Shown here: positions 1 to 64,000 of the stretch, piece by piece
Position numbering within the stretch: position 1 is the stretch's first letter
How the letters are laid out: each line of letters opens with the position of its first letter
Source of the DNA: Escherichia phage vB_EcoM-172859UKE1
Length of the DNA stretch: 64,000 bases
Sequence record: MZ234025.1
Reading direction: 5' to 3' (one strand)
Made by a program: the position numbers and the translations under genes
The notes under the pieces: generated by a model
Told to the model about the DNA's origin: nothing
The model's database searches: none
The model's input: the letters and a program-made list of their open reading frames with translations, nothing else

Positions 1-153
1 GCTGATTGTGAATGTAATGGTTGGGTTCATTCTAAAGGCCGTGAAGGTACTGTAGGTATTTTCCTTCCAATTATTAAAGGGTTCCGTTTTGATAAAACAG
101 AAGCGGATTCGTTTGAAGACGTATTTGGACCGTGGTCCCAGACAGGTTTATAA
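1..153 (+). CDS. 30: 3' end of DNA ligase gene (gp30-like), truncated by window start
   Basis: Frame open from pos 1 to TAA 151-153; C-terminal peptide ...FEDVFGPWSQTGL resembles the T4 DNA ligase C-terminus as I recall it; stop overlaps next start (TAATG). Confidence 0.5.
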   Translation, partial: ADCECNGWVHSKGREGTVGIFLPIIKGFRFDKTEADSFEDVFGPWSQTGL

Positions 154-341
154 TGAAAGCTTATTTAGAAACAGTTATTGTAGCTAAGAAGGATGGTGGA
201 GATGTTTCCACCTCTTGTTCCCAAATTGTATTAGATTTTCCTAATAACGATTCCTATCATATTTTTATGGACAATTTCGATAAGTACGAAAAAGGCTCTA
301 ATTTTGAAGTTTATCGTACTTTGCTTCCGATTGTGGATTAA
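153..341 (+). CDS. hypothetical small protein (62 aa)
   Basis: ATG at 153 overlapping the upstream stop; track ORF 132..341 begins at a GTG; followed by a hairpin terminator. Confidence 0.45.
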   Translation: MKAYLETVIVAKKDGGDVSTSCSQIVLDFPNNDSYHIFMDNFDKYEKGSNFEVYRTLLPIVD

Positions 342-361
342 GAGCCTTCGGGCTCTTTTTG
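341..361 (+). terminator. rho-independent terminator (AGAGCC-TTCG-GGCTCT + T5)
   Basis: GC stem with UUCG loop followed by TTTTT, read directly. Confidence 0.6.
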
Positions 362-396
362 GCATAAATATAAATTATTACTAAAAGGAAAACACT

Positions 397-2484
397 ATGT
401 CTGAACAATTAAATGAAGTGTTTGAATCTGAAGGCAGTCTTCCTGTCGTCAATTTGAACCCTAAAGCTAAAGTTCCACAAGTCTGGAAAATTGGTGATAT
501 CGATACAAATATTGTAGTTCGTTTATTCTCTTACCTTTCCGAAGGCGACGCTGTAAAACAAGTTAAACTTGGCGACAAATACGCTCATGTTGTTATTATG
601 AGTCTGTCTGAAAAGGGTAATCTCGCTGAATTGAAAAATGGCCTTGGTCCTGCTCCTATTGATGCAATCAACACCATTTTCAATACAGTATATGAACAGG
701 TTAAAGCTCTTCGTATGGATGCAGTTCTATTCCGATTCCCTACCAAGAAATTGAAAGGACGTGGACAGCAGCTTCAAACTCTTCTTGCTCGTTTAGTTTC
801 TACTAAAACCGGTGGTCGTTTTAAAGTATTGTCGGCAATGTATCAATTCACAGGTAAACACACCTATGTAATGATGGTTCGTAAAAATGCCAACATTGAA
901 GATATTAAAGGCATCCCTAACATTAACACAGAGTTATACACGAAAGTAGATTCTGATGTTGGCGAAGTTTATGTGAGTAAAAAGACTGGCGAAAAGGTCA
1001 CCAAAGAAACGGCTATCGCTGGTTCTATTGCTGCTGTAGAAGAAAAACGTAAAGATAAGCCTGTTATTGCTCGTACTAAAATTTCTCGTCGTGCTATTGC
1101 AGCAAGTCAATCTTTAGAAGCTGACCGCCAAGAAGGTGAGTTATTCCAGAAATACGAAAATTCTGCTAAAGAAGTTAGTGGCCCAGCTACAGCCGAATTA
1201 CTTCCTGAAGCATATGAAATCGTACTAGCCCAAGCATCATCCACAGCAAAAGGCACTTTAGTTGCTGATATCGAAAATAAGATTTATAATCGTATTGATG
1301 AATCCTTTAGATTTGCTGATGAAGTTTCTTATGGTAGTGTTATTAAGCCAACTTTAGAAAAGTTTGCTAAGAAAATTAAAACTGAAAAAACAACATCTGT
1401 TAAAGCATTAGCTGCTTTTGTTGAAGCTGCAAACGAAATTGCAGACTCTATTAAAGACGAATGGTTTGAAGATTTTAGACGTGATAATTTCCAACTGGCC
1501 GACGATGTTTTAGCTGAAGTATCTGAAAAAACTTGGAAACAACGTAAATCAGCGTTCTTGTCTAATGTGATGTATACTTATGCACGAGAATCGGCTAGAG
1601 GCACCTTTAATATAACAATGAATCGGGACCCTAAACAATACTCTGTTGCTGAAAAACGAGCTATTCGTGAATATGCCTCTTCTGCGTATACCGATATCAA
1701 TAATATGTTGTTAGGTCGTTATAAACCAGATTTTTACGATGTTGCAGATGAAGATGAAGTTAAACGCGCTATTGATGGTCTTGATTCAGCGGTTTTAAAT
1801 GGAGATCGTTTACCTGAAGGGCTAACGTTATATAGAGCTCAGTCTATCAGAATGCCTATTTACGAAGCAATGGTTAAAAATAAGGTATTCTACTTCAGAA
1901 ACTATGTTTCCACTTCACTAGCTCCTATTATTTTCGGTGGGTTTAAAGAGAACGTTGCCCTTGGACTTGCTCCTGAAGAAGTTCGCAAAGAGCTTAACAT
2001 TGACAATAATGACGAAGGTGTTACTATTTCTCCTAGTCAAGTAAGAACAGCTATGCATGCACCAGAACAAATCCGTGTTAACGTTGGATGGGCTATTGAT
2101 GGCGCCCATAAAGTTAACGTGATTTATCCAGGACAGTTGAGTAATCACCCTAATGAGCAAGAAATTATTTTGCCTAGAGGCATTCTCTTGCAGATAAATA
2201 AAATTACAGATGCGTCATCTGACACTGGTGCAGGTTTAGAATCCAACCTTAAATTTATTCAAGCTGAAGTCATGTCCTCGGACCAGTTGGATGAAGCTGT
2301 CATTTACGATGGTGATGTTCTCATGGAAACAGGCGAGGTGGTTGCTATGACGGGTGAAATTGAATCAGATGAGCCGGTATCGTTCTCCTCATTTGTAGAA
2401 AAAACTAGTGCACCTAAAGGTTTGAAATTGTTAGCATCTTTAATGGATTTAGAATCAGTTCCGTTTAAATTTGTCCAAGGATAG
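397..2484 (+). CDS. alt: Alt-like ADP-ribosyltransferase (packaged head protein)
   Basis: 695 aa (T4 Alt 682 aa); position between ligase and gene 54; C-terminal region has R / STS / EQE (R-S-ExE) ADP-ribosyltransferase motifs (YRAQS.., YVSTSLAP, NEQEII); RBS AAAAGGAAAA. Confidence 0.8.
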   Translation: MSEQLNEVFESEGSLPVVNLNPKAKVPQVWKIGDIDTNIVVRLFSYLSEGDAVKQVKLGDKYAHVVIMSLSEKGNLAELKNGLGPAPIDAINTIFNTVYEQVKALRMDAVLFRFPTKKLKGRGQQLQTLLARLVSTKTGGRFKVLSAMYQFTGKHTYVMMVRKNANIEDIKGIPNINTELYTKVDSDVGEVYVSKKTGEKVTKETAIAGSIAAVEEKRKDKPVIARTKISRRAIAASQSLEADRQEGELFQKYENSAKEVSGPATAELLPEAYEIVLAQASSTAKGTLVADIENKIYNRIDESFRFADEVSYGSVIKPTLEKFAKKIKTEKTTSVKALAAFVEAANEIADSIKDEWFEDFRRDNFQLADDVLAEVSEKTWKQRKSAFLSNVMYTYARESARGTFNITMNRDPKQYSVAEKRAIREYASSAYTDINNMLLGRYKPDFYDVADEDEVKRAIDGLDSAVLNGDRLPEGLTLYRAQSIRMPIYEAMVKNKVFYFRNYVSTSLAPIIFGGFKENVALGLAPEEVRKELNIDNNDEGVTISPSQVRTAMHAPEQIRVNVGWAIDGAHKVNVIYPGQLSNHPNEQEIILPRGILLQINKITDASSDTGAGLESNLKFIQAEVMSSDQLDEAVIYDGDVLMETGEVVAMTGEIESDEPVSFSSFVEKTSAPKGLKLLASLMDLESVPFKFVQG

Positions 2485-2513
2485 TTTACAAACACATGGA
2501 TGTGTGATACTAT
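2484..2513 (+). promoter_or_regulatory. T4-type early promoter cassette (GTTTAC -35, TACTAT -10, flanking inverted repeat GGATG/CATCC)
   Basis: GTTTAC at 2484-2489, -10-like at 2508-2513; same architecture recurs 12+ times in window. Confidence 0.55.
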
Positions 2514-2542
2514 CATCCCATCAACAACATGAGGAAAACGTT

Positions 2543-2836
2543 ATGAAATCTATGCTTCGCTTTAATGGTCAAGAACTAGTAGTTGAAGATGCTATCCCAG
2601 CGGATGATGTTTTTAACGAAGCTGTGATTGACGAATTGAATCGAGTATTCCCAGGTGCATTCCATATTGCTATGGAACCTCTTAAAAACTTTCGTGACCC
2701 TGAGCACACTGATCAAATTTTTATCGGTGTAGTGACAGGTCATTTAGAAACAGAGGTACCAATGGTCGTATTAGTTAAATACTCTAAAGATGATACTCCA
2801 TTCCGAGCACCAGCATTCCTTTCATTCCGTAAATAA
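2543..2836 (+). CDS. hypothetical early protein (97 aa)
   Basis: ATG 2543 with GAGGAAAA RBS; track ORF 2471..2836 starts further upstream inside the promoter. Confidence 0.55.
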   Translation: MKSMLRFNGQELVVEDAIPADDVFNEAVIDELNRVFPGAFHIAMEPLKNFRDPEHTDQIFIGVVTGHLETEVPMVVLVKYSKDDTPFRAPAFLSFRK

Positions 2837-2845
2837 ACCCCTAAA

Positions 2846-2869
2846 GGGAGACGTTGTCTCCCTTTTTTT
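2846..2869 (+). terminator. rho-independent terminator (GGGAGAC-GTTG-TCTCCC + T7)
   Basis: Perfect stem plus T-run, between convergent genes. Confidence 0.65.
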
Positions 2870-2871
2870 CC

Positions 2872-3834
2872 TTATAGTCCTAAAACTCTTGACGCAGAAT
2901 TCACCACACCTGTCAATGTGTTTATATTAGACACACCTCCAGCAGTCCCACCTAATCTAGAAAGTCTTGATACTGCACTTCCTAGACCAGAATCATTCTG
3001 ATTATTTCCAAACATTCCTGAAACACTACTAATAAGTCCTGATTCCAGCCATTCTAAAGCAGCCTGTCTATTTACAGCACCTGATTGCATAACGCGATAA
3101 GCAAATGTTACATCAAAAACTGTTATCTGATTATCACCATCATACGTTAACTCAGGAGAAGAGACACTAACAGGAATACATCCGGTGAACATGACAGCGG
3201 TATGTGGTAAACCATTTCGTGCATGTAAATTAACCTGAATATCTGCTTCGACATCTTGTGGTAAAGCACGAAGACCTGTTACAGGGTCTTGGACCGAGTT
3301 TACCCAGTCTTGCATTGCTCTAAAGTTAGATGCTTCGGAATCCATTCTAAAGCTTATTACTAATGGGTCCATTTCTCGGCCGGTAATTCGGATGTTCGGT
3401 GAGTTATAGTTGAAATCCGTTTCATAAGATAATCGGTTCTCAGGCATTTTTACAGAATAAATCATTAAACCTGTATTATTATATGCCATATTGAAGAAAT
3501 CTATCAGATAAGATCCTACTGTGAACTCACCTAACAAGCTTTGTACCGTACGTTGACTCATTGCTCCAATCAGATATTTACTTATACCTGATTTTCGAAT
3601 TAATTTCTGTGTTCCTGCTGTAATCAGGGTTGTTACGCCCTGATTGATATCACCTTGAGTCAATCCTAGCCAATCGGAATCCAACCCTAAGTTATTATAA
3701 GCAAAACTACCAATTGACGAAATTAGTGAAGATGATTTGGTCGATGGCGTAGTAGCAAATACACAACTAAACATATTGTTTCGTTGGAAATCTGCATTTA
3801 TAGCTTGGTTATTAAATTCTTCTAAAGAGTACAT
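2872..3834 (-). CDS. 54: baseplate tail tube initiator gp54
   Basis: 320 aa, same as T4 gp54; synteny 54-48-29. Confidence 0.8.
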   Translation of the reverse strand: MYSLEEFNNQAINADFQRNNMFSCVFATTPSTKSSSLISSIGSFAYNNLGLDSDWLGLTQGDINQGVTTLITAGTQKLIRKSGISKYLIGAMSQRTVQSLLGEFTVGSYLIDFFNMAYNNTGLMIYSVKMPENRLSYETDFNYNSPNIRITGREMDPLVISFRMDSEASNFRAMQDWVNSVQDPVTGLRALPQDVEADIQVNLHARNGLPHTAVMFTGCIPVSVSSPELTYDGDNQITVFDVTFAYRVMQSGAVNRQAALEWLESGLISSVSGMFGNNQNDSGLGSAVSRLSRLGGTAGGVSNINTLTGVVNSASRVLGL

Positions 3835-4943
3835 TAGAAAGTCCCCGCATAAAGTGAAGAACGGTTTAATGTAATAATTTCTCGCATTGTTATCTCTAAC
3901 GTAAATGTTGATGGTAAGTTAGGAGCAACAGCGAGACCATTAAATTGTCCATTTGGAGTTTTATCAAAACGTACGCTTTGAATTTGACATGGGCCAAATA
4001 CATCAGTTAACCCGTCAAATTTAGACGTGTGTCCAAAGTTTTTAACCATCCAAATTGTAGGGTTGCTTACAACTAATACATTTGTTAATGACGCAGTAAT
4101 CTTTTCAAACAATGTCTTATTTTTTACTGCATCGTCTGGTGTCATAGGCTCAATAAACGTTGAACGGTACCATTCGTCTAAATAACTTTTAATCTCTTGG
4201 GCGTATTGTGATTTACCTGTCTCACCATATGAGAAATAGTTAAAATATTGGTAAATGTTTATAATAGCCATAAGGTCTTCAGTTGAACGTGGAGTTAAAT
4301 CCCATGTAAAGACTTTAGTACGGTTCTCAGCACCGCCATACATACTACGAGAAGTCGTATAAATCTGTTCGTTATTATCAGCCATAAGCCCTTGAGTAAT
4401 AGAATCTAATGCACCAAAAACTGCAGTAGAAGCAATGTTACTTAAAACACCCGTAGCAGTACCTCCACCTTTAGTAATAAGGCTATCACCGATATCATTA
4501 AAACGATGTGAAGTTGTATCAACGTCAGATTTGGAACGTGGCAAAAGTATATTAGCAACAGGAGTTTTATTTATAGTAGATTTATTAGCTCCAGCAGGAA
4601 GCAATCCATTTGAGAATTTAGTCACTGCATCTTTCACATTATCAGTTAAATCTGATATGATACCATTAGATGAAGTCCCGGCGTATGCCGGACGTAAATT
4701 CCTGAGGGATCCTGAATCGCGTGCAGACATATTGTACGCAGTAAATAATAATCCATTCTTATAAAGGTCTGTTACCTGGAAGTCTCCTGTGGAGTCATTT
4801 CCGGCTGCTCTTCCTGTAGGAAATTGAGCAACATAAGTTTTAGTAGTTGTTTCGGTTTTAGTGCTTTGCCCAGCACTTTCTGAGACTGGTATCGCTTTAT
4901 TTAAATCCTTTGCATCTACTACTATTTCTTTTACACTAATCAT
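3834..4943 (-). CDS. 48: baseplate tail tube cap gp48
   Basis: 369 aa (T4 gp48 about 364); synteny. Confidence 0.8.
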   Translation of the reverse strand: MISVKEIVVDAKDLNKAIPVSESAGQSTKTETTTKTYVAQFPTGRAAGNDSTGDFQVTDLYKNGLLFTAYNMSARDSGSLRNLRPAYAGTSSNGIISDLTDNVKDAVTKFSNGLLPAGANKSTINKTPVANILLPRSKSDVDTTSHRFNDIGDSLITKGGGTATGVLSNIASTAVFGALDSITQGLMADNNEQIYTTSRSMYGGAENRTKVFTWDLTPRSTEDLMAIINIYQYFNYFSYGETGKSQYAQEIKSYLDEWYRSTFIEPMTPDDAVKNKTLFEKITASLTNVLVVSNPTIWMVKNFGHTSKFDGLTDVFGPCQIQSVRFDKTPNGQFNGLAVAPNLPSTFTLEITMREIITLNRSSLYAGTF

Positions 4944-4951
4944 AATAATCC

Positions 4952-6724
4952 TTAATTAACACCGGTGGCATGGAAAATTCCAGGAGCCGTTGTACTTGTT
5001 ACAGGGGTCATATTCTGGACTACGGTATTCTTTTTGACGACATTATTTGTGTTACTAATCGCCGCTACCGGTTGCTGTTGTTTAGATTCAGAAGCACGTC
5101 CTTTCTCTATTGACTGAACTTGTTTTGCTTCCGGAGATTTAGACGAAGATTCAGGCTTAACTGTTGTCTGAGCCTTTTTGGCTTCAGCCATTTTATTATT
5201 TAGCTTTTCAAATCTAGCATCTAATTCCTTTTTAACAACAGGAGTTTTATTAAGTTCAGGGTCTTTAATAAGTTTACTTAAATCAGCATAAGACTTCTCG
5301 ACGTTTTTAGCATTTTCCGGATTAGTCATATCGATTTTATCGATATAATCCTCAAATCTAACGAGTGCCGCACGAGTTTCATTAGCTTTTATATACGCCT
5401 CTTTACGCTCCTCTTCAGGTAACTCTTTTAATTTTGCCGATTCCGCAGCACGCTCATCGCTTGTACTAAACTCTTCTTTATTGTCATTACCACGAACCCA
5501 GTTAGTAACGAATGTTTTGCCACGTTGTAACATATCAAGACCTTTAGAAACGGTTCCTAATTCCCCATCGTCACGCTTCATTTGATATTTAGCGACTTTC
5601 TCTTGGTCTTCTTTCTTTAATTTGTTCCCAGTAGTTTCTTGGAATCCTTCCAAAGCACGTCCTTCTATTTCGTCCGCGGTATCACCAAAACCTATAGCAC
5701 GCAATATAGACGCGGAGAGTTTAGCCATTCCTAATTGAATTAGTTCACCTAAGTTCATTAATGCTGTTCCTACACCTTTGACAATAGCAACGGTTAAACC
5801 ACCCCAGTCTCCAGCTTCCCACAATTGTTTTATCGAGTCAATAGAAGTGAATATATCACTTAAGAATTTACCCCACTCTTTAGCTTCATCGGAGAATTTA
5901 GTAAAGTTTTCATCAAATAAATCCCAGGCAGAAGTGAACTTGTCTGTCCAATATTTGAAATGGACTATCAATAAATCAATACCGATAACAATACCAAGAA
6001 TAAGTGCGGCCATTTTTGCTGCTTCAATAGCAGCCGTTATAGTGTATTTGAAAAGCATTCCAGCAATTCTGTCTGAAATTGATATTGATTTATTAAACCC
6101 GGCTTGAACTGTTTTGGTGAGCATTGCAATTTTATCGCTCAATTTAAAGCTAATTCCGCCTTTAGAATCGGAAGTAGAATTAGCACTTTCTTGAACCGGG
6201 GCCGGGAAGAAATCTTCGTCTGGCTTATTATCAATCTTTTCAGGTGTAGGGAATGCTTTAAACAACTCATCAGAAGTTTCATTCTCAACCACTTTAACAG
6301 GTATTGCGTTCTCAATTACTTCAAGAGAGGTGCCTCCTGTATTTTGAATAGCGGTAGATGTTTGTAATTTTTGCTCTAATAATGTAGCTAATCGGTCTAA
6401 CTTAGAGCTTATTGCACTAGAAACTTCGTTTATACTTTTAGTGACTTCAGTTTGTTTTTCAATAACTTCTGCGATAAGCTCTGTGCCTTCAGCAGTATTA
6501 TCTGTCGAATTCTTTAAGTCTCCAATTGATTCAATAATTCCATTGCCTTTATCTTCTACACTTTGTGATGTGAGTTCAGACGCGGCTTGGACATCGTCTA
6601 GTTTTGATGAAATGTCATTCAATGCTTCTAATGAATCGGTAGCTGCTGTTGCAGCTACTTTTTGTGGTTTATTATCGGCAATGACCTTATTTCTACGCAT
6701 GGATTTCATTTCTTCAGGTTTCAT
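4952..6724 (-). CDS. 29: baseplate hub / tail length determinator gp29
   Basis: 590 aa, same as T4 gp29; synteny. Confidence 0.8.
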   Translation of the reverse strand: MKPEEMKSMRRNKVIADNKPQKVAATAATDSLEALNDISSKLDDVQAASELTSQSVEDKGNGIIESIGDLKNSTDNTAEGTELIAEVIEKQTEVTKSINEVSSAISSKLDRLATLLEQKLQTSTAIQNTGGTSLEVIENAIPVKVVENETSDELFKAFPTPEKIDNKPDEDFFPAPVQESANSTSDSKGGISFKLSDKIAMLTKTVQAGFNKSISISDRIAGMLFKYTITAAIEAAKMAALILGIVIGIDLLIVHFKYWTDKFTSAWDLFDENFTKFSDEAKEWGKFLSDIFTSIDSIKQLWEAGDWGGLTVAIVKGVGTALMNLGELIQLGMAKLSASILRAIGFGDTADEIEGRALEGFQETTGNKLKKEDQEKVAKYQMKRDDGELGTVSKGLDMLQRGKTFVTNWVRGNDNKEEFSTSDERAAESAKLKELPEEERKEAYIKANETRAALVRFEDYIDKIDMTNPENAKNVEKSYADLSKLIKDPELNKTPVVKKELDARFEKLNNKMAEAKKAQTTVKPESSSKSPEAKQVQSIEKGRASESKQQQPVAAISNTNNVVKKNTVVQNMTPVTSTTAPGIFHATGVN

Positions 6725-7254
6725 TCAAGCAATCCAATAATTTCTGCTATACCCTTAATAGGGCCATTAGGGCCCGGAATAGCAATAGTTGTCGAAAGGT
6801 CTTCTGCCCATTTGATTACAAAAGCAGGCATCTCAAGGAAAGAAATTTCTTTCTCTTCGTCATTAACTTTTATTAAGCAATTTGATAGCATTTCACTGAT
6901 TGTAGCGAATTGTTCAAATTTGCCTGGGGGTCTAAAATAAAAAGTATTACCTTGAAATTGGAATTCTGTTCGTTGGCATACATAGACGTCATCTAGTTTA
7001 TAAGTGAATCCATCTTTTTCAACTTCAGACTTAAGTTTATTATTAAATTCCAATATGTGTAGACATGCAAAATCAAAATCTGCGGGACTCATATTTTTAC
7101 AAATAGAATCAGCTAAGATTTTCATGTTTTCGTCAGGACCTTTAACGTCCTTTAAAAGATTATAATGTTTGAGCCCTAATTTAGGAATCATTACCTTTTT
7201 ATTAGACTGTGGTAGAATTATTTTCTTTAGAGGTAGAATCAGATTTAAGTTCAT
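6721..7254 (-). CDS. 28: baseplate hub distal subunit gp28
   Basis: 177 aa as in T4; an alternative start at 7191 (RBS AAAGG, no overlap with gp27) is possible. Confidence 0.7.
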
Positions 7255-8374
7255 TTTTAACCTTAACTGGGTTAACAGGTTCTAACACCATTGAGTTGGT
7301 AAACATGTACAGATGAGTTTGTGAGTTGTTATTTGATAACTCATGAATAACTTCATCGACGTAAAATTCGGATTTGAATTGGTTCTTTTGGTCAACAAAT
7401 ATAATTTTAGTAGCAGGCGTTATGTTAAAATTACCTGTAGTAGTGCATTTAGCATATCCGTCATATTGGGCCATTGTCTGAAGACGACTTGCTTCTTCAA
7501 ATCCATTACGATAGGTCATTTCGGAATATCCACCGGATCTTGACACAAGAATAGCATTATCACCATCGCCTGTAACAATAACCGGAATAGATGTATCTAA
7601 AAATGAATGGGCGAATATCGTGGCGTTTTTAATAGGGTCTCTTGTAAATTGGTTAGCTTTAGTCATCCAGGTGAAATCCCATACTAATGGATACTCAAGC
7701 TCTTGAATATACTGACCTACGGTATTTGGCTCGCCTACAACCATCTTAATGCCTTCTTGACCAATAAGAGTATCGTAGTCAATCATGTTTACGCCTAAAA
7801 TATCTTGCCATACGAATACGAACTTATCACTCGCTGTAGCAAGTCCTAATTCTCTGACATATGCCAAATAATCATCAAATGTGCTTGTCCAAGGAATATC
7901 AGGAACATAAGCATTAATAGTGTTTATTGGCGGAGTAATTAACGTACGGTCTTTATATATGACACCTAACATTTCACGTATAGATTCTCCTGCGTCTGGG
8001 AAGAATGGTCGCCCAAATTTAAGGTTCTCTATAGAATGTATTGTTCCAAGCTCAATTGCAATAATATTGTCACCTTTTGAGTCCACAGACACAGAATAAT
8101 GTCTACATCCGTAAATTCGAGTTCTAACTTGGAGAGGTGTGTTTGAATTTGAAACAGAGATTTGGACTATCTGTCTACCATCCATTTTAGTGTGGATGTT
8201 TTTAGTGTCATAAAATTGAAGAATCCCTTCATTTCTTCCATATAACGAATCTCGCATGGTTAAAGTTGTTATTGTTGCCGCGAGTTCAACGTATCTATTT
8301 TCTTGCCAAGCTGAATAATCTTGGTATAATTTAACGCTTAAGTTAGGATATCCTGGACGTTGGAATACTGTCAT
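7202..8374 (-). CDS. 27: baseplate hub subunit gp27
   Basis: 390 aa (T4 gp27 391); synteny. Confidence 0.8.
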
Positions 8375-9123
8375 TTTTTATGGTCCTTTTCTACTAATGT
8401 TAAAGCAATACCACGTTCAACAGGAATCATTTGCATAATAGAATCCAATGTGTATTGACTCTTTACTAGTGAATGGTTTATCTGATAGAATGTAAAAATC
8501 TCATCAGGGTTAACTAACAATTTAAAAACCTCTAAGATATCAGTATATGTTTTAACATGACGTTCACAACAACCTAATCTAAGGGTCAAATTAATAGGGT
8601 TCATAGAAGCAATAACCTTCTCGAGCGAGTCAATGTCTATTGCTTCTATTACTTGGATTTGGTTCTCTTCAGTCAAATCATTCCATGGGTACCATTCATC
8701 ATTATAATATATTTCTTTTATGTTTTCACTTATCATTAATGCCTTGTTGTCATAAAACTTTTCAGGGAAAGAAAAACGTATTTTTATACCAGCAACATCA
8801 AGTTCAGGTTCGACTAGTTCTTTTTGATATATCTCAAATGGTGCAGTTTTTTCTTTAGAGCATTTAGGGCAAGTGAAAATAACGGGAACTTTTGTTTTGC
8901 CTATAGAGCCTGCAAAAACTTGCAGGAATATAAATGGTTGCCATGTTTTAGGGTACTCGCCAAAATAATCATCAATCAGATCGGCAATTATTTCTTTTTG
9001 TTCTTGCGGCGAACGATGTTCGATATCATTTCTAACTAGTAAAAAGTCTCTATAATCCGCCACAGTGAACGGCTTAAAACGATGAACACCATCCGGTAAT
9101 TTACAACGAATTATATTAGCCAT
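8371..9123 (-). CDS. 51: baseplate hub assembly catalyst gp51
   Basis: 250 aa (T4 249); synteny. Confidence 0.75.
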
Positions 9124-9140
9124 AATTACTCCTTTTCTAT

Positions 9141-9148
9141 TATTTATA
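9141..9148 (-). promoter_or_regulatory. late promoter TATAAATA (minus strand) for gene 51
   Basis: Plus strand TATTTATA = TATAAATA on minus, 18 nt upstream of gp51 start. Confidence 0.7.
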
Positions 9149-9152
9149 AATA
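9145..9152 (+). promoter_or_regulatory. late promoter TATAAATA for gene 26
   Basis: Exact TATAAATA 19 nt upstream of gp26 ATG; overlaps divergent gp51 promoter. Confidence 0.7.
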
Positions 9153-9170
9153 CACAATAAAGGAGTTAAC

Positions 9171-9797
9171 ATGTACAAATATACGTTTACCGTACGTTTA
9201 GGCGATAAAGAAGTGAATTGTAGAGCCTTTACTTTAAAAGAATATTTAGGACTCATAGGTGCGCGGGCTACCGGTACTATTGAATCAGCAGTGAACAATA
9301 TTATCACTAATTGCTCTAACGCTAAAAACTTGACTAAACAAGAAGCCGAGTTATTGTTGGTAAATCTGTGGGCACATTCGTTAGGTGAAGTGAATCAAGA
9401 ACACACCTGGAATTGTTCCTGTGGGCATTCATTTCAAGTCTATATGAATTTATTGCACACTCAATTAGATGAACAGGCCGATCCCTGGTATTCGTTTAGT
9501 GGTATTAAAATTAAGTTCCGTCAACCTAAATTATTTGATGATAAAAATATCGCATTAATGATTGCTTCATGTATTGAGGCTGTTTTTGTCAATGGAGAGT
9601 CCATCCCTGTTGAAGATTTAACTGAAGCAGAAATAAACGACCTTTACGGCCTTATAACAGAAGATGACATGATCAATATTAAAAATCTTTTGGTATCACC
9701 ATCAATTTATCTGGCAACCCCTATTAAATGTCCCAAATGCGGGGCGTCACACGTTCACACAATACGAGGCCTCAAAGAATTCTTTGAGTTACTATAA
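9171..9797 (+). CDS. 26: baseplate hub subunit gp26
   Basis: 208 aa as in T4; RBS AAAGGAG. Confidence 0.8.
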   Translation: MYKYTFTVRLGDKEVNCRAFTLKEYLGLIGARATGTIESAVNNIITNCSNAKNLTKQEAELLLVNLWAHSLGEVNQEHTWNCSCGHSFQVYMNLLHTQLDEQADPWYSFSGIKIKFRQPKLFDDKNIALMIASCIEAVFVNGESIPVEDLTEAEINDLYGLITEDDMINIKNLLVSPSIYLATPIKCPKCGASHVHTIRGLKEFFELL

Positions 9798-10195
9798 TGT
9801 CTAATATCAATAAACTTTATTCAGATATCGATCCAGAAATGCGTATGGATTGGAACAAGGACGTTGCTCGTTCTGTAGGACTTCGTTCTATTAAAAATAG
9901 TCTTCTTGGCATAGTGACAACTAGAAAAGGCTCACGCCCCTTCGACCCTGAATTTGGATGCGATTTGGTCGACGAACTTTTCGAGAACATGACACCGCTT
10001 ACAGCCGATACGATTGAGCGTAATATCCAGGCAGCCGTCCGTAACTATGAGCCGCGCATCGACAAACTTTCTGTAAGTGTAACGCCAGTATATGATGACT
10101 ATACAGTTATAGTAGAGATTAGATTTTCGGTCGTAGATAATCCTGATGATATCGAACAAATCAAACTTCAGTTAGCATCAAGCAATAGAGTGTAA
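9797..10195 (+). CDS. 25: baseplate wedge / sheath initiator gp25
   Basis: 132 aa as in T4; synteny. Confidence 0.85.
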   Translation: MSNINKLYSDIDPEMRMDWNKDVARSVGLRSIKNSLLGIVTTRKGSRPFDPEFGCDLVDELFENMTPLTADTIERNIQAAVRNYEPRIDKLSVSVTPVYDDYTVIVEIRFSVVDNPDDIEQIKLQLASSNRV

Positions 10196-10220
10196 TGCTT
10201 CAAGGCAACCTATGTATAAT
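10194..10220 (+). promoter_or_regulatory. middle-mode promoter: MotA box (AATGCTTCA) + TATAAT
   Basis: TGCTTCA at 10196-10202, TATAAT at 10215-10220, 12-nt spacing typical of T4 middle promoters. Confidence 0.55.
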
Positions 10221-10275
10221 GGTTTTAGGTCCTTCCGATACAGCCGGGAGATTATTAGTTAAAAGAGAGAATATT

Positions 10276-10689
10276 ATGAAGCTGGAAGATTTACAGGAAG
10301 AGTTAGACGCAGACTTAGCTATTGATACGACAAAGTTGCAATATGAGACGGCGAATAATGTTAAGTTATACAGCAAATGGCTACGTAAGCACTCATTTAT
10401 TCGTAAAGAAATGTTGCGTATAGAGACTCAGAAGAAAACTGCTCTAAAAGCAAGATTAGACTACTACTCGGGACGAGGTGACGGTGATGAATTCAGTATG
10501 GACCGATACGAGAAATCTGAAATGAAAACTGTCCTGGCTGCAGATAAAGATGTGCTTAAAATAGAGACTACTTTACAATACTGGGGAATTTTACTTGAGT
10601 TCTGTAGTGGTGCACTTGACGCAGTTAAATCTCGTAGTTTTGCACTTAAACATATCCAGGATATGCGAGAATTTGAAGCGGGGCAATAA
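10276..10689 (+). CDS. uvsY: recombination mediator UvsY
   Basis: 137 aa from ATG 10276 (MKLEDLQEELDADLAIDTTKLQYE...), matches T4 UvsY N-terminus as recalled; track ORF is N-extended. Confidence 0.85.
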   Translation: MKLEDLQEELDADLAIDTTKLQYETANNVKLYSKWLRKHSFIRKEMLRIETQKKTALKARLDYYSGRGDGDEFSMDRYEKSEMKTVLAADKDVLKIETTLQYWGILLEFCSGALDAVKSRSFALKHIQDMREFEAGQ

Positions 10690-10913
10690 TGCGTTATTCA
10701 ATTGAAGATGCCTTTAATAATGATGAAGAATTTGAAACTGAAATTAAATTCTTAATGGAAAAGTATCGTCTACGTCGTCAGGATATTCGTATCCTGGCAG
10801 ACCACCCGTGTGGTGAAGACGTCCTTTATATTAAAGGAAAATTTGCCGGATATCTTGATGAATATTTTTATTCTAAAGATATGGGCATTGATATGCATAT
10901 GAGAGTTGTATAA
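10689..10913 (+). CDS. hypothetical protein (uvsY.-1-like)
   Basis: 74 aa, TAATG-coupled to uvsY; synteny. Confidence 0.55.
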   Translation: MRYSIEDAFNNDEEFETEIKFLMEKYRLRRQDIRILADHPCGEDVLYIKGKFAGYLDEYFYSKDMGIDMHMRVV

Positions 10914-10945
10914 ATAGATATGTAATTTCAACTTAGGAGGCAATC

Positions 10946-11113
10946 ATGTCAGATAAGATTTGTGTTGTCTGTAAAACTCCAATCGATTCTGCATTGGTTG
11001 TTGAAACAGACAAAGGACCAGCACATCCTGGTCCTTGTTATAATTATGTCCAACAATTGCCGGTTTCAGAAAGTTCAGAAGAGCAATTGAACGAAACCCA
11101 ACTTTTACTATAG
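10946..11113 (+). CDS. small Cys-containing protein (uvsY.-2-like), 55 aa
   Basis: ATG with AGGAGG RBS; CVVC...C motif; below the track's 60-aa cutoff. Confidence 0.5.
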   Translation: MSDKICVVCKTPIDSALVVETDKGPAHPGPCYNYVQQLPVSESSEEQLNETQLLL

Positions 11114-11138
11114 TGTTACCTTTTTGCCTATGGTTTTT

Positions 11139-11168
11139 GGCCCTTCCAAAAAGGTCGGGCCTTTTTTT
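11139..11168 (+). terminator. rho-independent terminator (GGCCCTTCC-AAAAA-GGTCGGGCC + T7)
   Basis: Stem-loop plus T-run; member of a recurring terminator family. Confidence 0.55.
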
Positions 11169-11170
11169 AA

Positions 11171-11404
11171 TTAGAAGTCTTCTTCCACATCCTCATCATC
11201 GTCGCCTTCAAGTTCGGCACGCTTACCTGCTAAGGCATCCCTGACAGAAATATCATCTGTATCTTTTAATTCCGTTTCTTTTATACGTTTCTTATAATAA
11301 GCTTCCAATTCTTCAAGCCCTTCTAAGGTATGACAACTAGCAATTTTACCCATGAATTCGTCAATAGATGCTTCGTATAAAAATTGTTTAAATTCAAGTA
11401 CCAT
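11171..11404 (-). CDS. uvsW.1: UvsW.1-like small protein
   Basis: 77 aa immediately downstream of uvsW (T4 UvsW.1 76 aa). Confidence 0.6.
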   Translation of the reverse strand: MVLEFKQFLYEASIDEFMGKIASCHTLEGLEELEAYYKKRIKETELKDTDDISVRDALAGKRAELEGDDDEDVEEDF

Positions 11405-11414
11405 TTTTATCTCC

Positions 11415-11430
11415 TAAGGGCCGAAGCCCT
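11415..11430 (-). promoter_or_regulatory. intercistronic hairpin (AAGGGC-CGAA-GCCCTT) just upstream of uvsW.1 RBS
   Basis: Perfect 6-bp stem, tetraloop; no U-run on the coding strand. Confidence 0.4.
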
Positions 11431-12944
11431 TATAAATTAATTGTTTTCATTACATAGTTAAATTTCTCATCAGCGTAACGTTGGATACGATCAATACCGT
11501 GTTTTAACAAGTAATTAAGATGAGTATACTTCTTTTTAGTATTTAATGATTTAGGTTTTACACCTGCGTCATCTATGAGATCCCAAACTGTAGCAACAGC
11601 TTTAGAACCGTGCTTACGAAGCACACGACCTACGGTTTGAAGTACGATAATTTTTGATTTAACACCATGGGCAAAAATAACATGATGAAGATTCTTGACT
11701 GAAATACCAGTAGAGAATACTCCATATGATGCGACAATAATAATGCCTTTACCATTTTCTGCCATGACTTTAAGCGCGTTACGTGTTTCAGTATCAACTT
11801 CACCTGATACGTAATAAACTTTTTCGTATCCAAGCTCTTTAATAGCTTCAAATATTTCTTTACCGTGTGTAACGTGTTTAAACATTACAAAGGCGTTCTC
11901 GTCTTTCTTAGCCAATTTGACCGAAAGTTGAGCAATCCACTTTGTACGACGTTTTAGTCCGGTAATAATTTTAACTTCTTCTTGGTATGTTTTACCTTTT
12001 AATTTAATGGCGAATTCGTCCGGATAACGAAGGAAAATACTATTAATCTTAAGCTCAGTTACCTGTCCGTCTTCCATTAATTTAGACGTGCTAACAGGAC
12101 GGAAGATTTCGCCGAACATGCCTACGTACTGCATTACATTGGCTTTTCCGTCTCTTAATGAGCCAGATAAACCGAATTTAAACATGCAATTATTTAATCC
12201 TGAGATGATTGAAGAAATACTTTTGCCTGTTGCTAAGTGGCATTCATCGTTCATCATCATACCGAACTGAGAGAACCATTCTTTAGGCTGCTTAACTACC
12301 GTTTGCCATGTGCCAACAATAATTGGAGCGTCGTTTTTAGATTTGTCCGCTTTATCAGCACCACCGCCAATTTTCTTAATCATCGAATGACTAAACAAGC
12401 GATAATCAACAAAATCATTAGCCATCTGGGTTGTCAATGCTGTTGTAGGGACGATAATGAGAATTTTACCTTCATAGTTCTCTAGATAATACCGAGCTAA
12501 AAGTGCTTGGATTAGTGATTTACCTGCTGATGTCGGAAGGTTTAAAATTCGACGACGATTAACTAGCCCTTCATATACTGCATCTTTTTGATACCAATGT
12601 GGTTCGATTTTGGCGTTGCCTGAATAAATTTCTTGTTTAGAAAGCCATGCGTCAAAATCTTCCCTGGTAAGGTCTTCAGTCTCAAAGATTTTAGGGTCAA
12701 TCCATACAGAATAACTCATATTGTTACAGAACTTTTTTATTTGTCCTACAAGTCCATATGGTAACAAACGATTGTAATCTAAAAGTCGAATTCTACCGTC
12801 CCATTGCCCATAGCGATATTTTGGGTTAAATTTATACCCGTCAGCTTCAAAGCTAAAAAAGTCACGAAGTTCGTAAAACGTACTTTCGTCGCATTCAATG
12901 CGCACGTGACTAAAATCATGAAAATGTACTTTAATGTCAGTCAT
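11430..12944 (-). CDS. uvsW: UvsW DNA/RNA helicase
   Basis: 504 aa (T4 502); Walker A TSAGKS and DECH box present. Confidence 0.9.
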   Translation of the reverse strand: MTDIKVHFHDFSHVRIECDESTFYELRDFFSFEADGYKFNPKYRYGQWDGRIRLLDYNRLLPYGLVGQIKKFCNNMSYSVWIDPKIFETEDLTREDFDAWLSKQEIYSGNAKIEPHWYQKDAVYEGLVNRRRILNLPTSAGKSLIQALLARYYLENYEGKILIIVPTTALTTQMANDFVDYRLFSHSMIKKIGGGADKADKSKNDAPIIVGTWQTVVKQPKEWFSQFGMMMNDECHLATGKSISSIISGLNNCMFKFGLSGSLRDGKANVMQYVGMFGEIFRPVSTSKLMEDGQVTELKINSIFLRYPDEFAIKLKGKTYQEEVKIITGLKRRTKWIAQLSVKLAKKDENAFVMFKHVTHGKEIFEAIKELGYEKVYYVSGEVDTETRNALKVMAENGKGIIIVASYGVFSTGISVKNLHHVIFAHGVKSKIIVLQTVGRVLRKHGSKAVATVWDLIDDAGVKPKSLNTKKKYTHLNYLLKHGIDRIQRYADEKFNYVMKTINL

Positions 12945-12973
12945 GTCAAATTACCATGTAATAAATATAGTTA

Positions 12974-12981
12974 TATTTATA
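12974..12981 (-). promoter_or_regulatory. late promoter TATAAATA (minus strand) for uvsW
   Basis: TATTTATA on plus strand, 30 nt upstream of uvsW start. Confidence 0.6.
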
Positions 12982-12994
12982 ATGAGGAAATATC

Positions 12995-13663
12995 ATGATC
13001 GATAAAGACTATATTGAAGAGTTACGTGCTCTTTCTGATAAAAAGGAAGCCAAAGCTAAACTGTTTGAATATGCGGAACAATTTGGCATTAGTGTTAAGA
13101 AAACAAAATCATTCGATAATATTGTTATTGATATCGAAGAAGCTCTTAACGCACTGGCTGATGAACCATTACCTGAAACTGATGGATTATCTATCACTGA
13201 TTTAATTACTGCCGCAGACGATGTGGACGGTGTTAATTTCACCAACGAAGAAGTTAAAGAAGAAGCTATTCTGTTGTTTGATTCTCCAACAGAACAAGTT
13301 GAAGTATTAGAAGTTGTCGAACAAGAAAAAGAATTCGACCATGATAAATTCGAAGAAGCAATTACTCAGGTTGTTGAATCTGAAAAAGAGCCTGAGTCAG
13401 AGGTAAATAAAGAAGTAAAATTTGTTCTGCCTGAAAATTTTAGTCCTACGCTCATTAAATTAGGCAAAGGCCTAGGATATGTTACTGTTCCTTGGTGGAT
13501 TTATCAATGGATAGCCGAAACCCCAGATTGGAAATCTCGCCCAACTAGTTTTGTGCATGCTTCTGCTCACCAAACATTATTTAGCTTAATTTATTATATT
13601 AATCGCGATGGATCAGTTCTAATTCGTGAAACTCGTAATTCTTCTTTCGTAACATTAAAATAA
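12995..13663 (+). CDS. inh: acidic protein, possible Inh (prohead protease inhibitor) homolog
   Basis: 222 aa (T4 Inh 226), position between uvsW and hoc; assignment by synteny and size only. Confidence 0.5.
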   Translation: MIDKDYIEELRALSDKKEAKAKLFEYAEQFGISVKKTKSFDNIVIDIEEALNALADEPLPETDGLSITDLITAADDVDGVNFTNEEVKEEAILLFDSPTEQVEVLEVVEQEKEFDHDKFEEAITQVVESEKEPESEVNKEVKFVLPENFSPTLIKLGKGLGYVTVPWWIYQWIAETPDWKSRPTSFVHASAHQTLFSLIYYINRDGSVLIRETRNSSFVTLK

Positions 13664-13672
13664 GGATAACTT

Positions 13673-15090
13673 ATGGCTTTTACAGTTGATATAACTCCTA
13701 AAACACCTACTGGAGTTATAGATCAGACTCAGCAGTTTACTGCTACACCCAGTGGTCAAACTGGAGATGGACCTATTACATATGCTTGGACTGTAGATGA
13801 TGTTCCACAAGATGGAGCTGAAGCAACTTTTAGTTATGTACTAAAAGGACCTGCCGGTCAAAAGACTATTAAAGTAGTTGCAACAAACCCAGTCCTAGAC
13901 GCTGAAGCTGAAACAGCAGAAGCTACTACAACTATCACAGTTCAAAATAAGACACAAACGACCACCTTAGCTGTAACTCCTAATAGCCCTGACGCTGGAG
14001 TAATTGGAACAGCTATTGAATTTACTGCTACTTTAGCTTCGCAGCCATCGGGCGCAAACGCTACTTATCAATGGTATGTAGATGATTCTCCTGTGGGCGA
14101 AGCAACTAACGCTACGTTCAATTACACTCCTGCCGAAAGCGGGGTAAAAAGAATTAAGTGTGTGGCTCAAGTAACTGCGACAGATTATGATGCACTAAGC
14201 GTTACTTCTAATGAAGTATCACTGACTGTTAATAAAAAGACACAGACAACTACTTTGGCAGTAACTCCCGATAGTCCTTCAGCTGGAGTAATTGGAACCC
14301 CAGTTCAATTTACTGCTGCCTTAGCTTCTCAACCAGTTGGAGCGTCTGCTACGTATCAGTGGTATGTAGATGATTCACAAGTTGGTGGAGAAACTAACTC
14401 TACATTTAGCTATACTCCAACTACAAGTGGAGTTAAAAAATTAAATGCGTAGCCCAAGTAACCGCGGCAGATTATGATGCAAAGGAAGTTACTTCTAATG
14501 AAGTATCATTAACGGTTAATAAGAAGACAATGAATCCACAGGTTACATTGACTCCTCCTTCTATTAACGTTCAGCAAGATGCTTCAGCTACATTTACCGC
14601 TAATGTCACTGATGCTCCAGAAGAAGCGCAAATTGCGTATTCATGGAAGAAAGATTCTTCTCCTGTAGAAGGATCAACTAATGTATATACCGTTGATACC
14701 TCATCTATTGGAAGTCAAACTATTGAAGTTACTGCAACTGTTACTGCTACTGATTATGATAGCAAAACTATTACAGCAGAAGGTCAAGTTCAGGTAACTG
14801 ATAAAGTTGCTCCAGAACCAGAAGGTGAATTACCTTATGTTCATCCTCTTCCACATCGTACTTCAGCTTACATCTGGTGCGGTTGGTGGGTTATGGATGA
14901 AATCCAAAAAATGACTGAAGAAGGTAAAGATTGGAAAACTGAAGATCCAGATAGTAAATACTACCTGCATCGTTACACTCTTCAGAAGATGATGAAAGAC
15001 TACCCAGAAGTTGATGTTCAAGAATCACGTAATGGATACATCATCCATAAAACTGCTTTGGAAACTGGTATCATCTATACATATCCATAA
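13673..15090 (+). CDS. hoc: Hoc-like capsid decoration protein, Ig-like repeats, frame interrupted in A6 run (ORFs 13673..14452 and 14530..15090)
   Basis: N-terminal Ig-like repeats and C-terminal ...YLHRYTLQKMMKDYPEVDVQESRNGYIIHKTALETGIIYTYP recognised as Hoc; one-base frame difference at 14435-14440. Confidence 0.8.
13947..14517 (+). repeat. tandem duplication of an Ig-like domain coding unit inside hoc (13947..14230 and 14231..14517)
   Basis: Two consecutive about 285-nt units encoding NK(K)TQTTTLAVTP...ATYQWYVDDS...SNEVSLTV. Confidence 0.8.
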
Positions 15091-15094
15091 TTGT

Positions 15095-15123
15095 AAGGGG
15101 CTTCGGCCCCTTTCTTCGTTTTT
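15095..15123 (+). terminator. rho-independent terminator (GGGGC-TTCG-GCCCC + T-rich)
   Basis: Hairpin plus TTTCTTCGTTTTT after hoc. Confidence 0.6.
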
Positions 15124-15185
15124 AAAGCATACAAAACACAACTTGAGATTGATGTATATAATGGCACAAACCAAATAATACGGGA

Positions 15186-15386
15186 TTGATTATGAGAGCT
15201 GAAGTTGAAGTTTATACATTACATGAGGCGGGATTTTCATTCGTAGAAATTGCTCAAAAAATCGGTTTACAACCTAAAGAAGTTGGATTACTATGGACTA
15301 AAGCCGAGACAGCTCGGTCAAAGTTTAAAGCAAAAGAAAAAGTTGTATACCGTAAACGTCTGATTAATAAAAAGGTGAAGAAATGA
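15186..15386 (+). CDS. hypothetical small basic protein (66 aa)
   Basis: ORF in the hoc-rnlB interval (T4 24.2/24.3 position). Confidence 0.45.
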   Translation: MIMRAEVEVYTLHEAGFSFVEIAQKIGLQPKEVGLLWTKAETARSKFKAKEKVVYRKRLINKKVKK

Positions 15387-15634
15387 GTTTTGCACAGGAA
15401 TTAAGAGAAAGGGCTCTGGCCACTAAAGCCAATTTGTTGAGTGATTTTATTACTAACTTCTCAGTAATAGCAGAGAAAGCTGCTGACAAAGGTCAGACAC
15501 AATTCACGTACTATCCATCAAAGAATGATTTAACTATCACCGAGCAAGTCGGGCAGTGGTTACGTGATAATGGCTTTCAGTATAAAATTAATCACGACCA
15601 GCGTGATGGTCATTGGATAGAAATCAAGTTCTAA
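15383..15634 (+). CDS. hypothetical protein (83 aa)
   Basis: ATGA-coupled to previous ORF. Confidence 0.5.
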   Translation: MSFAQELRERALATKANLLSDFITNFSVIAEKAADKGQTQFTYYPSKNDLTITEQVGQWLRDNGFQYKINHDQRDGHWIEIKF

Positions 15635-15753
15635 TATGCTTTACAATTTTTGATGGTATAATGAATCTAGGTTCTATCCATTCAAATTAAACATCTGGTC
15701 AGAGACAGAGTCTCTGCTAATTATTTTGATATTATTATTTATAATGGTGATTT

Positions 15754-16752
15754 ATGTTTAAGAAATACAGCAGTCTTGAAAACCACTACAACTCTAAGTT
15801 TATTGAAAAACTCTACACTAATGGTTTGACTACTGGTGTTTGGGTAGCACGTGAGAAAATCCATGGGACCAACTTCTCGTTAATAATTGAACGTGACAAC
15901 GTCACATGCGCCAAGCGCACAGGCCCTATTCTTCCAGCAGAAGATTTTTATGGTTATGAAATCGTACTCAAGAAGTATGATAAAGCTATTAAAGCCGTTC
16001 AGGAATTCATGTACACAGCTCGAGCCGTATCATATCAAGTATTCGGTGAATTCGCTGGTGGTGGAATCCAGAAAGGTGTTGACTACGGTGAAAAAGATTT
16101 TTATGTGTTCGATATCCTTATCAATACAGAAAGTGGTGATAATACGTATTTGACTGATTACGAAATGCAAGATTTCTGTAATGAATTCGGTTTTAAAATG
16201 GCACCAATGCTTGGTCGTGGCACATTTGATGCTCTTATCATGATTCCAAACGACCTTGATTCCGTCTTAGCCGCTTATAATGCTACAGCGTCAGAAGACC
16301 TTGTCGAAGCAAATAATTGTGTATTTGATGCTAATGTTATTGGCGATAATACGGCAGAAGGTTATGTTCTGAAGCCTTGTTTCCCTAAATGGCTGCCAAA
16401 CGGTACTCGTGTAGCTATTAAGTGCAAGAACTCTAAATTCAGTGAAAAGAAAAAGTCTGATAAGCCTATTAAAACTCAGGTTCCATTAACCGAAATTGAC
16501 AAAAACTTGCTTGATGTTCTAGCTTGTTATGTTACATTAAATCGTGTTAATAATGTGATTTCTAAGATTGGGACTGTAACGCCAAAAGATTTTGGCAAAG
16601 TGATGGGATTGACTGTTCAAGATATTCTGGAAGAAACTTCTCGTGAAGGTATTGTATTAACATCATCTGATAATCCGAATCTTGTTAAGAAAGAATTAGT
16701 CCGAATGGTGCAAGATGTTCTGCGTCCTGCATGGATTGAATTAGTATCATAA
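15754..16752 (+). CDS. rnlB: RNA ligase 2 (Rnl2)
   Basis: 332 aa (T4 Rnl2 334); N-terminus [20 protein letters not shown] and ligase motif KIHGTN match recalled T4 Rnl2. Confidence 0.85.
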
Positions 16753-16754
16753 CG

Positions 16755-16781
16755 AAAAAAGGGACCTTATGGTCCCTTTTT
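16755..16781. terminator. bidirectional terminator (A6-GGGACC-TTAT-GGTCCC-T5)
   Basis: Perfect hairpin flanked by A-run and T-run between convergent rnlB and gene 24. Confidence 0.7.
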
Positions 16782-16782
16782 A

Positions 16783-18063
16783 TTAGTCTATAATAATTTT
16801 AGGCAATTTAACACCGAGTAAAACAGACAAGTCTGAACGTCCTGCCATTTTATCCATGTCCCCACCATCAATTATTCTCGCTTCTTTTTCGTCTTTTGCT
16901 ACTGTGTAAGGATTTGCTGATAAAGCATATCTAACCAATAATCCGATAGACGGTTGCAAGCTTTCTGGATCAACTACAACTTTAAAAGCACCGACATGTT
17001 CCGGGTCATCTAAATCTACTCCTTCAGTGTATGGAGCATAAAAGATTGACCCTACAATTTCTTTTTCGCCGATATTTTCTACAACACCCACAACAACATA
17101 ATCTAACGGGCTGTTGGTATCGCAGTAAAGAGGTAATCCATTTGCCAAGAATCCATAAGCATTTTGTGAAAGATACTTGTCATCTTCTGGCTTATGTTTT
17201 AACCAACCAGAAGCAGCAAGAATAGCAGCTGCACGAGCTGAGGCTACACAAAACGTTGCAGTATAAGTTGTCTCTTTTTGAATGTGTGATACCATTTCAC
17301 ACACCATTCGATATAATGAACGACCTGCTTCTGGAGCGGATGCATAACTCAAGTCAATAAATCCGGTGTCAGTAATTCCAGTAACTTTATAACGTTTCGA
17401 TACAGTAATTAAAGACTGAAGAATATCTTTATTAATTTCATCAGCCATTTCAGTAGCAAGCAAATCTTCTAAGAAGTTAGGGGCATCAAATCCATTAGCT
17501 TCCAAATCTTGCGCTAATTCAACCGTGAGGCCAGTTTTAAGTTTACGAGATTTGACTGAAGTTTGCCATTTATTAATCTGGAATCTTGCATCAGAAATTT
17601 CGCTACCAGAGCTTTCAAATTTGCTTGTTACCGCTGCATCTGAAAATAACCGTACCTTTAAATGAACGATTGCAATCTGAAGAGCTAATTCTAGATCACT
17701 TTCTTGAATATCTGCAAATGGTGCATCTTCTAACACTTTATAGACGATATTATTATATTTGAAAAAATCGCCTTTATTTAGTGTGACTTTTGATTCTTCT
17801 GTGAGTTCGGTAATTTTTTCTCGGTCTACATATCCAGCTTCACCCGCATAAGTAGCACCAGTTTTAAATGTGAATTCGTTATCCGGGTTAAGATATTTGA
17901 TACCATAAAAAGCAGCAACAGGTTGATTAGTTCTTTGTGTTGCTACAATGTCAGAATATATTAATTTAGTCGTAGCGCGAGTCAAAGCAACGAGATTTGG
18001 GCGACCAATTGAGTTGCTAGTAGACGTTGTAGATTCACGCAATAATTTTTGGATTTTACTCAT
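16783..18063 (-). CDS. 24: head vertex protein gp24
   Basis: 426 aa (T4 427); paralogous to gp23 region; synteny. Confidence 0.85.
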   Translation of the reverse strand: MSKIQKLLRESTTSTSNSIGRPNLVALTRATTKLIYSDIVATQRTNQPVAAFYGIKYLNPDNEFTFKTGATYAGEAGYVDREKITELTEESKVTLNKGDFFKYNNIVYKVLEDAPFADIQESDLELALQIAIVHLKVRLFSDAAVTSKFESSGSEISDARFQINKWQTSVKSRKLKTGLTVELAQDLEANGFDAPNFLEDLLATEMADEINKDILQSLITVSKRYKVTGITDTGFIDLSYASAPEAGRSLYRMVCEMVSHIQKETTYTATFCVASARAAAILAASGWLKHKPEDDKYLSQNAYGFLANGLPLYCDTNSPLDYVVVGVVENIGEKEIVGSIFYAPYTEGVDLDDPEHVGAFKVVVDPESLQPSIGLLVRYALSANPYTVAKDEKEARIIDGGDMDKMAGRSDLSVLLGVKLPKIIID

Positions 18064-18090
18064 TGCATTTTTTCCTTATGTGATATAGAT

Positions 18091-18098
18091 TATTTATA
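18091..18098 (-). promoter_or_regulatory. late promoter TATAAATA (minus strand) for gene 24
   Basis: TATTTATA on plus strand 28 nt upstream of gp24 start. Confidence 0.65.
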
Positions 18099-18104
18099 AA
18101 GATT

Positions 18105-18134
18105 GTTTACAACGTATTTGGTATGTGATACTAT
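18105..18134 (+). promoter_or_regulatory. T4-type early promoter cassette
   Basis: GTTTAC 18105-18110, TACTAT 18129-18134; 3' part identical to cassette at 54439..54480. Confidence 0.6.
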
Positions 18135-18170
18135 AGACTTATCAACTACAGAGGAGTAAACAAAATGACT
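18129..18170 (+). repeat. dispersed promoter/5'UTR cassette, copy 1 (ACTATAGACTTATCAACTACAGAGGAGTAAACAAAATGACT)
   Basis: Identical about 41 nt found again at 54439..54480. Confidence 0.8.
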
Positions 18171-18434
18171 AAAGCACGTTTCTTACGAGATACTTTAAAA
18201 GTTCTGGAAGCTGAAGCAGTTAAGTTAGTAGAAAAATATGGTGCAAAAGTTAATGGTAATGCCTTCAACAAAGTATGGATGAAAGTTGATTCTGAAGCTC
18301 GAGCTAAAGGTTATTGGGCCACTGATAAACTTGCATCATTCAAAAACAAAGACGGTTCTCCAGCATATGTCCAAGAAGGTATGCCTAATTGGCAAAATAT
18401 TTTGAAAACTTACATCGAAATTGCACAGAAATAA
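18165..18434 (+). CDS. hypothetical early protein (89 aa) in the 24/23 intergenic position
   Basis: ATG with GAGGAG RBS downstream of the early promoter; occupies the slot where T4 has segD. Confidence 0.55.
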   Translation: MTKARFLRDTLKVLEAEAVKLVEKYGAKVNGNAFNKVWMKVDSEARAKGYWATDKLASFKNKDGSPAYVQEGMPNWQNILKTYIEIAQK

Positions 18435-18444
18435 AACCAAAAAT

Positions 18445-18462
18445 GGGAGACCGAAGTCTCCC
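18445..18462 (-). terminator. terminator hairpin (GGGAGAC-CGAA-GTCTCCC) downstream of gene 23
   Basis: Perfect stem; U-run follows on minus strand. Confidence 0.6.
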
Positions 18463-18486
18463 AAAATAAGATTTAATCAATTAAGA

Positions 18487-20055
18487 TTAGATGCCTTTTA
18501 CATATACACGTCTAAAGTAAGCGTTCTTACCAAGGCTGTTCAGGATAGACGGCATACCGGACTGGATGCGAGCACCTGGAGCCTGCAGGGAACTTTCAGC
18601 AAACGGGTTAACACCGATACCGTAACGAGTTTTAAAGCCCATTACCGGCTGGAAGTTCTTAGGATCGGAACCACGCAGTGGGGTAAGTGCAACGTAAGGA
18701 GCATAGTAAATACCTGCATCCATTTCGTTAGCGCCTTTGTAACCAACGGTGAAGTAATCCTGTTTAGCATACTGGTCGATGTATACGCGGTATTTACCGC
18801 CAAGTACACCGGCAAATACAGACTTAGTAGTGTCGGTATTAAAACCAGAAGCCAGACCCTGTGCAGCGTAAGAAATACCAGTATCAACTGAAGCCAGTAC
18901 GTTAACTACGTTACGGGAAGCGATAATGAAGTTACCTTCACCACGACCGGTTTGACGAGCAATTTCAACTGCTTCTTTATCAATCTGGAACAACAGAGCT
19001 TTAAAGCTTTCACCGGCCCAACGAGCACCACGGATATCAATCGGGTCCTGGAAGTCGAATACACCAGCTTTAGAACCAACGATATTAGTCATACCAGATT
19101 TACCAACCTGAGCGGAGTAGTTAATCCAGTCAACAACTTCACGGTTGATTTCCAGCATAATTTCAGTAGCAAGAATACCACTCAGTTCAGCATCAGCATC
19201 CATACCGTGTACTGCACGGAGGTCTTGTGCCAATTCGATGGAGTAAGCTGCTTTCAGCTGACGAGATTTAGCTTCAATAACTTGTTTGTCGATACGGAAG
19301 CCCATTTCGTTCCACGGGTTGTCGGTAGAACCATTGAAGCCTTCCTGAAGTTCAGCGATAGAAGTAGCCATACCTTCAGCGATTTCTACCAGTACACCTG
19401 CTTCCATTTGTTTGATAATTTCTGCATCCAGCAATTCTGGGGTAGAAGCCTCAGCGCTAATGGTAACAACTTTAGTGGCCTGAAGATAAGTAGAACCAGT
19501 TTCAGCGAAGAAGTGATAATAAATGTCGCCGGCTACAGTGGACATACCAGCGGTAACAGGAGCAAATGCTTTTGCAGCACCCTGACCAGAGAACATCGCA
19601 TCTGGAGCATACATCGGATGGAAAGCTTCTTTAGCGTCAGCAGCGATAGGGTCTTTACCATATACTGCACGGAGAGCAAATACCTGACCGGTAGGGCTGT
19701 TCATAGGCTGAACACCACAAATATCAAAAGCGATCAGATTAGGAATAGCACGACGAACCATACCCATAACTGCCGGCCCAATTTGGGTTACTGCACCAGA
19801 GGTTTGACCTGCTGCGATGTTCTGAGCATTATAACCGTGGTCACCACCAATTTCAGCTTCGGTCAAGAAAGAACCAAATGCCTGAGCGATTTTCTCGTCT
19901 TTATATTCAGGGGATACTTCGAAATCTTTTTCCTGGTTTTCGAAGATTTTAGCGATAATAGCCTGCTTGCTATTAGCGATTTCCGGCAGGCCTTCACCTT
20001 CCAGCAGTTCTTTCCATTTGTCTACGAGCTGAGCTTTAGTTTTGATAGTAGTCAT
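18487..20055 (-). CDS. 23: major capsid protein gp23
   Basis: 522 aa; near-identical to recalled T4 gp23 along whole length (MT[TI]KTKA...RRVYVKGI). Confidence 0.95.
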   Translation of the reverse strand: MTTIKTKAQLVDKWKELLEGEGLPEIANSKQAIIAKIFENQEKDFEVSPEYKDEKIAQAFGSFLTEAEIGGDHGYNAQNIAAGQTSGAVTQIGPAVMGMVRRAIPNLIAFDICGVQPMNSPTGQVFALRAVYGKDPIAADAKEAFHPMYAPDAMFSGQGAAKAFAPVTAGMSTVAGDIYYHFFAETGSTYLQATKVVTISAEASTPELLDAEIIKQMEAGVLVEIAEGMATSIAELQEGFNGSTDNPWNEMGFRIDKQVIEAKSRQLKAAYSIELAQDLRAVHGMDADAELSGILATEIMLEINREVVDWINYSAQVGKSGMTNIVGSKAGVFDFQDPIDIRGARWAGESFKALLFQIDKEAVEIARQTGRGEGNFIIASRNVVNVLASVDTGISYAAQGLASGFNTDTTKSVFAGVLGGKYRVYIDQYAKQDYFTVGYKGANEMDAGIYYAPYVALTPLRGSDPKNFQPVMGFKTRYGIGVNPFAESSLQAPGARIQSGMPSILNSLGKNAYFRRVYVKGI

Positions 20056-20072
20056 TTGTGTTAACCTTTAAA

Positions 20073-20885
20073 TTAGAAACGAGATGCGACTTTCGCATAT
20101 AAACTTACATTAGAATTCTGTTCTACCTGAGTTGTGGTAGTGTCAACTGCTTCGGCAACAAAATTAAGACCGGCAGCGTCATTGTCAACTGTATTTATAC
20201 TTTCGGTAATAGCGGCTTCTTCTTTAGTAGAACCTTTAACCATTTCTACAATAGCAGTTAACTTAGTACCAAATGCGTCAGAATAATCCATACCTTCAAC
20301 CAGGCCAATAACTTTTTCTTTCTGAGATTCAGTCAGGTCTTTTACGCTTTCATTAATAGCGGTTTCACGCTGAACGTAATTGATATATGCATCACGTTTG
20401 GTAACTTCTTCGAACAAACGAGCGGTTTCTTCTTTATGTTCGGCCAGCTCTTCTTCCATTTCTGCTACAACATCTACAGATTCTTCTGGAACAACAACGT
20501 TATGTTCAACAAACAGTTCTTTCAGACCACCAAGCATGGATTCGAACAAATCAGCTTTAATGCCTTTATCAACTGCGATTTGGTTTTCTGCGAGCCATTC
20601 TTTTGCAAGATGGTCTAGGAATTTAGAAGCTTGTTCAGCCAATTTTTTATCAGCTTTCTCTTCAGCATCTTCTTTAGCCTTTTCAACTTCTTCTTCGGCT
20701 TTTTCGGCGATGGCTTTGATATGAGATTCAGCCAGTTTGACTGCTTCCTGCTTAACGGTGGCTTCGAATACAGTGCTGAAATTAGCTTTAACGTCCGGAG
20801 ACAGTTCTACTGATTCGAAAACACTATTAAGAGCAACTGAAGTCTCGATGTTCTGAGCTTCTTTCAAAAGTTGTTCTTTGATCAT
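20073..20885 (-). CDS. 22: prohead core scaffold protein gp22
   Basis: 270 aa (T4 269), acidic coiled-coil composition; synteny. Confidence 0.8.
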   Translation of the reverse strand: MIKEQLLKEAQNIETSVALNSVFESVELSPDVKANFSTVFEATVKQEAVKLAESHIKAIAEKAEEEVEKAKEDAEEKADKKLAEQASKFLDHLAKEWLAENQIAVDKGIKADLFESMLGGLKELFVEHNVVVPEESVDVVAEMEEELAEHKEETARLFEEVTKRDAYINYVQRETAINESVKDLTESQKEKVIGLVEGMDYSDAFGTKLTAIVEMVKGSTKEEAAITESINTVDNDAAGLNFVAEAVDTTTTQVEQNSNVSLYAKVASRF

Positions 20886-20915
20886 TTTAGTGTCCTGTGG
20901 TTTAGATTACATTAT

Positions 20916-20923
20916 TATTTATA
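20916..20923 (-). promoter_or_regulatory. late promoter TATAAATA (minus strand) for gene 22
   Basis: TATTTATA on plus strand 31 nt upstream of gp22 start, overlapping gp21 3' end. Confidence 0.6.
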
Positions 20924-21560
20924 ATGCTTTTAAACTCTCTGCGAGAGCTTTAAATGCTTCGTCAGCACTGTTTTTGGTGATTTCCACCGAATTTTCTGAT
21001 TCTGATATTTGTTTAGGAGTAACCCAAGCATCTGGAGCAGAAGGTCCCCATACGGCATCTACGCCGACGGTTAATTTAAATCCTTCGTTCACGATACGGT
21101 ACCCTTTATTGGTGTCGGTTAAAGAACCAAGACCACGAGAGGAAACACCTGGAATCCAACCAGCTCGTATATTAGCAGCTAATTTATCGCCGGGACCGTG
21201 GTCGCCTTCAATAATTCTAGCACGTCCATATACATCGTTTCCTTTCCACCACATATCTTCAATAATGATAGCGGCTTGCATAGGGTCAACATTTGCACGA
21301 GGTGGATGGTTTAATTCTCCAAGGGCTTGTTTGGTTGCGACTTGTTCTTTAATATAGTCACTTACTGCTTTTTCCAAAACACGTTTAGGATATAAACGTT
21401 TATTTCGGTTAACAACCTCTGCCTGAAGAAAAATACCTTCTATATAAAGCCCTGGTTTTAAGCCAGAATCTTTTCCATCATGAGATTCCAACATTGGAAC
21501 GCCATCAATAATCTCACCGGGTTGACCCCAAGTTTCAATAAGTAACTCGGGTTTATTCAT
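20919..21560 (-). CDS. 21: prohead core protease gp21
   Basis: 213 aa (T4 212); synteny. Confidence 0.85.
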   Translation of the reverse strand: MNKPELLIETWGQPGEIIDGVPMLESHDGKDSGLKPGLYIEGIFLQAEVVNRNKRLYPKRVLEKAVSDYIKEQVATKQALGELNHPPRANVDPMQAAIIIEDMWWKGNDVYGRARIIEGDHGPGDKLAANIRAGWIPGVSSRGLGSLTDTNKGYRIVNEGFKLTVGVDAVWGPSAPDAWVTPKQISESENSVEITKNSADEAFKALAESLKAL

Positions 21561-21985
21561 TAGCTTAATCCTAATGCTTTACGACGTTTAAGAGCCTTTT
21601 TACGCTTACGCAAGCCTTTAACTTGGCCTGAAGGGTTAGCTTTTTTAGCTTTAACGACCTTACGAGCGATTTGTCTACGTTTTGCTTTAGAAAGACCAGT
21701 TGTTTGGAACGCGTTACGTTCACGAGTTTTACGGTCTTTAGTGCGGGTGACTTCACCACGAGAAGAAACATGTTTAACGATAAACTCATTTAACTGTTCT
21801 TCATTAATAATGGAAGCCATTGCAACAGCTAAATCCGTTTCAGTTTCAAGCATGTTCTCGATAATAGTATTTATATCGTCAATATCGAGAGCAGAAGACA
21901 ATGCATCGATTCGGCCCTGTGCTTCAGGAATAAGTGCTTCGACATTTTCGAGTACCAATTCATAAGATTCAGGGATAAGATACAT
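21560..21985 (-). CDS. 68: prohead core protein gp68
   Basis: 141 aa as in T4; basic C-terminus. Confidence 0.65.
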
Positions 21986-22221
21986 TATTCATCGTCCTCA
22001 TCATCTTCGTCTTCGTCGTCATCGCCTTCATCAGCGTCGTCTTCCGAAGCTTTAGCTTTCTTTTCTTCTTCAGGTTCTTCGCCTTCAATCAAAAATTGAG
22101 AAGCGATTTCTGCTTTGCGTGCTTCAATCAAACAAACCGTTTTTTCTGCCATTGCACTTTCAAAAAACTTTCGAGTAGCAACGAGGTCGTTTGATTTAAT
22201 AGCTTGAATTAAATCGTCCAT
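21985..22221 (-). CDS. 67: prohead core protein gp67
   Basis: 78 aa, poly-acidic C-terminus; synteny. Confidence 0.65.
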
Positions 22222-23792
22222 TAAAAATCCTCTTGTTCTTGGTCGGGGTCTTGGAAACGAGCCTCTTTCGACTCTTCTTCAATTTGCTTAGCCTCTTGTT
22301 CAATTTCCTCATCAGACATCTGAAGAATATCTTTCATAGCTGTTCTGTGAGAAATATATTTACCAATAAATGGTTCGGCCATCTGAAGCATATTAATGCG
22401 ACGCTCCAGAATCTCAGCATCCTTTAATTCCGAGAAATAACTATCCCGATGAAATTTTATCTTAATATTATTTATTTCATCATTCCACTCATCTTCTGTA
22501 ATAATTCCTTTAAGAATTAAATTAGTTTTAAGCGGGTCTAGGAATATCTCTTCAAATTTATGTTGCAGCTCACGAATAAATTTACCAAATGACAATTCAT
22601 CTCGTGTAATAGAAGTACCAGCATCAAACTGTATACCACCTTGGTCACTTGGAATACGGGTAATAGGAATACGTAAAGCCATATAAAGCGCATTACGGAA
22701 CCAACGTACATCTTCCATATTTCCAGTATTATCTGCACCTGGTAATGTGTCAACTTCTGTTACTGCTTTACCATCACGTCGTTGTAACCAATAATCTTCG
22801 GTCATCGACATAATATGCTGCTGGTTTTTAATCTTGCCTGTAGTAGCATCATATGCAATACGGTTTTTCATCGTATTCATAACATGTTGCATATGTTCTG
22901 CTGCTTTTCTTGAAGGCATATTACCTGTATCAACGTACCATACACGACGATCGGGAGCACGAGTAATACGATAAATTACGACGGCATCTTCAAGAAGTTT
23001 TAATTGGTTCGCTGGCTTAATAGCCCGATGCAAATAACCGATGATATTTTTACCACAACAATCAACTAAACCAGAATGGGCATAAACAATCGCGGCTTTA
23101 GGGATTTTTATTTTTGTGCCAGCTTCATATATGCGACCATCACAAGCATAAGATTCGTGTGATGTGTCATAAATGAAATATTCTTTATAACCCTTGACTA
23201 TTTTAACACCGGCTTCAGTGGTTGTAATAACTTCACGGACATATTGAACTTGACGTGGGTCTAAACGACGAAGCTCTTTAATACCTTCTTTAGGGCGTTT
23301 AGGGTCAATAATTTTATGGAAGAAAATTCGAGAATCTACATACCAACGCCTAAAATGGTCTGAACCTTTACGTTGGAAAGATAAATGATTCAACACTTCG
23401 TTAAATTCATCCAACATCATTGATTTGATATTTGGACTAAATTTTGTGTTGTCTAAATTTATAGAAACGACTTCTGTATCATCTTCATACACGATAGCAT
23501 CAGAAACTATTTCAGAGACCGCGTTATCCACTTCATAGTTCGTCATCAAATTTCGATACGTATCGATTAATTCACGGGTTGATTTAAGCCCCGGTTCTTG
23601 ACTACCGAACATTCTCTGAAACATAGCATTATATGTTTGCTGTGCTTCATTTTCAGATACTTCGTATTCTTTAGCGCCGTCGTCTAATTTTGGTGCGGTG
23701 ATAGATTCTAAATTTTCTTTTTCTTGGTCTTTGTAATCACGTTCGTCCATTTTTGCCCATGGAGCAAACAAACTTAAGATATTAAATTTCAT
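22221..23792 (-). CDS. 20: portal vertex protein gp20
   Basis: 523 aa (T4 524); synteny. Confidence 0.9.
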
Positions 23793-23820
23793 TGTATTCT
23801 CCGAATGGGAATTATAGTTA

Positions 23821-23828
23821 TATTTATA
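23821..23828 (-). promoter_or_regulatory. late promoter TATAAATA (minus strand) for gene 20
   Basis: TATTTATA on plus strand 29 nt upstream of gp20 start. Confidence 0.65.
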
Positions 23829-23876
23829 TGGACTTCTCCGTCATCACGGGAAGCTGGGGATTTCTCCCCAACCAGA

Positions 23877-24368
23877 TTATTCCCACCAATCAAGAGCAAG
23901 AGTTACTTCGAACGTTTCAATCTCGTTATTCGAATCCCAATCAAGAGATACTTCACCGACGTTAGTAGGCCACAAGCCAACAATTTCAACTTCTTTAGTG
24001 ACCGTTTTAGCATCACGAGCAAATTGACGAACGATAGCAGACTTTTTATATTCAGCAGGTTTACCACCGGTAATTTCATTACCTTGTCCTGCTGCAATAC
24101 CTTGCCAATCAACAAATTTCTGACGAATGCTATGAGCATCATCGTTCATTACTGTAATAGTCCAATCATCGAATGTACGATCACCGGCCACGTTAATTTT
24201 ACGGTTCATATAAGAAACAGGAACCTTTTCAACGATCGCAGCAGGAAGAGCCGTAGCACGACACTGGAAGCTAAAGTTTTGCCCAAGATAAGAGATTTCT
24301 ACTTCGAACAGGTTAGGGCGAGCGAAATCACCTGATTCGAAGGCACGAGTTACGTCATCTACAAACAT
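23877..24368 (-). CDS. 19: tail tube protein gp19
   Basis: 163 aa as in T4. Confidence 0.9.
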   Translation of the reverse strand: MFVDDVTRAFESGDFARPNLFEVEISYLGQNFSFQCRATALPAAIVEKVPVSYMNRKINVAGDRTFDDWTITVMNDDAHSIRQKFVDWQGIAAGQGNEITGGKPAEYKKSAIVRQFARDAKTVTKEVEIVGLWPTNVGEVSLDWDSNNEIETFEVTLALDWWE

Positions 24369-24440
24369 ATTAGCCTCTGTAGTAATATGGGCTTAGGATT
24401 AACCTGATGCCCATAGAATTAATTTTTAAACGATATAGTA

Positions 24441-24448
24441 TATTTATA
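24441..24448 (-). promoter_or_regulatory. late promoter TATAAATA (minus strand) for gene 19
   Basis: TATTTATA on plus strand in the 18/19 intergenic region. Confidence 0.65.
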
Positions 24449-24480
24449 TGGGCTACCGAAATAGCCCATCAGGCGTCTTA

Positions 24481-26463
24481 TTAGGCACCTACAGCACCAA
24501 TTAGTTCGTCGAAATCGGCACCAGTTGCTGTTGCTACAAAGTTCAACGTAATATAATTTATCGAGCGGGCAGGTTGTAAGTAGAAAGTAGCTACAAATTC
24601 ATTACGGTCGATAACTGCTGGTGTGTTATTGGTAGTATCACAAACAACTTTAAAGTTATATACACCACCGAGAGCTTTAATACCCTGTAGATATTGAGAA
24701 GTCTCTGTACGGAAAGAAGAACGGGTAAATGCGTTGTTCAATTCAAACAGGCGATATTTAGATGCTGAACCAATGTTCGTTTTAACCATATTGAACAAAC
24801 GACGAACGTTAATACGGTCAAATGGTGAAGGAACAGAAGTGGCAGTTTTATCACCATACAGAACATACCCATCACCACCGGTACCAGTAACAGGGTTAAT
24901 AGCTTCCTGGTACAAACGATCACGCTGCGCTTGGCGAGTTTCAATTGCAAGCTTAATAACGTTAAGAATTTGCCCACGGTTATAACCGGCAGGAGACATC
25001 CAAGGCTGAGAAATATTGTCTGTGCGAGCACAAAGACCGGCAATATCAGCAGCTAATGGAACCCAACGATTCACATCATTATATTTGTCATATTGATATT
25101 TATAGTTACCGTCAATAGCAGCATAAGTAGAACTTACATTAAAGTTATTATCAGTGTAAGTTCCTGACGCAGTACGCCAATCAACCAGATTATCAACTGC
25201 ACGATTAACAGGAATACCGACTATAGTTGCACGTGGTGGTGAGCAAAGAACCAAGCAATCTTGGCGAGAATCACCAATTGCTACAACATGTTTCTGAACT
25301 GTAGAAGCAACTTCTAAAGATTCACCTGCACAAGAACCAGCAATAAACAACTGCGCATTAACAGATTCACGGTCAGCAAACAAATCCCAAGCTTCCATTA
25401 AATCACCAGCGTCAACAGTTTCATTAGATGATAAGCCGCCGCCCAGTTTGATTACGCCAGAGAAACCTTTTGGCCAACCTTGTGCAGTAGCGAAAATATA
25501 ATTGCTTGCGCCTTTAGCAAAGAAATCATCAATAAAGATATTACTACCATAAATATCGCGTTCACCACGTTTAGTAGAAAGAACTACACTCTGGACTACA
25601 GCATCGTTACGACGAACGATAATTGCATATTGGTCATCAGTTTGTGGACCATACCCAAAGATTGCTTTAGCCGTAGATGCACGAGTACCACCATCAGGAT
25701 AAATTTTTAACTGGGCTGAAGCACCTTTGTCATAGTCTGCTTTAGATACGATTTCAATTTCGAGCTGGTCGCCAAGTTCACCAGGATAAAGAGCAACTAC
25801 GCCTGGGACACCATATTTTTTAATAGATTCTTGGAAAGTTAGAGAAGTAATAGCTTCTTCAGAAGTTTCAACTTCAGTTAACAAAATACCCGAATCGGTT
25901 ACGATAGAACCAATTGTAATAACGCCAGAGAGACCAGAAGAAGAACTGGCAACTTCGGCGGTCCAGTTAGAACCCAATGCCGGATATTCATTAATTTCTT
26001 TTGCACGAGCAATAATTTTACCGGTTGGGATATAAATGTTACGAATTTTACCATCGACATCAACTGAAGTGACATAACCATCTGCTTCAACAGTTTCGGT
26101 CAAATACTTAACGATAATTTTATCACCAACTGCATAGTTACTACCAGCAGCAGAGATTGTGAATTCAATATTGCCTGCTACAGGAGATGAGTTCTTAGCA
26201 GTATCACGATCAACTGCGCGTACAACACGAAGGTCATTACCATATTGAAGGAAGTTCATAGCAGACATGAAATAATCTGCTGTATCCGTATTAGGAGTAC
26301 CAAACATATCAACCAATGCAACTTCATCAGTGATTTGTTTAATCTGGAATGCAGGTCCCCATTGGAATTTTCCAGCCAGGGCAGCAGTACCAGTGGAGTT
26401 ATTAACTACAGTACTCTGTACGGTAGTTTCTTTGAGCTCAACGCCCGGAGAGAGAAGTGCCAT
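24481..26463 (-). CDS. 18: tail sheath protein gp18
   Basis: 660 aa (T4 659). Confidence 0.9.
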   Translation of the reverse strand: MALLSPGVELKETTVQSTVVNNSTGTAALAGKFQWGPAFQIKQITDEVALVDMFGTPNTDTADYFMSAMNFLQYGNDLRVVRAVDRDTAKNSSPVAGNIEFTISAAGSNYAVGDKIIVKYLTETVEADGYVTSVDVDGKIRNIYIPTGKIIARAKEINEYPALGSNWTAEVASSSSGLSGVITIGSIVTDSGILLTEVETSEEAITSLTFQESIKKYGVPGVVALYPGELGDQLEIEIVSKADYDKGASAQLKIYPDGGTRASTAKAIFGYGPQTDDQYAIIVRRNDAVVQSVVLSTKRGERDIYGSNIFIDDFFAKGASNYIFATAQGWPKGFSGVIKLGGGLSSNETVDAGDLMEAWDLFADRESVNAQLFIAGSCAGESLEVASTVQKHVVAIGDSRQDCLVLCSPPRATIVGIPVNRAVDNLVDWRTASGTYTDNNFNVSSTYAAIDGNYKYQYDKYNDVNRWVPLAADIAGLCARTDNISQPWMSPAGYNRGQILNVIKLAIETRQAQRDRLYQEAINPVTGTGGDGYVLYGDKTATSVPSPFDRINVRRLFNMVKTNIGSASKYRLFELNNAFTRSSFRTETSQYLQGIKALGGVYNFKVVCDTTNNTPAVIDRNEFVATFYLQPARSINYITLNFVATATGADFDELIGAVGA

Positions 26464-26490
26464 TTTAATTCCTCTTAATTTGCTTTATTT

Positions 26491-28816
<2,326 letters not shown>

Positions 28817-29641
28817 TTATTGTTTTCTAGGACCAGGAGGGGTTGGTGGAGTCGGGATTGGAATATCATGAGTATAAGTTTGTTCAACTTCACCATTCCA
28901 ATCTTGTGCTTCAACGTCTCTCGGTTTAATTTCTGTATCAACTGATTCAAAAACGCTGGCGGCTGTTTGAAGGTCTCGTTCATTAGCATGAAAATCAAGA
29001 TAAGTCGTTTTAATAAGGCCTTCAGCTGCGCCTACCGGAGGATACATCCATCCATTTACTTCAAATGTTAATGACCACTCTAAACGTCGACGAGATAAAT
29101 TATCACCGTCTATTTGTTCATCCATTGCTGCTGCCATCCATACGACTTTAATATCCCTTTCAAATGGAATATCCTGCCCATATTGCTCAATCATAGTCGT
29201 ATTAAAATGCGGCTGAAAATATGGAATAATTTGCTCAACGATTTGGAACATATCATCTTCATAACGAGTAAAGATGCTCAGTTCAAAAATCATTTTAATT
29301 GGTGATGGGTTGTATTGGTCTACAATATCCTTAGTCGATTTACTCAAAAGAGAGTTATTCAATATATTCGTTTTAAACGTTGGGTTATAAACGAAATCTA
29401 CCATTTGGAGATTTATACGCGGTAGAATAGTTTCGACTTTAGCCACATCTTCTTGTGAGTTTATAGAGGTCCATTTATTAAGTTTCATCATAAAGTGCTC
29501 TTTAGATGCATACGTAATAGGAACTCTAATTAATTTATTGCCTGTAGACAATTGACGGTTAACTTGGATATTTGAAAACAAATCGCCCATCATTGTGATA
29601 TATCGCCTGAACGACGAGTTGTAAAAATAGCCAAACATCAT
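28817..29641 (-). CDS. 15: tail sheath stabilizer / completion protein gp15
   Basis: 274 aa (T4 272). Confidence 0.85.
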   Translation of the reverse strand: MMFGYFYNSSFRRYITMMGDLFSNIQVNRQLSTGNKLIRVPITYASKEHFMMKLNKWTSINSQEDVAKVETILPRINLQMVDFVYNPTFKTNILNNSLLSKSTKDIVDQYNPSPIKMIFELSIFTRYEDDMFQIVEQIIPYFQPHFNTTMIEQYGQDIPFERDIKVVWMAAAMDEQIDGDNLSRRRLEWSLTFEVNGWMYPPVGAAEGLIKTTYLDFHANERDLQTAASVFESVDTEIKPRDVEAQDWNGEVEQTYTHDIPIPTPPTPPGPRKQ

Positions 29642-29648
29642 TTCTCCT

Positions 29649-29666
29649 AACCGGCCTTTCGACCGG
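29649..29666 (-). promoter_or_regulatory. intercistronic hairpin upstream of gene 15 RBS
   Basis: ACCGG-N8-CCGGT inverted repeat between gp14 stop and gp15 RBS. Confidence 0.35.
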
Positions 29667-29690
29667 TGTTTGCTTTATCTTATCTATTTA

Positions 29691-30455
29691 TTAATTCATA
29701 AACCCATCGTCAAATGGTGAATTTTGTCTACCACGGTTGTTAACTACTACATACGGCTCAACGTATTCACTTGCCTCTGAATTGATTTGCTCAACTTCAG
29801 AATATTCATCGATATTAATGTCATGGATACCGTCAAGATTTCTAACAGGGTTAAGTTCCAAGTCACTAAATTCAGGTATATTGATACCTTCATTTTTCTG
29901 AAGCACCGGATTGATTTCTTCGCCAGAGTAAATAAACTTGCCTGCAGTAATTTTACGAATCGCATTTTTACCTACTTGATAGAATGGGTCATATGGTTCA
30001 ACCCAGTTAATCTCAAACAAACTGTTGTCCATTGGGAAGTATATTAAATCACCTTCCTTGGGCTCCTGATTGTTGACCTGGTGTTTGAAAAGACCCGGGT
30101 TAATAGATAATGTAACTTCGTCTTGAACTTGCATTCCGAAGTTGCTGAAGAACGATTTCGCTCCTTCATAACCTTCAAATGAGTTCAGATATGCCGCAAA
30201 TTTCCATGCTTTAGTAAATTTATTTTTAAGGTCCTCACCAAAGATAAGGTCCACAGCAACATATTCACGTGGAACATAAAAACATTCAATACCGCGCATT
30301 TGTATGCTTTCTGCCACTAGAACATCGGCTAATGTCTGACTATTCTCATAATTATTAAAATTGACAAATGGATTGAGGATTTCGGTCTCATTTGTCTGAG
30401 AATACCCACCACGATTTTCTAGCTTGGCGAAAAGATTTTTATCATAAGTTGCCAT
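29691..30455 (-). CDS. 14: neck protein gp14
   Basis: 254 aa (T4 256). Confidence 0.85.
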
Positions 30456-30456
30456 A

Positions 30457-31383
30457 TTAACCTACCAAAATACCTGCAGGAGGGTCCAGTAAATATAACT
30501 CTTCTCGTAAAGCTTCTTTCTCTAAACGAGCTTCTTCAATTAATCGAACACCATCAACAGTGACGCCACCCGGTAACATCATACCTTGATGTTTAGCAAG
30601 AATTTGTCCATTAAGCTCTTTAGCTAATGCAGTTGCATAATCTTTAACCCAGCGGTTGTTATATGCGCCTTGTTTGGTTGCAGGATCTTCACCAACTCGA
30701 CGTCCGACCAAATTATGGTCTGGATTATCATAACGTTCAGAAATAGACCATGAATCACGAGGACCGACCTGTCCATACCCTACTGTATTTCCTACCATCT
30801 TATGGGTCTCGATATAAGAGCGAACATACGATTCAACGATAATGACATCTTTCTGTCTAAAGTTACCCATTACTTTTAATTGCTCGTTTGCAGAGTTAAA
30901 CCAAAAATCTGGAAGAGGAGCAATCATATCTTGAAGCATACCCATATAAGATACTAATTGAGAATAATACCCGAGGTCAGCGCCAAAAGCGTTCGGGCCG
31001 TAGAATTTACCACAATTACTACCCATACCACCTGAAACACCAGCCATTCCTAAAAGGAAATCAGTGAACCATGGATAAGTTGCATTACCATCCATTGAAG
31101 TAATAGAGCCAACATTTGTTCTTATAATTCTTGTTACAGCAAATACGTTAGAACCGCGCATATCAAATACGCCATGACGGTATTTTTCTTCGTCATCAAC
31201 AAAAAATACATGGAAACCTTTATTCAACCCGTCAAAATGGTATTCGCCATAAAGTTCTAACGCTCGTGAAATACAATCATAAATTTGGTCTGTAGTTAAT
31301 TCAACATTTACAATAGGAGCGCCTAAACGACGTAATATTACGTCCTTTAATTCTTTAGGGTTTTGTGCATTATAACCTGACAT
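30457..31383 (-). CDS. 13: neck protein gp13
   Basis: 308 aa (T4 309). Confidence 0.85.
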
Positions 31384-31394
31384 ATAAATCCTTT

Positions 31395-31410
31395 AGGGCC
31401 CGAAGGCCCT
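31395..31410 (-). promoter_or_regulatory. intercistronic hairpin (AGGGCC-CGAA-GGCCCT) between wac and gene 13
   Basis: Perfect 6-bp stem with tetraloop, immediately upstream of gp13 RBS. Confidence 0.4.
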
Positions 31411-31415
31411 TTTCA

Positions 31416-32864
31416 TTAAGCTGTAGGAAGTTCAACCCATGCACCATCTTTGCGAACATAGAATTTACCGTCTGAAGGAGCATCTTCAATATATCCAGCG
31501 TCCTTAAGAGTTTGGATTTCAGCTTCTGCAGCGGCCAAATCAGTTTCAAGAGTAGCAATTCTAGAAGTTAAACCATTAATTGTCGTATCATGACTTTTAA
31601 CTGTAGGCAATATACCTCGTTCTTCAACAGTCGAACCATTTGGGTTGGTGCCATTTATAAGAGTATTTAATGTGTTTACAGAACCCTTAATTCCTGTGGA
31701 ATTAGTCCCAACATCAGTTTGAATGTTCTGAATGTCATTACTCAGCCCACCGATAGTTCCTTCGAGCTCTCGAGTACGATAAAGCAAAGAGCCGTCTGGT
31801 TCCGGTTTCCCACCTGAAGCGTCAACACCGACTACGTTATTTAACCATGACACATTAAAACGCAATCCTGACGAAGAATCAGAGCCGACAACAGTGTTCA
31901 ATGCTCCGATAGCATCAGTATTGAGTTTAATACGTCCTTGGATTGTAGTAGGCAAATCATCGGCGCCAATGGCAGTTTCTACCGTAGTCAAACGAGGTTT
32001 AATACCGCCTGATTGATTGAGCTCAAGATTAATGTCATTTATTGCTGAACTATTCGCATTAGTTGTAGTAATAATAGAAGTCGTATTAGGATACCCAATA
32101 GACTGTTTAATGCCATCCAAGTCAGCATTTTGACGCGACAAAGTTAAATCAATACTAGAAAGACGACTAAACACTGGGGTAGTGAAAGAAGTACGAGGTC
32201 CCATTTCTTCGCGCAAGTGTTCGACTTCAAGAGTTAAAGAGCCAACATCAGAATCAGCAAATTTAGTTTCTAAATCAGTTAATCGAACACCGTGGTCAAC
32301 AATTACGGAGCTATTAGTCATAATACGGCGTTTCATACCAGTGCTATCATTTCCTGGAGTAGGAACCCCATTAATATCTTGACCAGTATATTGTCCTAAT
32401 TCGTTTTTAATCCAAAGCAGGTCGTTACGAACAGTTCTATAAACTGAATCTGTTTCCTGATTATAAACACCAATATCATCAGTATTCGCATCAATATGTT
32501 CATTCAAATCATTCAATTCACTAGCGTGGGTTTGAACTGTGACTTTAATGACATCTATATCTTGGGTGTTCTGGCCTATCTGTGCAAGAGCATCAACATC
32601 CCCAGAAACATCTAAAATACCTTGAATAACTTTGATATCTTCATTGGCTGTATTCAAAGAAGATGCTATAGTTTTAATATTAACATCTAACGCTTCTACA
32701 TTACGTTGAACTTCAACAATAGGACGGTTCATTACACCTTCAGAACCGTATTTTGTGTCAGCACCTGTTATTTCTTCATCGTTTTTAATCCATTCAATAC
32801 GACTCTGACCCGCGTCTGGCGGGCCGTCAACATATGGTAAATCTACCAGAGTTATATCAGCCAT
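31416..32864 (-). CDS. wac: fibritin (whisker) Wac
   Basis: 482 aa; C-terminal foldon-like GYIEDAPSDGKFYVRKDGAWVELPTA. Confidence 0.9.
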   Translation of the reverse strand: MADITLVDLPYVDGPPDAGQSRIEWIKNDEEITGADTKYGSEGVMNRPIVEVQRNVEALDVNIKTIASSLNTANEDIKVIQGILDVSGDVDALAQIGQNTQDIDVIKVTVQTHASELNDLNEHIDANTDDIGVYNQETDSVYRTVRNDLLWIKNELGQYTGQDINGVPTPGNDSTGMKRRIMTNSSVIVDHGVRLTDLETKFADSDVGSLTLEVEHLREEMGPRTSFTTPVFSRLSSIDLTLSRQNADLDGIKQSIGYPNTTSIITTTNANSSAINDINLELNQSGGIKPRLTTVETAIGADDLPTTIQGRIKLNTDAIGALNTVVGSDSSSGLRFNVSWLNNVVGVDASGGKPEPDGSLLYRTRELEGTIGGLSNDIQNIQTDVGTNSTGIKGSVNTLNTLINGTNPNGSTVEERGILPTVKSHDTTINGLTSRIATLETDLAAAEAEIQTLKDAGYIEDAPSDGKFYVRKDGAWVELPTA

Positions 32865-34447
32865 TATTTTACCTTAATGATATAGTTTAAAGAAATATTC
32901 CATGGACGAGTTTCATTTCCAATTAATTCTGGACGATTCATGGTATATTTAGAGTTACGCTGAGACGCTGGATCAATTTCATATCCCTCGTTAGTAAAAT
33001 ATGAACGGTTATCCCAGTCAAGTCCTTTACGAGTACCAACAAAGTTTGAACGACGAGTATTACCAAATGCACCGGAATCGTCATGTTCACCAAAACCACC
33101 AGCATGCTTATGATATGACATCTGTTGTTTTTGCACTTCACCAACATATCCACCGGTACAACCTACCGCTAGACGAGGCTTACCGAATTGGTCATTACCA
33201 TTAACATTAGGGTTAGTTAAATGGTTACCACGACCTGAGCCACGAACAAATAATCCACGCATATCAGGCAAGCCTGGGTTAGAAGAACTACCACCATATC
33301 GTGTCCCAATTCTAGAAGCATATACCGGACATTCTGAAGCAGAAACGGTCCCACCGTGGCAGAAGCGCCAGTCAGAACTCGGTAAACTATCTGCAGCCCA
33401 CATTGTAATAGCGCCAACTGGAAGAATTCGGTCTAATTCATTTTGAGTCACAATACGATTGCCTTGAATATAACCGCCGGTCATATTGACATTACCAGTT
33501 ATATTAGCGCCACCAGAACCAACCGTCAACGTATTATTAATGCGAAGCGTGCCATTAATAGTTTGTCCGCCTCGTTGGTGGATAACATCAGCATTCCAAG
33601 CAAGGGCAGAAGAACCATCACCACCTGATTGGCTACCCGCTTGTGTAGTTAAACGAACAACTCCACGTAAAGAAGTTGTAGCCCCACGCCCGTTTAATGT
33701 TGCGCCGGTCACTACAACTGAAGAGTTGTTACTATTTACTTCAGTCTGTGTCCCTAGTTTAACGACACCTTTATTAGTTTCTGATGCTACTGAATTCATA
33801 AAGGTATAAGGTGAAATTGCATAGCCTTCACGCAGGGTGCCTTGTTGTGCTTGAGCAACTGTAGCTAAACGAACAACACCTGTAATAGATTCGGTGGCGT
33901 CACTATTATTTGGAGCAATTTGTGAAATAAGTTTAATTGCTAATTGTTGTGTTTTTAACGGGGTCATTGCCGTTGTATCGTCAGAACCAGCTAATGCCGC
34001 AGCAGAAGTTGAAATTTTAATTACACCATTTGTTGCTTCTGTTGACACTTTTGTCTGAAATACATTGTCTATTTTTTGATTCAATTTAAGCGGAGTAATT
34101 GATGCATCGTCAATAGTTCCTGTTACTGCTTCATCTTCAGTAGCATAACGAGTTAAGCCATATTGAGTTTCGGTTGCATTAGGATATTGTAGACGAGCAT
34201 TCAGTGTTGCCGGAGTAACAGCTTTACTATTATCTAATCCATCAATAACTTCTTGTGGAGTAGCTATTTGAATAATTCCTGGTGTAGTAGTTGTTGCTTC
34301 CGGTACACCATTAACACCTGAAGGAGAAATAGCAGCTAATGCGGCTTGGACATTAGTGACTGTATCTGGAAAATTCGACCCCGTAGGGTCGAATTCAACG
34401 TAAATGGATTCGTTTGAAACGTGTTGGTATGTATTGTTATTACTCAT
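32864..34447 (-). CDS. 12: short tail fiber gp12
   Basis: 527 aa, same as T4 gp12. Confidence 0.9.
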
Positions 34448-35103
34448 GAGGCTCTCACAAAGTGGTAGAAAACGGTAGGAGTATCATGGTTATCAAGAGT
34501 AACCGTTTGGGCACCCAATAAATTCCATGTTCCGTATCCGGATTTTGCTTCAGACAAAATTTCTTGCGAAATTGTTACACCAAACGAAGCATATGTTGGC
34601 AACACATGACGTTGGTTATCTAAATATGTCACCTGAAGTTTATTACCTTCAGACGGATGGTCTTTATAAGAAGAAATAGCGATTTGATTAGCAATGGCTT
34701 CTTGTAAAGCTATACGAACTTGTGCCGTTAATTCGTTATCAGTCATACCGATTGTTGCTTTAACAGCAAGTCCAAATACGTTAATAACGACCGGCGTTCC
34801 AGGGGCCAAAGTATCGTCGAGAACATCACCAGAAAAAGTCCAATAATCAACTTGTGCTGTACCTTCAGGCGATACGCCTGAAGTATTTGTGACAACAGTA
34901 CCAATATCAGCTCGTGCCATATTATGGACATCATTTATTGCAGATTCTACGTTAGCATCATAAAAACCGCGAGCTAACTGAGAAATAGTCACGGAACCTA
35001 CAGCTTGGTTGTTTAAAACATCAATTTGAGCTGGATTTTTTCTGTAATTCAAAAAATCAGCATGACGGGAAATAACTCCCGCCTTTGTATTAAGTACAGT
35101 CAT
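34444..35103 (-). CDS. 11: baseplate wedge protein gp11
   Basis: 219 aa from second Met ([10 protein letters not shown]..), matches recalled T4 gp11 start; track ORF N-extended. Confidence 0.85.
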
Positions 35104-36908
35104 TATGCAATCCTTACCCAACGGTATACAGTTATAGATGGCTGAATATTAGTTATAGAACGCGCTGGAACATGAGATTCATTAGTCTTTGCATGGTCTT
35201 CACGATATTTAGTGTAAATAGGACCTTCTGCATCTGGGTCGTATTGACAACCGCCTATAATTACTGTACCATTATCATCAGAAATAAGAACCTTTTCATC
35301 GGTTTGTGTAGCTGGTAAATCAGCATTTTCTAATGTGATGGTTGTTACACCAACGGTACCACCTGCGGTATGAGTAGGGTTACCATTGACGTCAAGGTCA
35401 TTATTATTTAATGCAAAATTAGGATCCGACGCGTCGTCATTCCAACCTGCTAATACTTTGCCTTGTCCCCAAATTTTCCACGAACCAAAACCTAAATAAG
35501 TGGCCGGATTATTAGGGTTAACCGCATTTTCGTAAATAGTCCCGACAGGATAAATTGTATCAAATATTGCTGAAATAGTCGAGAATTCACGTTCATACTT
35601 AGGAACAGGTTCTACATTAGGCCATCCAATTTTATCGAAATCGGTTAATGCAACGTCACCAGTAATTTCAATGTTAGACCCTTGAGAAACATATTTCTCG
35701 TCAGCGACATCAAGGATTTCTTCCATTTCAAGAAGAGTTCCTAAATCGTTATTAAACCATGTGATGGTAATAATGTCTTGGTCTTCAAATTGACGGTCAA
35801 ACAGAATTGCGCTAGGGATATTATCGGTATATTCAATCGCATAATCTGTATACGATTGAGTCCATGTCCCACCGAGATTAGCGCATGACTCTTCAGAATC
35901 AGCATCCACGCCTTCACAACGGAAAATAGGAGTTCCAACAGTACCAGCTAATTCTTGGAGAATACCATTGAAGCGAACTTCTAATGAATTCGGGTTAGGT
36001 GGTTCTGTAGGATTAATACCAAATGCTGTAAATGGAATAGACCTGAATGTACTCAAATCAGTGACGTAAATACTTCCGTCAATAGACTTTTTAGCAGTCA
36101 ATTTACTATCTAAAATGCGAACTTGGCGACGAGTATATGAACTACGCCACTGAGAAACACCATCTAGGAATGTTTCAATTTGTACAGTGTCTCCAACATT
36201 ACATGGTTGGCGTAATCTAATATTAAATCCATCAAGTGCAACCAGTTCACCAGGATTAGCGCCTGGAGAACCAAAATCACTATTATCACTGAATACATCA
36301 CCATAATACAATTCGTTGCCACGATGTTTTACGCGAATGTTGTTAACGTTATAAGAGGTCCCGTTAAAAACATCCATGAAATCGGTCTGACCTTGGGTTT
36401 CAACCAGATATTCTCTACGAGCAACATTACTAATGTCAGAGCTAACTATTTTATCAATTTGTTTGTTCTTGATGTATTCCCAACGTCCAGGAGCACAATA
36501 AACTAATTCTAAGTCAGAGAACTGAACGTTAATTTCTACCGGAGATGAAGAACCTTTAATCGTGTCTCCGTTTGCCGGAATTAAAGTAACAGGGTTAATG
36601 TTCCAAGTTGCAAATACGTCACGAGCACGAATAACTTTATTATAGTCTGCAATTGTCCCTTTAGGAAGATTTACTGAAACTCGTCCAGAAGTAGTATTAA
36701 TTGCATAAGATTTACCCCAAGCAGCCTTAAGATTAAGACCATCAGCCGCATCATAAGTCTTCCACGCACCAGCGGCGTAAGGAACTTCACCATCACCTAA
36801 TTCATAATAGATTTCGTCAAAGTTCTCATTTATTTTTTCACCACCTCGACGAAGGTAATCGCCTTGTCCGTCATCAACGACGTTACCAATTTTAATATTT
36901 TGTTTCAT
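35103..36908 (-). CDS. 10: baseplate wedge protein gp10
   Basis: 601 aa (T4 602). Confidence 0.85.
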
Positions 36909-37780
36909 TATTGAGCGACCCCAATTTTCTGAGTTGAGATAATTTTAACTGCTGAACGTAATCCAATAATATCGGATGTAATCGTCATAGTAGCAAAGTT
37001 GTTAATAATACTAAAGCTAATATTAGCAATCTCGTCGGTTTCATCTACATTACCAACTCGCATTACTGCAAATTCGGTAGAAAGAACTTCTGAGTTAATT
37101 GTATCTATTAGAATATTTATTTCGCATGTTTTTATTTTTCTACCGTCGGCGGATTGGCATGTAACAAGCAATTTAGCCATGTTATAATCTGTGCGATAAA
37201 ACAGAGGAATAGAAACTGTGTTTCCTGTAAGACCCCAAGTCCCATCGACGGGAGATTCTTTCTGCCCAAACATGCTATCAGTAGAATAATTCCATACTGA
37301 AGTTGGCCCATTAATTTCAACACAACGAAGAACAACATGGGTATAAGGGGTGGAAATAACAAGATTATTAAGAACACCTTTAATCGAACCATCGGTTACT
37401 TGGATACTTAAAGGATTGTTAACAGAAATAGACCCATTAGAGTTTATGAATTCCACAGAGTCACCTAATTCAGGACGGTCAATAATAACAATCACACCGC
37501 CATCAGAAGCATCAATATCATGCATGGTGCCGGGTTTAATAGGAGTTTGATAATCGACCGCCTTTCCTTTTTGATAATAACCTGTGGCATGAATAGTTTG
37601 ACCTGTAGGTCCGGTTCCATCTGCTACGGCCATTTTACGTTGATCGCCAAATGCATTGTAAATAGCGTTGATATCGTCATTTATTTTATTACCACCGTCG
37701 AATAAGATATCACCTGTTGAGGCATTACCAATTTCGCCGGTATCGATTAATTGTTTAGGAGTTTGCTTAAAAAATGCCAT
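36908..37780 (-). CDS. 9: baseplate wedge / long tail fiber socket gp9
   Basis: 290 aa (T4 288). Confidence 0.85.
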   Translation of the reverse strand: MAFFKQTPKQLIDTGEIGNASTGDILFDGGNKINDDINAIYNAFGDQRKMAVADGTGPTGQTIHATGYYQKGKAVDYQTPIKPGTMHDIDASDGGVIVIIDRPELGDSVEFINSNGSISVNNPLSIQVTDGSIKGVLNNLVISTPYTHVVLRCVEINGPTSVWNYSTDSMFGQKESPVDGTWGLTGNTVSIPLFYRTDYNMAKLLVTCQSADGRKIKTCEINILIDTINSEVLSTEFAVMRVGNVDETDEIANISFSIINNFATMTITSDIIGLRSAVKIISTQKIGVAQ

Positions 37781-37812
37781 AATTCTGCCTTTTGTTGTCC
37801 GATATTATATTC

Positions 37813-37820
37813 TATTTATA
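37813..37820 (-). promoter_or_regulatory. late promoter TATAAATA (minus strand) for gene 9
   Basis: TATTTATA on plus strand between gp8 terminator and gp9 start. Confidence 0.7.
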
Positions 37821-37821
37821 G

Positions 37822-37849
37822 ATACAAAAATGGGAGCCCGAAGGCTCCC
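37822..37849 (-). terminator. terminator after gene 8 (GGGAGCC-TTCG-GGCTCCC + AUUUUUG)
   Basis: Perfect 7-bp stem, UUCG loop, U-run on minus strand. Confidence 0.6.
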
Positions 37850-37852
37850 TAA

Positions 37853-38857
37853 TTAAAACATAAACAAAATGTTAATTTCTTCTGTTTGGTCCATTGCCAT
37901 AATAACAGGTGGTCGGTTTTCCATATAAATCATTTCACCAGAATGACGCTGCAGGTCTCTAGGGTCGTAATAATCCTTTTCTGCTTTAACATTAGGGTCA
38001 TTTGGATTTTTCTTAGCTTCTAACGGGTTTGCGATAATTGATATCTGTCTAAAACCCTTGTTACCAGGCAAAGCTGCCTCAGGGAAATAAACCGAATCAA
38101 AATATGCTTTAAACCGCATCGTATTGGCTTTAACACGGTAAATCAAGCCATAGTCGTCTTGTTGCCAAGTTAAGTTATTTTCGTATCCCCAACGCGTAGG
38201 GTCTTCTTTAATTTCTTCCGGCCATGGAACTACAAGATATTCGTTAGTGCAACGGTTAATTGACACATCGGCAGGAATCTCATAAAGATATTCCCAAATA
38301 TATCCATCACCGGTTTCGATAACCCCATTAGCATCGCCTCTGCCTTCAGGAGGAGACATAGAACGAACAGACGGGGTCCATTTACCACCCAATTTAAGAC
38401 ATTCATCTTTATTATCTAAAGATTCTATTGAACAGAGCCCTACGTCAGGGACATCTAAACAACGGTAAATTAACCAACCGGCTCCAACTTCTGTCGCGTT
38501 GTACGGAGCAGTATTACATGCGACTATATCGTTAATTCTAAACGTGTAAGGGTCTGGATATCGCACATCTCCCCAATCACGCCTAGGAATAACAGAATCT
38601 AACATTGAAGGTAAAACTTTAACGGTACCCATCATATGGGTCCACATATCAGTAACACCAAGAACAGAATCTGTAGGATAAGGTGGGGCGAAGCCCACCT
38701 CATTTTCATTTGACGCCCAAGGCTCTGAACGCCCAAATGTAATATAAATGGAGTTCTTATCGTCTCCATCCCCAACTGAATTGTAAAAATTCAGCATTTT
38801 CTCTGTTCTAAATTTTGATGTAACTATTGCACGATAGATAACACTTGAATCATTCAT
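37853..38857 (-). CDS. 8: baseplate wedge protein gp8
   Basis: 334 aa as in T4. Confidence 0.85.
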   Translation of the reverse strand: MNDSSVIYRAIVTSKFRTEKMLNFYNSVGDGDDKNSIYITFGRSEPWASNENEVGFAPPYPTDSVLGVTDMWTHMMGTVKVLPSMLDSVIPRRDWGDVRYPDPYTFRINDIVACNTAPYNATEVGAGWLIYRCLDVPDVGLCSIESLDNKDECLKLGGKWTPSVRSMSPPEGRGDANGVIETGDGYIWEYLYEIPADVSINRCTNEYLVVPWPEEIKEDPTRWGYENNLTWQQDDYGLIYRVKANTMRFKAYFDSVYFPEAALPGNKGFRQISIIANPLEAKKNPNDPNVKAEKDYYDPRDLQRHSGEMIYMENRPPVIMAMDQTEEINILFMF

Positions 38858-41800
38858 CTAATTTAACCTGTGGTGGATTCACGGGGTCTCTTGGATTTCC
38901 TACATTATCGATTAACCGCTGTTCAACCAAATCTCTAAATCTAGAGAATGTTGTTCCGGACGCATCAAATAATGGGCTCATCAGTTTACGTCGTTCCGAT
39001 GGAAGTTGACCTTGAAATATGGAGTTATTGTTTTCAGCGTTATAATCTTCAGGTAATGGATAATCTTGACCAGCCATAGGGCCTATTTCATATATCGCTT
39101 TACCTGTAATAGGGTCAAACTCAACATTTCCTTGTGGGTCTAATTTAGCCACTCGGTCTGCATATTTAGTCGGTAATCCAGAATCCCACTTATAGTTTTT
39201 GTATTTATTAATAATGGTTTCAACATGTTTAAGTGTTAATCCGGTGTTAATAAACATTGTGAGAAGGGTAATTGCGATAAATCCAAATCCAACCGGATGA
39301 ACAAAACGTAATACGTCTGATTTCCAACGAGATGATGGAAGTTTAGATTTAATCTTCATTACGTAGTATGCTCTACCACGATTTATGTAATCGATGTTGT
39401 TCTGAGAAAGCTCTTTACCTTTAATACCACGAACAATTTCACCTTCAAAACCAGGGAGTCTTTCAGCTTTAACTTCCTGTCCTTGGATTAAACGACCTAA
39501 GAGGTTGTGAATTGTTACAGCCCATTGTAATTTACCTTTAGAGTAACTTCTCTCGATATACGTCACATTACAACGTCCTGTAGCGGTGTATATGGTTTGT
39601 CCGACCAAATCTTCTGTCAACGAATCAGATTCAATGATGATATCATATTCAGTCCCGGAACTAGATTCAATTTCAATTTCAACATCTTCGTTATAAAGCA
39701 CTTTAAACAAGAATTTATATGATGCTTCAGTTCCTTTAGTTGAATAGAAGTCATAACTTCTTGATTCAAAGAAACGAGACACTAAATCGCGTTTTTCGGC
39801 GTTTAAGTAAATGTTTCGTTTATAAATCTCAGACCATAAGTATTCCCACGCATGTTCTTCGCGCGGATATTGATTTTTAATAAGATTTAAAAGGTTGTTA
39901 TAATGAGTCCCATAACCGTCAGAAAGATACCGAATATAAGCCTCGCAGAATGCTTCGAAGTTTGTATTATCTAAAAGATAAGACTCTGGCATCATTGTAG
40001 TGAGCAATGGTCGTAAATCTGGGTCCGCAATACCATTCTCTTCCACAGGAGTCCATGTGGTATCTTTTTCTTGGTTTTGTAACGATGCTGTTAAGAATAT
40101 ATTAGTAGGCTTCCAAATTATAGAAACATTATCTCTAACACGATAACTAAAATCATAATAAGAAATAATCTCACCTGATGCTTTATAGAAAATCATGCCA
40201 GATGCATATTTTTTAAATCCGGTGAAATCTACGTTAGGCATAACTATTGTACAGTCACCGTCCTTCCAATATTCATGAACTTCACGGTCTGAAGAACTAA
40301 GTGGATGATTCTCAATAACCTTAGTGTAAAGTAAATCAGAATAAATTACAACGGCCTTGTCTGAGTTATTAATCCAACAACGAGTACCAGACTTTCTAGA
40401 ATAACTAAAGAATGGCTCAGCATAGTATTCCATTGGTTGAGGAGTGAACGATTCCCATTGAGAGTCTTCAGTTGAAATAAATGCCATCATATGATAATGT
40501 TTATCAGCCAACCATTCGCGAGGATACTCATATTTAACAGCACCGATTAAACCGTACTTGACTTGTGTTTTTGGGTCATCAACAATATCCGATTCTAGAA
40601 ATTTAAAATTACTAGATGAAATAGATAACTCAACACCATCAGTAGACATACTGGTGTACCCAGGTTCAATACGACGGCGTTCTTCTTCAGTATTACCAAA
40701 CACACGTTTAAATGTGCCAGCATCATGGTCTAGAACGTAAATACCCTTATCAACAGAATCAACAATAGGAGTAGTCCTCGGGTCATCGTTAAGATTAACA
40801 ACTTCACCGATAATCAGTGCAAATATTTTACCACCGACAGAATCCATTTTATAGCAAACTGCCTTAGGGTTACCTGTGATGTTAAATGTTTCTTGTTCAA
40901 ACAAACGTTCGGAATACGTCGGAGATAACGGGTCTGAATCAATAGGGGCATTACTAGTTTTAATAAAACGAACTTTATCTCGAGCAGCAACGTATACATA
41001 ATCGTCATTGCAAACGATAGCTTCTGCAATACGTGACACGTTAGCAGGTAATGATGCGTAGTTACCAAATATTTCTACATCAAATCCTAAATTTAACTGG
41101 TCACCAATTTTAGCAAATGTTATATCTTGAGAACTAAATCTCACATCATCAGCAGACCAACGAACGTCAGTTGATTTACGCCCGTAAAATAATTTATCAT
41201 ACCCAAGAACATACGTGGTATAATCTGTCTGGTAATACACTGTTCTTGATACAGGGTACCCTACACGGTCATTAAACAATTTAACCGATTTCCAGGTTTG
41301 TCCCTTATCATTAGAGACTTTAACCACAGGCTGATACCGTTCAAACAAATAAAGAATTCCTTCGGATTCCATCAAATAAACACGGTTTATATCATGACAC
41401 ACCTGTTGAATCGAACCTTGAATTTCATGATACTCATTTTCGCCAATAATGAAATTTTTAATAGATGAAATATCCGCATAAGCAGGGCTAAATTGGAACG
41501 ATTCATTCATTAGAGCTGCCATTATAGTGTCGTTATTAAAATCGACATAAGCCATGTTGTTATTTGTAAATTTTTCTCTAATAAAAGTGTTAGCCAATTG
41601 CATTTCAATCATATGTTGAAATGTATACGCGTTAGTCTGAAATGATTCAAATATTTCGGTGTATACCCAATCAGATCTCTCGAAGCCTTCGGCTGCAGTT
41701 GATACACGAATAATATAAGAAGTTAATGGGTCTAAGCTACTTTCGAACCAGTTGCTATTAGGAGTATATCCTAAATTTATCCATCTGTAGCTGGCAGGGG

Positions 41801-41948
41801 GAATTATTTCCCCGTCTGCCGTTTTAGTCTCAGCGATTTCTACGAAATAGTAGAAATTAGCACCAACGTCATCCCAGCGTATTTGAACTTGGTTAGCGGA
41901 CAACTTGGATATTCTGAGACTTGTGACTGCTGGCGCTTTTACTGTCAT
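38850..41948 (-). CDS. 7: baseplate wedge initiator gp7
   Basis: 1032 aa as in T4. Confidence 0.9.
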   Translation of the reverse strand: MTVKAPAVTSLRISKLSANQVQIRWDDVGANFYYFVEIAETKTADGEIIPPASYRWINLGYTPNSNWFESSLDPLTSYIIRVSTAAEGFERSDWVYTEIFESFQTNAYTFQHMIEMQLANTFIREKFTNNNMAYVDFNNDTIMAALMNESFQFSPAYADISSIKNFIIGENEYHEIQGSIQQVCHDINRVYLMESEGILYLFERYQPVVKVSNDKGQTWKSVKLFNDRVGYPVSRTVYYQTDYTTYVLGYDKLFYGRKSTDVRWSADDVRFSSQDITFAKIGDQLNLGFDVEIFGNYASLPANVSRIAEAIVCNDDYVYVAARDKVRFIKTSNAPIDSDPLSPTYSERLFEQETFNITGNPKAVCYKMDSVGGKIFALIIGEVVNLNDDPRTTPIVDSVDKGIYVLDHDAGTFKRVFGNTEEERRRIEPGYTSMSTDGVELSISSSNFKFLESDIVDDPKTQVKYGLIGAVKYEYPREWLADKHYHMMAFISTEDSQWESFTPQPMEYYAEPFFSYSRKSGTRCWINNSDKAVVIYSDLLYTKVIENHPLSSSDREVHEYWKDGDCTIVMPNVDFTGFKKYASGMIFYKASGEIISYYDFSYRVRDNVSIIWKPTNIFLTASLQNQEKDTTWTPVEENGIADPDLRPLLTTMMPESYLLDNTNFEAFCEAYIRYLSDGYGTHYNNLLNLIKNQYPREEHAWEYLWSEIYKRNIYLNAEKRDLVSRFFESRSYDFYSTKGTEASYKFLFKVLYNEDVEIEIESSSGTEYDIIIESDSLTEDLVGQTIYTATGRCNVTYIERSYSKGKLQWAVTIHNLLGRLIQGQEVKAERLPGFEGEIVRGIKGKELSQNNIDYINRGRAYYVMKIKSKLPSSRWKSDVLRFVHPVGFGFIAITLLTMFINTGLTLKHVETIINKYKNYKWDSGLPTKYADRVAKLDPQGNVEFDPITGKAIYEIGPMAGQDYPLPEDYNAENNNSIFQGQLPSERRKLMSPLFDASGTTFSRFRDLVEQRLIDNVGNPRDPVNPPQVKLDE

Positions 41949-43918
41949 TGTGAAATAGGCTCCAAATCTATAGTTAAGTACTGAGGACGTAAGTCATTTT
42001 CGAATACAATTAAAGAACCATCCTTTGTAAAAATAATATCATCTGCAGGGTCGGAATAAAGTTCAATTGTTTGAACTTCAAAACGGTCTGAAGTGAGGTC
42101 AATTTTAGCAATGTTCCAATAAATCGAATCGGCAGGATAATTCACTTCACCAATTGAATAGTATTTGTTTCGTCCGTCAGTAACAGTAAGTTTATTAAAA
42201 TCATTACCTGTATAAGGTTGTATATTTTCGTTTTCAACAACATCACCGTCTGCAAATGGACCAATAATAACTTGACCTATGCCACGGTCATTACGGTCAG
42301 AAGATACTATGCGAACACCGTATTTAATAGTTTCGTTTGCATTTTCTGGATTAGGTCTGTGCGAATCAAACGAGAATATATTAGATTCCATCGATCTATC
42401 TTTAATCTGATTATTGTATTTAATACCGGCCTCAGGCGTTTTATAGAAGTTTTGTACTTCGCGAACCATTTGAATAGTAGCTGAAGAACCAATAATAGAA
42501 ATATCTGCATCATCGACATAAGTTAGCATTTTAGATTTTGCAAACGATGAGTTAAAAATTTCTACATCTTCAATATAATAACGGTCTATTTTATTAATAA
42601 TCTGCCCTTCAAGATATTGTTCTGATTCTTGGAGTTTATTCAACGCGTATGTAACTTTGATATTCATTTTGATAAACAAATAATCAGGCGAAATAACAAC
42701 AGGTGTAATAGTCCCTAAGTTATAATCATTCAAATAGTTTTTGATATCATCACGTTGAACAGAAGTCAAATACAATCCAGATTTAGGCTTAGCAGCAATA
42801 TATGCGTACCCTGGTTTAGATGAATCTGTGAATGTTTGAACCGCTTGAATAATAGAACCAAACCGCTCAGAGACGAATGTGTCATAGTCGGAAGCAGTTA
42901 CACAACGTTGTTGAGTTTCGCGTTTAATTGTGCCTAATTCGCGGATACGTTCAATATCTTCAGGGTCACCACCGCCGTCAGCCCCAACAAAGTCTGGGTT
43001 ATTGCTAGGGTTCTCGTTAATATCGATTACCGTGATATTAGCTAATGTATCAGCATAAGAAAATCCTACAGCACCGTTAGCATCTGCGCCATTAGTAGAA
43101 ATATACTCAATTACGATTTTAGAACCCTGAACAGGTTTAAGGCCACCAATATAGTTAGATGTTAACGCACCTTCTGACGTGTTAATAGAGATTTCGCCTT
43201 CACCAAAATAAAATTCGGTGTTCCCATCAACTGTTTCACGCATATAATAGATTGTTGACGTAGAACCAGCGTGAACCATCGACTTACGAGTCCAGTTAAT
43301 CCATTCTGCTCCGTCAACATACAACTTAACCAAATTACGGTCAATATTCTTATCACGAATAATGATAGGTTTTAATCTATCAAATGTTAATTCAGTGCGA
43401 ACAATACGTCCTTGAGCTAATCGAAGACGTGGAAAATATTGGTTATTTTTGTCTTTAACTACAATGACATCTTCAGTAGAAACAAAGTTATACGGGTTAA
43501 CAGAAGTATCTTTAGCGTATGCTAAGAAACGAGTGCCACGTGGAATGGTGATATAGTTTCTATTTAATGCATCTGTACATGTGAGCATAATTTCTGTTTG
43601 TGCTGCTGATTTAGATGAAGGCAGATATCCGTTATCTTGAGCCGCTTGTACAACAGAACTACGCAAGTTTGCAGTACGCATAAAACTTTCATACACTGCA
43701 CTATTACTGAACTGTTGGATGTAAAGAGTGTTATATGCTAAAAGGTCACACAATACGTTTAAACGCGAACCTTCAAAATCATAATCAAGAAATTCATTCT
43801 GCCCATTGAGCCATTCAATAATGTTCTGTTTGATTTCGGCAAATGTGCCCCCGATAAAAATCTCGGGAATAGCATTCGCTGTTCGGGTTAATTGATAATT
43901 TACAGGAGTGTTTGGCAT
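41945..43918 (-). CDS. 6: baseplate wedge protein gp6
   Basis: 657 aa from MPNTPVNYQLTRTANA.. (T4 gp6 starts similarly); track ORF N-extended. Confidence 0.9.
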   Translation of the reverse strand: MPNTPVNYQLTRTANAIPEIFIGGTFAEIKQNIIEWLNGQNEFLDYDFEGSRLNVLCDLLAYNTLYIQQFSNSAVYESFMRTANLRSSVVQAAQDNGYLPSSKSAAQTEIMLTCTDALNRNYITIPRGTRFLAYAKDTSVNPYNFVSTEDVIVVKDKNNQYFPRLRLAQGRIVRTELTFDRLKPIIIRDKNIDRNLVKLYVDGAEWINWTRKSMVHAGSTSTIYYMRETVDGNTEFYFGEGEISINTSEGALTSNYIGGLKPVQGSKIVIEYISTNGADANGAVGFSYADTLANITVIDINENPSNNPDFVGADGGGDPEDIERIRELGTIKRETQQRCVTASDYDTFVSERFGSIIQAVQTFTDSSKPGYAYIAAKPKSGLYLTSVQRDDIKNYLNDYNLGTITPVVISPDYLFIKMNIKVTYALNKLQESEQYLEGQIINKIDRYYIEDVEIFNSSFAKSKMLTYVDDADISIIGSSATIQMVREVQNFYKTPEAGIKYNNQIKDRSMESNIFSFDSHRPNPENANETIKYGVRIVSSDRNDRGIGQVIIGPFADGDVVENENIQPYTGNDFNKLTVTDGRNKYYSIGEVNYPADSIYWNIAKIDLTSDRFEVQTIELYSDPADDIIFTKDGSLIVFENDLRPQYLTIDLEPISQ

Positions 43919-43926
43919 TTTAATTC

Positions 43927-44220
43927 CTATTTTATAAAGACTTTTGACGAGGCCTGAGAAACAGTATCCCCGCATGAAATTGGGTCAGCCATTTGAACGG
44001 CCTTTTTACCGGTGACGTATACTTTAGATGTACGAGGTTCAGTAACACCTCCATGAGTCTCGTATGGTTTTTTAATTTCTGTATGAGGTGTTATTTGGTC
44101 TCCTGCCACAAGAACAGGAATACCGCCGGTGAACACTTTAGATTGGGAAGCATTTATTACAGTAGGAGGCCATGCTTCATGACCTGTTGTAACGCACTTG
44201 TCGTAACTTAAGCCAGACAT
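43927..44220 (-). CDS. 5.4: PAAR-repeat spike tip protein gp5.4
   Basis: 97 aa from MSGLSYDKC..; size and position match T4 gp5.4; Gly/Thr-rich PAAR-like repeats. Confidence 0.75.
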
Positions 44221-44222
44221 TT

Positions 44223-44738
44223 TCACGGCCTCACATAAACATAGTTTCGTAATTGATGAGCCCATTTGCTCCAATTTCCTACTATAGTTTTTGTATAAAC
44301 CTTAGTAAGAGTTTTTTGTACTGGAGCCGGTGGAGGTTCTGTACCAGAGTCACTTCTAGAACCGCCTGATGAACTTTCTTCTTGGTAGTTATAAATCATT
44401 TCAACCGTATAACTAAACACTTTACGAAGATTCTGAGGAGCTCTCCACAAATATAACTGTGTGGACTCATCTTTTGGTAAATCATCCCATGAAGATGCGG
44501 TTTCAAAATCATCATTTAATCGGTATTTCAATGCGTCCGAAGAAAAGCTAAACACACTTTCATATGTTCCATATAAACGATTACCATCTACCGTAATGCC
44601 TTGTGTCGGTTCATAATCTGTTATATTTATTGACACTAAAGTTTCGGTTGTTTCTAACTGTGGAGTAAAAAGGACGTCAATAGACGCCCCTTCCATGTCT
44701 TCTCCTAAGTCGGTATTTAAAGGAAGTATTTGTGCCAT
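44223..44738 (-). CDS. hypothetical protein (gp5.1-like)
   Basis: 171 aa between gene 5 and 5.4. Confidence 0.5.
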
Positions 44739-44741
44739 ATA

Positions 44742-46475
44742 TTACCCAATATCAATACGAGATCCGTCAACGGTGTATTGTCCTGAAGCTACTGAGCTCA
44801 TTGTAGACATTGTTTCTGCCCAATCCCCGGCAACAGTCATATCAACATTACCATTAACAGTCCATTTAACGTTTCCGTTGACGGTGTAATCATGATTCCC
44901 TTCGACCTGAGTTTTAGCATCACCTTTAACAAGAATATCTGCATTTCCGTCAACAACTATTTTGATATTACCCTTAACGTAAAGAGTTCCATCGCCTTCA
45001 ACAGTTTTAGATTGGTTACCACGAATAAAGATTGTGTCATTGCCGTCTATTTGATGGAGGCGGTCTGCCATGTTATAATATATTTCATTAGCACCAACGT
45101 TAACAAGCTTATCGCCAGAAATCAAGAAGTTCCCATCGCCATTAGTGATGTCAAAAAGGTCTTCTACAGTTTTACGAGTACGACGGCCGGATGGAGAAAC
45201 TTCCTCATATGACCCTGTTGGATGAACTAAGCGATAACGTTCATTACCTGGAGTATCGTCAAATTCTTGGATATGACCACTTTCTGTTTCCATAGCATGA
45301 ACGTATGGATACTCACCACGATAACTTGATTCCGGTTCTTTAAAAAGGATACGTGAATCTAATGGAACAGGAGGACCAGCCGGGTCTTCTGGATCGGTAT
45401 TTCTAGTAACTAAATCGGCACCAACTCCTGGTGAAGGTGGTGTTTTAACAGGAACACCGTATGATTCCATGTTACCTGTTAAAATAATTGTTGTTACACG
45501 TGAAGCGCGTCCTTTAGTCTGTTGGAACCATAATGAATCGCGTCCAGATTTGTATGCAGTTTTCCAATCGCCTGCGGCCATTGCTTTAAGCATAGTATTG
45601 AATTTTGCTACACCACCAACGCCCATTTGGAAACACATGTTTTCTAATGCCATTTGACGAGACCTGTTCATTTTAGCATAAACAGGACCTACTTTAGAAT
45701 TAGAACGAATGTCTTTCTGCATCTTAGCAAGGTCTTTCTCAAATAACGCTGTTGCTTCTTCTAATGTAATAGTTCCGGGATTTCCTGTTACTTCACGCCC
45801 TACTTGATCAGATAACAATTTATTAATTCGAGACATATCTCGGGTCTTTTCCATTACGATAAGGTGTCCAATACCTACTGTAGGATACCCAAGATGGTCC
45901 CAATACACTTTATCACGAAGACCTTCGTCACGACGTAACATTTCTGTTATTGTAAAATTAGGGTCGTCATCTTCTGGAATATTTGCTAAATCTGTATCGT
46001 CTGGGTTTATACCGTAATCCAAGTTGTTATCTTGAATTACGTTAGAGTTCGAATAATAACCAGCTTCACCACCTTGGTTTAATACGTTCGTATCATTACC
46101 TAAACGTCGCGGATACTGGCCTGTCGGGTCTGAAAAACCTTCAAGTCTATTAGGCTTTTCACGTACGATTCCGCCGTATGTACCAAGTACGATCCCGTTT
46201 GTTTTCCATTTGTCTAAGAAATGACCATATACTCGAGTTCCTTCAACAGGACCTGTAACAGAACCACCAATACCTGACATTGATGCAGACGTAATAGGTT
46301 GAATAACAGTCATCCATGGAAGTTTTTCTGTAGGAATACCTTGTACATCACCTTGTGCTCTCTGTGCCGGATGAAGACCAACGACTCGAACTCGAACTCG
46401 CCCTTGTTTTAATGGGTCCATTCTGTCTTCGACAACACCCACGAACCAATTAAGACTACTGCTAATCATTTCCAT
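44742..46475 (-). CDS. 5: baseplate hub + tail lysozyme gp5
   Basis: 577 aa (T4 575); internal lysozyme domain paralogous to gene e (ITEMLRRDEGLRDKVYWDHLGYPTVGIGHL); C-terminal beta-helix VxGxxxxx repeats. Confidence 0.9.
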   Translation of the reverse strand: MEMISSSLNWFVGVVEDRMDPLKQGRVRVRVVGLHPAQRAQGDVQGIPTEKLPWMTVIQPITSASMSGIGGSVTGPVEGTRVYGHFLDKWKTNGIVLGTYGGIVREKPNRLEGFSDPTGQYPRRLGNDTNVLNQGGEAGYYSNSNVIQDNNLDYGINPDDTDLANIPEDDDPNFTITEMLRRDEGLRDKVYWDHLGYPTVGIGHLIVMEKTRDMSRINKLLSDQVGREVTGNPGTITLEEATALFEKDLAKMQKDIRSNSKVGPVYAKMNRSRQMALENMCFQMGVGGVAKFNTMLKAMAAGDWKTAYKSGRDSLWFQQTKGRASRVTTIILTGNMESYGVPVKTPPSPGVGADLVTRNTDPEDPAGPPVPLDSRILFKEPESSYRGEYPYVHAMETESGHIQEFDDTPGNERYRLVHPTGSYEEVSPSGRRTRKTVEDLFDITNGDGNFLISGDKLVNVGANEIYYNMADRLHQIDGNDTIFIRGNQSKTVEGDGTLYVKGNIKIVVDGNADILVKGDAKTQVEGNHDYTVNGNVKWTVNGNVDMTVAGDWAETMSTMSSVASGQYTVDGSRIDIG

Positions 46476-47050
46476 TATGCAATCTCCATCTCACGAATCA
46501 AATCTGTGATAAACGAGTTTATATCTTCTTTTGCAACAATTTTTATTTTACGAAGTTTTTCATTATCTAATACTGCCGCTTCATAAGTATCTACCGCAGC
46601 TAAAGGTCCTTTATATTGCGGATACTTACGAGCTTCATCACCTTTATCGTACCACACTAAAGGCTCATCCGGATATGAAACCAAATTGTAAAATTTCTCA
46701 CGGTTCTCGTTAATATGATAAAGAATTTGGTCGCCGCCTGCATTAGCATATTTCTGAATAGAAGCTTGATACGCTGCTTCCTGAGATGTAATCCAACCAT
46801 AATACGGGTCGTAGTTGTCATTACACATCAAAAGGACCCAGTATAATTGAGGGTTGCCATAAATGATATTCGCTAGTTCTTCAGGACGCGGAGAGCCTTT
46901 AATATAATAAGAACGTAATCTATAATTGGCAGCAACACGCTTAAAGTACTCTTTATAGTTACGAAATATGTCTGTCATAGGAATAGTAGGTGCATTCTTA
47001 TCAACTGTTTTAGCACTATATCCTATTGGGTCGAAGAATGTAAATAACAA
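46475..47050 (-). CDS. 53: baseplate wedge protein gp53
   Basis: 191 aa, MLFTFFDP.. as recalled for T4 gp53; first codon is TTG with AAGGAG SD 8 nt upstream. Confidence 0.8.
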   Translation of the reverse strand: MLFTFFDPIGYSAKTVDKNAPTIPMTDIFRNYKEYFKRVAANYRLRSYYIKGSPRPEELANIIYGNPQLYWVLLMCNDNYDPYYGWITSQEAAYQASIQKYANAGGDQILYHINENREKFYNLVSYPDEPLVWYDKGDEARKYPQYKGPLAAVDTYEAAVLDNEKLRKIKIVAKEDINSFITDLIREMEIA

Positions 47051-47077
47051 GATAGTCTCCTTCCAATATGAAATTGG

Positions 47078-47085
47078 TATAAATA
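47078..47085 (+). promoter_or_regulatory. late promoter TATAAATA for gene 4
   Basis: Exact octamer 26 nt upstream of gp4 ATG. Confidence 0.65.
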
Positions 47086-47092
47086 ATAATAC

Positions 47093-47100
47093 TATTTATA
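47093..47100 (-). promoter_or_regulatory. late promoter TATAAATA (minus strand) for gene 53
   Basis: TATTTATA on plus strand upstream of gp53 start; divergent pair with the gene 4 promoter. Confidence 0.6.
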
Positions 47101-47111
47101 AGGAGGACAAC

Positions 47112-47561
47112 ATGGCCTACTCTGGTAAATGGGTCCCAAAAAATTTAAAAAAATACCGTGGAGACCATACCAAAATAACGTATCGTTCAAACTGGGAAAA
47201 ATTCTTTTTCGAATGGTTGGATAAAAATCCAGAAATTATTGCATGGGGTAGTGAAACAGCAGTAATTCCATATTTTTGTAATGCTGAAGGTAAGAAACGT
47301 CGATACTATATGGACATATGGATGAAAGATGCATCAGGTCAAGAGTTCTTTGTAGAAATAAAACCAAAGAAAGAAACTCAGCCACCTATTAAGCCTGCAA
47401 ATCTTACTACCGCAGCAAAGAAACGTTATATGAATGAAATATATACCTGGTCTGTGAACTGCGACAAATGGAAAGCTGCCTCAGCTGTTGCTGAAAAGAG
47501 AAATATAAAATTTCGAGTTCTAACCGAAGATGGTCTTAGAAAACTCGGATACAAGGGGTAA
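47112..47561 (+). CDS. 4: head completion protein gp4
   Basis: 149 aa from [11 protein letters not shown].. (T4 gp4 150 aa); SD AGGAGG. Confidence 0.8.
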
Positions 47562-47563
47562 TT

Positions 47564-48385
47564 ATGAGCATATTCCAAATTATATCTGAAGGCGTACAAG
47601 CCCCTAAGATTGCTCAGTCTATGAATGAAAGAAAATGGATTGAGATAGGATTAGAATACAAGAAAGCTAAAGAGAAAGGAATCACTGCAAAAGCATTTGC
47701 AGAATCAAAAGGAATAAAATACTCGTCGTTTACATCTGCAATGTCTAGATATGCATCATCTATTAAAACTGCACAGAAAATTGAAACGCTTGAATCTAAA
47801 CCTAAAAATAAACTCAATAAGCAAGAACGTCAACTTCTGATGATAAACTCGTTTCGCAGTTCAATACGAGAAAAGATTAGAAATGAAGGCGCAGCAGTAA
47901 ACAATAAATCATCTAAGTGGTTTGTTGAAACAATTAAGAAAAGTGTAAAAGGTCATAAAGTAGTCAAGCCTACGCCAGGCAAAATTTATACTTACGTGTA
48001 TGATGCTAAACATAAAGATACTCTGCCGTATTGGGACAGATATCCTTTGATTATTTATTTAGGATTAGGTAAACATAATTTGATGTATGGGTTAAACTTG
48101 CACTATATCCCACCTAAAGCACGACAACAGTTTCTTGAAGAATTGCTGAAGCAATATGCTAGCACAACCACTATTACTAATAACACAAAGTTGAAGATAG
48201 ACTGGAGCAAGGTGAAAGGATTTCAAGGTGCTGACAAAATGATTAAAGCATACCTGCCAGGCCACATTAGAGGAACAATAACAGAAATAGCTCCTAAAGA
48301 CTGGGCTAACATAATCATGTTACCTACTCAGCAGTTTATGTCAAAAGGAAAACGTTTCTCTGCGAATACTGTTTGGAAATCTTAA
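47564..48385 (+). CDS. 2: DNA end protector protein gp2
   Basis: 273 aa (T4 274); synteny 4-2-3-1. Confidence 0.8.
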
Positions 48386-48487
48386 TTCTATTCTCTTCCG
48401 TTCTTCTGATATTCTGTTGAACCGGATTAATGGAAGAGACCTAAAACCATTATACTGCATTTTTATTAAAGCGTTTTTGAGGTGCTT

Positions 48488-49072
48488 ATGACTCGTCCAG
48501 CGAGACAGATTTTTAACCAAACAAATATAACAAACTTTGTTGTGGATATCCCAGATAGTACACGAACTTCAGGTTTTGTGCTCAATGCCCAAACGGCTCC
48601 ATTGCCAGGTGTGAGAATTCCTGTTGTTGAAACTGTGACAGGCACGATGGGGTTAGGACGTGCAATGCGCGCAGGCACTACATTTGAATATGACCCTTTT
48701 ATTGTACGCTTTATAGTTGATGAAGACATGACGTCCTGGATGAACATGTATAAATGGATGCTCAGCACTAATAACTATATAACCGGTCATAATACAGCCC
48801 ACTCCGATGGTCCTGAGTTTGTTACTTTGCACATTTTAAACAACAATAAGACTGAAGTAGTTTTGACGGCGAATTTCTATAAACCATGGATTTCTGATTT
48901 GAGTGAAATTGAATTTAGTTACACTGAAGACTCTGACCCTGCCGTTACGTGCGTAGCAACTATTCACTATGCGTATATGACGATAGAAAAAGATGGTGAA
49001 GTCATTGTATCTCAACAACCACGTCAAACGGTCGAATCTAAATCCATTTCTAGACACCCTTCCTTGCGTTAA
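48488..49072 (+). CDS. 3: tail completion / sheath stabilizer gp3
   Basis: ATG 48488 with GAGGTG SD (track starts at GTG 48482). Confidence 0.75.
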   Translation: MTRPARQIFNQTNITNFVVDIPDSTRTSGFVLNAQTAPLPGVRIPVVETVTGTMGLGRAMRAGTTFEYDPFIVRFIVDEDMTSWMNMYKWMLSTNNYITGHNTAHSDGPEFVTLHILNNNKTEVVLTANFYKPWISDLSEIEFSYTEDSDPAVTCVATIHYAYMTIEKDGEVIVSQQPRQTVESKSISRHPSLR

Positions 49073-49125
49073 TCGCTTCTAGCTCCGTATGTTATAATCA
49101 CTCATAAATTATATGAGGAAAACCT

Positions 49126-49860
49126 ATGGAGCTAATCTTTTTAAGTGGCATCAAACGTAGTGGCAAAGATACTACTGCTGATTACATCAATTCAAACTTT
49201 AAATCCGTAAAATACCAATTGGCATATCCGATTAAAGACGCTCTAGCAATAGCCTGGGGGCGTAAACATGCTGAAAACCCTGATGTATTCACCGAGTTGA
49301 AATACGAATACTTTGAAGGCATTGGATACGACCGTGAAACACCATTAAATCTCAATAAGTTGGATGTTATTGAATTATTGGAAGAAGCGCTAATTTATTT
49401 GCAAAGTCAATATTTACCGATTAATAATGTTAAAGTATTATCATCGTTAGAAGGTGGATATTCGTATCTAGATATTAAACCATATGAAGCCCTGCGTGAA
49501 GCTATAAATAATATCAACGACACATGGTCAATCCGCCGTCTTATGCAAGCCCTCGGTACGGATGTTGTCGTTAATTTATTTGACCGTATGTATTGGGTTA
49601 AGCTTTTTGCATTAAACTATATGGATTATATTGGAAGTGATTTCGATTACTATGTTGTAACCGATACACGTCAAGTCCATGAAATGGAAACCGCTAGAGC
49701 GATGGGTGCTACAGTTATTCATGTGGTTCGCTCTGGTACGGAATCCACCGATAAACATATTACAGAAGCTGGGTTGCCTATTGAAGAAGGCGATTTAGTT
49801 ATTACAAACGACGGCTCTTTAGAAGAGCTTTATTCTAAAATTGAAACAATCTTAAGGTAA
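49126..49860 (+). CDS. 1: deoxynucleoside monophosphate kinase gp1
   Basis: 244 aa (T4 241); P-loop GIKRSGKDT at N-terminus. Confidence 0.85.
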   Translation: MELIFLSGIKRSGKDTTADYINSNFKSVKYQLAYPIKDALAIAWGRKHAENPDVFTELKYEYFEGIGYDRETPLNLNKLDVIELLEEALIYLQSQYLPINNVKVLSSLEGGYSYLDIKPYEALREAINNINDTWSIRRLMQALGTDVVVNLFDRMYWVKLFALNYMDYIGSDFDYYVVTDTRQVHEMETARAMGATVIHVVRSGTESTDKHITEAGLPIEEGDLVITNDGSLEELYSKIETILR

Positions 49861-49864
49861 TAAA

Positions 49865-50550
<686 letters not shown>

Positions 50551-50563
50551 TTTTCACAAAACA

Positions 50564-50594
50564 GTTTACATAAGGATGATGGTGTGTTACTATC
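50564..50594 (+). promoter_or_regulatory. T4-type early promoter cassette with inverted repeat (GATGAT/ATCATC)
   Basis: AAAACAGTTTACA -35 region, -10 GTTACTAT. Confidence 0.6.
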
Positions 50595-50627
50595 ATCCTA
50601 TCAAATAAACAACCTCAAGGAAATAAA

Positions 50628-50915
50628 ATGAAAACTTATCAAGAGTTTATATCACCTATTGCTAACGTTTCTACTCTGACCGAAGCAACCCTTACTTCCG
50701 AAGTTATTAAAGCAAATAAAGGACGTGAGGGTAAACCAATGATTAGTCTGGCTGACGGCGAAGAAGTAAAAGGTACTGTTTACTTAGGGGATGGATGGTC
50801 TGCTAAGAAAGACGGCGCTACTATTGTTATCTCTCCGGCTGAAGAGACCGCACTGTTTAAAGCTAAGCATATTTCTGTAGCTCAGCTTAAAATTATTGCA
50901 AAAACTCTTCTGTAA
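50628..50915 (+). CDS. internal-protein-like protein with capsid targeting sequence (MKTYQEFISP..)
   Basis: 95 aa; N-terminal MKTYQEF matches the T4 IPI/IPII/IPIII capsid targeting sequence; occupies the ipI position next to 57B. Confidence 0.6.
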   Translation: MKTYQEFISPIANVSTLTEATLTSEVIKANKGREGKPMISLADGEEVKGTVYLGDGWSAKKDGATIVISPAEETALFKAKHISVAQLKIIAKTLL

Positions 50916-50918
50916 GTA

Positions 50919-50948
50919 GTTTACACGCTGATAGGACTATGTTATAGT
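50919..50948 (+). promoter_or_regulatory. T4-type early promoter cassette with inverted repeat (GGACTA/TAGTCC)
   Basis: GTTTAC 50919-50924, TATAGT 50943-50948. Confidence 0.6.
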
Positions 50949-50952
50949 AGTC

Positions 50953-50988
50953 CTATCAAAACAAATGAGTAAATGGAGAAATAAAATG
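50953..50988 (+). repeat. conserved 5'UTR cassette copy (CTATCAAAACAAATGAGTAAATGGAGAAATAAAATG)
   Basis: Nearly identical to 59056..59092. Confidence 0.7.
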
Positions 50989-51171
50989 AAACGCGCTGAA
51001 CTGATTCGTAATGTTGCTGTAGTAATTGCTTCAATGGCTTTTAGTTTTTCGATGTTTGTAGGATTCATTTGTGGACTACTGACAACAACTGAAAACTCTA
51101 ACTCATTGGTAGTAGCATTTCTAATCGGCTTAATCGCTATCGTTATGGATAAAATTGCAAAAGGTGAGTAA
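50986..51171 (+). CDS. small hydrophobic (2-TM) protein, 61 aa
   Basis: ATG 50986 downstream of early promoter; two hydrophobic stretches. Confidence 0.5.
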   Translation: MKRAELIRNVAVVIASMAFSFSMFVGFICGLLTTTENSNSLVVAFLIGLIAIVMDKIAKGE

Positions 51172-51172
51172 A

Positions 51173-51535
51173 ATGAAATATCACGTATATGCGGATTTTG
51201 AAGCAAATCCTTCTAAAGACCCTGATTGTCGTTTGATACGCAGACCATTTGATTCGGCAGCTCAAGCATGGGCTTGGATTAAAACTTGTACTCCTTCTTA
51301 CATTTTCTTTGAAGTGGTAGACGATAACGGTGTTCTGCATCCAGAACCCACAGAAACTATTAATTTCCTTCTGTTTGCTGGTTACGACTGTTATCCTCTT
51401 GGCGGTATCGATGATCTTGTTGCTACAGGAAAAACTGTTGAAGCTCTTCGCGAAATTTATAAAAACGCGGAAGAAAATTTTGACTGGTATCATATTGTTG
51501 ATGCTCATACCTTTGAAGTGGTGGAACACTCATGA
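51173..51535 (+). CDS. hypothetical protein (120 aa)
   Basis: ATG 51173 with AAGGTGAG SD; track ORF N-extended. Confidence 0.5.
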   Translation: MKYHVYADFEANPSKDPDCRLIRRPFDSAAQAWAWIKTCTPSYIFFEVVDDNGVLHPEPTETINFLLFAGYDCYPLGGIDDLVATGKTVEALREIYKNAEENFDWYHIVDAHTFEVVEHS

Positions 51536-51822
51536 TTCTTTATGCTAAAGTAAAATCTGTCGAGAATGGATATGAAAGCGATCAACGTGCAGCTAAAGCA
51601 CTAGTCGATGACTACGGTATTCTGACTAACTTTGAGGTTGAAAAGGTTTATATCGACCGTTCATCTTCACAGGTTAAATTACTCTGCGAAGACAATAAAT
51701 TTAACACAGTTAACTTTGATTTCTTTATTGAAACAGAAAAAGGCCCTCTTGAATATGATATTTTCAAGAATCCTTTGAAATTACGTTGCATTGAATATAA
51801 TTACATTAATATGGTACGGTGA
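51532..51822 (+). CDS. hypothetical protein (96 aa)
   Basis: ATGA-coupled ORF. Confidence 0.5.
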   Translation: MILYAKVKSVENGYESDQRAAKALVDDYGILTNFEVEKVYIDRSSSQVKLLCEDNKFNTVNFDFFIETEKGPLEYDIFKNPLKLRCIEYNYINMVR

Positions 51823-51826
51823 GTAA

Positions 51827-52342
51827 ATGAATATTTGTTTAGGCAGTACAATTCCTAAGGGTTACGTAATTGATGTCACTACTTGGGAAAATGACGGCGA
51901 CAACTATAAAACCAAAACATTATTTGGTGTGGAAGAGCATGAGCTCCAACAGTTTAAATATCTCTTGAAGAAATTTAAGAGTCGTCATTCTAGCACTAAA
52001 GCTGAACGTTACTGTGGTAATACACCATTCAGTGATTGCTCGCTTTTAATCTATGAATACTTGGTTGAAGGACTGTTCTCAGACCAGCTTTATCCAGAAT
52101 TCATTAAAAAGGTCTTTGGTATTGAAGTCGACCTTGGTGATAAATCTGAAGAAGACGAAGCCCGCGTATTCGACCTGTTCTTTGTGAAAGGCGATGAGAT
52201 ATCTCAAGGACTTATTGATATTCTTGGCTATGCTTCTGAATACTACGACTATGATTTCTTGCGTGTAGTTGAACGTGTTGAATTCGCTTATATTGAAGAA
52301 GAAATTGTTTTGCCAACTGTTAAAATGATTGATTTGCTTTAA
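51827..52342 (+). CDS. hypothetical protein (171 aa)
   Basis: ORF with GGTGAG SD. Confidence 0.5.
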   Translation: MNICLGSTIPKGYVIDVTTWENDGDNYKTKTLFGVEEHELQQFKYLLKKFKSRHSSTKAERYCGNTPFSDCSLLIYEYLVEGLFSDQLYPEFIKKVFGIEVDLGDKSEEDEARVFDLFFVKGDEISQGLIDILGYASEYYDYDFLRVVERVEFAYIEEEIVLPTVKMIDLL

Positions 52343-52421
52343 GAATTATGTGGTATTATTAATTCATACCCTCTATTACCAAAGGTGCTCTAAAGTGCCT
52401 TTCATAATAGAAAGTTATTTA

Positions 52422-52496
52422 GGCCCTGTAGCTCAATGGGAGAGCTGTCAGCTCATAACTGATAGGTAGCTGGATCGAAACCAGCCAGGGTCACCA
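52422..52496 (+). tRNA. tRNA, anticodon CAU (Met, or Ile if C34 is modified), CCA encoded
   Basis: Manual cloverleaf: acceptor GGCCCTG/CAGGGTC, D-stem GCTC/GAGC, anticodon loop CTCATAA, T-stem GCTGG/CCAGC, 75 nt. Confidence 0.8.
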
Positions 52497-52499
52497 ATC

Positions 52500-52576
<77 letters not shown>

Positions 52577-52594
52577 ACTTTAAGTGAGGAAAAT

Positions 52595-52939
52595 ATGAAA
52601 GGCAATATTTATCTGGTAGTTCATGACTTAACGTTTTATTTTAACGAACGTGAAACAGTTATTTCCGACCGGTTGATTAATTCGTTATATCAACACGCTG
52701 ATTACGTTTATTTCCAAAATGAATTTGGCCATTGGAAGTTTCTTAAAAACCGTTCAGGGTTAACTAGTTTTGAATACTTTGACCGTAAAGACCTTTTAAA
52801 CGAAATTCCATTACAACATCGGTTCCAGAAACGCGAATCACTATACTATTGTCGTCATATACCAAATGCTGAATGTGTTAATGAAGCGATTAATCTATGG
52901 CGGCGGCGTCGAGAGCAAATTGATGATATGCCAAAATAA
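52595..52939 (+). CDS. hypothetical protein (114 aa)
   Basis: ATG 52595 with GAGGAAAA SD just after tRNA-Arg; track ORF overlaps the tRNA and is rejected in favour of this start. Confidence 0.5.
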   Translation: MKGNIYLVVHDLTFYFNERETVISDRLINSLYQHADYVYFQNEFGHWKFLKNRSGLTSFEYFDRKDLLNEIPLQHRFQKRESLYYCRHIPNAECVNEAINLWRRRREQIDDMPK

Positions 52940-53099
52940 GAAGCCGGGTCGCTACCGGCAAGTCGTCGGACTGATGTTCCCTGAGTAAGGACTGGTCTTA
53001 ATAAATCTTTACGATTTGTTAATATCCCCTTACATCACAGCAGAAACGGCGCACCGAATTATCGATTCGAGGAAATATCTTTGCCGTAAGCCGAGTAGC

Positions 53100-53200
53100 G
53101 TTTTTGACGGAACGTTCGGATATGGTCGAGATATGGCCTTTTAAAAATATTGAGTAGCGTCAACTGCTTAATAACCGGGTTCGAATCCCGGCGTTTCGTA
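53100..53200 (+). ncRNA. tRNA-like structured RNA (canonical T-arm CCGGG-TTCGAAT-CCCGG; possible small stable RNA or degenerate tRNA)
   Basis: Perfect T-arm at 53175-53191 with putative acceptor pairing CGGAACG(53108)/CGTTTCG(53192) giving 92 nt, but no convincing D or anticodon arm. Confidence 0.3.
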
Positions 53201-53250
53201 CAAACACTTGCCTTAGCAGGTGGAACCCCGACAAGGTTGCCGCAAGGCTT

Positions 53251-53278
53251 AGCCCCTTCCGAAAGGTCGGGGCTTTTT
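53251..53278 (+). terminator. rho-independent terminator (AGCCCCTTCC-GAAA-GGTCGGGGCT + T5)
   Basis: Stem with GNRA loop plus T-run; same family as 11139 and 53795. Confidence 0.6.
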
Positions 53279-53323
53279 GGCATAATAATAAATAGATAAG
53301 TTAATTAACTTAGGAAAAGCAAC

Positions 53324-53788
53324 ATGAAATCATACGCTGAATTTTTGACTGAACAATCTAGTTCAGATGTAAAAGCCGCTGCGATTGCAGCAATTCAAGC
53401 AGGTAAATATTCTTACAAAGACGCCTCTGATGAAGAACGTTTCCGTTTTATTAGAGATTTTAAAGCCGAAGGTTTTACTAATGCTAATACTGTTAGCCGA
53501 GTTTTTAAAAGCCTAGCTGCATCAGGTGAATTGTTCCAGAAAGCTACAGGTAAAGCACCTGCGCCAAAAACAGACCCTAAAGCAGCTCAAGAAAAAAATA
53601 TCGCCAAAGGAATTATTTCTAAGTATGAAGCAATTCTTAAAGAGCTTTTAGTAATCAAAACAGAAGGCCAGAAACTGGCACGAGCACATAGCTTCAAAGA
53701 TAATCCTCACGCTCATAGCCTTGAGTATGTTGAAGATATCCAAAAACTTATTAAAGACCGTATCTGGTCTGCTAAACAAATTAAATAA
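53324..53788 (+). CDS. internal-protein-like protein with CTS-like N-terminus (MKSYAEFLTEQ..)
   Basis: 154 aa; N-terminus resembles the capsid targeting sequence with an L-x-E site. Confidence 0.5.
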   Translation: MKSYAEFLTEQSSSDVKAAAIAAIQAGKYSYKDASDEERFRFIRDFKAEGFTNANTVSRVFKSLAASGELFQKATGKAPAPKTDPKAAQEKNIAKGIISKYEAILKELLVIKTEGQKLARAHSFKDNPHAHSLEYVEDIQKLIKDRIWSAKQIK

Positions 53789-53794
53789 TAGAAT

Positions 53795-53823
53795 GCCCCT
53801 TCCTTATGGTTGGGGCCTTTTGG
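53795..53823 (+). terminator. rho-independent terminator (GCCCCTTCC..GGTTGGGGC + TTTTGG)
   Basis: Hairpin plus T-run after the 53324 gene. Confidence 0.55.
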
Positions 53824-53854
53824 TATCTAGGGCATAAAAATATTTCATAAAGAT

Positions 53855-53883
53855 GTTTACTTCTTCTAAGGACATGATACTAT
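53855..53883 (+). promoter_or_regulatory. T4-type early promoter cassette
   Basis: GTTTAC 53855-53860, TACTAT 53878-53883 (17-nt spacer). Confidence 0.6.
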
Positions 53884-53911
53884 AGACTTATCAACCATAG
53901 AGGAAAATGTT

Positions 53912-54415
53912 ATGAGTCTTTACACTGAACTGAATAAAAAATCTGAAGAATCTGCTGAAACTATTTTTAAAAACGTGCAAAAGCGTATTTTGGAAAAGAT
54001 GTATGATGCAGCATCTAAAGGTGAAAAATCTTGCCGGTTTCCGATGAGGTGTTCTTCTGATTTATGCGCAAATACTATTGAATGGCTGGAAAGTGAAGGT
54101 CTTACGGTAGAGAAAAACCCGGCGACTTCTATTGACGGCGAATCATATATTAGTATTTCTTGGGATAAATCAAGGGTAGAAGAGAAAGATGGTGATTGGG
54201 TTGTAGATGTTAAAACTTCTGATGGTGGACGTTCTGTTGAAGTTTCGGCTGTAGTTAAAGGTACCCACGAACAAAGGACTTGGGGTTGGGGTGGTGAAGA
54301 AAAAGAAATTGTTCTTAGTGTGATTGCCAGGTCAACTAGTAATAAAATTGCACAAAGCATCATTGACGCTGCAATTGCTGAAGCAGAAAAAATTTGCAAA
54401 ATTAAAAATAAATGA
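53912..54415 (+). CDS. hypothetical protein (167 aa)
   Basis: ATG with GAGGAAAA SD. Confidence 0.5.
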   Translation: MSLYTELNKKSEESAETIFKNVQKRILEKMYDAASKGEKSCRFPMRCSSDLCANTIEWLESEGLTVEKNPATSIDGESYISISWDKSRVEEKDGDWVVDVKTSDGGRSVEVSAVVKGTHEQRTWGWGGEEKEIVLSVIARSTSNKIAQSIIDAAIAEAEKICKIKNK

Positions 54416-54444
54416 TGTACAAACGCCAAGGATGGTGGTACTAT
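54416..54444 (+). promoter_or_regulatory. early promoter cassette (variant -35 TGTACA)
   Basis: TGTACA 54416-54421, TACTAT 54439-54444. Confidence 0.45.
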
Positions 54445-54480
54445 AGACTTATCAACTACAGAGGAGTAAACAAAATGACT
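54439..54480 (+). repeat. dispersed promoter/5'UTR cassette, copy 2
   Basis: Identical to 18129..18170. Confidence 0.8.
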
Positions 54481-54639
54481 ACTTTAATTATTTGGTTCGA
54501 TGAAAATGAAGAAACATACTGTGTGAATATTGGTGAAAGTCCAATGCCTGAATTTGAATCCTCGGATAAAAACTCTGTTGTATCTTGGGCTGAAGGTTAT
54601 AAAGCAGCTAAAGGTGACGTTGAAATAATTTACATCTAA
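54475..54639 (+). CDS. hypothetical small protein (54 aa)
   Basis: ATG 54475 with GAGGAG SD; track ORF 54412..54639 starts inside the promoter. Confidence 0.45.
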   Translation: MTTLIIWFDENEETYCVNIGESPMPEFESSDKNSVVSWAEGYKAAKGDVEIIYI

Positions 54640-54658
54640 GTAAGTTTATGTTATAGTA
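54628..54658 (+). promoter_or_regulatory. truncated early promoter cassette (ATTTAC ... TATAGT + TAGTCC arm)
   Basis: Contains the 3' half of the GGACTA/TAGTCC cassette only. Confidence 0.4.
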
Positions 54659-54685
54659 GTCCTATCAAATCAAGAGGAAAACAAA

Positions 54686-54913
54686 ATGGCTAAAGTTAGT
54701 ATTGATGTCGTTGATTATGAATACACAGAAGAAGTTATTCGCAACCGCCACCCTGAAGTTCGTATCGATTCAGTCCAAGATTCCAAGTTCTGGACAACTG
54801 AGCTTAATCTGAGTGGTCCTTATGAAGCTGTTAAGAAGTTCATGGTTGAAGAATACTGCGAAGGCATGCACCCCGAAGACGCCAAGTTTTATGTCAATTT
54901 GATTAAAAAATAA
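54686..54913 (+). CDS. hypothetical small protein (75 aa)
   Basis: ATG with GAGGAAAA SD. Confidence 0.5.
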   Translation: MAKVSIDVVDYEYTEEVIRNRHPEVRIDSVQDSKFWTTELNLSGPYEAVKKFMVEEYCEGMHPEDAKFYVNLIKK

Positions 54914-54942
54914 TTTACAAACTCTTGAGAGCAGAGTATAAT
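54913..54942 (+). promoter_or_regulatory. early promoter (ATTTAC-N18-TATAAT) with inverted repeat GAGAGC/GCTCTC around -10
   Basis: Read directly. Confidence 0.55.
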
Positions 54943-54983
54943 GCTCTCGTTGGATAATAAACCACCAATTGAAAGGTAATAAT

Positions 54984-55577
54984 ATGAACACACTGAAGAA
55001 ACTTGTTGAATTCATCCGCACTAAACTTGGTACTGCTATGGCTAAAAATCTGACTGTCGAAGAACAGTATAACGCAGCTGCAGATAAGTTGATTACCCAA
55101 ATCAAAGAACTAAAAACGGCTTCTGTTAAATCTATTAATGAAGAAAAACGTATTCGCGAACTTGTTAATGAAAAGAACAAACAAGCCGCTTCTAAGGAAC
55201 GTGAAATTCGTAAGCTCTTGGCTGAAGGACAAGATGTTACCATGCATGCTAAGCTTGGTCTTCTGTATCGTCGAACTGCCGAACAACTTAATACAAAAGC
55301 TGACGGGTATGCCGCTATGCGAATTGAAATTGCTCGTAAGGTGGTTGAACTTGATGATGCTCGTCAGAATCTGGCAATCAAACTCGAATACATTCGTGAA
55401 ACTCGAGCAGCCAACGCCCTTGGTATCTCTACGGCTGATGATGTAATTGAAATCGCTGCACTGACTAAGGTTGATATCGAAGACACTCTGACTCGTGTTG
55501 AAACGTTCAATGGCACTCCAGCCGGCGTCGAAACCACTTCTGCTGATGTACAAGAATATATTAACTCTTTGAAATAA
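54984..55577 (+). CDS. coiled-coil protein (197 aa), first gene of an early operon of unknowns
   Basis: ATG 54984 with GAAAGG SD; Lys/Glu/Ala-rich heptad-like composition. Confidence 0.55.
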
Positions 55578-55586
55578 AATAATACG

Positions 55587-55608
55587 GAGGACTCCGGTCC
55601 TCCTTTTG
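55587..55608 (+). terminator. hairpin (GGAGGAC-TCCG-GTCCTCC) + TTTT, probably an attenuating terminator
   Basis: Perfect 7-bp stem followed by short T-run; next gene starts 19 nt later. Confidence 0.45.
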
Positions 55609-55626
55609 GATAATAAAGGAGTTAAC

Positions 55627-56229
55627 ATGCGAAACCAAAATAATGATATTGACTCAATGTTCGAAGAGTTCCGAGATAAGGTAAATCCACCTACGTCTTT
55701 AGTTGATTCATTACGATATGTTGCAACCGGACGTAAATGGTACTGGTCGTCTTCTTATGAGACTACTGAGAAAACGGCTAGCCATAGCAGAAAATCTTTA
55801 TTAGCCCCAGGTATTATGATTCATGATATCGGAGCTATTGCTAAACTAGTTGCAGACCATGATATTAGATTCACTGATTTCGTTGCTCCTACATGGTCTG
55901 TTTGTTGTTTAAACACTGAATTGGAATATATCAGCGAACGCTCTGAAGATTATTATGGTTTTAGAGATAAGCTTCTGAGGTCTAATATGTTTTATATCGA
56001 TACAGAAGTTCTAGTCGATAATAAAAAATATTACTTTACGTTAATCATCGATTCTGAAACTATGTATGAAGGCAAGCCTTTGCTTAAAAGAGTTGATGCT
56101 TTAAGTGCTATTGATGCGCTTTATGAAACTATGGTTGTTAGTCCTAATTTCACTAACAATTTAATCCTTGAGCAATTTATTATGGAATGTAGAGAATATG
56201 TCAAAGCCAACCCTGTACATGCCAATTAA
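55627..56229 (+). CDS. hypothetical protein (200 aa) with junction motif FIMECR near the C-terminus
   Basis: ATG 55627 with AAAGGAG SD. Confidence 0.55.
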   Translation: MRNQNNDIDSMFEEFRDKVNPPTSLVDSLRYVATGRKWYWSSSYETTEKTASHSRKSLLAPGIMIHDIGAIAKLVADHDIRFTDFVAPTWSVCCLNTELEYISERSEDYYGFRDKLLRSNMFYIDTEVLVDNKKYYFTLIIDSETMYEGKPLLKRVDALSAIDALYETMVVSPNFTNNLILEQFIMECREYVKANPVHAN

Positions 56230-56593
56230 GCCCTGGGCGTATGAATACAAGCGTAAATTAATCCCAAACGAAGTACTATTTGGCCCTATTTTAGCTTTAG
56301 CATTTTTAATCTTTATGATTGTAGGAGCTGTTTTAGATTCTAGTGAAGTTATATCGTCTGATGCAGTGTTTTTACTTATTATAGCCGGGTCGTTTATTGT
56401 GCCATTTTTATTAATGCCTATTAACTGGGTGGGATATTGGTACCAAGGCCGTCATCACAGAGCTCGAGTTCGTGAATGGAAAGTTCAGTGCGCAAAAGCC
56501 AAAGCTCAGTATGATGAAGCTGTTAAAAAGTATGAATATGAAGAAGCTATGGAATTCGTTAAGGAAATAAGATGCAAAAGCCTCAACTCTTAA
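56198..56593 (+). CDS. small 2-TM membrane protein (131 aa), C-terminal ..EFVKEIRCK..
   Basis: ATG 56198 (track starts at TTG 56168); two hydrophobic helices; overlaps upstream gene by 32 nt. Confidence 0.5.
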   Translation: MSKPTLYMPIKPWAYEYKRKLIPNEVLFGPILALAFLIFMIVGAVLDSSEVISSDAVFLLIIAGSFIVPFLLMPINWVGYWYQGRHHRARVREWKVQCAKAKAQYDEAVKKYEYEEAMEFVKEIRCKSLNS

Positions 56594-56931
56594 CCGTATG
56601 GCCTTCTCTTGGTGAGAACATTCTAATTTTTATTATGAGTATTGGCATGGGATTTGCCTTTGGATTAGTTGGATTTCTTATTGACGGCGTTGTGTTAGGA
56701 TTTATAGGGAACACTGGTGGATTCACAGACCAATGGCAGGACTTACGATATACTCAAGCCTTTGCATCAATCGCATCCTTTTGTACAGTAGTCTATTTTT
56801 ACTACGATTTTATAAACCATAACAAGAAAAATAAAAAGGTTTACGCTTCTCAAATGATTAGTTATAATGAACTCCTAGCTAGACGTGAAAATGAAACAAT
56901 CGAAAACTTTATTAAGGAATGTAGAAAATGA
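56572..56931 (+). CDS. small multi-TM membrane protein (119 aa), C-terminal ..ENFIKECRK
   Basis: ATG directly after the upstream junction motif. Confidence 0.5.
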   Translation: MQKPQLLTVWPSLGENILIFIMSIGMGFAFGLVGFLIDGVVLGFIGNTGGFTDQWQDLRYTQAFASIASFCTVVYFYYDFINHNKKNKKVYASQMISYNELLARRENETIENFIKECRK

Positions 56932-57233
56932 GTAAGATTATTGAAATTAAAGTACCAGAGTTTAATGATGCCAAATCCGCTTCAGATGCAATTTATAAAC
57001 TTCTGAATCAAGCTGAACGTATCGAAGAAGAAGCAACAAAGATCGCAGACCAATATGCCGTATCATTTTCTGTAGGTGATTATGGTAGCGGTCGTACTTA
57101 TTATCCTAAGGGTGAAATCGTATCCCAGTGGATGAAAGATGAAATTGAAAATAATGGTGGCGATGTTAAGCGTGAAGGTAATGGTTACGTTATTACTGAA
57201 GGTGCTTGGGTTTCGTCTTCTGCGTTGTGCTAA
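56928..57233 (+). CDS. paralog A of tandem family ending GAWVSSSALC (101 aa)
   Basis: ATGA-coupled; shares C-terminal G-x-W-V-x-S-S-x-x-C with the next two genes. Confidence 0.55.
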   Translation: MSKIIEIKVPEFNDAKSASDAIYKLLNQAERIEEEATKIADQYAVSFSVGDYGSGRTYYPKGEIVSQWMKDEIENNGGDVKREGNGYVITEGAWVSSSALC

Positions 57234-57242
57234 GGAATCATT

Positions 57243-57515
57243 ATGTCTAAAGAACAAACCGAACTGGCTGAAGCTGTAGCAAAAATCTATGCAGCTATTG
57301 AGGCTGCCAAAGAAATTGCTGATAAACAAAACACAACATTCGACTTGTATCCAGCTTATGGTATGGGTGGAACCTATCATTCACCCGGACATCTTAAAGC
57401 CGATCTTGAACGTTGTACAAAAAACGGTTATGCTGAATGGGCTGATGTTTATCAATACGACTACAACCTGAGCCTTGAAGATGGTGGTTGGGTTGCATCT
57501 TCACACACTTGCTAA
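57243..57515 (+). CDS. paralog B of tandem family ending GGWVASSHTC (90 aa)
   Basis: SD TAAGGAA; conserved junction TGC-TAA-GGAA. Confidence 0.55.
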   Translation: MSKEQTELAEAVAKIYAAIEAAKEIADKQNTTFDLYPAYGMGGTYHSPGHLKADLERCTKNGYAEWADVYQYDYNLSLEDGGWVASSHTC

Positions 57516-57524
57516 GGAAACCAT

Positions 57525-57722
57525 ATGTCTCGTGAATTAGATTGTGCTGTACGTACCGCGGTAGCTGCTCTAGAAAACCTGTTCCAAATTGCAACAGAAG
57601 AACGCGAAGAAGTTACATTATGGATTGAAGATAACGCAGGTCTGAATCTCCAGGACGCGATCTCATTATCTAATAATAGCATTACTGTTCAAGGCTGGGT
57701 ATCGTCTAGTTATTCTTGCTAA
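57525..57722 (+). CDS. paralog C of tandem family ending QGWVSSSYSC (65 aa)
   Basis: SD AAGGAAA; conserved junction TGC-TAA-GGAA. Confidence 0.55.
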   Translation: MSRELDCAVRTAVAALENLFQIATEEREEVTLWIEDNAGLNLQDAISLSNNSITVQGWVSSSYSC

Positions 57723-57726
57723 AACA

Positions 57727-57756
57727 GTTTACAATAAGATAGGACTATGTTATAGT
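57727..57756 (+). promoter_or_regulatory. T4-type early promoter cassette with GGACTA/TAGTCC inverted repeat
   Basis: GTTTAC 57727-57732, TATAGT 57751-57756. Confidence 0.6.
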
Positions 57757-57784
57757 AGTCCTATCAAATTAAATGGAGTCCGCA

Positions 57785-58024
57785 ATGATTTATTACGAAA
57801 GTATCGGAACCAAAGTGATTGGTAAAACCATTACTCGTGAAAAGTTTGCAAAGATATTCGATATGCGTTATAAAAAATCTGAACACAAAGGCATCCGATT
57901 CGAAGATGCGCACTGTACAATTTGCCCTTATAATGAAGACATAAATGGTACAATCGTTCCATTGGTAGAGGCTTCACATGATGACCTCTGGGATGAATAT
58001 AATATCGCATGTCGTGAAATTTAA
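57785..58024 (+). CDS. hypothetical protein (79 aa)
   Basis: ATG 57785 with GGAG 6 nt upstream. Confidence 0.5.
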   Translation: MIYYESIGTKVIGKTITREKFAKIFDMRYKKSEHKGIRFEDAHCTICPYNEDINGTIVPLVEASHDDLWDEYNIACREI

Positions 58025-58052
58025 GTTAATGAATTAATCCGAGGAAAATATT

Positions 58053-59009
58053 ATGATGTTAGTTATTGGTTCTCGTGCACTTCACTATCATGGTCTTATT
58101 GATTCTAGCGCTATCAAAAATAGTGATTGGGACTTTATTGCGGACCAAGGTTCTTGGAATGCATTCAAAAATCAAATGATGGGTGTATATGTTCACCAAG
58201 ATAACCCTGATGTCCAAGTTTTCAAATGCTTCCATAATGGACGCGAAACTCATTTTGAAGCATATATTGTTCCGGCGATCACTAATGTCCGTGAATTAGT
58301 CGGTGAACTCACTCCTGAAGATTTCACGTCTTCTTATGACCTTTTAAAATACGCCAAGAAAAATTTGACTAAAGACCGTTTGACCGGGTTTTACTGGGCA
58401 ACTCCTGAGATATGTCTTGCAATTAAAATGTCTCATCGTTTCAAGAAAAATAATCCATTCTTTTTAAAGACTATGAACCATATTCAGTATCTTCGCGGTA
58501 AAGGTGTTACACTGAACGATGAACTTACTGAAATTATGCTGAAACGCCAGAAAGAAACTTTGAACTATGCTCACCCGGTTCTTGACACTTCTAAAAGTGC
58601 GTTCTTTAAAGATGACATCTATACATATGACCATGATACTATTCATGAAGCCATTGCACTAACTGACCAGCCTGCTTATAAGTTTTATATGAAAGAAGGC
58701 TCAGAAGTTATGACATCACGCGAGAAGTTCGAATCATTACCAGAAATGGTTAAATTAGCCGGTGTATATGAAGAAGCTTGTGTATTAGCTCTTGAACGTT
58801 CACAGATTCCTAACGACTTTAAAATCCATCCGAGTGATAGTTTTATGATGGCCCTTGAAAAGGTCTGTACATCAATCACATCAGGATGGTTCCGTGAGTT
58901 CGCTTGGGAAAATTATAGCAAAGTAGTAAGTATGTACCAAAGCTTAGGACATGACGATTACGTCAAGCGTTTCAAACAAAACTTTCATATGGTAAAACCT
59001 TTCAAATAA
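58053..59009 (+). CDS. hypothetical 318-aa protein; N-terminus has a GS...DxD pattern weakly reminiscent of Pol-beta-type nucleotidyltransferases
   Basis: ATG with GAGGAAAA SD; VIGSRALHYHGLIDSSAIKNSDWDFIAD; functional call is inference only. Confidence 0.55.
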   Translation: MMLVIGSRALHYHGLIDSSAIKNSDWDFIADQGSWNAFKNQMMGVYVHQDNPDVQVFKCFHNGRETHFEAYIVPAITNVRELVGELTPEDFTSSYDLLKYAKKNLTKDRLTGFYWATPEICLAIKMSHRFKKNNPFFLKTMNHIQYLRGKGVTLNDELTEIMLKRQKETLNYAHPVLDTSKSAFFKDDIYTYDHDTIHEAIALTDQPAYKFYMKEGSEVMTSREKFESLPEMVKLAGVYEEACVLALERSQIPNDFKIHPSDSFMMALEKVCTSITSGWFREFAWENYSKVVSMYQSLGHDDYVKRFKQNFHMVKPFK

Positions 59010-59021
59010 TTTCACAAAACA

Positions 59022-59051
59022 GTTTACAAGGTCTGTAGTTGTTGATACTAT
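59022..59051 (+). promoter_or_regulatory. T4-type early promoter cassette
   Basis: AAAACAGTTTACA, TACTAT 59046-59051. Confidence 0.6.
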
Positions 59052-59055
59052 AGAC

Positions 59056-59092
59056 CTATCAAAACAAATGAGTGAATGGAGATATAAAAATG
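59056..59092 (+). repeat. conserved 5'UTR cassette copy (CTATCAAAACAAATGAGTGAATGGAGATATAAAAATG)
   Basis: Nearly identical to 50953..50988. Confidence 0.7.
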
Positions 59093-59290
59093 ACTACTTT
59101 GAATAAACGTTTCGGTAAAGCTAAACCTGGTTGTGCAGCAGAACGTCGTTATGTTTTCGCTCAGTTAGAAGATGTAGAGTATCAGATTAATCAAGTTCAC
59201 ATTACTGGTATCGAGCCTATGTGTGGCCTTGAAGCTCTTCGTGAAGTTCGTGATGGGTATCGTCGTGACATCGAAGAAATGTCAAAATAA
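59090..59290 (+). CDS. hypothetical small protein (66 aa)
   Basis: ATG 59090; track ORF N-extended. Confidence 0.5.
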   Translation: MTTLNKRFGKAKPGCAAERRYVFAQLEDVEYQINQVHITGIEPMCGLEALREVRDGYRRDIEEMSK

Positions 59291-59320
59291 GTGTACAAAC
59301 TGATAGGGCTATGTTATAGT
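59291..59320 (+). promoter_or_regulatory. early promoter cassette (variant -35 GTGTAC) with inverted repeat
   Basis: GTGTAC 59291-59296, TATAGT 59315-59320. Confidence 0.5.
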
Positions 59321-59346
59321 AGTCCTATCAACTTGAGGAGAATATT

Positions 59347-59652
59347 ATGAAATTAACAGAAACCAACCGAATCGGTCTTTTTACAATATTTGCATCGCTT
59401 TTTTACGCAGCTCTTTCTGTTGCAGTATTACAAAAGGCTTACGATATGGATGGTGTTCCTGGTTGTATATTTTTATCACCGTTTTTATTATTCGTCGGAG
59501 CTTTGATATTATATGCCACGTCCGGTTTAGACCATAATGTCTGGGTCAATTATAAACGTAAATTGTCCGAAGAAGAACACGCAGAAGCTCGTAAAAAAGC
59601 TATTGAATCTACCAATCTAGAAAATTTCATTAAAGAATGTCGAGGAAAATAA
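59347..59652 (+). CDS. small 2-TM membrane protein (101 aa), C-terminal ..ENFIKECRGK
   Basis: SD GAGGAG; hydrophobic helices. Confidence 0.55.
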   Translation: MKLTETNRIGLFTIFASLFYAALSVAVLQKAYDMDGVPGCIFLSPFLLFVGALILYATSGLDHNVWVNYKRKLSEEEHAEARKKAIESTNLENFIKECRGK

Positions 59653-59653
59653 T

Positions 59654-60340
59654 ATGAATAGTTCTAAAGTGTTTAATAGTCAAGCTCGTGCAGTAGGTGG
59701 TTTTGCCGGCGGTATTTCTAATGATAAAATCAAGAACGAGCCTATGTTCTTCAACTGTAGTTTAGAATTTGCTTATAATAACGGCGGTCCTATTACTCGC
59801 TCTTTCATTATGAACTTGCCGGATGATTGGAACACCGACCAGGTTGTATTTGATTCACGAGTCCACATGCTGATGCCTGGTTGGTATCCTGCAATCCCAG
59901 GCTATCACCATGATGACGTACCACGCCCAGATATTCCAGTTGGTCAACACTTTATTACTGCAGGACAACCTGACTATGACAACCCTCGTTACCATTCTGA
60001 ACATATTCTTGGTCTTGTTAACGCTGATGTGTGTCCTACTCATTTTGCAACAGGAACTGCGGAGTTCAGTCAGATTCCTTATGGCGAACTTATCTATCGC
60101 CAGTGGCACAAAGAAGTCCTCGAAAAAATTGAAAAAGGTGAACTAGAGAAATGGGAAGCTCCAGATCGTACTCTTCTTCAGTTTGATTGGCAAACATGGC
60201 ACACTGGTTCTCGTGCAATTAGTAACGGATGGCGTTGGTTCGGACGTGTATCTCGTAATACAGACCGAGTTAAAAAGATTACCAATGAAATTCGTGTCAA
60301 TGCTCAAGTTTATCTGGAATTCCCTATGGAAGGCTGGTAA
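59654..60340 (+). CDS. hypothetical protein (228 aa), His/Asp-rich
   Basis: Starts 1 nt after previous stop, directly after the junction motif. Confidence 0.55.
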   Translation: MNSSKVFNSQARAVGGFAGGISNDKIKNEPMFFNCSLEFAYNNGGPITRSFIMNLPDDWNTDQVVFDSRVHMLMPGWYPAIPGYHHDDVPRPDIPVGQHFITAGQPDYDNPRYHSEHILGLVNADVCPTHFATGTAEFSQIPYGELIYRQWHKEVLEKIEKGELEKWEAPDRTLLQFDWQTWHTGSRAISNGWRWFGRVSRNTDRVKKITNEIRVNAQVYLEFPMEGW

Positions 60341-60831
60341 TGATACATAAAATTCACTGGGCAAACATGGACGATGACGACGAAGGTACTTCATATTATT
60401 CTATAGATTGGACAGGATGTCCATCCTACTTAGTGAAACGTCATTGTCAAGCATTTAAAATCGACCAGCCAGCAGGTATTATTGTGAACAGATACATTAA
60501 CGGATATCAACCTATCGATGAAGTAATACGAACAACTCAAGCTGAGCTTGAAAAGTTTTTCAATAAGTGCCAATGGATAACAGGATGGATTATATTTGTA
60601 CCGTCAGTGTGGTTTTTTAGTACTAAGGTGAGTTCTTTCGGTTTTGTTGATATTATTGCTATCTTATTAGCATCTAGTATCATAAGTGTTGTTGGTGGCA
60701 TCATTGGCGGCGGTACCGCCGCCATCATTATTAATCTTATTAAAAGTAGTTTACAAGAACATAAAGACAAGATAAAAGCCAAGAATAATGAAGTTGAACG
60801 TTTTATTACCGAATGCAGGAATTTGAGATGA
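60340..60831 (+). CDS. membrane protein (163 aa): soluble N-domain ending ..LEKFFNKCQ fused to TM segment, C-terminal ..ERFITECRNLR
   Basis: TAATG-coupled; internal and terminal copies of the junction motif. Confidence 0.55.
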   Translation: MIHKIHWANMDDDDEGTSYYSIDWTGCPSYLVKRHCQAFKIDQPAGIIVNRYINGYQPIDEVIRTTQAELEKFFNKCQWITGWIIFVPSVWFFSTKVSSFGFVDIIAILLASSIISVVGGIIGGGTAAIIINLIKSSLQEHKDKIKAKNNEVERFITECRNLR

Positions 60832-61064
60832 GTATAGCAATTTACATTAAATCAGAATCATGTGATAGTTATCTGTACACATATGATAAAGATGTGTCAG
60901 AAGAAAAAATCAAAGACGATCTTAATATGGACCTTGATTTGTTCCGTCCTATTGCAGATTACAAACTTGCGGTCTCTAATAGTGAAAGTCCATCTAAAGA
61001 AACGCGCATTGAAGAATTTATGTCAGAATTAATGGCCAAATCATGGGACCGAGATGATGAGTAA
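60828..61064 (+). CDS. hypothetical small protein (78 aa)
   Basis: ATGA-coupled at 60828. Confidence 0.5.
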   Translation: MSIAIYIKSESCDSYLYTYDKDVSEEKIKDDLNMDLDLFRPIADYKLAVSNSESPSKETRIEEFMSELMAKSWDRDDE

Positions 61065-61512
61065 GAAAAATAAAGTGAAAGAACTATCAGCCGGTATTAT
61101 CTTCATGACAAAAGATAAAGAGTTATTCATGGGGCGTGTAACTGGTTCTCGTCCTAAAGGTGCATTAGCTCATCGGTGGGATATTCCTAAAGGCCGTGTC
61201 GAACCCGGCGAATCTCCTATTGAAGCCGCTATTCGTGAATGCGAAGAAGAAACTGGGTTTACACAATATGACCCTGCCTTCCTGAAAGACCTAGGTGAAC
61301 ATAATTACTCAGACAATAAGAATATTCATCTGTTCCTATATACCATCCCTGTAGAGCACGAGCAATTCAGAAACAGTGTTTGTAATTCTTATCATACATT
61401 CCCAGACGGACGACAGATTCCTGAATTTGATGCATTCGCTTTAATTAAACCTTCTCAATGGGAATATGTAATGGGCAAATCATTATATAAGGTGCTCACT
61501 ACCCTCCTATAA
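61057..61512 (+). CDS. nudE: Nudix hydrolase NudE
   Basis: 151 aa; Nudix box GRVEPGESPIEAAIRECEEETGF; immediately upstream of e as in T4. Confidence 0.8.
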   Translation: MSKKNKVKELSAGIIFMTKDKELFMGRVTGSRPKGALAHRWDIPKGRVEPGESPIEAAIRECEEETGFTQYDPAFLKDLGEHNYSDNKNIHLFLYTIPVEHEQFRNSVCNSYHTFPDGRQIPEFDAFALIKPSQWEYVMGKSLYKVLTTLL

Positions 61513-61521
61513 GTAATAAAT

Positions 61522-61543
61522 ACCTCCTATAAACGTGGGAGGT
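61522..61543 (+). promoter_or_regulatory. RBS-sequestering hairpin of gene e (ACCTCC...GGAGGT) with embedded late-promoter-like AT box
   Basis: 5' arm ACCTCC pairs with SD GGAGGT 4 nt before the e ATG; loop TATAAACGTGG; upstream AATAAATA at 61514-61521. Confidence 0.5.
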
Positions 61544-61546
61544 ATT

Positions 61547-62035
61547 ATGAATATATTTGAAATGCTTCGTAATGACGAAGGTCTTAGACTGACTTTATAC
61601 AAAGACACTGAAGGCTTTTGGACGATTGGCATAGGCCATTTAGTAACAAAGAACCCGTCTTTAGCCGTAGCTAAAGCTGAACTTGACAGAATGATCGGTC
61701 GTAAATGCAACGGTACAATTACCCTTGATGAGGCTGAAAAGCTATTTAATGAAGACGTTGATAAAGCCGTTCGCGGAATCTTGGGTAATGCTAAACTTAA
61801 ACCGGTATACGATTCTTTAGATGCGGTTCGTCGATGTGCATTGGTCAATATGGTCTTCCAAATGGGTGTAGCAGGCGTCGCCGGTTTTACTAATTCTCTT
61901 CGTATGCTTCAACAGAAACGTTGGGACGAAGCGGCAGTAAATCTAGCCCAATCTAAATGGTATCGTCAGACACCTAATCGCGCGAAACGCGTAATCTCAA
62001 CATTTAAAACAGGAACTTGGAAAGCGTATATATGA
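61547..62035 (+). CDS. e: endolysin (T4 lysozyme e)
   Basis: 162 aa; near-identical to recalled T4 lysozyme ([27 protein letters not shown]; catalytic E11, D20, T26 present); track ORF starts 12 nt upstream. Confidence 0.95.
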
Positions 62036-62313
62036 AAACATATAGTGAATTTTTATCAGAATCTATTCTTAGCGAAGCTACTGACACATTTGCAACTAAG
62101 CTAGGTGCAGCTTTGGTTGAAGCTGAAAGTCTATTAGCACGTATTTCTGAACTTGCTAGTAAGATAGATACTCGCAAATTTGAGCGCACTAGTGATATCG
62201 TTAAGCTTGAAGCATTGTTGCGCATGTGCGATAAACCGGAAGAAATCGCTAAGAACGGCTCTCTAATGAAACAACGTCTTGAAAAATATATTTCAGGCGC
62301 TTCAGAAAAATAG
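62032..62313 (+). CDS. internal-protein-like protein with CTS ([11 protein letters not shown]..)
   Basis: 93 aa; ATGA-coupled to e; N-terminal capsid targeting sequence. Confidence 0.6.
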
Positions 62314-62314
62314 T

Positions 62315-62344
62315 GTTTACTTCCTCCAAGAGTTTTGATACTAT
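62315..62344 (+). promoter_or_regulatory. T4-type early promoter cassette upstream of denV
   Basis: GTTTAC 62315-62320, TACTAT 62339-62344. Confidence 0.6.
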
Positions 62345-62371
62345 ACATTCATCAACTACTTGGAGGAAATT

Positions 62372-62785
62372 ATGACCCGTATCAATTTAACACTTGTTTC
62401 TGAACTGGCCGACCAACATCTTATGGCTGAGTATCGTGAATTACCTCGTGTATTCGGTGCAGTCCGTAAACATGTCCAAAACGGTAAACGTGTAAAAGAT
62501 TTTAAAATCTCTCCAACATTTATCTTAGGCACAGGTCACGTAACATTCTTTTACGACAAACTCGAATTTTTACGTTTACGACAAATCGAGCTAATCGCTG
62601 AATGTTTGAAACGTGGTTTCAAAATCAAGGACACGACAGTCCAGGATATTTCCGACATCCCTGCCGAATTTCGTAATAATTATGTCCCGTCCGAAGCGTC
62701 CATTGCGATAAGTCAAGCACGCTTAGATGAAAAAATTGCTCAACGTCCGACTTGGTACAAATACTATGGTAAATCAATTTACTAA
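62372..62785 (+). CDS. denV: endonuclease V (pyrimidine dimer DNA glycosylase) DenV
   Basis: 137 aa; near-identical to recalled T4 DenV ([34 protein letters not shown]...). Confidence 0.9.
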
Positions 62786-62791
62786 GGAAAA

Positions 62792-62908
62792 ATGAAAATG
62801 TATCAAGAATTTATCATTGAAGCAGATGCCAAAGGTCCTAAAGTAGATGTTGACGATATTGGATACGATTTTAACAACTTCGGAATTATTTCTGGCGGTA
62901 AAGCTTAA
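62792..62908 (+). CDS. mini internal-protein-like ORF (38 aa) with CTS-like start MKMYQEFIIE
   Basis: ATG 62792 with GGAAAA SD; below track cutoff; could be a remnant. Confidence 0.35.
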   Translation: MKMYQEFIIEADAKGPKVDVDDIGYDFNNFGIISGGKA

Positions 62909-62911
62909 ATT

Positions 62912-62941
62912 GTTTACGCTTAAGTATTAATATGGTATAAT
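62912..62941 (+). promoter_or_regulatory. early promoter (GTTTAC-N18-TATAAT)
   Basis: GTTTAC 62912-62917, perfect TATAAT 62936-62941. Confidence 0.6.
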
Positions 62942-62971
62942 TACTCTATCAAAACAAACAAGGAAACAAAA

Positions 62972-63286
62972 ATGAAAACGTATAAAGAATTTATTGCAGA
63001 ATCCGCCAACCAACGCGTTGAAGGCGGTTATATTTGGATTGAACAAGTTGAACCACCGAGCCGCACTTCTACAGGTAAATGGAAAATTACTGTTGATGGT
63101 CCTGGTGGTAAACGTAGGACCCTTAAAGAAATTAATGGGTACTATGAAGAAGCTCTTTCGGATGCAGGAACTTACATGATGCAAATCATGATTAAAAACC
63201 CTGAAAACCGTTTTGCAGCTAAAGTCTTCCGTCGCATCGGTAATAAACTTTATGATGCATACTCTAAAAACTTCCCTAAAGAATAA
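62972..63286 (+). CDS. internal-protein-like protein with CTS (MKTYKEFIAES..)
   Basis: 104 aa; N-terminus matches the T4 IP capsid targeting sequence. Confidence 0.6.
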   Translation: MKTYKEFIAESANQRVEGGYIWIEQVEPPSRTSTGKWKITVDGPGGKRRTLKEINGYYEEALSDAGTYMMQIMIKNPENRFAAKVFRRIGNKLYDAYSKNFPKE

Positions 63287-63311
63287 CATAAATTAAAACA
63301 ATAGGAACAAA

Positions 63312-63641
63312 ATGAAAACGTATCAAGAGTTTATCACTGAAGTTACATTATCTGCGGAACAGAAAGCTGCTATCGAAGAAGGTAAAAATCCCAAAGTAAC
63401 ATATAAAGTAAATAGTAAAGGCGTTTTTGATGGTTTGGTTCAAGACCCTGAATTGAAAAAAGCTCTTTCTAAAACTAATGCGTACTTTGCTCCTAAATTT
63501 AACACAGCCGGTGTACTTATTGGATTGGATGTATTCAACTCTAAAGGTGTTCTATCTAGTGCCTTTGGTTATGCCGCTAACAAAATTACCAAAGCTGCAT
63601 GGGAATCCAATACCAAACAAGCTCAAAAGCCTAGAGTATAA
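63312..63641 (+). CDS. internal-protein-like protein with CTS (MKTYQEFITEV..)
   Basis: 109 aa; CTS N-terminus. Confidence 0.6.
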   Translation: MKTYQEFITEVTLSAEQKAAIEEGKNPKVTYKVNSKGVFDGLVQDPELKKALSKTNAYFAPKFNTAGVLIGLDVFNSKGVLSSAFGYAANKITKAAWESNTKQAQKPRV

Positions 63642-63814
63642 TTCTTGCCTAATAAAGGGAAACGCAACCTCTCCTCATGAACGTCGAGTCCTCTGAGTGA
63701 TGTACCTTTTCCAACCTGTAATAAGGTCGAGCCCAAGTGCGGTAATGGGTTTACATAGCGAGTCGAAGGACCTAACATGTGCCACGGAATGGCCCCAACC
63801 TTAAGAGAAACTAA

Positions 63815-64000
63815 ATGAGAACATTTTTAACCGGACCTTATCTATCCCTGATGAATGCTTTTACACACCATTCTGATGCTAGAGTAGAAGAAATTTGTAA
63901 GAACGGTTATGCCCCACCGTTTGAAGACGTACTCAAGCAGTACTGTACACTTCGTTTAGACGGCGGCAGACAATCCGGTAAATCAATTGCTGTGACTAAT
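63815..64000 (+). CDS. 5' part of a gene encoding a P-loop protein (..LDGGRQSGKS..), truncated by window end
   Basis: ATG 63815; Walker-A-like GGRQSGKS; frame open to window end. Confidence 0.4.
   Translation, partial: MRTFLTGPYLSLMNAFTHHSDARVEEICKNGYAPPFEDVLKQYCTLRLDGGRQSGKSIAVTN

Follow-up and report, generated by a model that had tools for sequence, protein, structure and literature searches.

By homology, gene e.6 of a T4-like bacteriophage encodes a highly diverged, phage-borne member of the PspA/Vipp1 (IM30) family within the ESCRT-III superfamily, a kinship that was previously unrecognised. The gene lies in a stretch of 64,000 nucleotides from Escherichia phage vB_EcoM-172859UKE1 (MZ234025.1; hereafter the window), a T4-like phage of the RB69 group (Mosigvirus). 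A first-pass annotation had placed e.6 at the head of an early accessory block of seven open reading frames; all seven are found at the starts it gave, and each matches an annotated RB69 gene (e.6, e.5, e.4, e.3, ORF139c/138c, 137c and 136c, the last three being W1 to W3 in Table 1). A match to phrog_2604 over the full length of e.4 speaks for its start at 56198. Annotation of e.2 to e.6 and of the W genes offers hypothetical proteins only, and when the seven proteins were scanned directly against Pfam, PHROGs, NCBIfam and PADLOC, nothing emerged beyond PHROGs of unknown function and noise. The initial view that none of the seven has an assignable function has to be given up for e.6.

Table 1. 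Genes and regulatory features of the e.6 region, in window coordinates
Feature	Coordinates	Strand	Description
Head early promoter	54914..54948	+	TTTACA 54914-54919, N17, TATAAT 54937-54942
e.6	54984..55577	+	197 aa; divergent PspA/Vipp1 (IM30)-family protein, ESCRT-III superfamily
GC-rich hairpin	55586..55603	+	GGAGGAC-UCCG-GUCCUCC, 8 nt past e.6 stop
e.5	55627..56229	+	200 aa, soluble; phrog_2607, precomputed PF26876, family alignment
e.4	56198..56593	+	131 aa, inner-membrane hairpin; phrog_2604
e.3	56572..56931	+	119 aa, small membrane protein; phrog_2330
Internal early-type promoter	56839..56868	+	GTTTACG-N17-TATAAT inside e.3 3' end; scan 10/12
W1	56928..57233	+	101 aa, small cytosolic alpha/beta protein; C-terminus ...GAWVSSSALC
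W2	57243..57515	+	90 aa, W1 paralog; C-terminus ...GGWVASSHTC; phrog_899
W3	57525..57722	+	65 aa, short diverged paralog; C-terminus ...QGWVSSSYSC; phrog_4882
Next early promoter with stem-loop	57728..57765	+	Downstream block boundary
ORF134 (outside block)	58053..59009	+	318 aa, DUF7277+DUF7275 (Pfam)
ORF133 (outside block)	59347..59652	+	101 aa, two-TM protein; tag FIKECR 59626-59643
e.2 (outside block)	60340..60831	+	163 aa, membrane protein; tag FITECR 60802-60819

A divergent relative of PspA and Vipp1

The e.6 product is an all-helical coiled coil, as the first gene of the block had been described: a predicted helix (residues 2-22) is followed by a helical hairpin with arms at 25-80 and 86-145 and by a short helical stretch at the C-terminus, and this long alpha1 / alpha2-3 hairpin followed by shorter helices is the ESCRT-III arrangement. 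An exhaustive search gathered 45 clusters into a compact family, with a length of about 200 residues in nearly all of them and an occurrence in phages of diverse hosts; among 50,697 sequenced phage genomes, 1,109 carry one copy of e.6, invariably labelled hypothetical. When the deep profile of this family (A2) was compared with the PDB by HMMER, Vipp1 and PspA accounted for the top seven matches and the ninth, the best (Vipp1, E=5.3e-5) pairing residues 1-146 with 1-147 almost without gaps, and the first unrelated match (E=1e-3) covered 71 residues. Profile-profile alignment by hhalign against PspA+Vipp1 gave 90.9% (E=1e-6, score 46.8), compared with a score of 17.7 for reversed controls and 13.3+-1.9 for 40 heptad-block shuffles, and with 0.8% for controls; this signal rises with profile depth and stands at 85.5% after the three most PspA-like sequences are dropped. 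Two divergent family members, P0073 (39.0 bits) and P0067 (35.1 bits), exceed the gathering threshold of the Pfam family PspA_IM30 (PF04012; 33.9 bits) and also match the e.6 profile over their full length (E=1e-17 to 1e-20).

Neither the window e.6 nor its 26 close relatives match PF04012. Compared with the PDB and PspA as a single sequence or shallow profile, e.6 gave no significant match (E about 1-3; hhalign 13%, with a range of 5-17% for shallow profiles), and nor did the reciprocal search of all window ORFs with a two-sequence PspA profile. Because the window protein and its close relatives alone stay below significance, the assignment is transitive, running through the divergent members of the family. 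Its likeness to PspA, Vipp1 and LiaH (PF04012) comprises a predicted amphipathic N-terminal helix followed by the alpha1 / alpha2-3 hairpin, an alignment extending from residue 1 to about 145, and a gene that adjoins those of small membrane proteins. Throughout the e.6 family the N-terminal helix is predicted to be amphipathic, with a net charge of +3 to +5; in e.6 itself the predicted helix 2-22 has a hydrophobic moment of 0.43 (PspA 0.42, Vipp1 0.57), a value with a shuffle p of 0.08 in a segment of low model confidence. Unlike the PspA family, e.6 is phage-encoded and shorter (197 against 222-267 aa), and its C-terminal third does not resemble alpha4/alpha5.

PspA is a "phage shock protein" by name, and we found no report of one encoded by a phage; none of the papers in our literature search connects T4-like phages with PspA or Vipp1, and phage homologs go unmentioned in a broad survey of PSP evolution and in a recent review that treats ESCRT-III in bacteria and archaea. 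The e.6 gene occurs in T4 itself, the best-studied phage. If the assignment is right, the ESCRT-III/PspA superfamily gains a viral branch.

Promoters and an RNA hairpin divide the block

The early promoter proposed ahead of the block is present, a strong sigma-70-type sequence scoring 11/12 in a consensus scan, with transcription expected to start near 54949. A stem-loop at 54927-54948 (54927-54933 / 54942-54948) holds its -10 box in the loop, as in the promoter-early stem-loop cassettes that Arbiol, Comeau, Krisch and colleagues reportedly described in 2010 for T4-type phages and their hyperplastic e-to-tRNA region. In relatives, too, a promoter precedes e.6 at the corresponding place, mostly of the stem-loop early type and in L029, L030, L032-36 and L039 of the MotA-box middle type. 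The block ends, as had been suggested, at the next such cassette. The one early promoter of the first description is joined by a second: sigma-70-like consensus sequences of the kind found upstream of T4-type early units occur at 54914-54942 and again at 56839-56868, inside e.3. This internal promoter, one of four strict matches when both strands of the window were scanned, stands about 60 nt before W1, has an A-rich upstream region and an expected start near 56875, and is predicted to be one that would serve W1-W3. It is kept across Mosigvirus loci, and in the Dhakavirus-like L010-L018 a MotA-box middle promoter, ATGCTTTA-N12-TATAAT, takes its place.

Similarly, the tight coupling claimed for the seven genes holds from e.5 onwards, where e.5 and e.4 overlap by 32 nt, e.4 and e.3 by 22 nt, the e.3 stop and W1 start by ATGA, and gaps of 9 nt each separate W1 from W2 and W2 from W3, but it is broken by the 49-nt spacer between e.6 and e.5. 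This spacer contains the GC hairpin (MFE -14.4 kcal/mol, z -2.5; weak T tract), a structure kept in every relative through 19 distinct stem sequences, every one perfectly paired, with UNCG loops in 14 and GNRA loops in 3. A canonical intrinsic terminator was considered and rejected, the U tract being missing in most relatives, and for that reason we favour a role in mRNA stability or processing, or in leaky termination, by which the hairpin would separate e.6 from the downstream genes. Tetraloop hairpins of the C(UUCG)G and GNRA types are said to have been found in T4 intercistronic regions by Tuerk et al. in 1988; the hairpin described here resembles them in its perfect GC stem, its UNCG/GNRA cap and its position directly 3' of e.6 in all relatives, and differs in the window loop, which is UCCG.

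A common C-terminal peptide on the neighbouring proteins

The C-termini of e.5, e.4, e.3, e.2 and ORF133 have in common a tag, F[IV]xxC[RK], that is found nowhere else in the 64 kb. It reads FIMECR in e.5 (56176-56193) and FIKECR in e.3 (56908-56925), and is degenerate in e.4 (FVKEIR, 56555-56572); a scan of the 196 six-frame ORFs in the window gave only 4 matches, each of them C-terminal and within 55.6-60.8 kb. Across about 40 related loci the tag is present on 107 distinct ORF ends, always 24 residues or fewer from the stop, with its cysteine encoded by TGT in 57 and TGC in 50 and its Arg/Lys by six codons. Such mixed codons indicate that it is selected as a peptide, and a DNA-level element (a Shine-Dalgarno or recombination box) was rejected on account of these synonymous codons and the variable middle residues. 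A DNA pattern for ENFIKECR, run across viral contigs, was too narrow, recovering only Mosigvirus copies and unrelated internal matches. In distant lineages the tag loosens to [FI][IV]xx[A/C]R, and a related tag and the post-e.6 hairpin persist where e.6 identity is only 21-32%.

Hydropathy and the positive-inside rule confirm the two small membrane proteins of the original description, e.4 and e.3, as two-TM proteins with both termini cytoplasmic (in e.4, TM segments 26-44 and 57-75, N-in/C-in, with a cytoplasmic tail of 56 aa), and the tag-bearing tails of the membrane proteins are predicted to be cytoplasmic. The soluble e.5 is fast-evolving; its homolog search found three near-identical proteins only, and its family profile found no relative among the solved structures of the PDB. 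Because a peptide-level tag sits on otherwise unrelated proteins, a common partner can be argued for.

Comparison with T4 bears on how far these genes belong together. The T4 e.2-e.6 region contains direct orthologs in the same e.6, e.5, e.4, e.3 order with the same overlaps, and differs in that the window carries three W genes and further ORFs between e.3 and e.2. In T4, e.3-e.6 are early transcripts and the protein product of each has been detected (PMC9697503, suppl. files 4 and 6), those of e.4 and e.5 early, that of e.6 in the middle period and that of e.3 late (PMC9697503 supplements). The same four genes were non-essential in a transposon screen (bioRxiv 10.1101/2025.11.20.689424, suppl. 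file 7), and one comparison within that screen reports no significant effect for them (bioRxiv 10.1101/2025.11.20.689424), so that the proposal of an early accessory region agrees with the T4 data. Literature searches by gene name found these expression and essentiality tables and no functional study of the genes.

One could read the region as a loose collection of unrelated ORFs gathered by modular shuffling in the hyperplastic e-to-tRNA region and co-transcribed from genome compactness only, with e.6 acting as a PspA-like protein alone or with host partners and e.5, e.4 and e.3 serving, for example, in superinfection exclusion or lysis control, like Imm, Sp and RI among the small membrane proteins of T4. 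The unequal protein timing in T4 would suit this reading, as would the split of the block by hairpin and internal promoter, the absence of W genes from T4 and the varying gene numbers among relatives (membrane-protein genes 0-4, W genes 0-5). Conservation is likewise uneven, with e.6 88% identical to its T4 ortholog and e.5, e.4 and e.3 at 47%, 52% and 35%; a frameshift disrupts e.6 in L027, a deletion has removed e.3 from L005, and L041 has e.6 without tagged neighbours or the rest of the block. We nevertheless regard a loose collection as rather unlikely, given that different genera share the order of e.6, tagged soluble protein and tagged TM proteins, even where e.6 identity falls to 21-32%, that the overlaps of start and stop codons also recur from genus to genus, and that the tag unites proteins otherwise unrelated.

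A putative Psp-like module at the host inner membrane

On balance we lean, by a modest measure, towards a Psp-like phage module, in which an ESCRT-III-type e.6 and its tagged partners would act early at the host inner membrane, with W1-W3 as a separate layer. The homology of e.6 to PspA/Vipp1 points toward this membrane. The block would then be a composite early region of three layers: e.6, with its own promoter and conserved 3' tetraloop hairpin; the tagged proteins; and W1-W3, presumably served by the extra internal promoter. We suggest that the N-terminal helix of e.6, cationic and predicted to be amphipathic, attaches the protein to the inner membrane on its cytoplasmic side, where e.6 may oligomerise and so stabilise or reshape the membrane. 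The translationally coupled e.5, e.4 and e.3, which carry the common cytoplasmic tag together with e.2 and ORF133, could be interchangeable partners or anchors docking on one cytoplasmic target, most economically e.6, in parallel to the recruitment of PspA/LiaH by PspB/PspC or LiaI; the target could instead be a host protein. The role of the module would be dispensable in laboratory hosts.

As in psp (pspABC) and lia (liaIH), a gene for a coiled-coil effector is followed in the same direction by small inner-membrane proteins with cytoplasmic tails. Unlike these systems, e.4 and e.3 have no sequence similarity to PspB, PspC or LiaI, the phage set includes the soluble tagged e.5, and the number of partners ranges from 0 to 4; in contrast to the Psp system, the window holds no PspF-type regulator and no PspB or PspC homolog, and e.5, e.4 and e.3 gave no Pfam, NCBIfam or PHROG match to PspB, PspC or PspF. 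We know of no description of a C-terminal F[IV]xxCR tag in Psp systems.

Lacking PspF, PspB and PspC of its own, the phage might use e.6 as a PspA mimic that has no action of its own on the membrane but binds the host PspF and PspB/C and so silences or hijacks the phage-shock response. The alignment of e.6 with PspA spans alpha0 to alpha3 (residues 1-140), and in PspA this region carries the membrane contacts as well as those to PspF. We give this possibility little credence, as an identity of about 10% to E. coli PspA is low for the mimic of a specific interface, the e.6 family occurs in phages of diverse hosts, and the co-encoded tagged membrane proteins suggest that the phage supplies its own partners.

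If the assignment of e.6 is right, the long-standing T4 ORFans e.2 to e.6 gain a concrete, testable role, the portable peptide tag could mark out a family of adaptors for PspA, and there is a bearing on the old question of how T-even phages keep the membrane of the infected cell energised until lysis. A bolder version, speculative and in our estimate unlikely as a whole, is that T4-like phages possess their own ESCRT-III/PspA-type remodelling, with a conserved e.6 recruited by rapidly diversifying, interchangeable adaptors, membrane-bound and soluble, that all dock by the F[IV]xxCR tag, and repairing or reshaping the inner membrane during infection, for instance to neutralise membrane-depolarising abortive-infection effectors or superinfection damage. 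Such membrane repair would constitute a new class of counter-defence in phages.

W1-W3 as a separable family

The first-pass annotation had also proposed one early transcript for all seven genes and a stoichiometric complex of their products, for host takeover or the blocking of defence. There is something to be said for this in the head promoter and close gene packing, in the early, non-essential character of the T4 orthologs, in a W1 start that in several genera overlaps the stop codon of the membrane-protein gene before it, and in the tandem fast-evolving paralogs, typical of arms-race genes. A single unit is contradicted by the internal promoter and the hairpin, from which unequal expression is predicted, by a T4 that has e.6-e.3 without W genes, by variable copy numbers and by e.6 alone in L041. 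Nothing physically links the W proteins to e.6, and PADLOC showed no significant similarity of the block proteins to defence-system proteins; we consider the seven-protein complex improbable.

The three WVSS-C genes are paralogs, as first described: W1 and W2 match by blastp (E=1e-4) and hhalign (97.6%), and W3 joins through W2 (hhalign 79.5%, E=1.5e-5; reversed controls <=5%). Their family (phrog_899 / phrog_4882) has 100 distinct members in 5 subfamilies and a confidently predicted fold, an N-terminal helix and a beta-sheet leading to a C-terminal W-x-S-S-x(0-3)-C, with Y58, W94, S97 and C101 invariant in the family alignment (A3). The W1 model found no fold neighbour in the PDB and only uncharacterised phage proteins in BFVD, and the family profiles matched nothing in the PDB. 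W1-W3 are a phage-restricted family separate from e.6-e.3, and evolutionarily separable, being absent from T4 and linked instead to the DUF7277/DUF7275 gene. This gene, ORF134 in the window, is a conserved companion downstream of W arrays in nearly all non-T4 relatives.

Organization and conservation of the block

The block at 54913-57722 holds seven genes (e.6, e.5, e.4, e.3 and the WVSS-C paralogs W1, W2 and W3), and the 3.5 kb surrounding it is 97-98% identical to T4-like phages of the RB69 group (Mosigvirus), where the annotated counterparts are e.6, e.5, e.4, e.3, ORF139c/138c (W1), ORF137c (W2) and ORF136c (W3), every one of them hypothetical. As ORFs, the genes themselves are already known. 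The first-pass annotation had described them as one early operon behind a single promoter, with seven tightly coupled genes encoding a stoichiometric complex of no assignable function. The coordinates of the seven ORFs and the promoter at their head were borne out, and the early and accessory character of the genes stands; the single promoter and the continuous coupling do not, nor does the reading as one seven-gene stoichiometric unit, the series being broken by a 49-nt spacer with a hairpin between e.6 and e.5 and by a further promoter within e.3. The remaining junctions are overlaps of 32 nt (e.5/e.4) and 22 nt (e.4/e.3), an ATGA shared by the e.3 stop and the W1 start, and gaps of 9 nt at both W1-W2 and W2-W3. 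T4 keeps e.6, e.5, e.4 and e.3 in the same order and with similar overlaps, but e.2 follows directly after e.3 and there are no W genes in its e-to-tRNA interval.

The T4 orthologs of e.3-e.6 give early transcripts, and the protein of each has been detected, those of e.4 and e.5 early, that of e.6 in the middle period and that of e.3 late. They are non-essential, T4 e.6 having taken insertions at 43 of 43 sites. At 88% identity to its T4 counterpart, e.6 shows the conservation of a core gene, while identity falls to 47% for e.5, 52% for e.4 and 35% for e.3, a combination of conserved e.6 and fast-evolving partners that is in keeping with an effector staying constant while its interfaces vary. 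Among the related loci, L027 (5960-6552) has e.6 broken into two ORFs by a frameshift and L005 (7598-7700) lacks most of e.3, both of which fit the dispensability of these genes.

Features of the block and its surroundings, with positions in the window
Feature	Position	Strand	Remarks
Early-type promoters	50565, 50920, 54629, 54914, 57728, 59023, 59292, 62316	+	most with the -10 box in a stem-loop
Two tRNA genes	52422-52493 and 52500-52573	+	upstream of the block; match RB69-annotated tRNA-Met and tRNA-Arg
Head promoter	54914-54942	+	near-consensus sigma-70, TTTACA-17-TATAAT; -10 box in the loop of a stem-loop
12-mer TTGGATAATAAA	54950-54961 and 55606-55617		right after the promoter stem-loop and right after the post-e.6 hairpin
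Hairpin	55586-55603		in the spacer after e.6; GGAGGAC-UCCG-GUCCUCC, -14.4 kcal/mol, z -2.5
Internal early-type promoter	56839-56868	+	GTTTACG-N17-TATAAT; in the 3' end of e.3, ~60 nt before W1
W1	56928-57233	+	101 aa
W2	57243-57515	+
W3	57525-57722	+
ORF134	58053-59009		DUF7277+DUF7275, 318 aa
ORF133	59347-59652		tagged membrane protein
ORF132	59654-60340		soluble, 228 aa
e.2	60340-60831		tagged membrane protein

Homology of e.6 to PspA and Vipp1

Direct scans of e.6 at the single-sequence level gave no informative match. An exhaustive HMM search over 1.84 billion representatives returned only 45 clusters, nearly all of ~200 aa and aligned over their full length, and the family is therefore compact. 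Copies are present in 1,109 of 50,697 phage records (full-length in 1,107), all annotated as hypothetical or, spuriously, as a "host specificity protein". When the profile of a deep family alignment (36 members, with identity reaching down to 17%) was compared with the PDB, Vipp1 and PspA structures took ranks 1-7 and 9 (best E=5.3e-5), aligned from residue 1 to ~146 with two tiny gaps, and the first unrelated coiled coil appeared at 1e-3 over 71 residues. Alignment of the e.6 profile by hhalign with Synechocystis Vipp1 and E. coli PspA (a sequence identical to 4whe across residues 1-144) gave a probability of 90.9% (E=1e-6, 136 columns) and a score of 46.8, as against 17.7 for reversed sequences and 13.3+-1.9 for forty heptad-block shuffles. 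The signal climbs steadily with profile depth, the register always being kept: it stands at 85.5% after removal of the three most PspA-like members and at 93.4% for the divergent half of the family alone, and is 5-17% for close relatives alone. As independent evidence, PspA_IM30 is the commonest Pfam hit among the 36 members, and two divergent ones of these, P0073 (39.0 bits) and P0067 (35.1 bits), exceed its curated cutoff of 33.9 bits, their residues 6-146 matching model positions 2-143; both match the e.6 profile over their whole length (6e-17 and 3e-20, respectively).

Given the deep-profile, hhalign, depth and Pfam results, the chain leading from e.6 of the window through the e.6 family to PspA_IM30 is sound, though transitive, and we consider e.6 very probably a PspA/IM30 homolog; for this gene, the earlier verdict of no assignable function therefore fails. 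In all of the family the helix at the N-terminus is amphipathic and carries a positive charge (+3 to +5), like alpha0 of PspA and Vipp1, a feature that alone is not decisive. The placement of e.6 in the PspA/ESCRT-III superfamily is new; e.6 would be a strongly diverged effector of the PspA type, encoded by a virus and equipped with a partner set of its own. A link of PspA or Vipp1 to T4-like phages was not found in one literature collection, which is no proof of novelty, and phage homologs go unmentioned in a survey of PSP evolution and in a recent review of ESCRT-III in bacteria and archaea.

A C-terminal tag on the putative partner proteins

Also new is a tag shared by the C-termini of e.2-e.5 and ORF133, of which e.2 and ORF133 lie downstream of the block. 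The ends read ...EQFIMECREY... in e.5, ...ENFIKECRK in e.3 and, in degenerate form, ...EFVKEIRCK in e.4. Searching the pattern [FWIL][IVL]xxC[RK] in the 196 six-frame ORFs of at least 40 aa from the 64-kb window yielded four occurrences (e.5, e.3, ORF133 and e.2), each of the form F-I-x-E-C-R, 1-11 residues from the C-terminus, and all within 55.6-60.8 kb. Some 40 related loci carry the tag on 107 distinct ORF ends, never more than 24 residues from the stop. Its codons are mixed (TGT 57 and TGC 50; TTT 71 and TTC 36; six Arg/Lys codons), which means that selection acts on the peptide. The same mixture rules out a DNA repeat or a ribosome-binding site.

Two kinds of protein carry the tag: soluble e.5-like ones, a real but very divergent family, and small two-TM proteins whose tails are predicted by the positive-inside rule to be cytoplasmic. 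Even in L053, L054 and L055, loci in which e.6 identity is only 21-32%, e.6 is once more followed by genes for soluble and membrane-anchored proteins that end in a related tag, [IF][IVL]xxAR (ILANARER, IVHRARLE, IIHQARQR, AIHEARQR, IIARAK), and the post-e.6 hairpin is present there too. Across a wide evolutionary distance, e.6 is followed by proteins with tagged, cytoplasmic tails; the divergent locus L041 has e.6 without tagged neighbours.

Several further observations concern the tag and its surroundings. L031 (6628-7927) has a tandem pair of e.5-like genes, both tagged, with no tagged membrane protein following. ORF132 lies between the tagged ORF133 and e.2, and its homolog in L038 (7893-8579) is embedded among tagged membrane-protein genes. 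The e.5 cluster (P0047) has the precomputed Pfam tag PF26876. Proteins of 114-115 aa on three viral contigs (L050 11803-12147, L051 764-1108, L052 4209-4556), which have no e.6 homolog in the stretches covered, contain ...FIKECRGLD... at a distance of ~40 residues from their C-terminal end, perhaps by coincidence or perhaps as a remote use of the tag peptide.

Promoters and a conserved hairpin

Relatives have a promoter at the same place upstream of e.6, in most loci an early one with a stem-loop and in L029, L030, L032-36 and L039 a MotA-box middle promoter (ATGCTTTA-N12-TATAAA). A strict early-promoter pattern matches four sites in the whole window (50919, 56839, 57727, 62912), all on the plus strand, with no match on the minus strand. 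The site at 56839, newly described here, is kept in Mosigvirus loci, Dhakavirus-like relatives having a MotA-type middle promoter at the homologous position; from this predicted promoter inside e.3, W1-W3 can be transcribed independently of the rest. Between 50 and 63 kb, the series of early-type promoters breaks the sequence up into numerous short units on one strand.

The tetraloop hairpin, likewise new, recurs 2-12 nt past the e.6 stop in every related locus; its stems there comprise 19 distinct sequences with perfect pairing in all, 14 of them capped by UNCG and 3 by GNRA. It is a conserved RNA structure, with the look of an element for mRNA stability or processing, or of a leaky terminator. 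It does not look like a clean terminator, since most relatives lack the U tract. The 12-mer TTGGATAATAAA may serve as a signal in the 5'-UTR or for processing; many relatives have a GGATAAT-like box downstream of the hairpin.

A possible membrane module

We suggest that, in the manner of PspA and Vipp1, e.6 would assemble on the inner membrane, with the tagged proteins as its anchors or adaptors, in a logic resembling that of PspB/C or LiaI, while the hairpin would give the e.6 mRNA a fate, and hence a dosage, different from that of its partners. The purpose would be upkeep or remodelling of that membrane in the course of infection. For this Psp-like reading as a whole our preference is slight. 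That the tag docks onto e.6 specifically we hold to be rather unlikely; a host protein is just as plausible a target.

The W paralogs and ORF134

W1 and W2 are clearly paralogous, W3 being joined to them via W2. In the RB69 reference record the W1 ortholog is split into two ORFs (ORF139c and ORF138c; L001 6329-6635), apparently by frameshift; the gene is intact in the window and in most relatives, and W1 homologs turn up by tblastn in 394 phage records. The loci examined contain 100 distinct members in five subfamilies, always in same-strand tandem arrays of 2-5 with the last membrane-protein gene on one side and a DUF7277/DUF7275 gene on the other, and every member terminates in W-x-S-S-x(0-3)-C (alignment-invariant residues Y58, W94, S97 and C101). 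The DUF7277/DUF7275 gene, ORF134 in the window, lies downstream of the arrays in nearly all non-T4 relatives, even at 32% e.6 identity (L055). By eye, the stretch VIGSRAL...x17...DWDF at its N-terminus is reminiscent of a pol-beta-type nucleotidyltransferase motif; a sequence search of the PDB gave no match. The invariant terminal cysteine and this constant neighbour are leads to W function. One subfamily (...DGSIWQPSSC; loci L010-L040, e.g., L020 8315-8545) has the W-x-x-S-S-C unit twice, as an internal copy (DWLNSSCYGEE) and a C-terminal one, and this duplication suggests that the unit is a functional module.

Follow-up and report, generated by a model that had tools for sequence, protein, structure and literature searches.

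Short C-terminal docking tails shared between proteins are known, e.g., the acidic C-terminal tip of SSB and the amphipathic membrane-targeting helices of proteins such as MinD. In tightly packed phage operons, the last codons of one gene can contain the Shine-Dalgarno (SD) sequence of the next, and the two are translationally coupled. T4-type phages also carry PeSL (promoter-early stem-loop) cassettes, at which genes have been proposed to be gained and lost by homologous recombination (Arbiol et al. 2010, PMC2839356; Comeau et al. 2014, PMC4122927). The T4 genes e.5 to e.2, filed as "msp4-msp7" in GenBank record L13089 and covered by the precomputed Pfam identifiers PF26876, PF26873, and PF26896, have the same C-terminal tail as the proteins described below, but their annotations go no further than hypothetical protein or predicted membrane protein, and they are placed in separate families. 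No description of the shared tail was found in the literature and database sources searched, and we consider it a new and moderately interesting observation.

The 64,000-nt stretch of Escherichia phage vB_EcoM-172859UKE1 (MZ234025.1) analyzed here, the window, belongs to a T4-like phage of the genus Mosigvirus. According to synteny (e.6 ... nudE, e, denV) and sequence, its tailed early genes are orthologues of T4 e.5, e.4, e.3, and e.2 together with one extra paralogue (Table 1), which corrects the initial annotation, where the tail had not been recognized from T4 proteins. The e.5 orthologue is 47% identical to T4 e.5 (tblastn) and the e.3 orthologue 35 to 39% identical to Tequatrovirus e.3, while the e.2 orthologue can be aligned with P0019, an intact Tequatrovirus e.2, as well as with orthologues from three further genera. 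The neighboring e.6 orthologue (88% identity to T4 e.6 and 64% to its Kanagawavirus orthologue) lacks cysteine and belongs to no family recognizable in Pfam or PDB; e.6 is contained in 1,109 phage records. The phage differs from T4, whose reference e.2 is truncated by frameshifts, in that its e.3 and e.2 are separated by a 3.4-kb block of additional genes, which includes the fifth tailed gene and the PeSL-like elements (defined according to PMC2839356). This fifth gene has no counterpart at the same position in T4, SP18, IME08, and Q7622; in the last three, different ORFs occupy its place.

Table 1. Tailed genes and neighboring features in the window
Feature	Position	Strand	Description
e.6 orthologue	54984..55577	+	197 aa, soluble, highly conserved; directly 5' of the tail-bearing genes
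Terminator-like hairpin	55586..55603	+	GGAGGACTCCGGTCCTCC, then T run; between e.6 and the first tailed gene
e.5 orthologue	55627..56229	+	200 aa, soluble; phrog_2607; protein end EQFIMECREYVKANPVHAN; EQFIMECR at 56170-56193, 11 further residues overlap e.4 start
e.4 orthologue	56198..56593	+	131 aa, 2-TM; phrog_2604; aligns with T4 e.4; protein end MEFVKEIRCKSLNS; degenerate tail MEFVKEIRCK, F..R at 56555-56572
e.3 orthologue	56572..56931	+	119 aa, 2-TM; ends ENFIKECRK; tail ENFIKECR at 56902-56925
PeSL-like early promoter with stem-loop	57728..57765	+	TTTACA-17-TATAGT, TG extension, overlaps 10-bp stem
Similar PeSL-like elements	59023-59060 and 59292-59335		
Extra paralogue (ORF 59347)	59347..59652	+	101 aa, 2-TM hairpin and tail; phrog_9798; ends ENFIKECRGK; tail ENFIKECR at 59620-59643
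e.2 orthologue (ORF 60340)	60340..60831	+	163 aa, full length; soluble N-terminal domain, two TM helices, and tail; phrog_2203; ends ERFITECRNLR; tail ERFITECR at 60796-60819
AELEKFFNKCQ	60541..60573	+	Letters present in ORF 60340; not a motif copy

All five ORFs for which a common tail had been noted were verified together with their tails. In a six-frame translation of the 64 kb, the strict motif E.F[IV].ECR has four matches (expectation, 0.0017), all of them on the + strand and at most 11 residues before a stop, and there was no match in 300 shuffles. An HMM trained solely on tails of other phages gives its five highest scores to precisely these ORFs (21.1, 20.6, 18.8, 16.7, and 12.3 bits), and the next-best ORF of the window reaches 5.0 bits. 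The lowest of the five scores belongs to the e.4 orthologue, whose Cys is shifted by two positions; given the distance to the best other ORF, this degenerate tail is a genuine member. The actual invariant is Φ-x-x-F-[I/V]-x-x-C-R, behind which come a few residues, most of them basic. The description of four carriers as small membrane proteins was confirmed by TM analysis, which revealed two hydrophobic helices in each of them and none in the soluble e.5 orthologue.

The tail is conserved as a peptide. In a codon census of 81 distinct tails, motif position -3 is hydrophobic, Phe is present in 80 tails (TTT in 58, TTC in 22), and I/V in all 81 with seven different codons; Cys occurs in 73 (TGT in 37, TGC in 36) and Arg in 75, where the AGR and CGN boxes together contribute six codons. 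Synonymous codons are thus free to vary, and it is the peptide on which selection acts. The proposal of a motif that is conserved both as a protein tail and as a junction or initiation-region element holds for its first half; a single conserved nucleotide element is absent, since synonymous sites are free and the position of the SD shifts. The nucleotide consensus of the initial annotation matches the four strict tails with zero to two mismatches.

A check across other T4-like genomes showed that the motif is kept in related phages. The tail is present in T4 e.5, e.4, and e.3, in intact Tequatrovirus e.2, and also in Dhakavirus, Gaprivervirus, and Kanagawavirus. A survey of 33 further T4-like loci anchored on e.6 yielded 115 matches, two to four per locus, all of them C-terminal, on the coding strand and 3' of e.6; the tail is restricted to the e.6-nudE cluster. 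Throughout the Straboviridae, the ORF following e.6 has F[IV]xxC at or near its C terminus, including Aeromonas phages (C-terminal), and in a Pseudotevenvirus (Cronobacter phage leB) the sequence lies 24 residues from the protein end. Soluble (n = 36) and membrane proteins (n = 75) are found among the carriers, and in other genera a soluble family of about 95 aa carries the tail as well. The carriers do not form one well-characterized family; they are several different proteins, of which e.5 to e.2 are uncharacterized, and they belong to more than one family: e.2 and e.5 align with other carriers solely over 10 to 26 tail columns (hhalign). The tail is the best-conserved 10-column stretch in the alignments of e.3 and e.5, whose bodies have diverged between genera past BLAST recognition. 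In T4 itself, the tails of e.3 and e.4 are degenerate (4.8 and 5.9 bits), and e.2 is frameshifted, so that the system is dispensable in the laboratory strain, a point against the docking function proposed below.

We propose that the tail is a shared cytoplasmic C-terminal amphipathic helix, i.e., a peptide-level feature, and that it probably serves as a common docking or assembly element. Geometrically, motif positions -3, 0, +1, and +4 would share one helical face, and the tail is helical in AF2 models, both of which are of low confidence (pLDDT 50 and 60); the predicted helix spans residues 180 to 194 of the e.5 orthologue and, after two long helices, residues 110 to 118 of the e.3 orthologue. 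The positive-inside rule points to a cytoplasmic location. Within the e.6-nudE cluster, such a helix would be carried by early proteins that differ in other respects, namely e.5, e.3/e.4, e.2, ORF 59347, and the soluble family of about 95 aa. Either the co-transcribed and translationally coupled carriers might bundle together via their tail helices, or all of them might bind one conserved partner, for which e.6 is the phage candidate, solely through its conserved adjacency, and a host protein the alternative. The few invariant C-terminal residues, the independence from the carrier fold, the predicted helical and amphipathic character, and the cytoplasmic exposure are reminiscent of the tails of SSB and MinD; the sequences themselves do not resemble each other, however, and those tails lack an invariant Cys-Arg pair. 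A helix that simply packs would not normally have such a pair either, which may reflect chemistry (metal binding, modification) left unspecified by the docking proposal.

It is unlikely, though conceivable, that the tail is a relic of ancestry, in which a single small tailed gene underwent tandem duplication and domain replacement and the tail, without any shared partner, is just the portion of each protein's own fold or function that evolved slowest. The genes e.3 and e.4 are indeed paralogues over 90 columns (hhalign, 93% probability, E 3e-7), with N termini of the common form M-x-K/R-P-x-L. ORF 59347 (E 5e-4 against phrog_2203, a weak match; pairwise z = 5.0) and gp135 of Q7622 resemble the C-terminal half of e.2, tandem arrays of two to three tailed TM genes exist in other genera, and chimeras occur among the members, e.g., P0018, an e.4/e.2 hybrid. 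However, between the soluble proteins (e.5-type and about 95 aa) and the TM proteins, only 10 to 15 tail residues are detectably common. Four residues stay invariant although the bodies that carry them are unrelated, in phages whose e.6 is as little as 55% identical and in part even in Aeromonas phages, which argues for a common external constraint and against a relic.

The tail codons also contain the SD of the next gene. Measured from the Arg codon, the next ATG in the window lies at -1, +2, +4, +8, and +10 nt, in line with the noted location 0 to 20 nt upstream of or overlapping it, and the motif sits at junctions because the genes abut or overlap here. The e.3 tail holds AAGGA in its K-E codons (SD of the ATG at 56928), ORF 59347 holds GAGGA in its Arg-Gly codons (ATG at 59654), and in e.2 the Arg codon AGG plus A precedes the ATG at 60828 as its SD. 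When the next ATG lies at +1/+2, AAG GAA, GAG GAA, or AAA GGA is found in the x-x codons; at +7 to +10, the x-x positions are unconstrained, and of the 29 tails, 28 have Arg, encoded by AGG/AGA in 23 of them, and one has Lys (AAG); past +10, Arg is mostly CGY. Because the last codons carry the SD of the next gene, K-E is frequent and AGG/AGA is chosen for Arg. This agrees with the embedded SDs of other phage operons, as do the ATGA/TAATG overlaps, but it accounts for the purine-rich variable positions only and not for the invariant F, I/V, C, and R.

That the tail is itself a nascent-peptide or mRNA signal tuning termination-reinitiation, and thereby the coupling to the next gene, is quite improbable. 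Arrest peptides do show conservation at the peptide level, the motif codons contain an SD, and in 60 of the 81 distinct tails the next ATG is located between -1 and +10 nt relative to the end of the Arg codon; in e.5 and e.4, it directly follows this codon even though the ORF continues for 6 to 11 codons past the motif. Moreover, tail-coding DNA has outlived the destroyed gene body in two cases, T4 e.2 (5' of nudE) and L011 e.3 (5' of the next gene), which would likewise be expected if the DNA or RNA itself had a role for the gene that follows. Against such a signal, the distances vary widely (next ATG at -1 to +48 nt or more, own stop after 0 to 13 codons, and 24 residues to the end in phage leB), and the motif is retained upstream of genes that have their own initiation region, with an SD 35 to 60 nt downstream, or that lie behind a hairpin. 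Conserved RNA structure is absent at the motif junctions, whose RNAs are unstructured, and it is commonplace in T4-type genomes for genes to abut closely or overlap and for an SD to lie within the codons of the preceding gene.

The suggestion that the tail DNA is a recombination linker, i.e., a short homology for excising, inserting, and shuffling modules, is weak and the most doubtful of all, since exact matches between the tails of one genome usually comprise 5 to 8 nt (maximum, 16), codons are not homogenized (synonymous agreement between copies equals random: Phe, 0.69 versus 0.63; Cys, 0.43 versus 0.505; Ile, 0.63 versus 0.54), and the peptide-level constraint alone suffices to account for the repeat. 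In T4, short direct repeats are known to give rise to deletions, and the 16-nt match links the Tequatrovirus e.5 and e.4 tails. The sole case that fits is the repeat-flanked e.4 loss in Dhakavirus: Gaprivervirus SP18 e.4 is flanked by an imperfect 17-nt direct repeat across both junctions (GCTAAAGGGGTTCAAAATG / ATTAAGGAGGTTCGTAATG), and in Dhakavirus IME08 e.4 is precisely absent and one hybrid repeat copy is left, a state shared by six more Dhakavirus-like loci (e.6 72 to 73% identical, identical three-tail pattern). In contrast, the rearrangements of P0018, P0017, and L011 have their endpoints inside TM segments or elsewhere outside the motif, and the edges of the 3.4-kb block are ATGA start/stop overlaps and not two motif copies. 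PeSL-type cassettes, the described shuffling sites, occur separately in the region; the tail junctions resemble them as short repeats at gene boundaries of hyperplastic regions that end in a downstream SD and start codon, but they are devoid of early promoter and stem-loop, are part of the coding sequence, and show conservation of the amino acids, not of the nucleotides.

The supposed internal copy in ORF 60340 scores -1.4 bits on the tail HMM, is confined to Mosigvirus, and is missing from the e.2 orthologues of four other genera; the e.2 N-domain was never seen as a separate tailed ORF, contrary to the idea of two fused modules. No match to a holin family was obtained in Pfam, NCBIfam, or PHROGs, and the T4 holin is the product of a different gene (t). 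Unlike class II holin-like proteins, the motif extends to soluble proteins, but e.3, e.4, and ORF 59347 resemble them in their two TM segments with a charged cytoplasmic tail and in their location a few genes 5' of the lysozyme gene e.

Five open reading frames (ORFs) of the window, named by their starts as 55627, 56198, 56572, 59347, and 60340, end exactly as described in the initial annotation. Their shared C-terminal peptide has the form Φ-x-x-F-[I/V]-x-x-C-R (here called the tail, with F as position 0). Translated in all six frames, the 64 kb contains four matches to the strict form E.F[IV].ECR, all at most 11 residues from a stop codon; the expected number is 0.0017, and 300 shuffles produced none. 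With a tail profile built from the tails of other phages only, the five ORFs scored 21.1 to 12.3 bits and the next-best ORF of the window 5.0 bits; the degenerate fifth tail, MEFVKEIRCK, is counted as a member because its score is well above those of the other ORFs. Four carriers are indeed membrane proteins with two hydrophobic helices each, e.5 having none, and the tail adjoins the start of the next gene, whose ATG is located at -1 to +10 nt after the Arg codon. The module fusion proposed for ORF 60340 was rejected: its internal copy (AELEKFFNKCQ) scored -1.4 bits, was seen in no compared genus other than Mosigvirus, and is a chance resemblance, and the e.2 N-domain was never found as a separate tailed ORF. 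The exact motif copies at 56170, 56902, 59620, and 60796 all lie in one absolute reading frame (frame 0), for which the chance is about 1 in 27 with three frames.

The region is 95 to 98% identical to Mosigvirus (RB69-like) T4-type phages, with Shigella phage SSE1 as the top match. Its gene order, e.6, the five tailed ORFs, a 78-aa ORF, nudE, lysozyme e, and denV, all on the plus strand, matches the T4 synteny e.6-e.5-e.4-e.3-(e.2)-nudE-e-denV on one strand; the 78-aa ORF separates e.2 from nudE in the window phage. Judged from synteny and sequence, 55627 corresponds to T4 e.5 (47% identity across 95% of its length), 56198 to e.4 (end-to-end alignment), 56572 to e.3 (35 to 39% across 100%), and 60340 to e.2 (29 to 34% for the N-domain and a full-length alignment with the intact Tequatrovirus e.2, P0019). 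ORF 59347 is additional: nothing corresponds to it at the same position in T4, SP18 (Gaprivervirus), IME08 (Dhakavirus), or Q7622 (Kanagawavirus), and it resembles, like gp135 of Q7622, the C-terminal half of e.2. Between e.3 and e.2, the window phage has 3.4 kb of extra genes that are absent from T4, including three PeSL-like elements with an early promoter and a stem-loop. The 228-aa protein of this block is strongly conserved across genera and is always found immediately upstream of e.2; the 318-aa DUF7277+DUF7275 protein is the other of its larger conserved ORFs.

Features of the tailed-gene region in the window and of the e.2 region of phage T4
Feature	Position	Strand	Remarks
e.6	54984-55577	+	
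nudE	61054	+	start position
Lysozyme e	61535	+	start position
denV	62360	+	start position
Small soluble paralogues, Cys-ending	56928-57233, 57243-57515, 57525-57722		three copies; G-x-W-V-x-S-S-x-x-C end
318-aa DUF7277+DUF7275 protein	58053-59009		inside inserted block
228-aa protein	59654-60340		inside inserted block; phrog_1843, "RB69 ORF132c"
PeSL-like site	57728-57765		block absent from T4; promoter + inverted repeat
PeSL-like site	59023-59060		block absent from T4; promoter + inverted repeat
PeSL-like site	59292-59335		block absent from T4; promoter + inverted repeat
Perfect 20-nt palindrome TGGCGGCGGTACCGCCGCCA	60705-60724		in second transmembrane segment of ORF 60340; encodes IGGGTAAI
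T4 e.2 region	4476-4961 of L001 (T4, NC_000866)	-	remainder of e.2 in two other frames

The tail had not been recognized from described T4 proteins, but T4 e.5 (EKFVKECREY..), e.4 (MKFVKESRCK..), and e.3 (KEFVIDCRKIK) bear it as well, and NNFITECRKLK is encoded immediately before nudE in a frame that lacks annotation. Since the intact Tequatrovirus e.2 (162 aa, P0019) has exactly this C-terminus, the T4 reference e.2 (102 aa) is a frameshifted, truncated version of it. The last frame of T4 e.2 (..QQKIFDEKKYAQNLNNFITECRKLK*), which has no annotation, extends into the start of nudE, and the tail-coding end of the gene is preserved. A profile scan of positions 1 to 50000 of the T4 genome revealed no further copy. 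The expected conservation in related phages was found in T4 and in Dhakavirus, Gaprivervirus, and Kanagawavirus, where IME08, SP18, and Q7622 have the tail on the syntenic genes plus additional ones, and in 34 IMG/VR loci anchored on the conserved e.6 (e.6 identity of 100 to 55%). At a threshold of at least 8 bits, these loci contained 115 tail matches, two to four per locus, which were without exception on the coding strand and C-terminal and, with one exception, downstream of e.6. In more distant e.6-bearing phages, the ORF directly after e.6 keeps F-[IV]-x-x-C at the C-terminus or close to it, e.g., in Aeromonas phages SW69-9 (..LFVDYCRRTASKK) and Aszh-1 (..SFINYCI.. and ..SFVDYCV..) and in Cronobacter phage leB (KFIHSCKK, 24 residues before the end). 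Carriers occur in eight or more Straboviridae genera, of which six belong to Tevenvirinae. When 1.84 billion representative proteins were searched exhaustively with a profile, 11 matches were obtained, one of them repetitive junk, from the same phage families only and none outside T4-like phages; homologue searches by word index yielded nothing beyond near-identical clusters or fragments.

The claim of a conserved protein tail was borne out by the codon statistics of 81 distinct tails, in which the invariant positions are fixed as residues while their synonymous codons vary. Phenylalanine is present in 80 of the 81 tails (TTT 58, TTC 22), I or V in all of them with seven codons, Cys in 73 (TGT 37, TGC 36), and Arg in 75 (AGA 22, CGT 19, AGG 18, CGA 8, CGC 5, CGG 3). 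Position -3 is hydrophobic, both x positions and the initially described "E" are variable, and the Arg is followed by 0 to 13 residues. This free synonymous variation, including exchanges between the AGR and CGN boxes of Arg, shows that it is the peptide on which selection acts. Positions -3, 0, +1, and +4 share one helix face, and the AlphaFold2 models, which are of low confidence (pLDDT 50 for e.5 and 60 for e.3), predict a helical tail. By the positive-inside rule, the basic stretches that follow the last transmembrane helix suggest that the tails are cytoplasmic.

The tail is most likely a common docking or assembly element with a putative receptor, because an invariant helix is present on unrelated bodies, the genes are cotranscribed and translationally coupled, and they are always located beside the conserved e.6. 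It would form a short, exposed amphipathic helix through which the tailed proteins would either bundle together or all bind one partner. Like a docking motif, the tail shows residue-level conservation with free synonymous change and is present on unrelated architectures at or near the C-terminus, and the invariant Cys-Arg pair suggests more than packing. In a more specific version, which we regard as possible but doubtful, the tail is an address label by which one conserved factor, e.6 or a host protein, recognizes fast-evolving soluble and membrane early effectors, with the Cys-Arg pair being used for chemistry (metal bridging or a covalent modification such as ADP-ribosylation or a thiol adduct) and not for packing alone. 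If this is true, e.6 to e.2 are one system of T4-like phages that has been overlooked as separate orphans. The tail offers an experimental handle, with its peptides (e.g., STNLENFIKECRGK) serving as pull-down baits and with point mutations at F, C, and R.

Among the alternatives, we estimate a mere relic of paralogy to be the strongest, followed by a nascent-peptide or coupling element and then by a recombination linker. Common descent is seen for e.3 and e.4, which are paralogues: they match in profile-profile comparison (93% probability, E value of 3e-7, 90 columns) and share an M-x-K/R-P-x-L N-terminus, the probability dropping to 52% when the tail is removed. The matches of e.2 and e.5 to the other carriers are limited to 10 to 26 tail columns, and no homology is left without the tail (probability of <3%), which makes paralogy as the only explanation unlikely. 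The most conserved stretch of the e.3 and e.5 alignments in five genera is the tail itself, and about one-third of the carriers are soluble (36 soluble, 75 membrane). The carriers are accordingly not one well-characterized family: homology beyond the tail is confined to e.3/e.4, they are filed in separate, unnamed PHROGs and separate precomputed Pfam entries, and searches of the five tailed proteins and e.6 against Pfam, NCBIfam, PADLOC, and PDB sequences gave nothing above threshold. In a comparison with class II holins, no holin family matched in Pfam, NCBIfam, or PHROG.

The proposal that the tail is also a junction or initiation element held in part: the Shine-Dalgarno (SD) sequence of the next gene is embedded in it, but there is no conserved nucleotide element at the junctions. 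With a next ATG at +1/+2, AAG GAA, GAG GAA, AAA GGA, and the like encode x-x, and Arg is mostly CGN. At +7 to +10, 23 of 28 Arg codons are AGG or AGA, forming AGGA, with x-x unconstrained (a 29th tail of this class has Lys, AAG, instead of Arg), and with an ATG beyond +10, CGY prevails for Arg and the SD is found farther downstream. Since the SD position tracks the ATG distance, "K-E" and AGR are the imprint of the next gene's SD, and F, I/V, C, and R are protein-derived. The junctions are thereby a clean case of dual coding, in which protein-derived and SD-derived residues of a gene-junction motif can be separated, and a useful warning for anyone who looks for motifs in compact genomes. A nascent peptide causing ribosome arrest or translational coupling is rather improbable, because the spacing to a regulated site is not fixed: the next ATG is found -1 to +48 nt from the Arg codon, or there is no adjacent start. 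The tail is also retained where the following gene is served by a separate SD 35 to 60 nt away or sits behind a hairpin, and the folding of the five junction RNAs does not surpass that of shuffled sequences (z = 0.18, 0.83, 1.41, 0.77, and -1.84).

The use of tail-coding DNA as a linker for module shuffling is the least probable reading, although one e.4 indel fits it. In SP18, an imperfect direct repeat of 17 nt lies on either side of e.4, where it covers the SD and start codon of both e.4 and e.3; in IME08, e.4 is precisely absent with one hybrid repeat kept, and all six further Dhakavirus-like loci show the same state. Against a general linker, exact matches between tails of one genome usually comprise only 5 to 8 nt (maximum of 16), and their synonymous codons agree no better than by chance; there is therefore no gene conversion between tails. 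The endpoints of three other rearrangements (proteins P0018 and P0017 and locus L011) are outside the tail, and the 3.4-kb block is bounded by ATGA overlaps and not by two motif copies. PeSLs, the described shuffling elements of T4-type phages, require a promoter and a stem-loop (PMC2839356), and the tail junctions lack both: none of the five coincides with a TG-extended promoter-like site, and none has a terminator-like hairpin. An ordinary 10/12 promoter match upstream of the e.3 tail (56840-56868) corresponds to the background frequency.

Conserved adjacency makes e.6 a candidate for the common partner of the tails. In the window and loci L010 to L046, e.6 proved very highly conserved; it was found in 1109 phage records, with identities of 55 to 100% within Tevenvirinae, about 50% in Aeromonas phages, and about 33% in Pseudotevenvirus. 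Some records label it "host specificity protein" without a visible basis; it has no relative in Pfam, NCBIfam, or PDB, and a PspA/IM30-like identity was rejected (hhalign probability of only 0.3% with Escherichia coli PspA). The protein contains no Cys. The N-terminal KK[LI]VEFI, which is its best-conserved peptide, has the L-x-x-F-I spacing of the tails but no score with the tail profile, and the likeness may be a coincidence. T4 is the best-studied large phage, and e.2 to e.6 have been without an assigned function for decades; literature searches on them found nothing usable, and the shared tail of e.2 to e.5 and their relatives appears to be undescribed. The common tail and the constant adjacency of e.6 unite five orphans with e.6 as a single candidate system.

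That the genes can be dispensed with and turn over fast is evident from decayed or chimeric clusters in public assemblies (P0018, P0017, P0013, and L011 at 10100-10760). These clusters include a fusion within the first transmembrane helix of the e.4 N-terminus to the C-terminal half of e.2 with loss of e.3 (P0018), an e.4 without transmembrane helices (P0017), an e.3/e.4 hybrid, and, in the Mosigvirus locus L011, a deletion of the e.3 body that retained the last ~30 codons with the tail remnant. The three PeSL-like sites of the window (TTTACA/TGTACA-17-TATAGT/TACTAT with TG extension and overlapping inverted repeats, e.g., GATAGGACTATGTTATAGTAGTCCTATC) look like PeSL cassettes of T4-type hyperplastic regions, and the palindrome flagged by the terminator scan is probably a Gly/Ala-rich coding stretch. 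The paralogues at 56928-57722 have Cys as their last residue (..WVSSSALC*, ..WVASSHTC*, and ..WVSSSYSC*). Their family, which has no match in Pfam, is repeated three to six times in tandem in SP18 (gp141-137) and in Q7622 (gp146-140), where the variants ..FWFNSSMSC*, ..WYPSSC*, and ..WQSSSYSC* are present, and its G-x-W-V-x-S-S-x-x-C end represents a second conserved C-terminal motif within the tailed-gene cluster.

Follow-up and report, generated by a model that had tools for sequence, protein, structure and literature searches.

The window analysed here is a 64,000-nt stretch of the genome of Escherichia phage vB_EcoM-172859UKE1 (accession # MZ234025.1), an RB69-like Mosigvirus. In the region that corresponds to T4 e.2-e.8, it contains three consecutive small genes, here called p1, p2, and p3. 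The initial annotation had described three genes of 101, 90, and 65 aa with G-x-W-V-x-S-S-x-x-C ends, and we confirmed them at 56928-57722. The genes, their tails, and two genes further downstream are located as follows:

56928..57233, + strand: p1, 101 aa, pI 4.6, subfamily A, core motif YGSGRTYYP, ending in ...EGAWVSSSALC
57207..57230, + strand: p1 tail W-V-S-S-S-A-L-C, followed by TAA
57243..57515, + strand: p2, 90 aa, pI 4.7, subfamily B, core motif YGMGGTY, ending in ...DGGWVASSHTC
57489..57512, + strand: p2 tail W-V-A-S-S-H-T-C, followed by TAA
57525..57722, + strand: p3, 65 aa, pI 4.05, subfamily D, starting with MSRELDCAVRTA and ending in ...VQGWVSSSYSC
57696..57719, + strand: p3 tail W-V-S-S-S-Y-S-C, followed by TAA
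57773..58024, + strand: 83-aa ORF, phrog_3723, separating p3 from the enzyme gene here
58053..59009, + strand: 318-aa nucleotidyltransferase-fold protein, Pfam DUF7277 (E 9e-28) and DUF7275 (E 1e-78)

The three small genes share one reading frame, with neighbours spaced by the TAA and 9 nt; the sequence TGC-TAA-GGAA, reported earlier for two junctions, is indeed present at both p1/p2 and p2/p3. The start codon of p1 overlaps the stop codon of an upstream membrane-protein gene (ATGA). All three products are acidic (pI 4.05-4.68). None has an evident signal peptide or membrane segment; these small Cys-tailed proteins are therefore probably cytoplasmic.

In HMM searches, p1 and p2 matched the C-terminal part of the phrog_899 profile (E 1.3e-22 and 4.8e-19, respectively), and p3 matched phrog_4882 end to end (E 1.1e-36, residues 1-65 of 65). 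The AlphaFold2 model of p2 (mean pLDDT 86.6) has helices at residues 3-29, 48-60, and 66-73 and strands at residues 32-34, 43-46, and 81-85. The N-terminal helix that had been placed ahead of the tail in each of the three proteins thus stands in part, for p2 (helix 3-29). In the same model, W83-S87 are predicted to be part of a beta-strand that packs into the sheet, and not of a free tail.

Conservation of the C-terminal tail

Stop-to-stop ORFs of 40 aa or more number 560 in the window, and p1, p2, and p3 are the only ones to end in W-x-[SAP]-S-S-x-x-C; from the amino-acid composition, 2e-4 such ORFs are expected per window. An exhaustive profile search recovered 567 cluster representatives (50% identity) at E<=1e-3, most of them 70-110 aa long and acidic, and the match to p1 with the family HMM had an E-value of 5.9e-23. 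In nearly all of the best 150 of the 567 matches, the profile match reaches the last residue.

Of the best 146 of the 567 representatives, 136 carry a Cys exactly at the C-terminus; the conserved C-terminal Cys of the initial annotation thus holds, as a strongly conserved feature of a real protein family. Within these 136 members, W(-7) and S(-4) are invariant (136/136 each) and S(-3) is nearly so (134/136). Residues -2 (Q/S/E) and -1 (S/M/Q/N) are polar. Among the same 146 representatives, the median pI is 4.5, and 87 contain a single Cys, as the last residue. The tail consensus of the family is G-x-W-x-(S/A/P)-S-S-x-x-Cys-COOH, at the extreme C-terminus. Shorter copies of the form W-x-S-S-(S)-C are also found internally in the family. 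The hallmarks of the family are an N-terminal amphipathic helix and the invariant tail at the extreme C-terminus.

That the similarity might merely reflect nucleotides common to the junctions had been raised with the first description of the triplet. The tail is kept at the protein level far beyond the window, in hundreds of proteins with differing junctions, so this artefact is excluded; with 2e-4 occurrences expected, chance is ruled out as well.

The initial annotation also raised the possibility that the terminal Cys is modified or binds a metal. In such an explanation, the terminal Cys of several small proteins would jointly bind a metal or Fe-S cluster, and a homo- or hetero-oligomer would be the functional form. 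The lone, terminal Cys in 87/146 members is consistent with this, as are the co-encoding of 2-5 members and their close 9-nt spacing, suggestive of co-translation in stoichiometric amounts. However, some phages carry a single small gene (loci L025, L026, L029, and L031), the small proteins contain no known metal-site motif, and metal ligation leaves the invariant Trp and Ser-Ser unexplained. We consider joint metal binding very unlikely.

Family relationships and age of the duplication

Over 54 residues, the identity between p1 and p2 is 30%. Both BLAST and profile-profile alignment match p3 to the main family in the 9-residue tail only (hhalign aligned the last 9 columns with a probability of 83%). 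What p3 has in common with p1 and p2 is the tail and, in outline, a layout that starts with a helix, and nothing else, and they fall into different PHROGs. The proteins p1 and p2 are ancient paralogs, and p3 carries the same tail on a body without detectable homology to theirs. The occurrence of the same tail on non-homologous bodies, together with the shorter internal copies, points to a short functional motif and not an element of the fold.

Orthologues of p1 in other T-even relatives are 62-66% identical, relatives of p2 are present in phage contigs of ~370 kb, and orthologues of p3 occur in 251 phage records. In the RB69 reference record, p1 is shortened and its tail absent (P0002), which may mean that this copy at least is dispensable, or that the record contains an error. 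The array is kept in the same order, in many cases joined by a small gene of a fourth type, in relatives among Dhakavirus, Klebsiella, Enterobacter, and Yersinia phages, and tandem pairs are seen even in the ~370 kb phages; the number of paralogs varies between phages from 1 to 5. Given the array in distant relatives and the tandem pairs, the duplication is ancient. The triplet had first been described as a recent tandem amplification; the low identity of the copies, the tail-only match of p3, and the arrays in distant phages rule this out. So far, the family has been found solely in phages and phage-like contigs.

The small-protein family is uncharacterised, and PHROG clusters 899 and 4882 are both listed as of unknown function. 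These are automatic clusters, in which the tail, its sharing between the two clusters, and the link to an enzyme gene (see below) are unrecorded. Searches of Pfam with p1-p3 and 60 family members, and of NCBIfam, PADLOC, and PDB sequence profiles with the small proteins, returned sub-threshold noise only. The model of p2 had no significant match in a PDB fold search, and in BFVD it matched only uncharacterised proteins, apparently of the same family. A literature search by motif, DUF numbers, and RB69/Mosigvirus accessory genes found nothing on these genes. The earlier statement that no characterised function could be recognised therefore holds, and the HMM searches that had been suggested as a check matched only PHROGs of unknown function. 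The beta-grasp fold and C-terminal Gly-Gly of ubiquitin-like and sulfur-carrier proteins (ThiS, MoaD) are absent; the tail here is S-S-x-x-Cys, and the model comprises helix plus three strands.

Genomic context

The triplet lies in a variable accessory region, where it is transcribed together with further uncharacterised small genes. T4 e.2 occupies the syntenic position but is unrelated to the triplet. Neither the small-protein nor the enzyme family had an HMM match in T4 1-62 kb, and none is listed for either family in T4 62-76 kb (L002), so that the scans covered the first 76 of 169 kb. T4 nrdC.11, annotated as a nucleotidyltransferase, does not match the enzyme profile. The cytosine-arabinosylation cluster of RB69 (PMC13326640) is located elsewhere in the genome and is unrelated to the triplet.

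The membrane proteins encoded upstream had been suggested for a check of co-occurrence, as possible partners. They adjoin the small genes in T-even relatives only, and T4 carries the membrane-protein genes e.3 and e.4 without the small genes; the partner that is kept across lineages is instead the downstream gene for the 318-aa nucleotidyltransferase-like protein. Some records label an e.4-like membrane protein as a sulfurtransferase, a label without PHROGs or Pfam support.

Linkage to the nucleotidyltransferase-fold gene

We retrieved 28 IMG/VR loci by small-protein patterns alone. In 25 of them, a DUF7277/DUF7275 gene is located at most 1.3 kb downstream on the same strand; of the other three, two end at or within ~100 bp of the small genes, and L031 has only ~0.9 kb of downstream sequence. 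The reciprocal test started from full-length enzyme genes of five unrelated groups (Phapecoctavirus, Otagovirus, Ralstonia RSP15, Stenotrophomonas Yut3, and Acinetobacter Lazarusvirus). All five had 2-4 Cys-tailed ORFs within ~0.5 kb, or up to five small ORFs if a weaker match to the family HMM is counted. A GTDB search with the enzyme alignment returned five contigs only, each from a MAG or bin assembly and probably of phage origin; in each of these, Cys-tailed ORFs are located just upstream of the enzyme gene. The small genes are upstream and co-oriented in 9/10 reciprocal loci, and downstream in Yut3. No Cys-tailed ORFs lie near the genes for three shortened forms of the enzyme, which are ~250 aa long and miss approximately residues 30-90.

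In the window, a gap of 331 nt that contains the 83-aa ORF and an early-promoter-like site separates p3 from the enzyme gene, which indicates that triplet and enzyme are not strictly one translationally coupled unit. In the distant loci inspected, the small genes directly adjoin the enzyme gene, or other ORFs lie in between. The 83-aa ORF (phrog_3723) is outside the module in the distant phages inspected.

The small proteins could also be independent early host-takeover or anti-defence effectors, such as acidic decoys, mimics of nucleic acids, or ligands of a host protein with a preference for the W-SS-Cys tail, co-inherited with the enzyme in a mobile accessory cassette. Their place in a variable region among other small uncharacterised genes, their low pI, a paralog number that changes between phages from 1 to 5 as it does for arms-race genes, and the enzyme gene's own promoter-like site all agree with this. 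On the other hand, their predicted fold, despite their acidity, has no likeness to Ocr, ArdA, or Arn-type mimics, or to any solved protein, and the enzyme gene is adjacent in 10/10 reciprocal samples from phage groups that share little else. We regard independent effectors as rather unlikely. With such adjacency, a functional tie is hard to avoid: a functional link between the small proteins and the enzyme is highly likely, and we infer that they partner with it both physically and functionally.

Features of the 318-aa protein

In 36 diverse homologues of the 318-aa protein, G6-S7 and D25-x-D27, which fit Pol-beta motifs I and II (hG[GS] ... [DE]x[DE]), are invariant, and so is E69. The C-terminal domain is rich in invariant His, Asp, Glu, and Cys. 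The AlphaFold2 model (mean pLDDT 90.7) has a MenT-like bi-lobed nucleotidyltransferase fold, and its closest structures are the toxins MenT1, TglT/MenT3, and MenT4 and O-nucleotidylyltransferases, including ANT(2'') and LnuA. A Pfam scan gave DUF7277 and DUF7275 alone and no membership in DUF1814, and no PDB chain was matched by sequence, profile searches included. The pI of the enzyme is ~6, so electrostatic pairing with the acidic small proteins is unsupported.

These relatives bear on another explanation, in which the small proteins are substrates: the adjacent enzyme would covalently modify the tail, and the modified proteins would be the active agents. The modification might be O-nucleotidylylation of Ser(-4)/Ser(-3) or nucleotidylylation of the Cys thiol; an elimination step might follow, in which case attack of the terminal Cys could close a C-terminal thioether ring. 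The invariant Ser, Ser, and terminal Cys keep a fixed spacing while the bodies vary, several precursor-like genes adjoin one enzyme gene, ANT(2'') and LnuA nucleotidylylate hydroxyls, and the invariant residues of the C-terminal domain suggest a second catalytic or metal site. Pol-beta-fold nucleotidyltransferases are also known to act on hydroxyls of a nearby-encoded or dedicated small partner: MntA-type enzymes AMPylate their partner HepT, and PII, a small protein, is uridylylated by GlnD. However, the residue that MntA and GlnD modify is a loop Tyr and not part of a C-terminal Ser-Ser-x-x-Cys tail, and neither MntA-HepT nor GlnD-PII has a sequence relationship to the module described here.

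Among RiPPs, S-x-x-C aminovinyl-cysteine or lanthionine rings are formed at a C-terminal Cys. The Ser three residues before the terminal Cys and the several precursor-like genes beside one enzyme gene resemble this arrangement; however, the eight genes around the triplet, compared to Pfam, include no LanB, LanM, LanKC, or LanD-type enzyme, no other lanthipeptide or RiPP enzyme, and no dehydratase, cyclase, or Cys-decarboxylase. The small proteins also have a conserved body that resembles a folded domain (pLDDT 86.6) in place of leader and core, and their positions -2 and -1 are polar, whereas known substrates of C-terminal Cys decarboxylation are hydrophobic at both. A role as substrates is unlikely in our judgement. 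That the tail is both the recognition and the acceptor motif for covalent modification by the enzyme, in a phage-specific system that matures several small folded effectors, is quite unlikely; we know of no enzyme-substrate system of this tail-modifying kind.

Discussion

The explanation we prefer is that the small proteins are partners of the enzyme, either regulators or substrates, and act through the tail by a mechanism that we infer. The small proteins would be the small component, and the MenT/AbiEii-like enzyme the large component, of a conserved two-part phage module. Each small protein would bind the enzyme and offer its tail to the active or metal site, where the Trp could stack and the two Ser hydroxyls, the terminal thiol, and the terminal carboxylate are candidate contacts. 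This contact might inhibit, time, or direct nucleotidyl transfer, much as small antitoxins encoded upstream of nucleotidyltransferase toxins do.

MenAT1 of Mycobacterium tuberculosis has the same arrangement, with the gene for a small helical protein upstream of a Pol-beta-type nucleotidyltransferase gene on the same strand. MenA1, the helical 68-aa antitoxin of MenT1, usually has its gene upstream of menT; it occupies the active-site face of the toxin and closes off the active sites of two MenT1 protomers (PMC10435456), and it induces auto-phosphorylation of the toxin (PMC11375011). In contrast to MenT1, the enzyme described here has no DUF1814 match, and its C-terminal domain (DUF7275) is unrelated and much larger. 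The small proteins have no similarity to MenA1, which has not been described with a Cys-terminal tail, and they occur as 1-5 genes per enzyme, in phages and phage-like contigs only.

AbiEii, a DUF1814 toxin, is related to the MenT family (PMC10435456). Like the module described here, AbiEi-AbiEii pairs a nucleotidyltransferase-fold effector, in the structural neighbourhood of the MenT matches, with a cognate partner encoded directly upstream. However, AbiEi is an antitoxin with a winged helix and a C-terminal domain, far larger than 65-101 aa, and AbiE is a bacterial defence system, whereas the present module resides in lytic phages. The small proteins have no homology to a known MenA or AbiEi antitoxin, and 1-5 different small proteins per enzyme would be unusual for a simple antitoxin.

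Several observations speak against the preferred explanation: the strand position of W83-S87 in the p2 model, the tail-less p1 of the RB69 record, the ORF and promoter-like site between p3 and the enzyme gene, and the enzyme's pI of ~6 and lack of DUF1814 membership. Synteny alone does not tell a regulator, a substrate, and a co-acting effector apart. We lean slightly towards direct binding of the enzyme through the tail, and hold the explanation as a whole, that of a partner regulating the enzyme with its tail, only tentatively. An inhibitory or antitoxin-like role for the small proteins is doubtful, and both the insertion of the tail into the enzyme and its effect, inhibition or targeting, are speculative.

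The module is common, with 567 representatives of the small family and more than 2,100 clusters of the enzyme at 90% identity, and it is unannotated everywhere. It ranges over T-even relatives, rV5- and phi92-like phages, phages of Pseudomonas, Ralstonia, Stenotrophomonas, Acinetobacter, and Aeromonas, and jumbo phages. The analysis corrects public labels on these genes, such as tail completion protein, helicase, and prohead assembly scaffold protein. It is unusual for an invariant Cys to be strictly terminal and to follow an invariant Trp and Ser-Ser, and the Cys-tailed proteins and the nucleotidyltransferase-like enzyme probably work together in a way that has not been described. If the enzyme acts as the MenT toxins do, lytic phages would carry a regulated tRNA-modifying or related nucleotidyl-transfer activity, which would bear on host shut-off and on counter-defence against tRNA-targeting toxins. 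If the tail is a substrate for modification, the module would represent a new kind of phage protein chemistry.

Three Small Genes with a Shared Cys-Terminal Tail

The initial annotation described three consecutive Cys-ended genes in one frame at 56928-57722, and our analysis confirmed them:

56928-57233, + strand: p1, 101 aa, ending ...GAWVSSSALC, last residue Cys
57243-57515, + strand: p2, 90 aa, ending ...GGWVASSHTC, last residue Cys
57525-57722, + strand: p3, 65 aa, ending ...QGWVSSSYSC, last residue Cys

The genes are separated by TAA plus 9 nt, the 9-nt spacers reading GGAATCATT and GGAAACCAT. The p1/p2 and p2/p3 junctions share the sequence TGC-TAA-GGAA, so that a Shine-Dalgarno-like AAGGA stands ahead of the following ATG. 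Such tight packing is the compact gene arrangement usual in T-even phages; the 9-nt spacing was also seen in Dhakavirus-type arrays (retrieved loci L006, L007, and L014-L016). The single frame and exact spacers suggest translational coupling or re-initiation, so that the small proteins would be made in roughly equal amounts.

The window has 560 stop-to-stop ORFs of 40 aa or more; of these, p1, p2, and p3 alone end in W-x-[SAP]-S-S-x-x-C, against 2e-4 such ORFs expected from composition. The sole further match in all six frames, WNPSSIYC at 14293-14316 (+), is internal to a reading frame and away from any C-terminus, and is probably due to chance. The three proteins are acidic (pI 4.6, 4.7, and 4.05 for p1, p2, and p3). 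In the AlphaFold2 model of p2 (mean pLDDT 86.6), residues 3-29 form a long N-terminal helix, accompanied by three short strands and two more helices; the last strand is formed by G-W-V-A-S.

The triplet had been interpreted as a recent tandem amplification, which was not borne out: p1 and p2 are only 30% identical over 54 residues, the alignment of p3 to either is confined to the tail, and arrays occur in distant phages. Both p1 and p2 match phrog_899, p3 falls into a separate PHROG (4882), and a profile-profile comparison of p3 with the main family covers the last nine columns only. The same gene order is found in Dhakavirus, Klebsiella, Enterobacter, Citrobacter, and Yersinia phage relatives, often with a fourth type ending in FW(Y/F)-x-SSM-x-C, and tandem pairs are present in contigs of ~370 kb phages. 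The genes are old and diverged, at least one having nothing but the tail motif in common with the others. An identical type of tail is carried by non-homologous bodies.

Two database records are short. The p1 record of the RB69 reference (P0002, RB69ORF139c, 71 aa) diverges past ...VSQW and is truncated, without the Cys tail, and the p2 record of vB_Eco_mar005P1 (P0018) has only 75 aa and matches 67% of the query. These forms reflect either natural loss of a single copy or sequencing frameshifts.

The Small-Protein Family

A profile built from ten diverse members was searched exhaustively against 1.84 billion representatives and retrieved 567 proteins at E<=1e-3 (53 at E<=1e-10), mostly 70-110 aa long. 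The family is real, and its tail is invariant and strictly terminal: in nearly all of the 150 hits listed, the match extends to the last residue of the protein, and 136 of the 146 representatives examined end in Cys. The remainder are mostly one residue longer. Counting from the C-terminal Cys, W(-7) and S(-4) are present in 136/136 Cys-ended representatives and S(-3) in 134/136; position -5 is S, A, or P, and Gly is common at -9 and -8. The tail Cys is the sole Cys in 87 of the 146 representatives, and the median pI is 4.5. The core runs from a helix through IADE-x-G-x-x-F-x-F, (A)YGMGGTYY, and a variable acidic Trp/Ser-rich loop to the tail.

Some members contain additional, shorter internal W-x-S-S-(S)-C copies. 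A further subtype has two copies of the shorter motif, ...DW(L/Q)SSSCYGEGD...(I/V)W(E/H)SSSC-stop (Yersinia phage fHe-Yen9-01, L003 2454-2678; phage ESCO13, L032 2371-2631). Here Cys directly follows SSS and the first copy is internal, so the Trp-to-Cys spacing varies between subtypes.

The initial annotation recognized no characterized T4 function for the triplet. Sequence searches with p1-p3 and with 60 family members matched nothing in Pfam, NCBIfam, PADLOC, or the PDB. A literature search by motif or family name found no paper on the family.

Linkage to a Nucleotidyltransferase-Fold Gene

In an ORF listing, nearly all distant family members precede a ~300-aa homologue of one gene in the window:

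58053-59009, + strand: 318-aa protein (the enzyme), Pfam DUF7277 and DUF7275

We examined this linkage from both sides. Twenty-eight IMG/VR loci were chosen by small-protein patterns alone; in 25 the enzyme gene lies downstream, on the same strand and at a distance of <=1.3 kb. Of the other three, two stop at, or ~100 bp or less from, the small genes, and the third (L031) has only ~0.9 kb of sequence past its small genes. Conversely, eight distant phages were chosen with tblastn to the 318-aa protein as the sole criterion. Five have a full-length enzyme (ESCO13, phiPsa397, RSP15, Yut3, and an Acinetobacter Lazarusvirus), and each of them has 2-4 Cys-tailed ORFs no more than ~0.5 kb away, or as many as five if a weaker family-HMM hit is counted; these ORFs lie upstream in four and downstream in Yut3. 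In 3/3 phages with a short, ~250-aa enzyme (Streptomyces phage Annadreamy, Gordonia phage Lozinak, and KVP40; L037-L039), Cys-tailed ORFs were absent nearby. The short enzymes lack roughly residues 30-90 and retain DUF7275 along with the GS...DxD segment of the N-terminus.

An enzyme alignment scanned against bacterial and archaeal assemblies (185,579 species' genomes) found five contigs only, every one from a MAG or bin assembly, and all five have Cys-tailed ORFs directly upstream. Together with the full-length phages, the pairing holds in 10/10 reciprocal samples. The small family is tightly linked to this gene, and neither family turned up outside phages or phage-like contigs.

The Pol-beta nucleotidyltransferase signature, here G6-S7, D25-x-D27, and E69, is invariant across 36 diverse homologues. 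The C-terminal domain has many invariant residues of its own (K125, H128, R165, E168, H174, D193-H194-D195, H198, E240-E241, C243, E248, R249, and C272). The AlphaFold2 model of the enzyme is confident (mean pLDDT 90.7).

Structural comparison of the enzyme model (scores)
MenT1 toxin: 10.2 (149 residues aligned)
ANT(2''): 8.6
TglT/MenT3: 8.6
MenT4: 7.9
Other small nucleotidyltransferases, LnuA: 7.2-7.8
CCA-adding and poly(A) polymerases: ~5

The enzyme sequence had no match to DUF1814 or to any PDB chain, and no informative structural match was found for the large C-terminal domain.

The enzyme gene has RNA ligase genes close by in both Annadreamy and Ralstonia phage RSP15, and a tRNA cluster in its vicinity in Lozinak (L038); these neighbors hint at an RNA- or tRNA-connected role of the enzyme.

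Genome Context

Mosigvirus (RB69-like) phages match the triplet region at 97-99% identity, the closest being Shigella phage SSE1. The region is flanked by the tRNA genes and nudE/e and corresponds to the T4 e.2-e.8 locus. The two membrane-protein genes directly upstream visibly resemble T4 e.3 and e.4, and T4 e.5 and e.6 have matching positions and similar lengths; e.2 holds the position of the triplet but is an unrelated protein. Neither the small family nor the enzyme had an HMM match in T4 1-62 kb, and none was listed for 62-76 kb. Among the ORFs of a 12-kb T4 piece, Tk.1 (62 aa; L046 10346-10534, -) matched the family HMM weakly, with an E-value of 2.5e-4 that holds for this ORF set only. 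The matching stretch, ...LSFEISSEYGDAETYY..., is similar to the SF-x-x-x-YG-x-G-x-TYY core. Lacking the W-SS-Cys tail, Tk.1 may be a tail-less remote relative or a chance match.

Four predicted membrane proteins flank the module:

56168-56593, + strand: predicted membrane protein
56572-56931, + strand: predicted membrane protein
59347-59652, + strand: predicted membrane protein
60340-60831, + strand: predicted membrane protein

Three share a cytoplasmic C-terminal tail, (E/N)-x-F-(I/V)-x-E-C-R (FIKECRK, FIKECRGK, and FITECRNLR); the fourth (56168-56593) has a related ending, FVKEIRCKSLNS. Similar tails occur in T4 e.3 (FVIDCRKIK), T4 e.4 (FVKESRCKSQS), and two Yersinia-phage genes (L003 1802-2113 and 2113-2457). 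These proteins form a second family of paralogs in which a near-terminal Cys is conserved. Part of the motif coincides with the Shine-Dalgarno sequence of the gene that follows.

A GC-rich hairpin (55586-55603, GGAGGAC-TCCG-GTCCTCC), with a terminator-like score on both strands, directly precedes a 207-aa e.5-like ORF at the start of the tightly packed gene run ending at p3. Directly after p3, at 57728-57765, an early-promoter-like site (TTTACA, 17 nt, TATAGT, upstream TG) overlaps an inverted repeat with a 10-bp stem. Promoter-plus-stem-loop (PeSL) junctions are reported in T4-like hyperplastic regions (PMC4122927); the site resembles these and could mark a recombination boundary that separates the triplet from the following ORFs.

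Some public annotations at this locus appear unsupported, among them L001 4599-4994 (phage vB_Eco_F27) and other listed hits: "sulfurtransferase" for the e.4-like membrane protein, "tail completion protein" and "helicase" for p2-type genes, and "prohead assembly scaffold protein" for the nucleotidyltransferase-like gene. Pfam and PHROGs assigned the window versions to unknown-function families or gave nothing significant.

Possible Function of the Module

MenT toxins extend the 3' ends of tRNAs with added nucleotides and are controlled by partners usually encoded upstream; one partner, the 68-aa helical MenA1, lies across a pair of active sites and induces auto-phosphorylation (PMC10435456, PMC11375011, PMC7450476). 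MenA-MenT and AbiE pairs are nearest to the phage module in gene layout and enzyme fold. In contrast to these pairs, the module is phage-borne, has 1-5 small genes per enzyme and a Cys-terminal tail, and gave no match to DUF1814 or any known antitoxin family.

From synteny and fold we infer that the small proteins and the enzyme function together. The mechanism we prefer is that the tail would dock into the catalytic or metal site of the enzyme, through which the small proteins might regulate or direct it, by analogy with the small antitoxins of nucleotidyltransferase toxins. Several observations weaken this model: W83-S87 is packed into the sheet in the p2 model, leaving no free tail; the enzyme is not basic; an 83-aa ORF and the promoter-like site separate p3 from the enzyme gene; and p1 is truncated in the RB69 reference record. 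The main rival makes the tail the substrate, with nucleotidylylation of Ser or Cys and perhaps ring formation next, and this fits both the invariant Ser-Ser...Cys and the multiple "precursor-like" genes per enzyme. We consider it unlikely that the module is a new protein-modification system. Possibly the small proteins are independent effectors co-inherited with the enzyme and no more, or oligomers that bind metal through their terminal thiolates.

Synteny and fold thus point to a nucleotidyltransferase with a dedicated small-protein partner, a module that is widespread, unannotated, and easy to test.

What the first reader, a model, noticed from the sequence alone, without database searches (positions are those of the whole stretch)
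58053..59009. 318-aa early protein with a possible nucleotidyltransferase-like N-terminus
Largest unknown ORF in the early region. N-terminus VIGSRALHYHGLIDSSAIKNSDWDFIAD has a G-S followed about 18 residues later by D-x-D, loosely like the hG[GS]...[DE]h[DE] signature of Pol-beta-fold nucleotidyltransferases. If real, a phage nucleotidyltransferase near an Acb1-like gene could relate to nucleotide signalling or tRNA repair. Motif spacing is atypical, so this is a weak call.
Basis: inference. Interest (0 to 1): 0.5.

Follow-up and report, generated by a model that had tools for sequence, protein, structure and literature searches.

The report
Phage nucleotidyltransferase with small partner proteins
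The 318-aa early gene does encode a nucleotide-transferring enzyme of an uncharacterised, phage-only family. In very different phages it lies next to one to five tiny acidic proteins that all end in the same W-x-S-S-x-x-C tail, which suggests an unstudied two-part system.

Summary

Pfam lists the protein only as DUF7277+DUF7275, and I found no paper on it. The family is large: 733 phage records and about 1,600 clusters at 50% identity. It is absent from the syntenic T4 region. Its most conserved part is a helical C-terminal half with invariant His/Asp/Glu/Arg residues and no PDB match.

New here: in 82 of 83 long-form loci, spanning about 20 unrelated phage groups, one to five small acidic proteins (median 86 aa) lie just upstream on the same strand. 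All end in G-x-W-x-S-S-x-x-C-stop. The window has three (56928-57722). A shorter enzyme subfamily lacks them (6/6).

The acceptor is unresolved. I slightly favour nucleotidylylation of these partner proteins over a MenT-like RNA 3'-end reaction gated by them. Interest is moderate to high.

The parts
58053..59009 (+). Gene for the 318-aa nucleotidyltransferase (Pfam DUF7277 + DUF7275; phrog_2141)
   Evidence: ORF and translation. Pfam DUF7277 residues 2-101 at 9e-28 and DUF7275 residues 120-305 at 1e-78. phrog_2141 at 3e-149. AF2 pLDDT 91.6, pTM 0.86.
58053..58397 (+). Catalytic N-lobe (residues 1 to about 115): G6-S7 (58068-58073), D25/D27 (58125-58133), E69 (58257-58259)
58398..59006 (+). Helical C-lobe (residues 116-318). 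It carries an AbiEii motif-III-like K125-M-S-H-R-F-K-K132 and position 143 (D in 71% of homologues, H here). It also carries the 100% invariant H128, K139, H194-D195, H198, E240-E241 and E248-R249, and the long-subfamily motif C272-T-S-I-T-S-G-W-F-R281.
56928..57233 (+). Small acidic partner protein 1 (101 aa, pI 4.6), ends ...EGAWVSSSALC-stop
   Evidence: phrog_899 at 1.3e-22. No Pfam match above threshold.
57243..57515 (+). Small acidic partner protein 2 (90 aa, pI 4.7), ends ...GGWVASSHTC-stop
57525..57722 (+). Small acidic partner protein 3 (65 aa, pI 4.05), ends ...QGWVSSSYSC-stop
   Evidence: phrog_4882 at 1e-36.
57773..58024 (+). Intervening 83-aa ORF (phrog_3723). Its membership in the module is doubtful because it is conserved only among enterobacterial T4-like phages.
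   Evidence: The neighbour-family analysis puts it in one phage group only (family 24).
57728..57756 (+). T4-early-type promoter-like site ahead of the 83-aa ORF and the NTase gene. Similar sites lie at 56840-56868, ahead of the small genes, and at 59023-59051, after the NTase gene.
   Evidence: Consensus scan only. The total count is not above the shuffle expectation, so this is an inference.

Best explanation
The gene encodes an active Pol-beta-superfamily nucleotidyltransferase of a phage-specific, uncharacterised family. Its architecture is closest to the AbiEii/MenT (DUF1814) toxins: a small catalytic beta-sheet lobe with G-S ... D-x-D ... E that binds Mg2+ and NTP, followed by helices carrying a conserved Lys/Arg motif. 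A family-specific helical lobe with invariant His/Asp/Glu/Arg residues completes the cleft.

The gene sits in the early region. It works as a two-component module with the small acidic proteins encoded just upstream, which share a compact fold and an invariant C-terminal G-x-W-x-S-S-x-x-C end.

My favoured mechanism is inferred, not shown. The enzyme takes an NTP and transfers the NMP, or starts a short chain, onto a hydroxyl of the conserved Ser-Ser(-Ser) cap of these partner proteins. The long-subfamily motif TSITSGWFRE would be the docking surface. The modified mini-proteins, which differ in a hypervariable acidic insert, would be the actual effectors in host takeover or anti-defence.

Confidence by layer: NTase fold and intact active site about 0.9; functional coupling to the small proteins about 0.8; the small proteins being the covalent acceptor about 0.35.

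For: Module:
- A C-terminal pattern W.[SAGNP]S[ST].{1,3}C gave 171 hits among 27,477 stop-terminated segments of 86 loci. Nearly all are on the same strand within 2.8 kb upstream of the NTase gene.
- With a relaxed pattern, 82 of 83 long-form loci in about 20 groups sharing under 25% of neighbour families have a hit.
- The only hits in the 64-kb window are the three upstream ORFs. There are none in 170 kb of NTase-less phage DNA, including the syntenic T4 region.
- The reverse test also holds: starting from three small-protein homologues, a DUF7275 gene lies 70 bp to 2.5 kb downstream in every contig.
- The short enzyme subfamily lacks both the TSITSGWFRE motif and the small genes, 6 of 6.

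Substrate idea: several tandem paralogues share an invariant terminal motif rich in hydroxyls but differ elsewhere, which is the usual pattern for substrates of an adjacent modifying enzyme. From established knowledge, Pol-beta NTases that nucleotidylylate proteins exist: MntA on HepT, GlnD on PII, and CitX/MdcG on small acidic carrier proteins.
Against: The AF2 model of the 90-aa protein puts the 'tail' inside the fold, with strand 81-85 and a short helical cap 86-89. The invariant serines could therefore be structural helix caps rather than acceptors.

The short subfamily keeps every catalytic and C-lobe invariant without any such partner, so the core reaction does not need these proteins. 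The best structural relatives act on tRNA 3' ends, and MenT1 is inhibited by a small upstream-encoded protein (PMC10435456), which fits the rival explanation equally well.

In the window a promoter-like site and an 83-aa ORF separate the small genes from the NTase gene. An apparent natural fusion of the two proteins turned out to be a read-through gene-calling artefact.
Confidence: 0.4

Rival explanations
1. MenT/AbiEii-like RNA 3'-end nucleotidyltransferase. The enzyme adds nucleotides to tRNA or other RNA 3'-OH ends, either to disable host tRNAs or to repair damaged acceptor ends. The small acidic upstream proteins would be non-covalent partners, acting as MenA1-like inhibitors, timers or targeting adaptors.
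For: The best PDB matches are MenT1, TglT/MenT3 and MenT4. The protein shares the long motif I-II spacer and has a motif-III-like K-M-S-H-R-F-K-K. MenA1 is a 68-aa protein encoded upstream of MenT1 that blocks its active site. There are many invariant Lys/Arg residues. The short subfamily keeps the catalytic set without the small proteins. tRNA arrays lie within 10 kb in groups 0, 8, 12, 14 and 16 and in L078. Rnl1, Pnkp or RNA ligase genes lie nearby in several other lineages, and in one case Pnkp directly abuts the small gene.
Confidence: 0.3
2. Small-molecule or signal-nucleotide enzyme. Like ANT(2'')-Ia or LnuA, it would nucleotidylylate a small hydroxyl-bearing metabolite or antiphage compound. 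Alternatively, like the RlaP-type phage NTases, it would make competitor (cyclic) nucleotides. The small proteins, with their Gly-rich YGMGG loop, would bind the product.
Against: The TIR-STING-inhibiting NTases belong to a different family. Av05_0062 is Pfam RlaP and shows no similarity to this protein (BLASTP E 1.8), and the Av-05 record has no homologue of it. The ANT/Lnu similarity is confined to the generic core. Nothing links the small proteins to nucleotide binding.
Confidence: 0.12
3. Catalytically inert scaffold. The NTase fold would be retained only as a binding module, and the adjacency to the small genes would reflect shared early regulation without functional coupling.
For: No activity has ever been measured. 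The gene sits in a block of poorly understood early genes.
Against: Near-complete conservation of all three carboxylates, the G-S and about 15 further polar residues across 263 members at 50% identity or less is not expected for a scaffold. Adjacency persists in about 20 phage groups with otherwise unrelated neighbourhoods.
Confidence: 0.03

Closest known systems
AbiEii / MenT1, MenT3 (TglT), MenT4: DUF1814 nucleotidyltransferase toxins
   Different: No detectable sequence-profile match to Pfam DUF1814. Motif IV (+DxxD) is not reproduced (K-T-M-x-D/H). About 170 C-terminal residues with an invariant H...HD..H...EE...ER set have no counterpart. It is encoded by lytic phages in an early-gene block, not in a bacterial bicistronic TA operon. 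It has one to five paralogous upstream partners with an invariant W-x-S-S-x-x-C end. No tRNA activity is known.
Minimal small-molecule NTases: ANT(2'')-Ia (AadB), LnuA, JHP933, TM1012
   Different: Those proteins are 155-225 aa with a short helical cap that binds an antibiotic. This one has a large, extremely conserved extra lobe and protein partners. It is not in a resistance context.
Protein-nucleotidylylating Pol-beta NTases: MntA-HepT (type VII TA), GlnD-PII, CitX/MdcG with acyl-carrier subunits
   Same: Analogy of mechanism only, from established knowledge. In these systems a Pol-beta NTase transfers a nucleotide-containing group to a Tyr or Ser hydroxyl of a small partner protein encoded next to it.
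RlaP-type phage NTases that inhibit TIR-STING (BCP1, Av05; Ho et al. 2022 preprint)
   Same: Phage-encoded Pol-beta NTases in accessory-gene regions, with an S-D-W-D catalytic tetrad in some members.
   Different: A different family: Pfam RlaP, motif GS-x-AY[GAN]T-x4-SDxD with a short spacer. There is no similarity to this protein (E 1.8), and Av-05 has no homologue of it.

Membership tests
DNA polymerase beta-like nucleotidyltransferase superfamily | Core alpha-beta-alpha-beta-alpha-beta fold | tested here: met
DNA polymerase beta-like nucleotidyltransferase superfamily | hG[GS] motif after the first strand | tested here: met
   V4-I5-G6-S7. G is 99% and S 97% conserved in 263 members.
DNA polymerase beta-like nucleotidyltransferase superfamily | [DE]h[DE]h on strand 2 plus a third carboxylate on a later strand | tested here: met
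   D25-W-D27-F at 99% and 100%. E69 lies in strand 64-73 and is always E or D.
DNA polymerase beta-like nucleotidyltransferase superfamily | Mg2+-dependent NMP transfer activity | not testable with these tools
   This needs an enzyme assay.
AbiEii/MenT (Pfam DUF1814, PF08843) | Match to the family profile | tested here: not met
   A Pfam scan at E up to 10 returns only DUF7275 and DUF7277. A profile search of PDB sequences finds no MenT.
AbiEii/MenT (Pfam DUF1814, PF08843) | Motifs I-II with extended spacer, hG[GS]x15DhD | tested here: met
   hGSx17DhD, against the definition in PMC3985639.
AbiEii/MenT (Pfam DUF1814, PF08843) | Motif III KLxAaxxR | tested here: inconclusive
   K125-[ML]-S-H-R-[FY]-x-[KR]132. 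The Lys is 100% conserved and the basic residue at +7 is conserved, but the aromatic is at +5, not +4.
AbiEii/MenT (Pfam DUF1814, PF08843) | Motif IV, +DxxD pentad | tested here: not met
   The equivalent stretch is K139-T-M-x-[D/H]143. Position 143 is D in 71% and H in 25% of members, including this protein.
AbiEii/MenT (Pfam DUF1814, PF08843) | Toxicity through tRNA 3'-end extension, neutralised by a cognate antitoxin | not testable with these tools
   Only the gene arrangement (small genes upstream) is reminiscent.
RlaP-type phage NTases (anti-TIR-STING) | GS-x-AY[GAN]T-x4-SDxD and a downstream NP-x-h2[DE] motif; Pfam RlaP | tested here: not met
   The spacer is 17 rather than about 10. There is no RlaP hit. 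BLASTP against Av05_0062 gives E 1.8, and Av05_0062 itself is RlaP.
HD-domain phosphohydrolases (considered for the C-lobe because of H...HD...H) | HD all-helical fold | tested here: not met
Pfam DUF7277 + DUF7275 / phrog_2141 | Profile matches above the curated cut-offs | tested here: met
   97.2 and 263.7 bits against a cut-off of 27. phrog_2141 at 3e-149.

The most novel reading that the evidence does not exclude
The enzyme and the W-x-S-S-x-x-C mini-proteins would form a new kind of phage protein-modification system. The NTase would covalently load nucleotides onto the invariant Ser/Cys end of a set of hypervariable acidic mini-proteins. Possible outcomes are simple nucleotidylylation, a protein-primed oligonucleotide, or activation of Ser for further chemistry with the terminal Cys. 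The resulting protein-nucleotide conjugates would act as decoys or inhibitors of host nucleic-acid-sensing or tRNA-targeting immunity.
Probability: 0.2. Interest if true: 0.85.

Novelty: new variant of a known kind. Interest (0 to 1): 0.6.

Why it matters
This is one of the larger conserved phage gene families still without a function: 733 of 50,697 phage records and about 1,600 clusters at 50% identity. It occurs in T4-like, rV5-like, jumbo, Acinetobacter, Aeromonas, Pseudomonas, Xanthomonas, Vibrio and actinophage genomes. It has probably escaped study because it is missing from the syntenic region of T4 itself.

Three results turn a 'hypothetical protein' into a directly testable two-gene system: the enzyme is an intact NTase, it is structurally nearest to the AbiEii/MenT anti-phage toxins, and it is tied to a previously unnoticed family of mini-proteins with an invariant C-terminal motif.

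Either outcome would be informative. One would be a phage copy of a bacterial tRNA-modifying toxin with its own regulators. The other would be a new protein nucleotidylylation pathway. Both bear on host takeover and counter-defence in therapeutic Mosigvirus-type phages.

Tried and rejected
1. Sequence searches against PDB, with the single sequence and with the profile, gave only a chance PsaB hit. NCBIfam gave a sub-threshold HisJ hit, and PADLOC gave nothing.
3. The idea of a Zn or Cys site in the C-lobe was weakened. C243 is only 60% conserved, and both Cys are absent in the short subfamily.
4. Identity with the Ho et al. anti-TIR-STING phage NTases was rejected.
5. A role in the RB69-type arabinosyl-5-hydroxycytosine pathway was rejected. 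That pathway uses other genes and a sugar-nucleotidyltransferase fold (PMC13326640).
6. The Rosetta-stone fusion P0257 (small protein + NTase) is a read-through of a TAG stop, not a fusion.
7. tRNA linkage: outside enterobacterial T4-like phages only 5 loci have tRNAs within 10 kb. This is suggestive, not significant.
8. Other recurrent neighbours (Nampt, exonuclease, PhoH, SprT-like, RNR, homing endonucleases) are generic or weakly linked.
10. Literature searches for DUF7275, DUF7277, phage NTases, and tRNA repair or counter-defence found no paper on this family.

Full report
**Observation.** The window is a Mosigvirus (T4-like) genome segment. The ORF product is 100% identical to a 'hypothetical protein' of Shigella phage SSE1. 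The antisense frame is closed. A Shine-Dalgarno-like sequence and a T4-early-type promoter-like site (57728-57756) precede it. The neighbours follow the T4 order: dNMP kinase (49126-49860), Acb1 (50095-50550, Pfam 1.3e-58), two tRNAs (52422-52576), then a block of small early ORFs, NudE, lysozyme e and DenV. T4 itself has neither this gene nor its partners in the syntenic region.

**What the protein is.**
- *Databases.* Pfam knows it only as DUF7277 (residues 2-101) plus DUF7275 (120-305), and PHROGs as phrog_2141, function unknown. Sequence searches of PDB, NCBIfam and PADLOC are empty.
- *Family size.* tblastn finds 733 phage records. These include T4-like phages of enterobacteria, Aeromonas and Acinetobacter, Phapecoctavirus-like coliphages, Pseudomonas, Xanthomonas, Vibrio, Streptomyces and Gordonia phages. 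A few Acinetobacter records carry the annotation 'putative nucleotidyltransferase'. The word-indexed search finds more than 2,100 proteins. An exhaustive profile search finds 1,604 clusters at 50% identity, nearly all about 300 aa.
- *Conservation.* In 40 diverse members, and then in 263, the N-terminal G6-S7, D25, D27 and E/D69 are 94-100% conserved. These are the three Pol-beta NTase motifs. K125, H128, K139, H194, D195, H198, E240, E241, E248 and R249 in the helical half are 100% conserved.
- *Spacer.* The 'atypical' 17-residue spacer between G-S and D-x-D matches the defining peculiarity of AbiEii/DUF1814, hG[GS]x15DhD (PMC3985639). K125-M-S-H-R-F-K-K132 resembles their motif III (KLxAaxxR). 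Motif IV (+DxxD) is not reproduced, and its candidate Asp is His here (D 71%, H 25% in the family).

Strict membership in DUF1814 is not supported.

**Surroundings: a conserved partner.** I fetched 80 related loci from IMG/VR with 10-kb flanks, called ORFs, clustered all neighbours and grouped loci by shared gene content. One neighbour family stood out. These are small proteins lying immediately upstream on the same strand in at least 9 otherwise unrelated groups, often as 2-3 tandem paralogues. They all end in G-x-W-x-[SA]-S-S-x-x-C followed by the stop codon.

- *Pattern scan.* A regular expression for that ending gave 171 hits among 27,477 stop-terminated reading-frame segments. Almost all lie on the NTase strand within 2.8 kb upstream, in 78 of 86 sources. 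A relaxed pattern (for example W-D-S-S-T-C) recovers four more.
- *Background.* In the full 64-kb window the only three hits are ORFs 56928-57233, 57243-57515 and 57525-57722. About 170 kb of phage DNA without the enzyme (the whole Av-05 record, T4 62-80 kb and three Vibrio loci) has none.
- *Reverse test.* Contigs found from three small-protein homologues all carry a DUF7275 gene 70 bp to 2.5 kb downstream.
- *Properties.* The 180 unique small proteins have a median length of 86 aa and a median pI of 4.4. They share an N-terminal helix, a YG(M/S)GG(T)Y(YP) loop, a hypervariable acidic insert and the invariant end. They match phrog_899 and phrog_4882 and no Pfam family.
- *Short subfamily.* A shorter enzyme subfamily (250-264 aa; Streptomyces, Gordonia and several Vibrio phages) keeps G-S, D-x-D, K-x-S-H, H-D-x-x-H, E-E and E-R. 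It lacks the C272-TSITSGWFRE motif, and it has no such small genes within 3-5 kb in 6 of 6 loci.

Partner genes and a specific surface motif of the enzyme therefore appear and disappear together.

**Other context.** tRNA arrays lie within 10 kb in enterobacterial T4-likes (inherited synteny) and in five other loci. Rnl1, Pnkp or RNA ligase genes lie within 10 kb in several further lineages, and in one contig Pnkp directly abuts the small gene. Nampt lies within 6 kb in six groups. I had no background distribution, so these count only as hints of an RNA or nucleotide theme. Both window tRNAs encode their CCA.

**Mechanism.**
- *Shown by computation.* The protein has an intact NTase active site, and it is genomically coupled to the mini-proteins.
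- *Inferred.* It transfers NMP from an NTP to a hydroxyl acceptor.
- *Favoured model (about 0.35).* The acceptor is the Ser-rich C-terminal cap of the mini-proteins. Tandem paralogues that share only an invariant terminal motif next to a modifying enzyme are the usual signature of substrates. Pol-beta NTases that modify small partner proteins are established (MntA-HepT, GlnD-PII, CitX/MdcG; from my own knowledge).
- *Main rival (about 0.3).* This is a MenT-like RNA or tRNA 3'-end reaction, with the mini-proteins acting as MenA1-like blockers or adaptors. It is supported by the structural neighbours, by the partner-less short subfamily, and by the fact that the 'tail' is folded into the protein core.
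- *Lesser rival (about 0.12).* It is a small-molecule or signalling-nucleotide enzyme.
- *Unlikely.* An inert scaffold does not fit the conservation.

**Comparison with known systems and novelty.** The phage NTases reported to inhibit TIR-STING by making cGAMP/cAA (bioRxiv 10.1101/2022.06.09.495361) are a different family. The Av05 enzyme is Av05_0062, Pfam RlaP, and has no similarity to this protein. The Av-05 record has no homologue of this protein. The RB69-type DNA arabinosylation pathway uses other genes. A comparative review of jumbo phages lists RlaP and CCA-adding enzymes but not this family. Searches for the DUF names returned no paper. I rate the finding as a new variant of a known kind: a known superfamily and an AbiEii/MenT-like build, with a new conserved lobe and a new obligate partner family.

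**Correction.** P0257 looked like a fusion of a mini-protein with the enzyme. Its DNA shows a TAG stop between the two ORFs. It is therefore only another case of adjacency.

Noticed in passing
window 56168-56593, 56572-56931, 59347-59652, 60340-60831 (+): Four predicted membrane proteins (141, 119, 101 and 163 aa) flank the module. They end in a shared C-terminal motif E-x-F-[IV]-[KT]-E-[CI]-R (…ENFIKECRK, …ENFIKECRGK, …ERFITECRNLR, …MEFVKEIRCKSLNS). This looks like a paralogous family of unknown function.
   Followed up: no
window 62017-62313, 62972-63286, 63312-63641 (+): Three ORFs start with MKTY(S/K/Q)EF(L/I)(S/A/T)E. From my knowledge of T4, this is the capsid-targeting sequence of internal head proteins, so they are probably IP-type injected proteins.
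   Followed up: no
L086-L088 (GenBank KM190144, Escherichia phage Av-05); L088 3125-8257 versus window 59285-64000: The Av-05 record is classified as Vequintavirinae. It nevertheless carries a segment 94-98% identical to this Mosigvirus window (NudE, lysozyme, DenV, IP, regB, tk, rI), starting right after the NTase gene. This looks like a chimeric assembly or a recent mosaic.
   Followed up: partly
window 57738-57765: A 10-bp perfect inverted repeat (GATAGGACTA...TAGTCCTATC) overlaps the early-promoter-like site between the small genes and the 83-aa ORF.
   Followed up: no
L021 9406-9627, L030 9343-9576, L032 9709-9954, L036 9730-9957, L048 9176-9394: A subset of the mini-proteins carries the motif twice: an internal D-W-x-S-S-x-C-Y-G-E-G as well as the C-terminal W-x-x-S-S-C. 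In the internal copy the W-x-S-S-x-C motif runs directly into the YGxG loop motif. This may mean the two motifs lie next to each other in the fold.
   Followed up: no
window 52422-52496 and 52500-52576 (+): These are tRNA-Met(CAT) and tRNA-Arg(TCT), and both encode CCA. The CAT tRNA could be an Ile-lysidine tRNA, as in T4.
   Followed up: partly
L102 107-1240 (ENA ERZ23498405 scaffold_61451): The gene caller read through an in-frame TAG and merged a mini-protein with the NTase. This is either an annotation artefact or a hint of TAG recoding in that phage.
   Followed up: partly
L005 1-2163; L035, L037, L039, L040, L076, L077, L081 and L083: Nicotinamide phosphoribosyltransferase (Nampt) lies within about 6 kb of the NTase gene in six unrelated phage groups. 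In Vibrio phage K460 it sits with PRPP-synthetase-like and phosphatase genes.
   Followed up: partly
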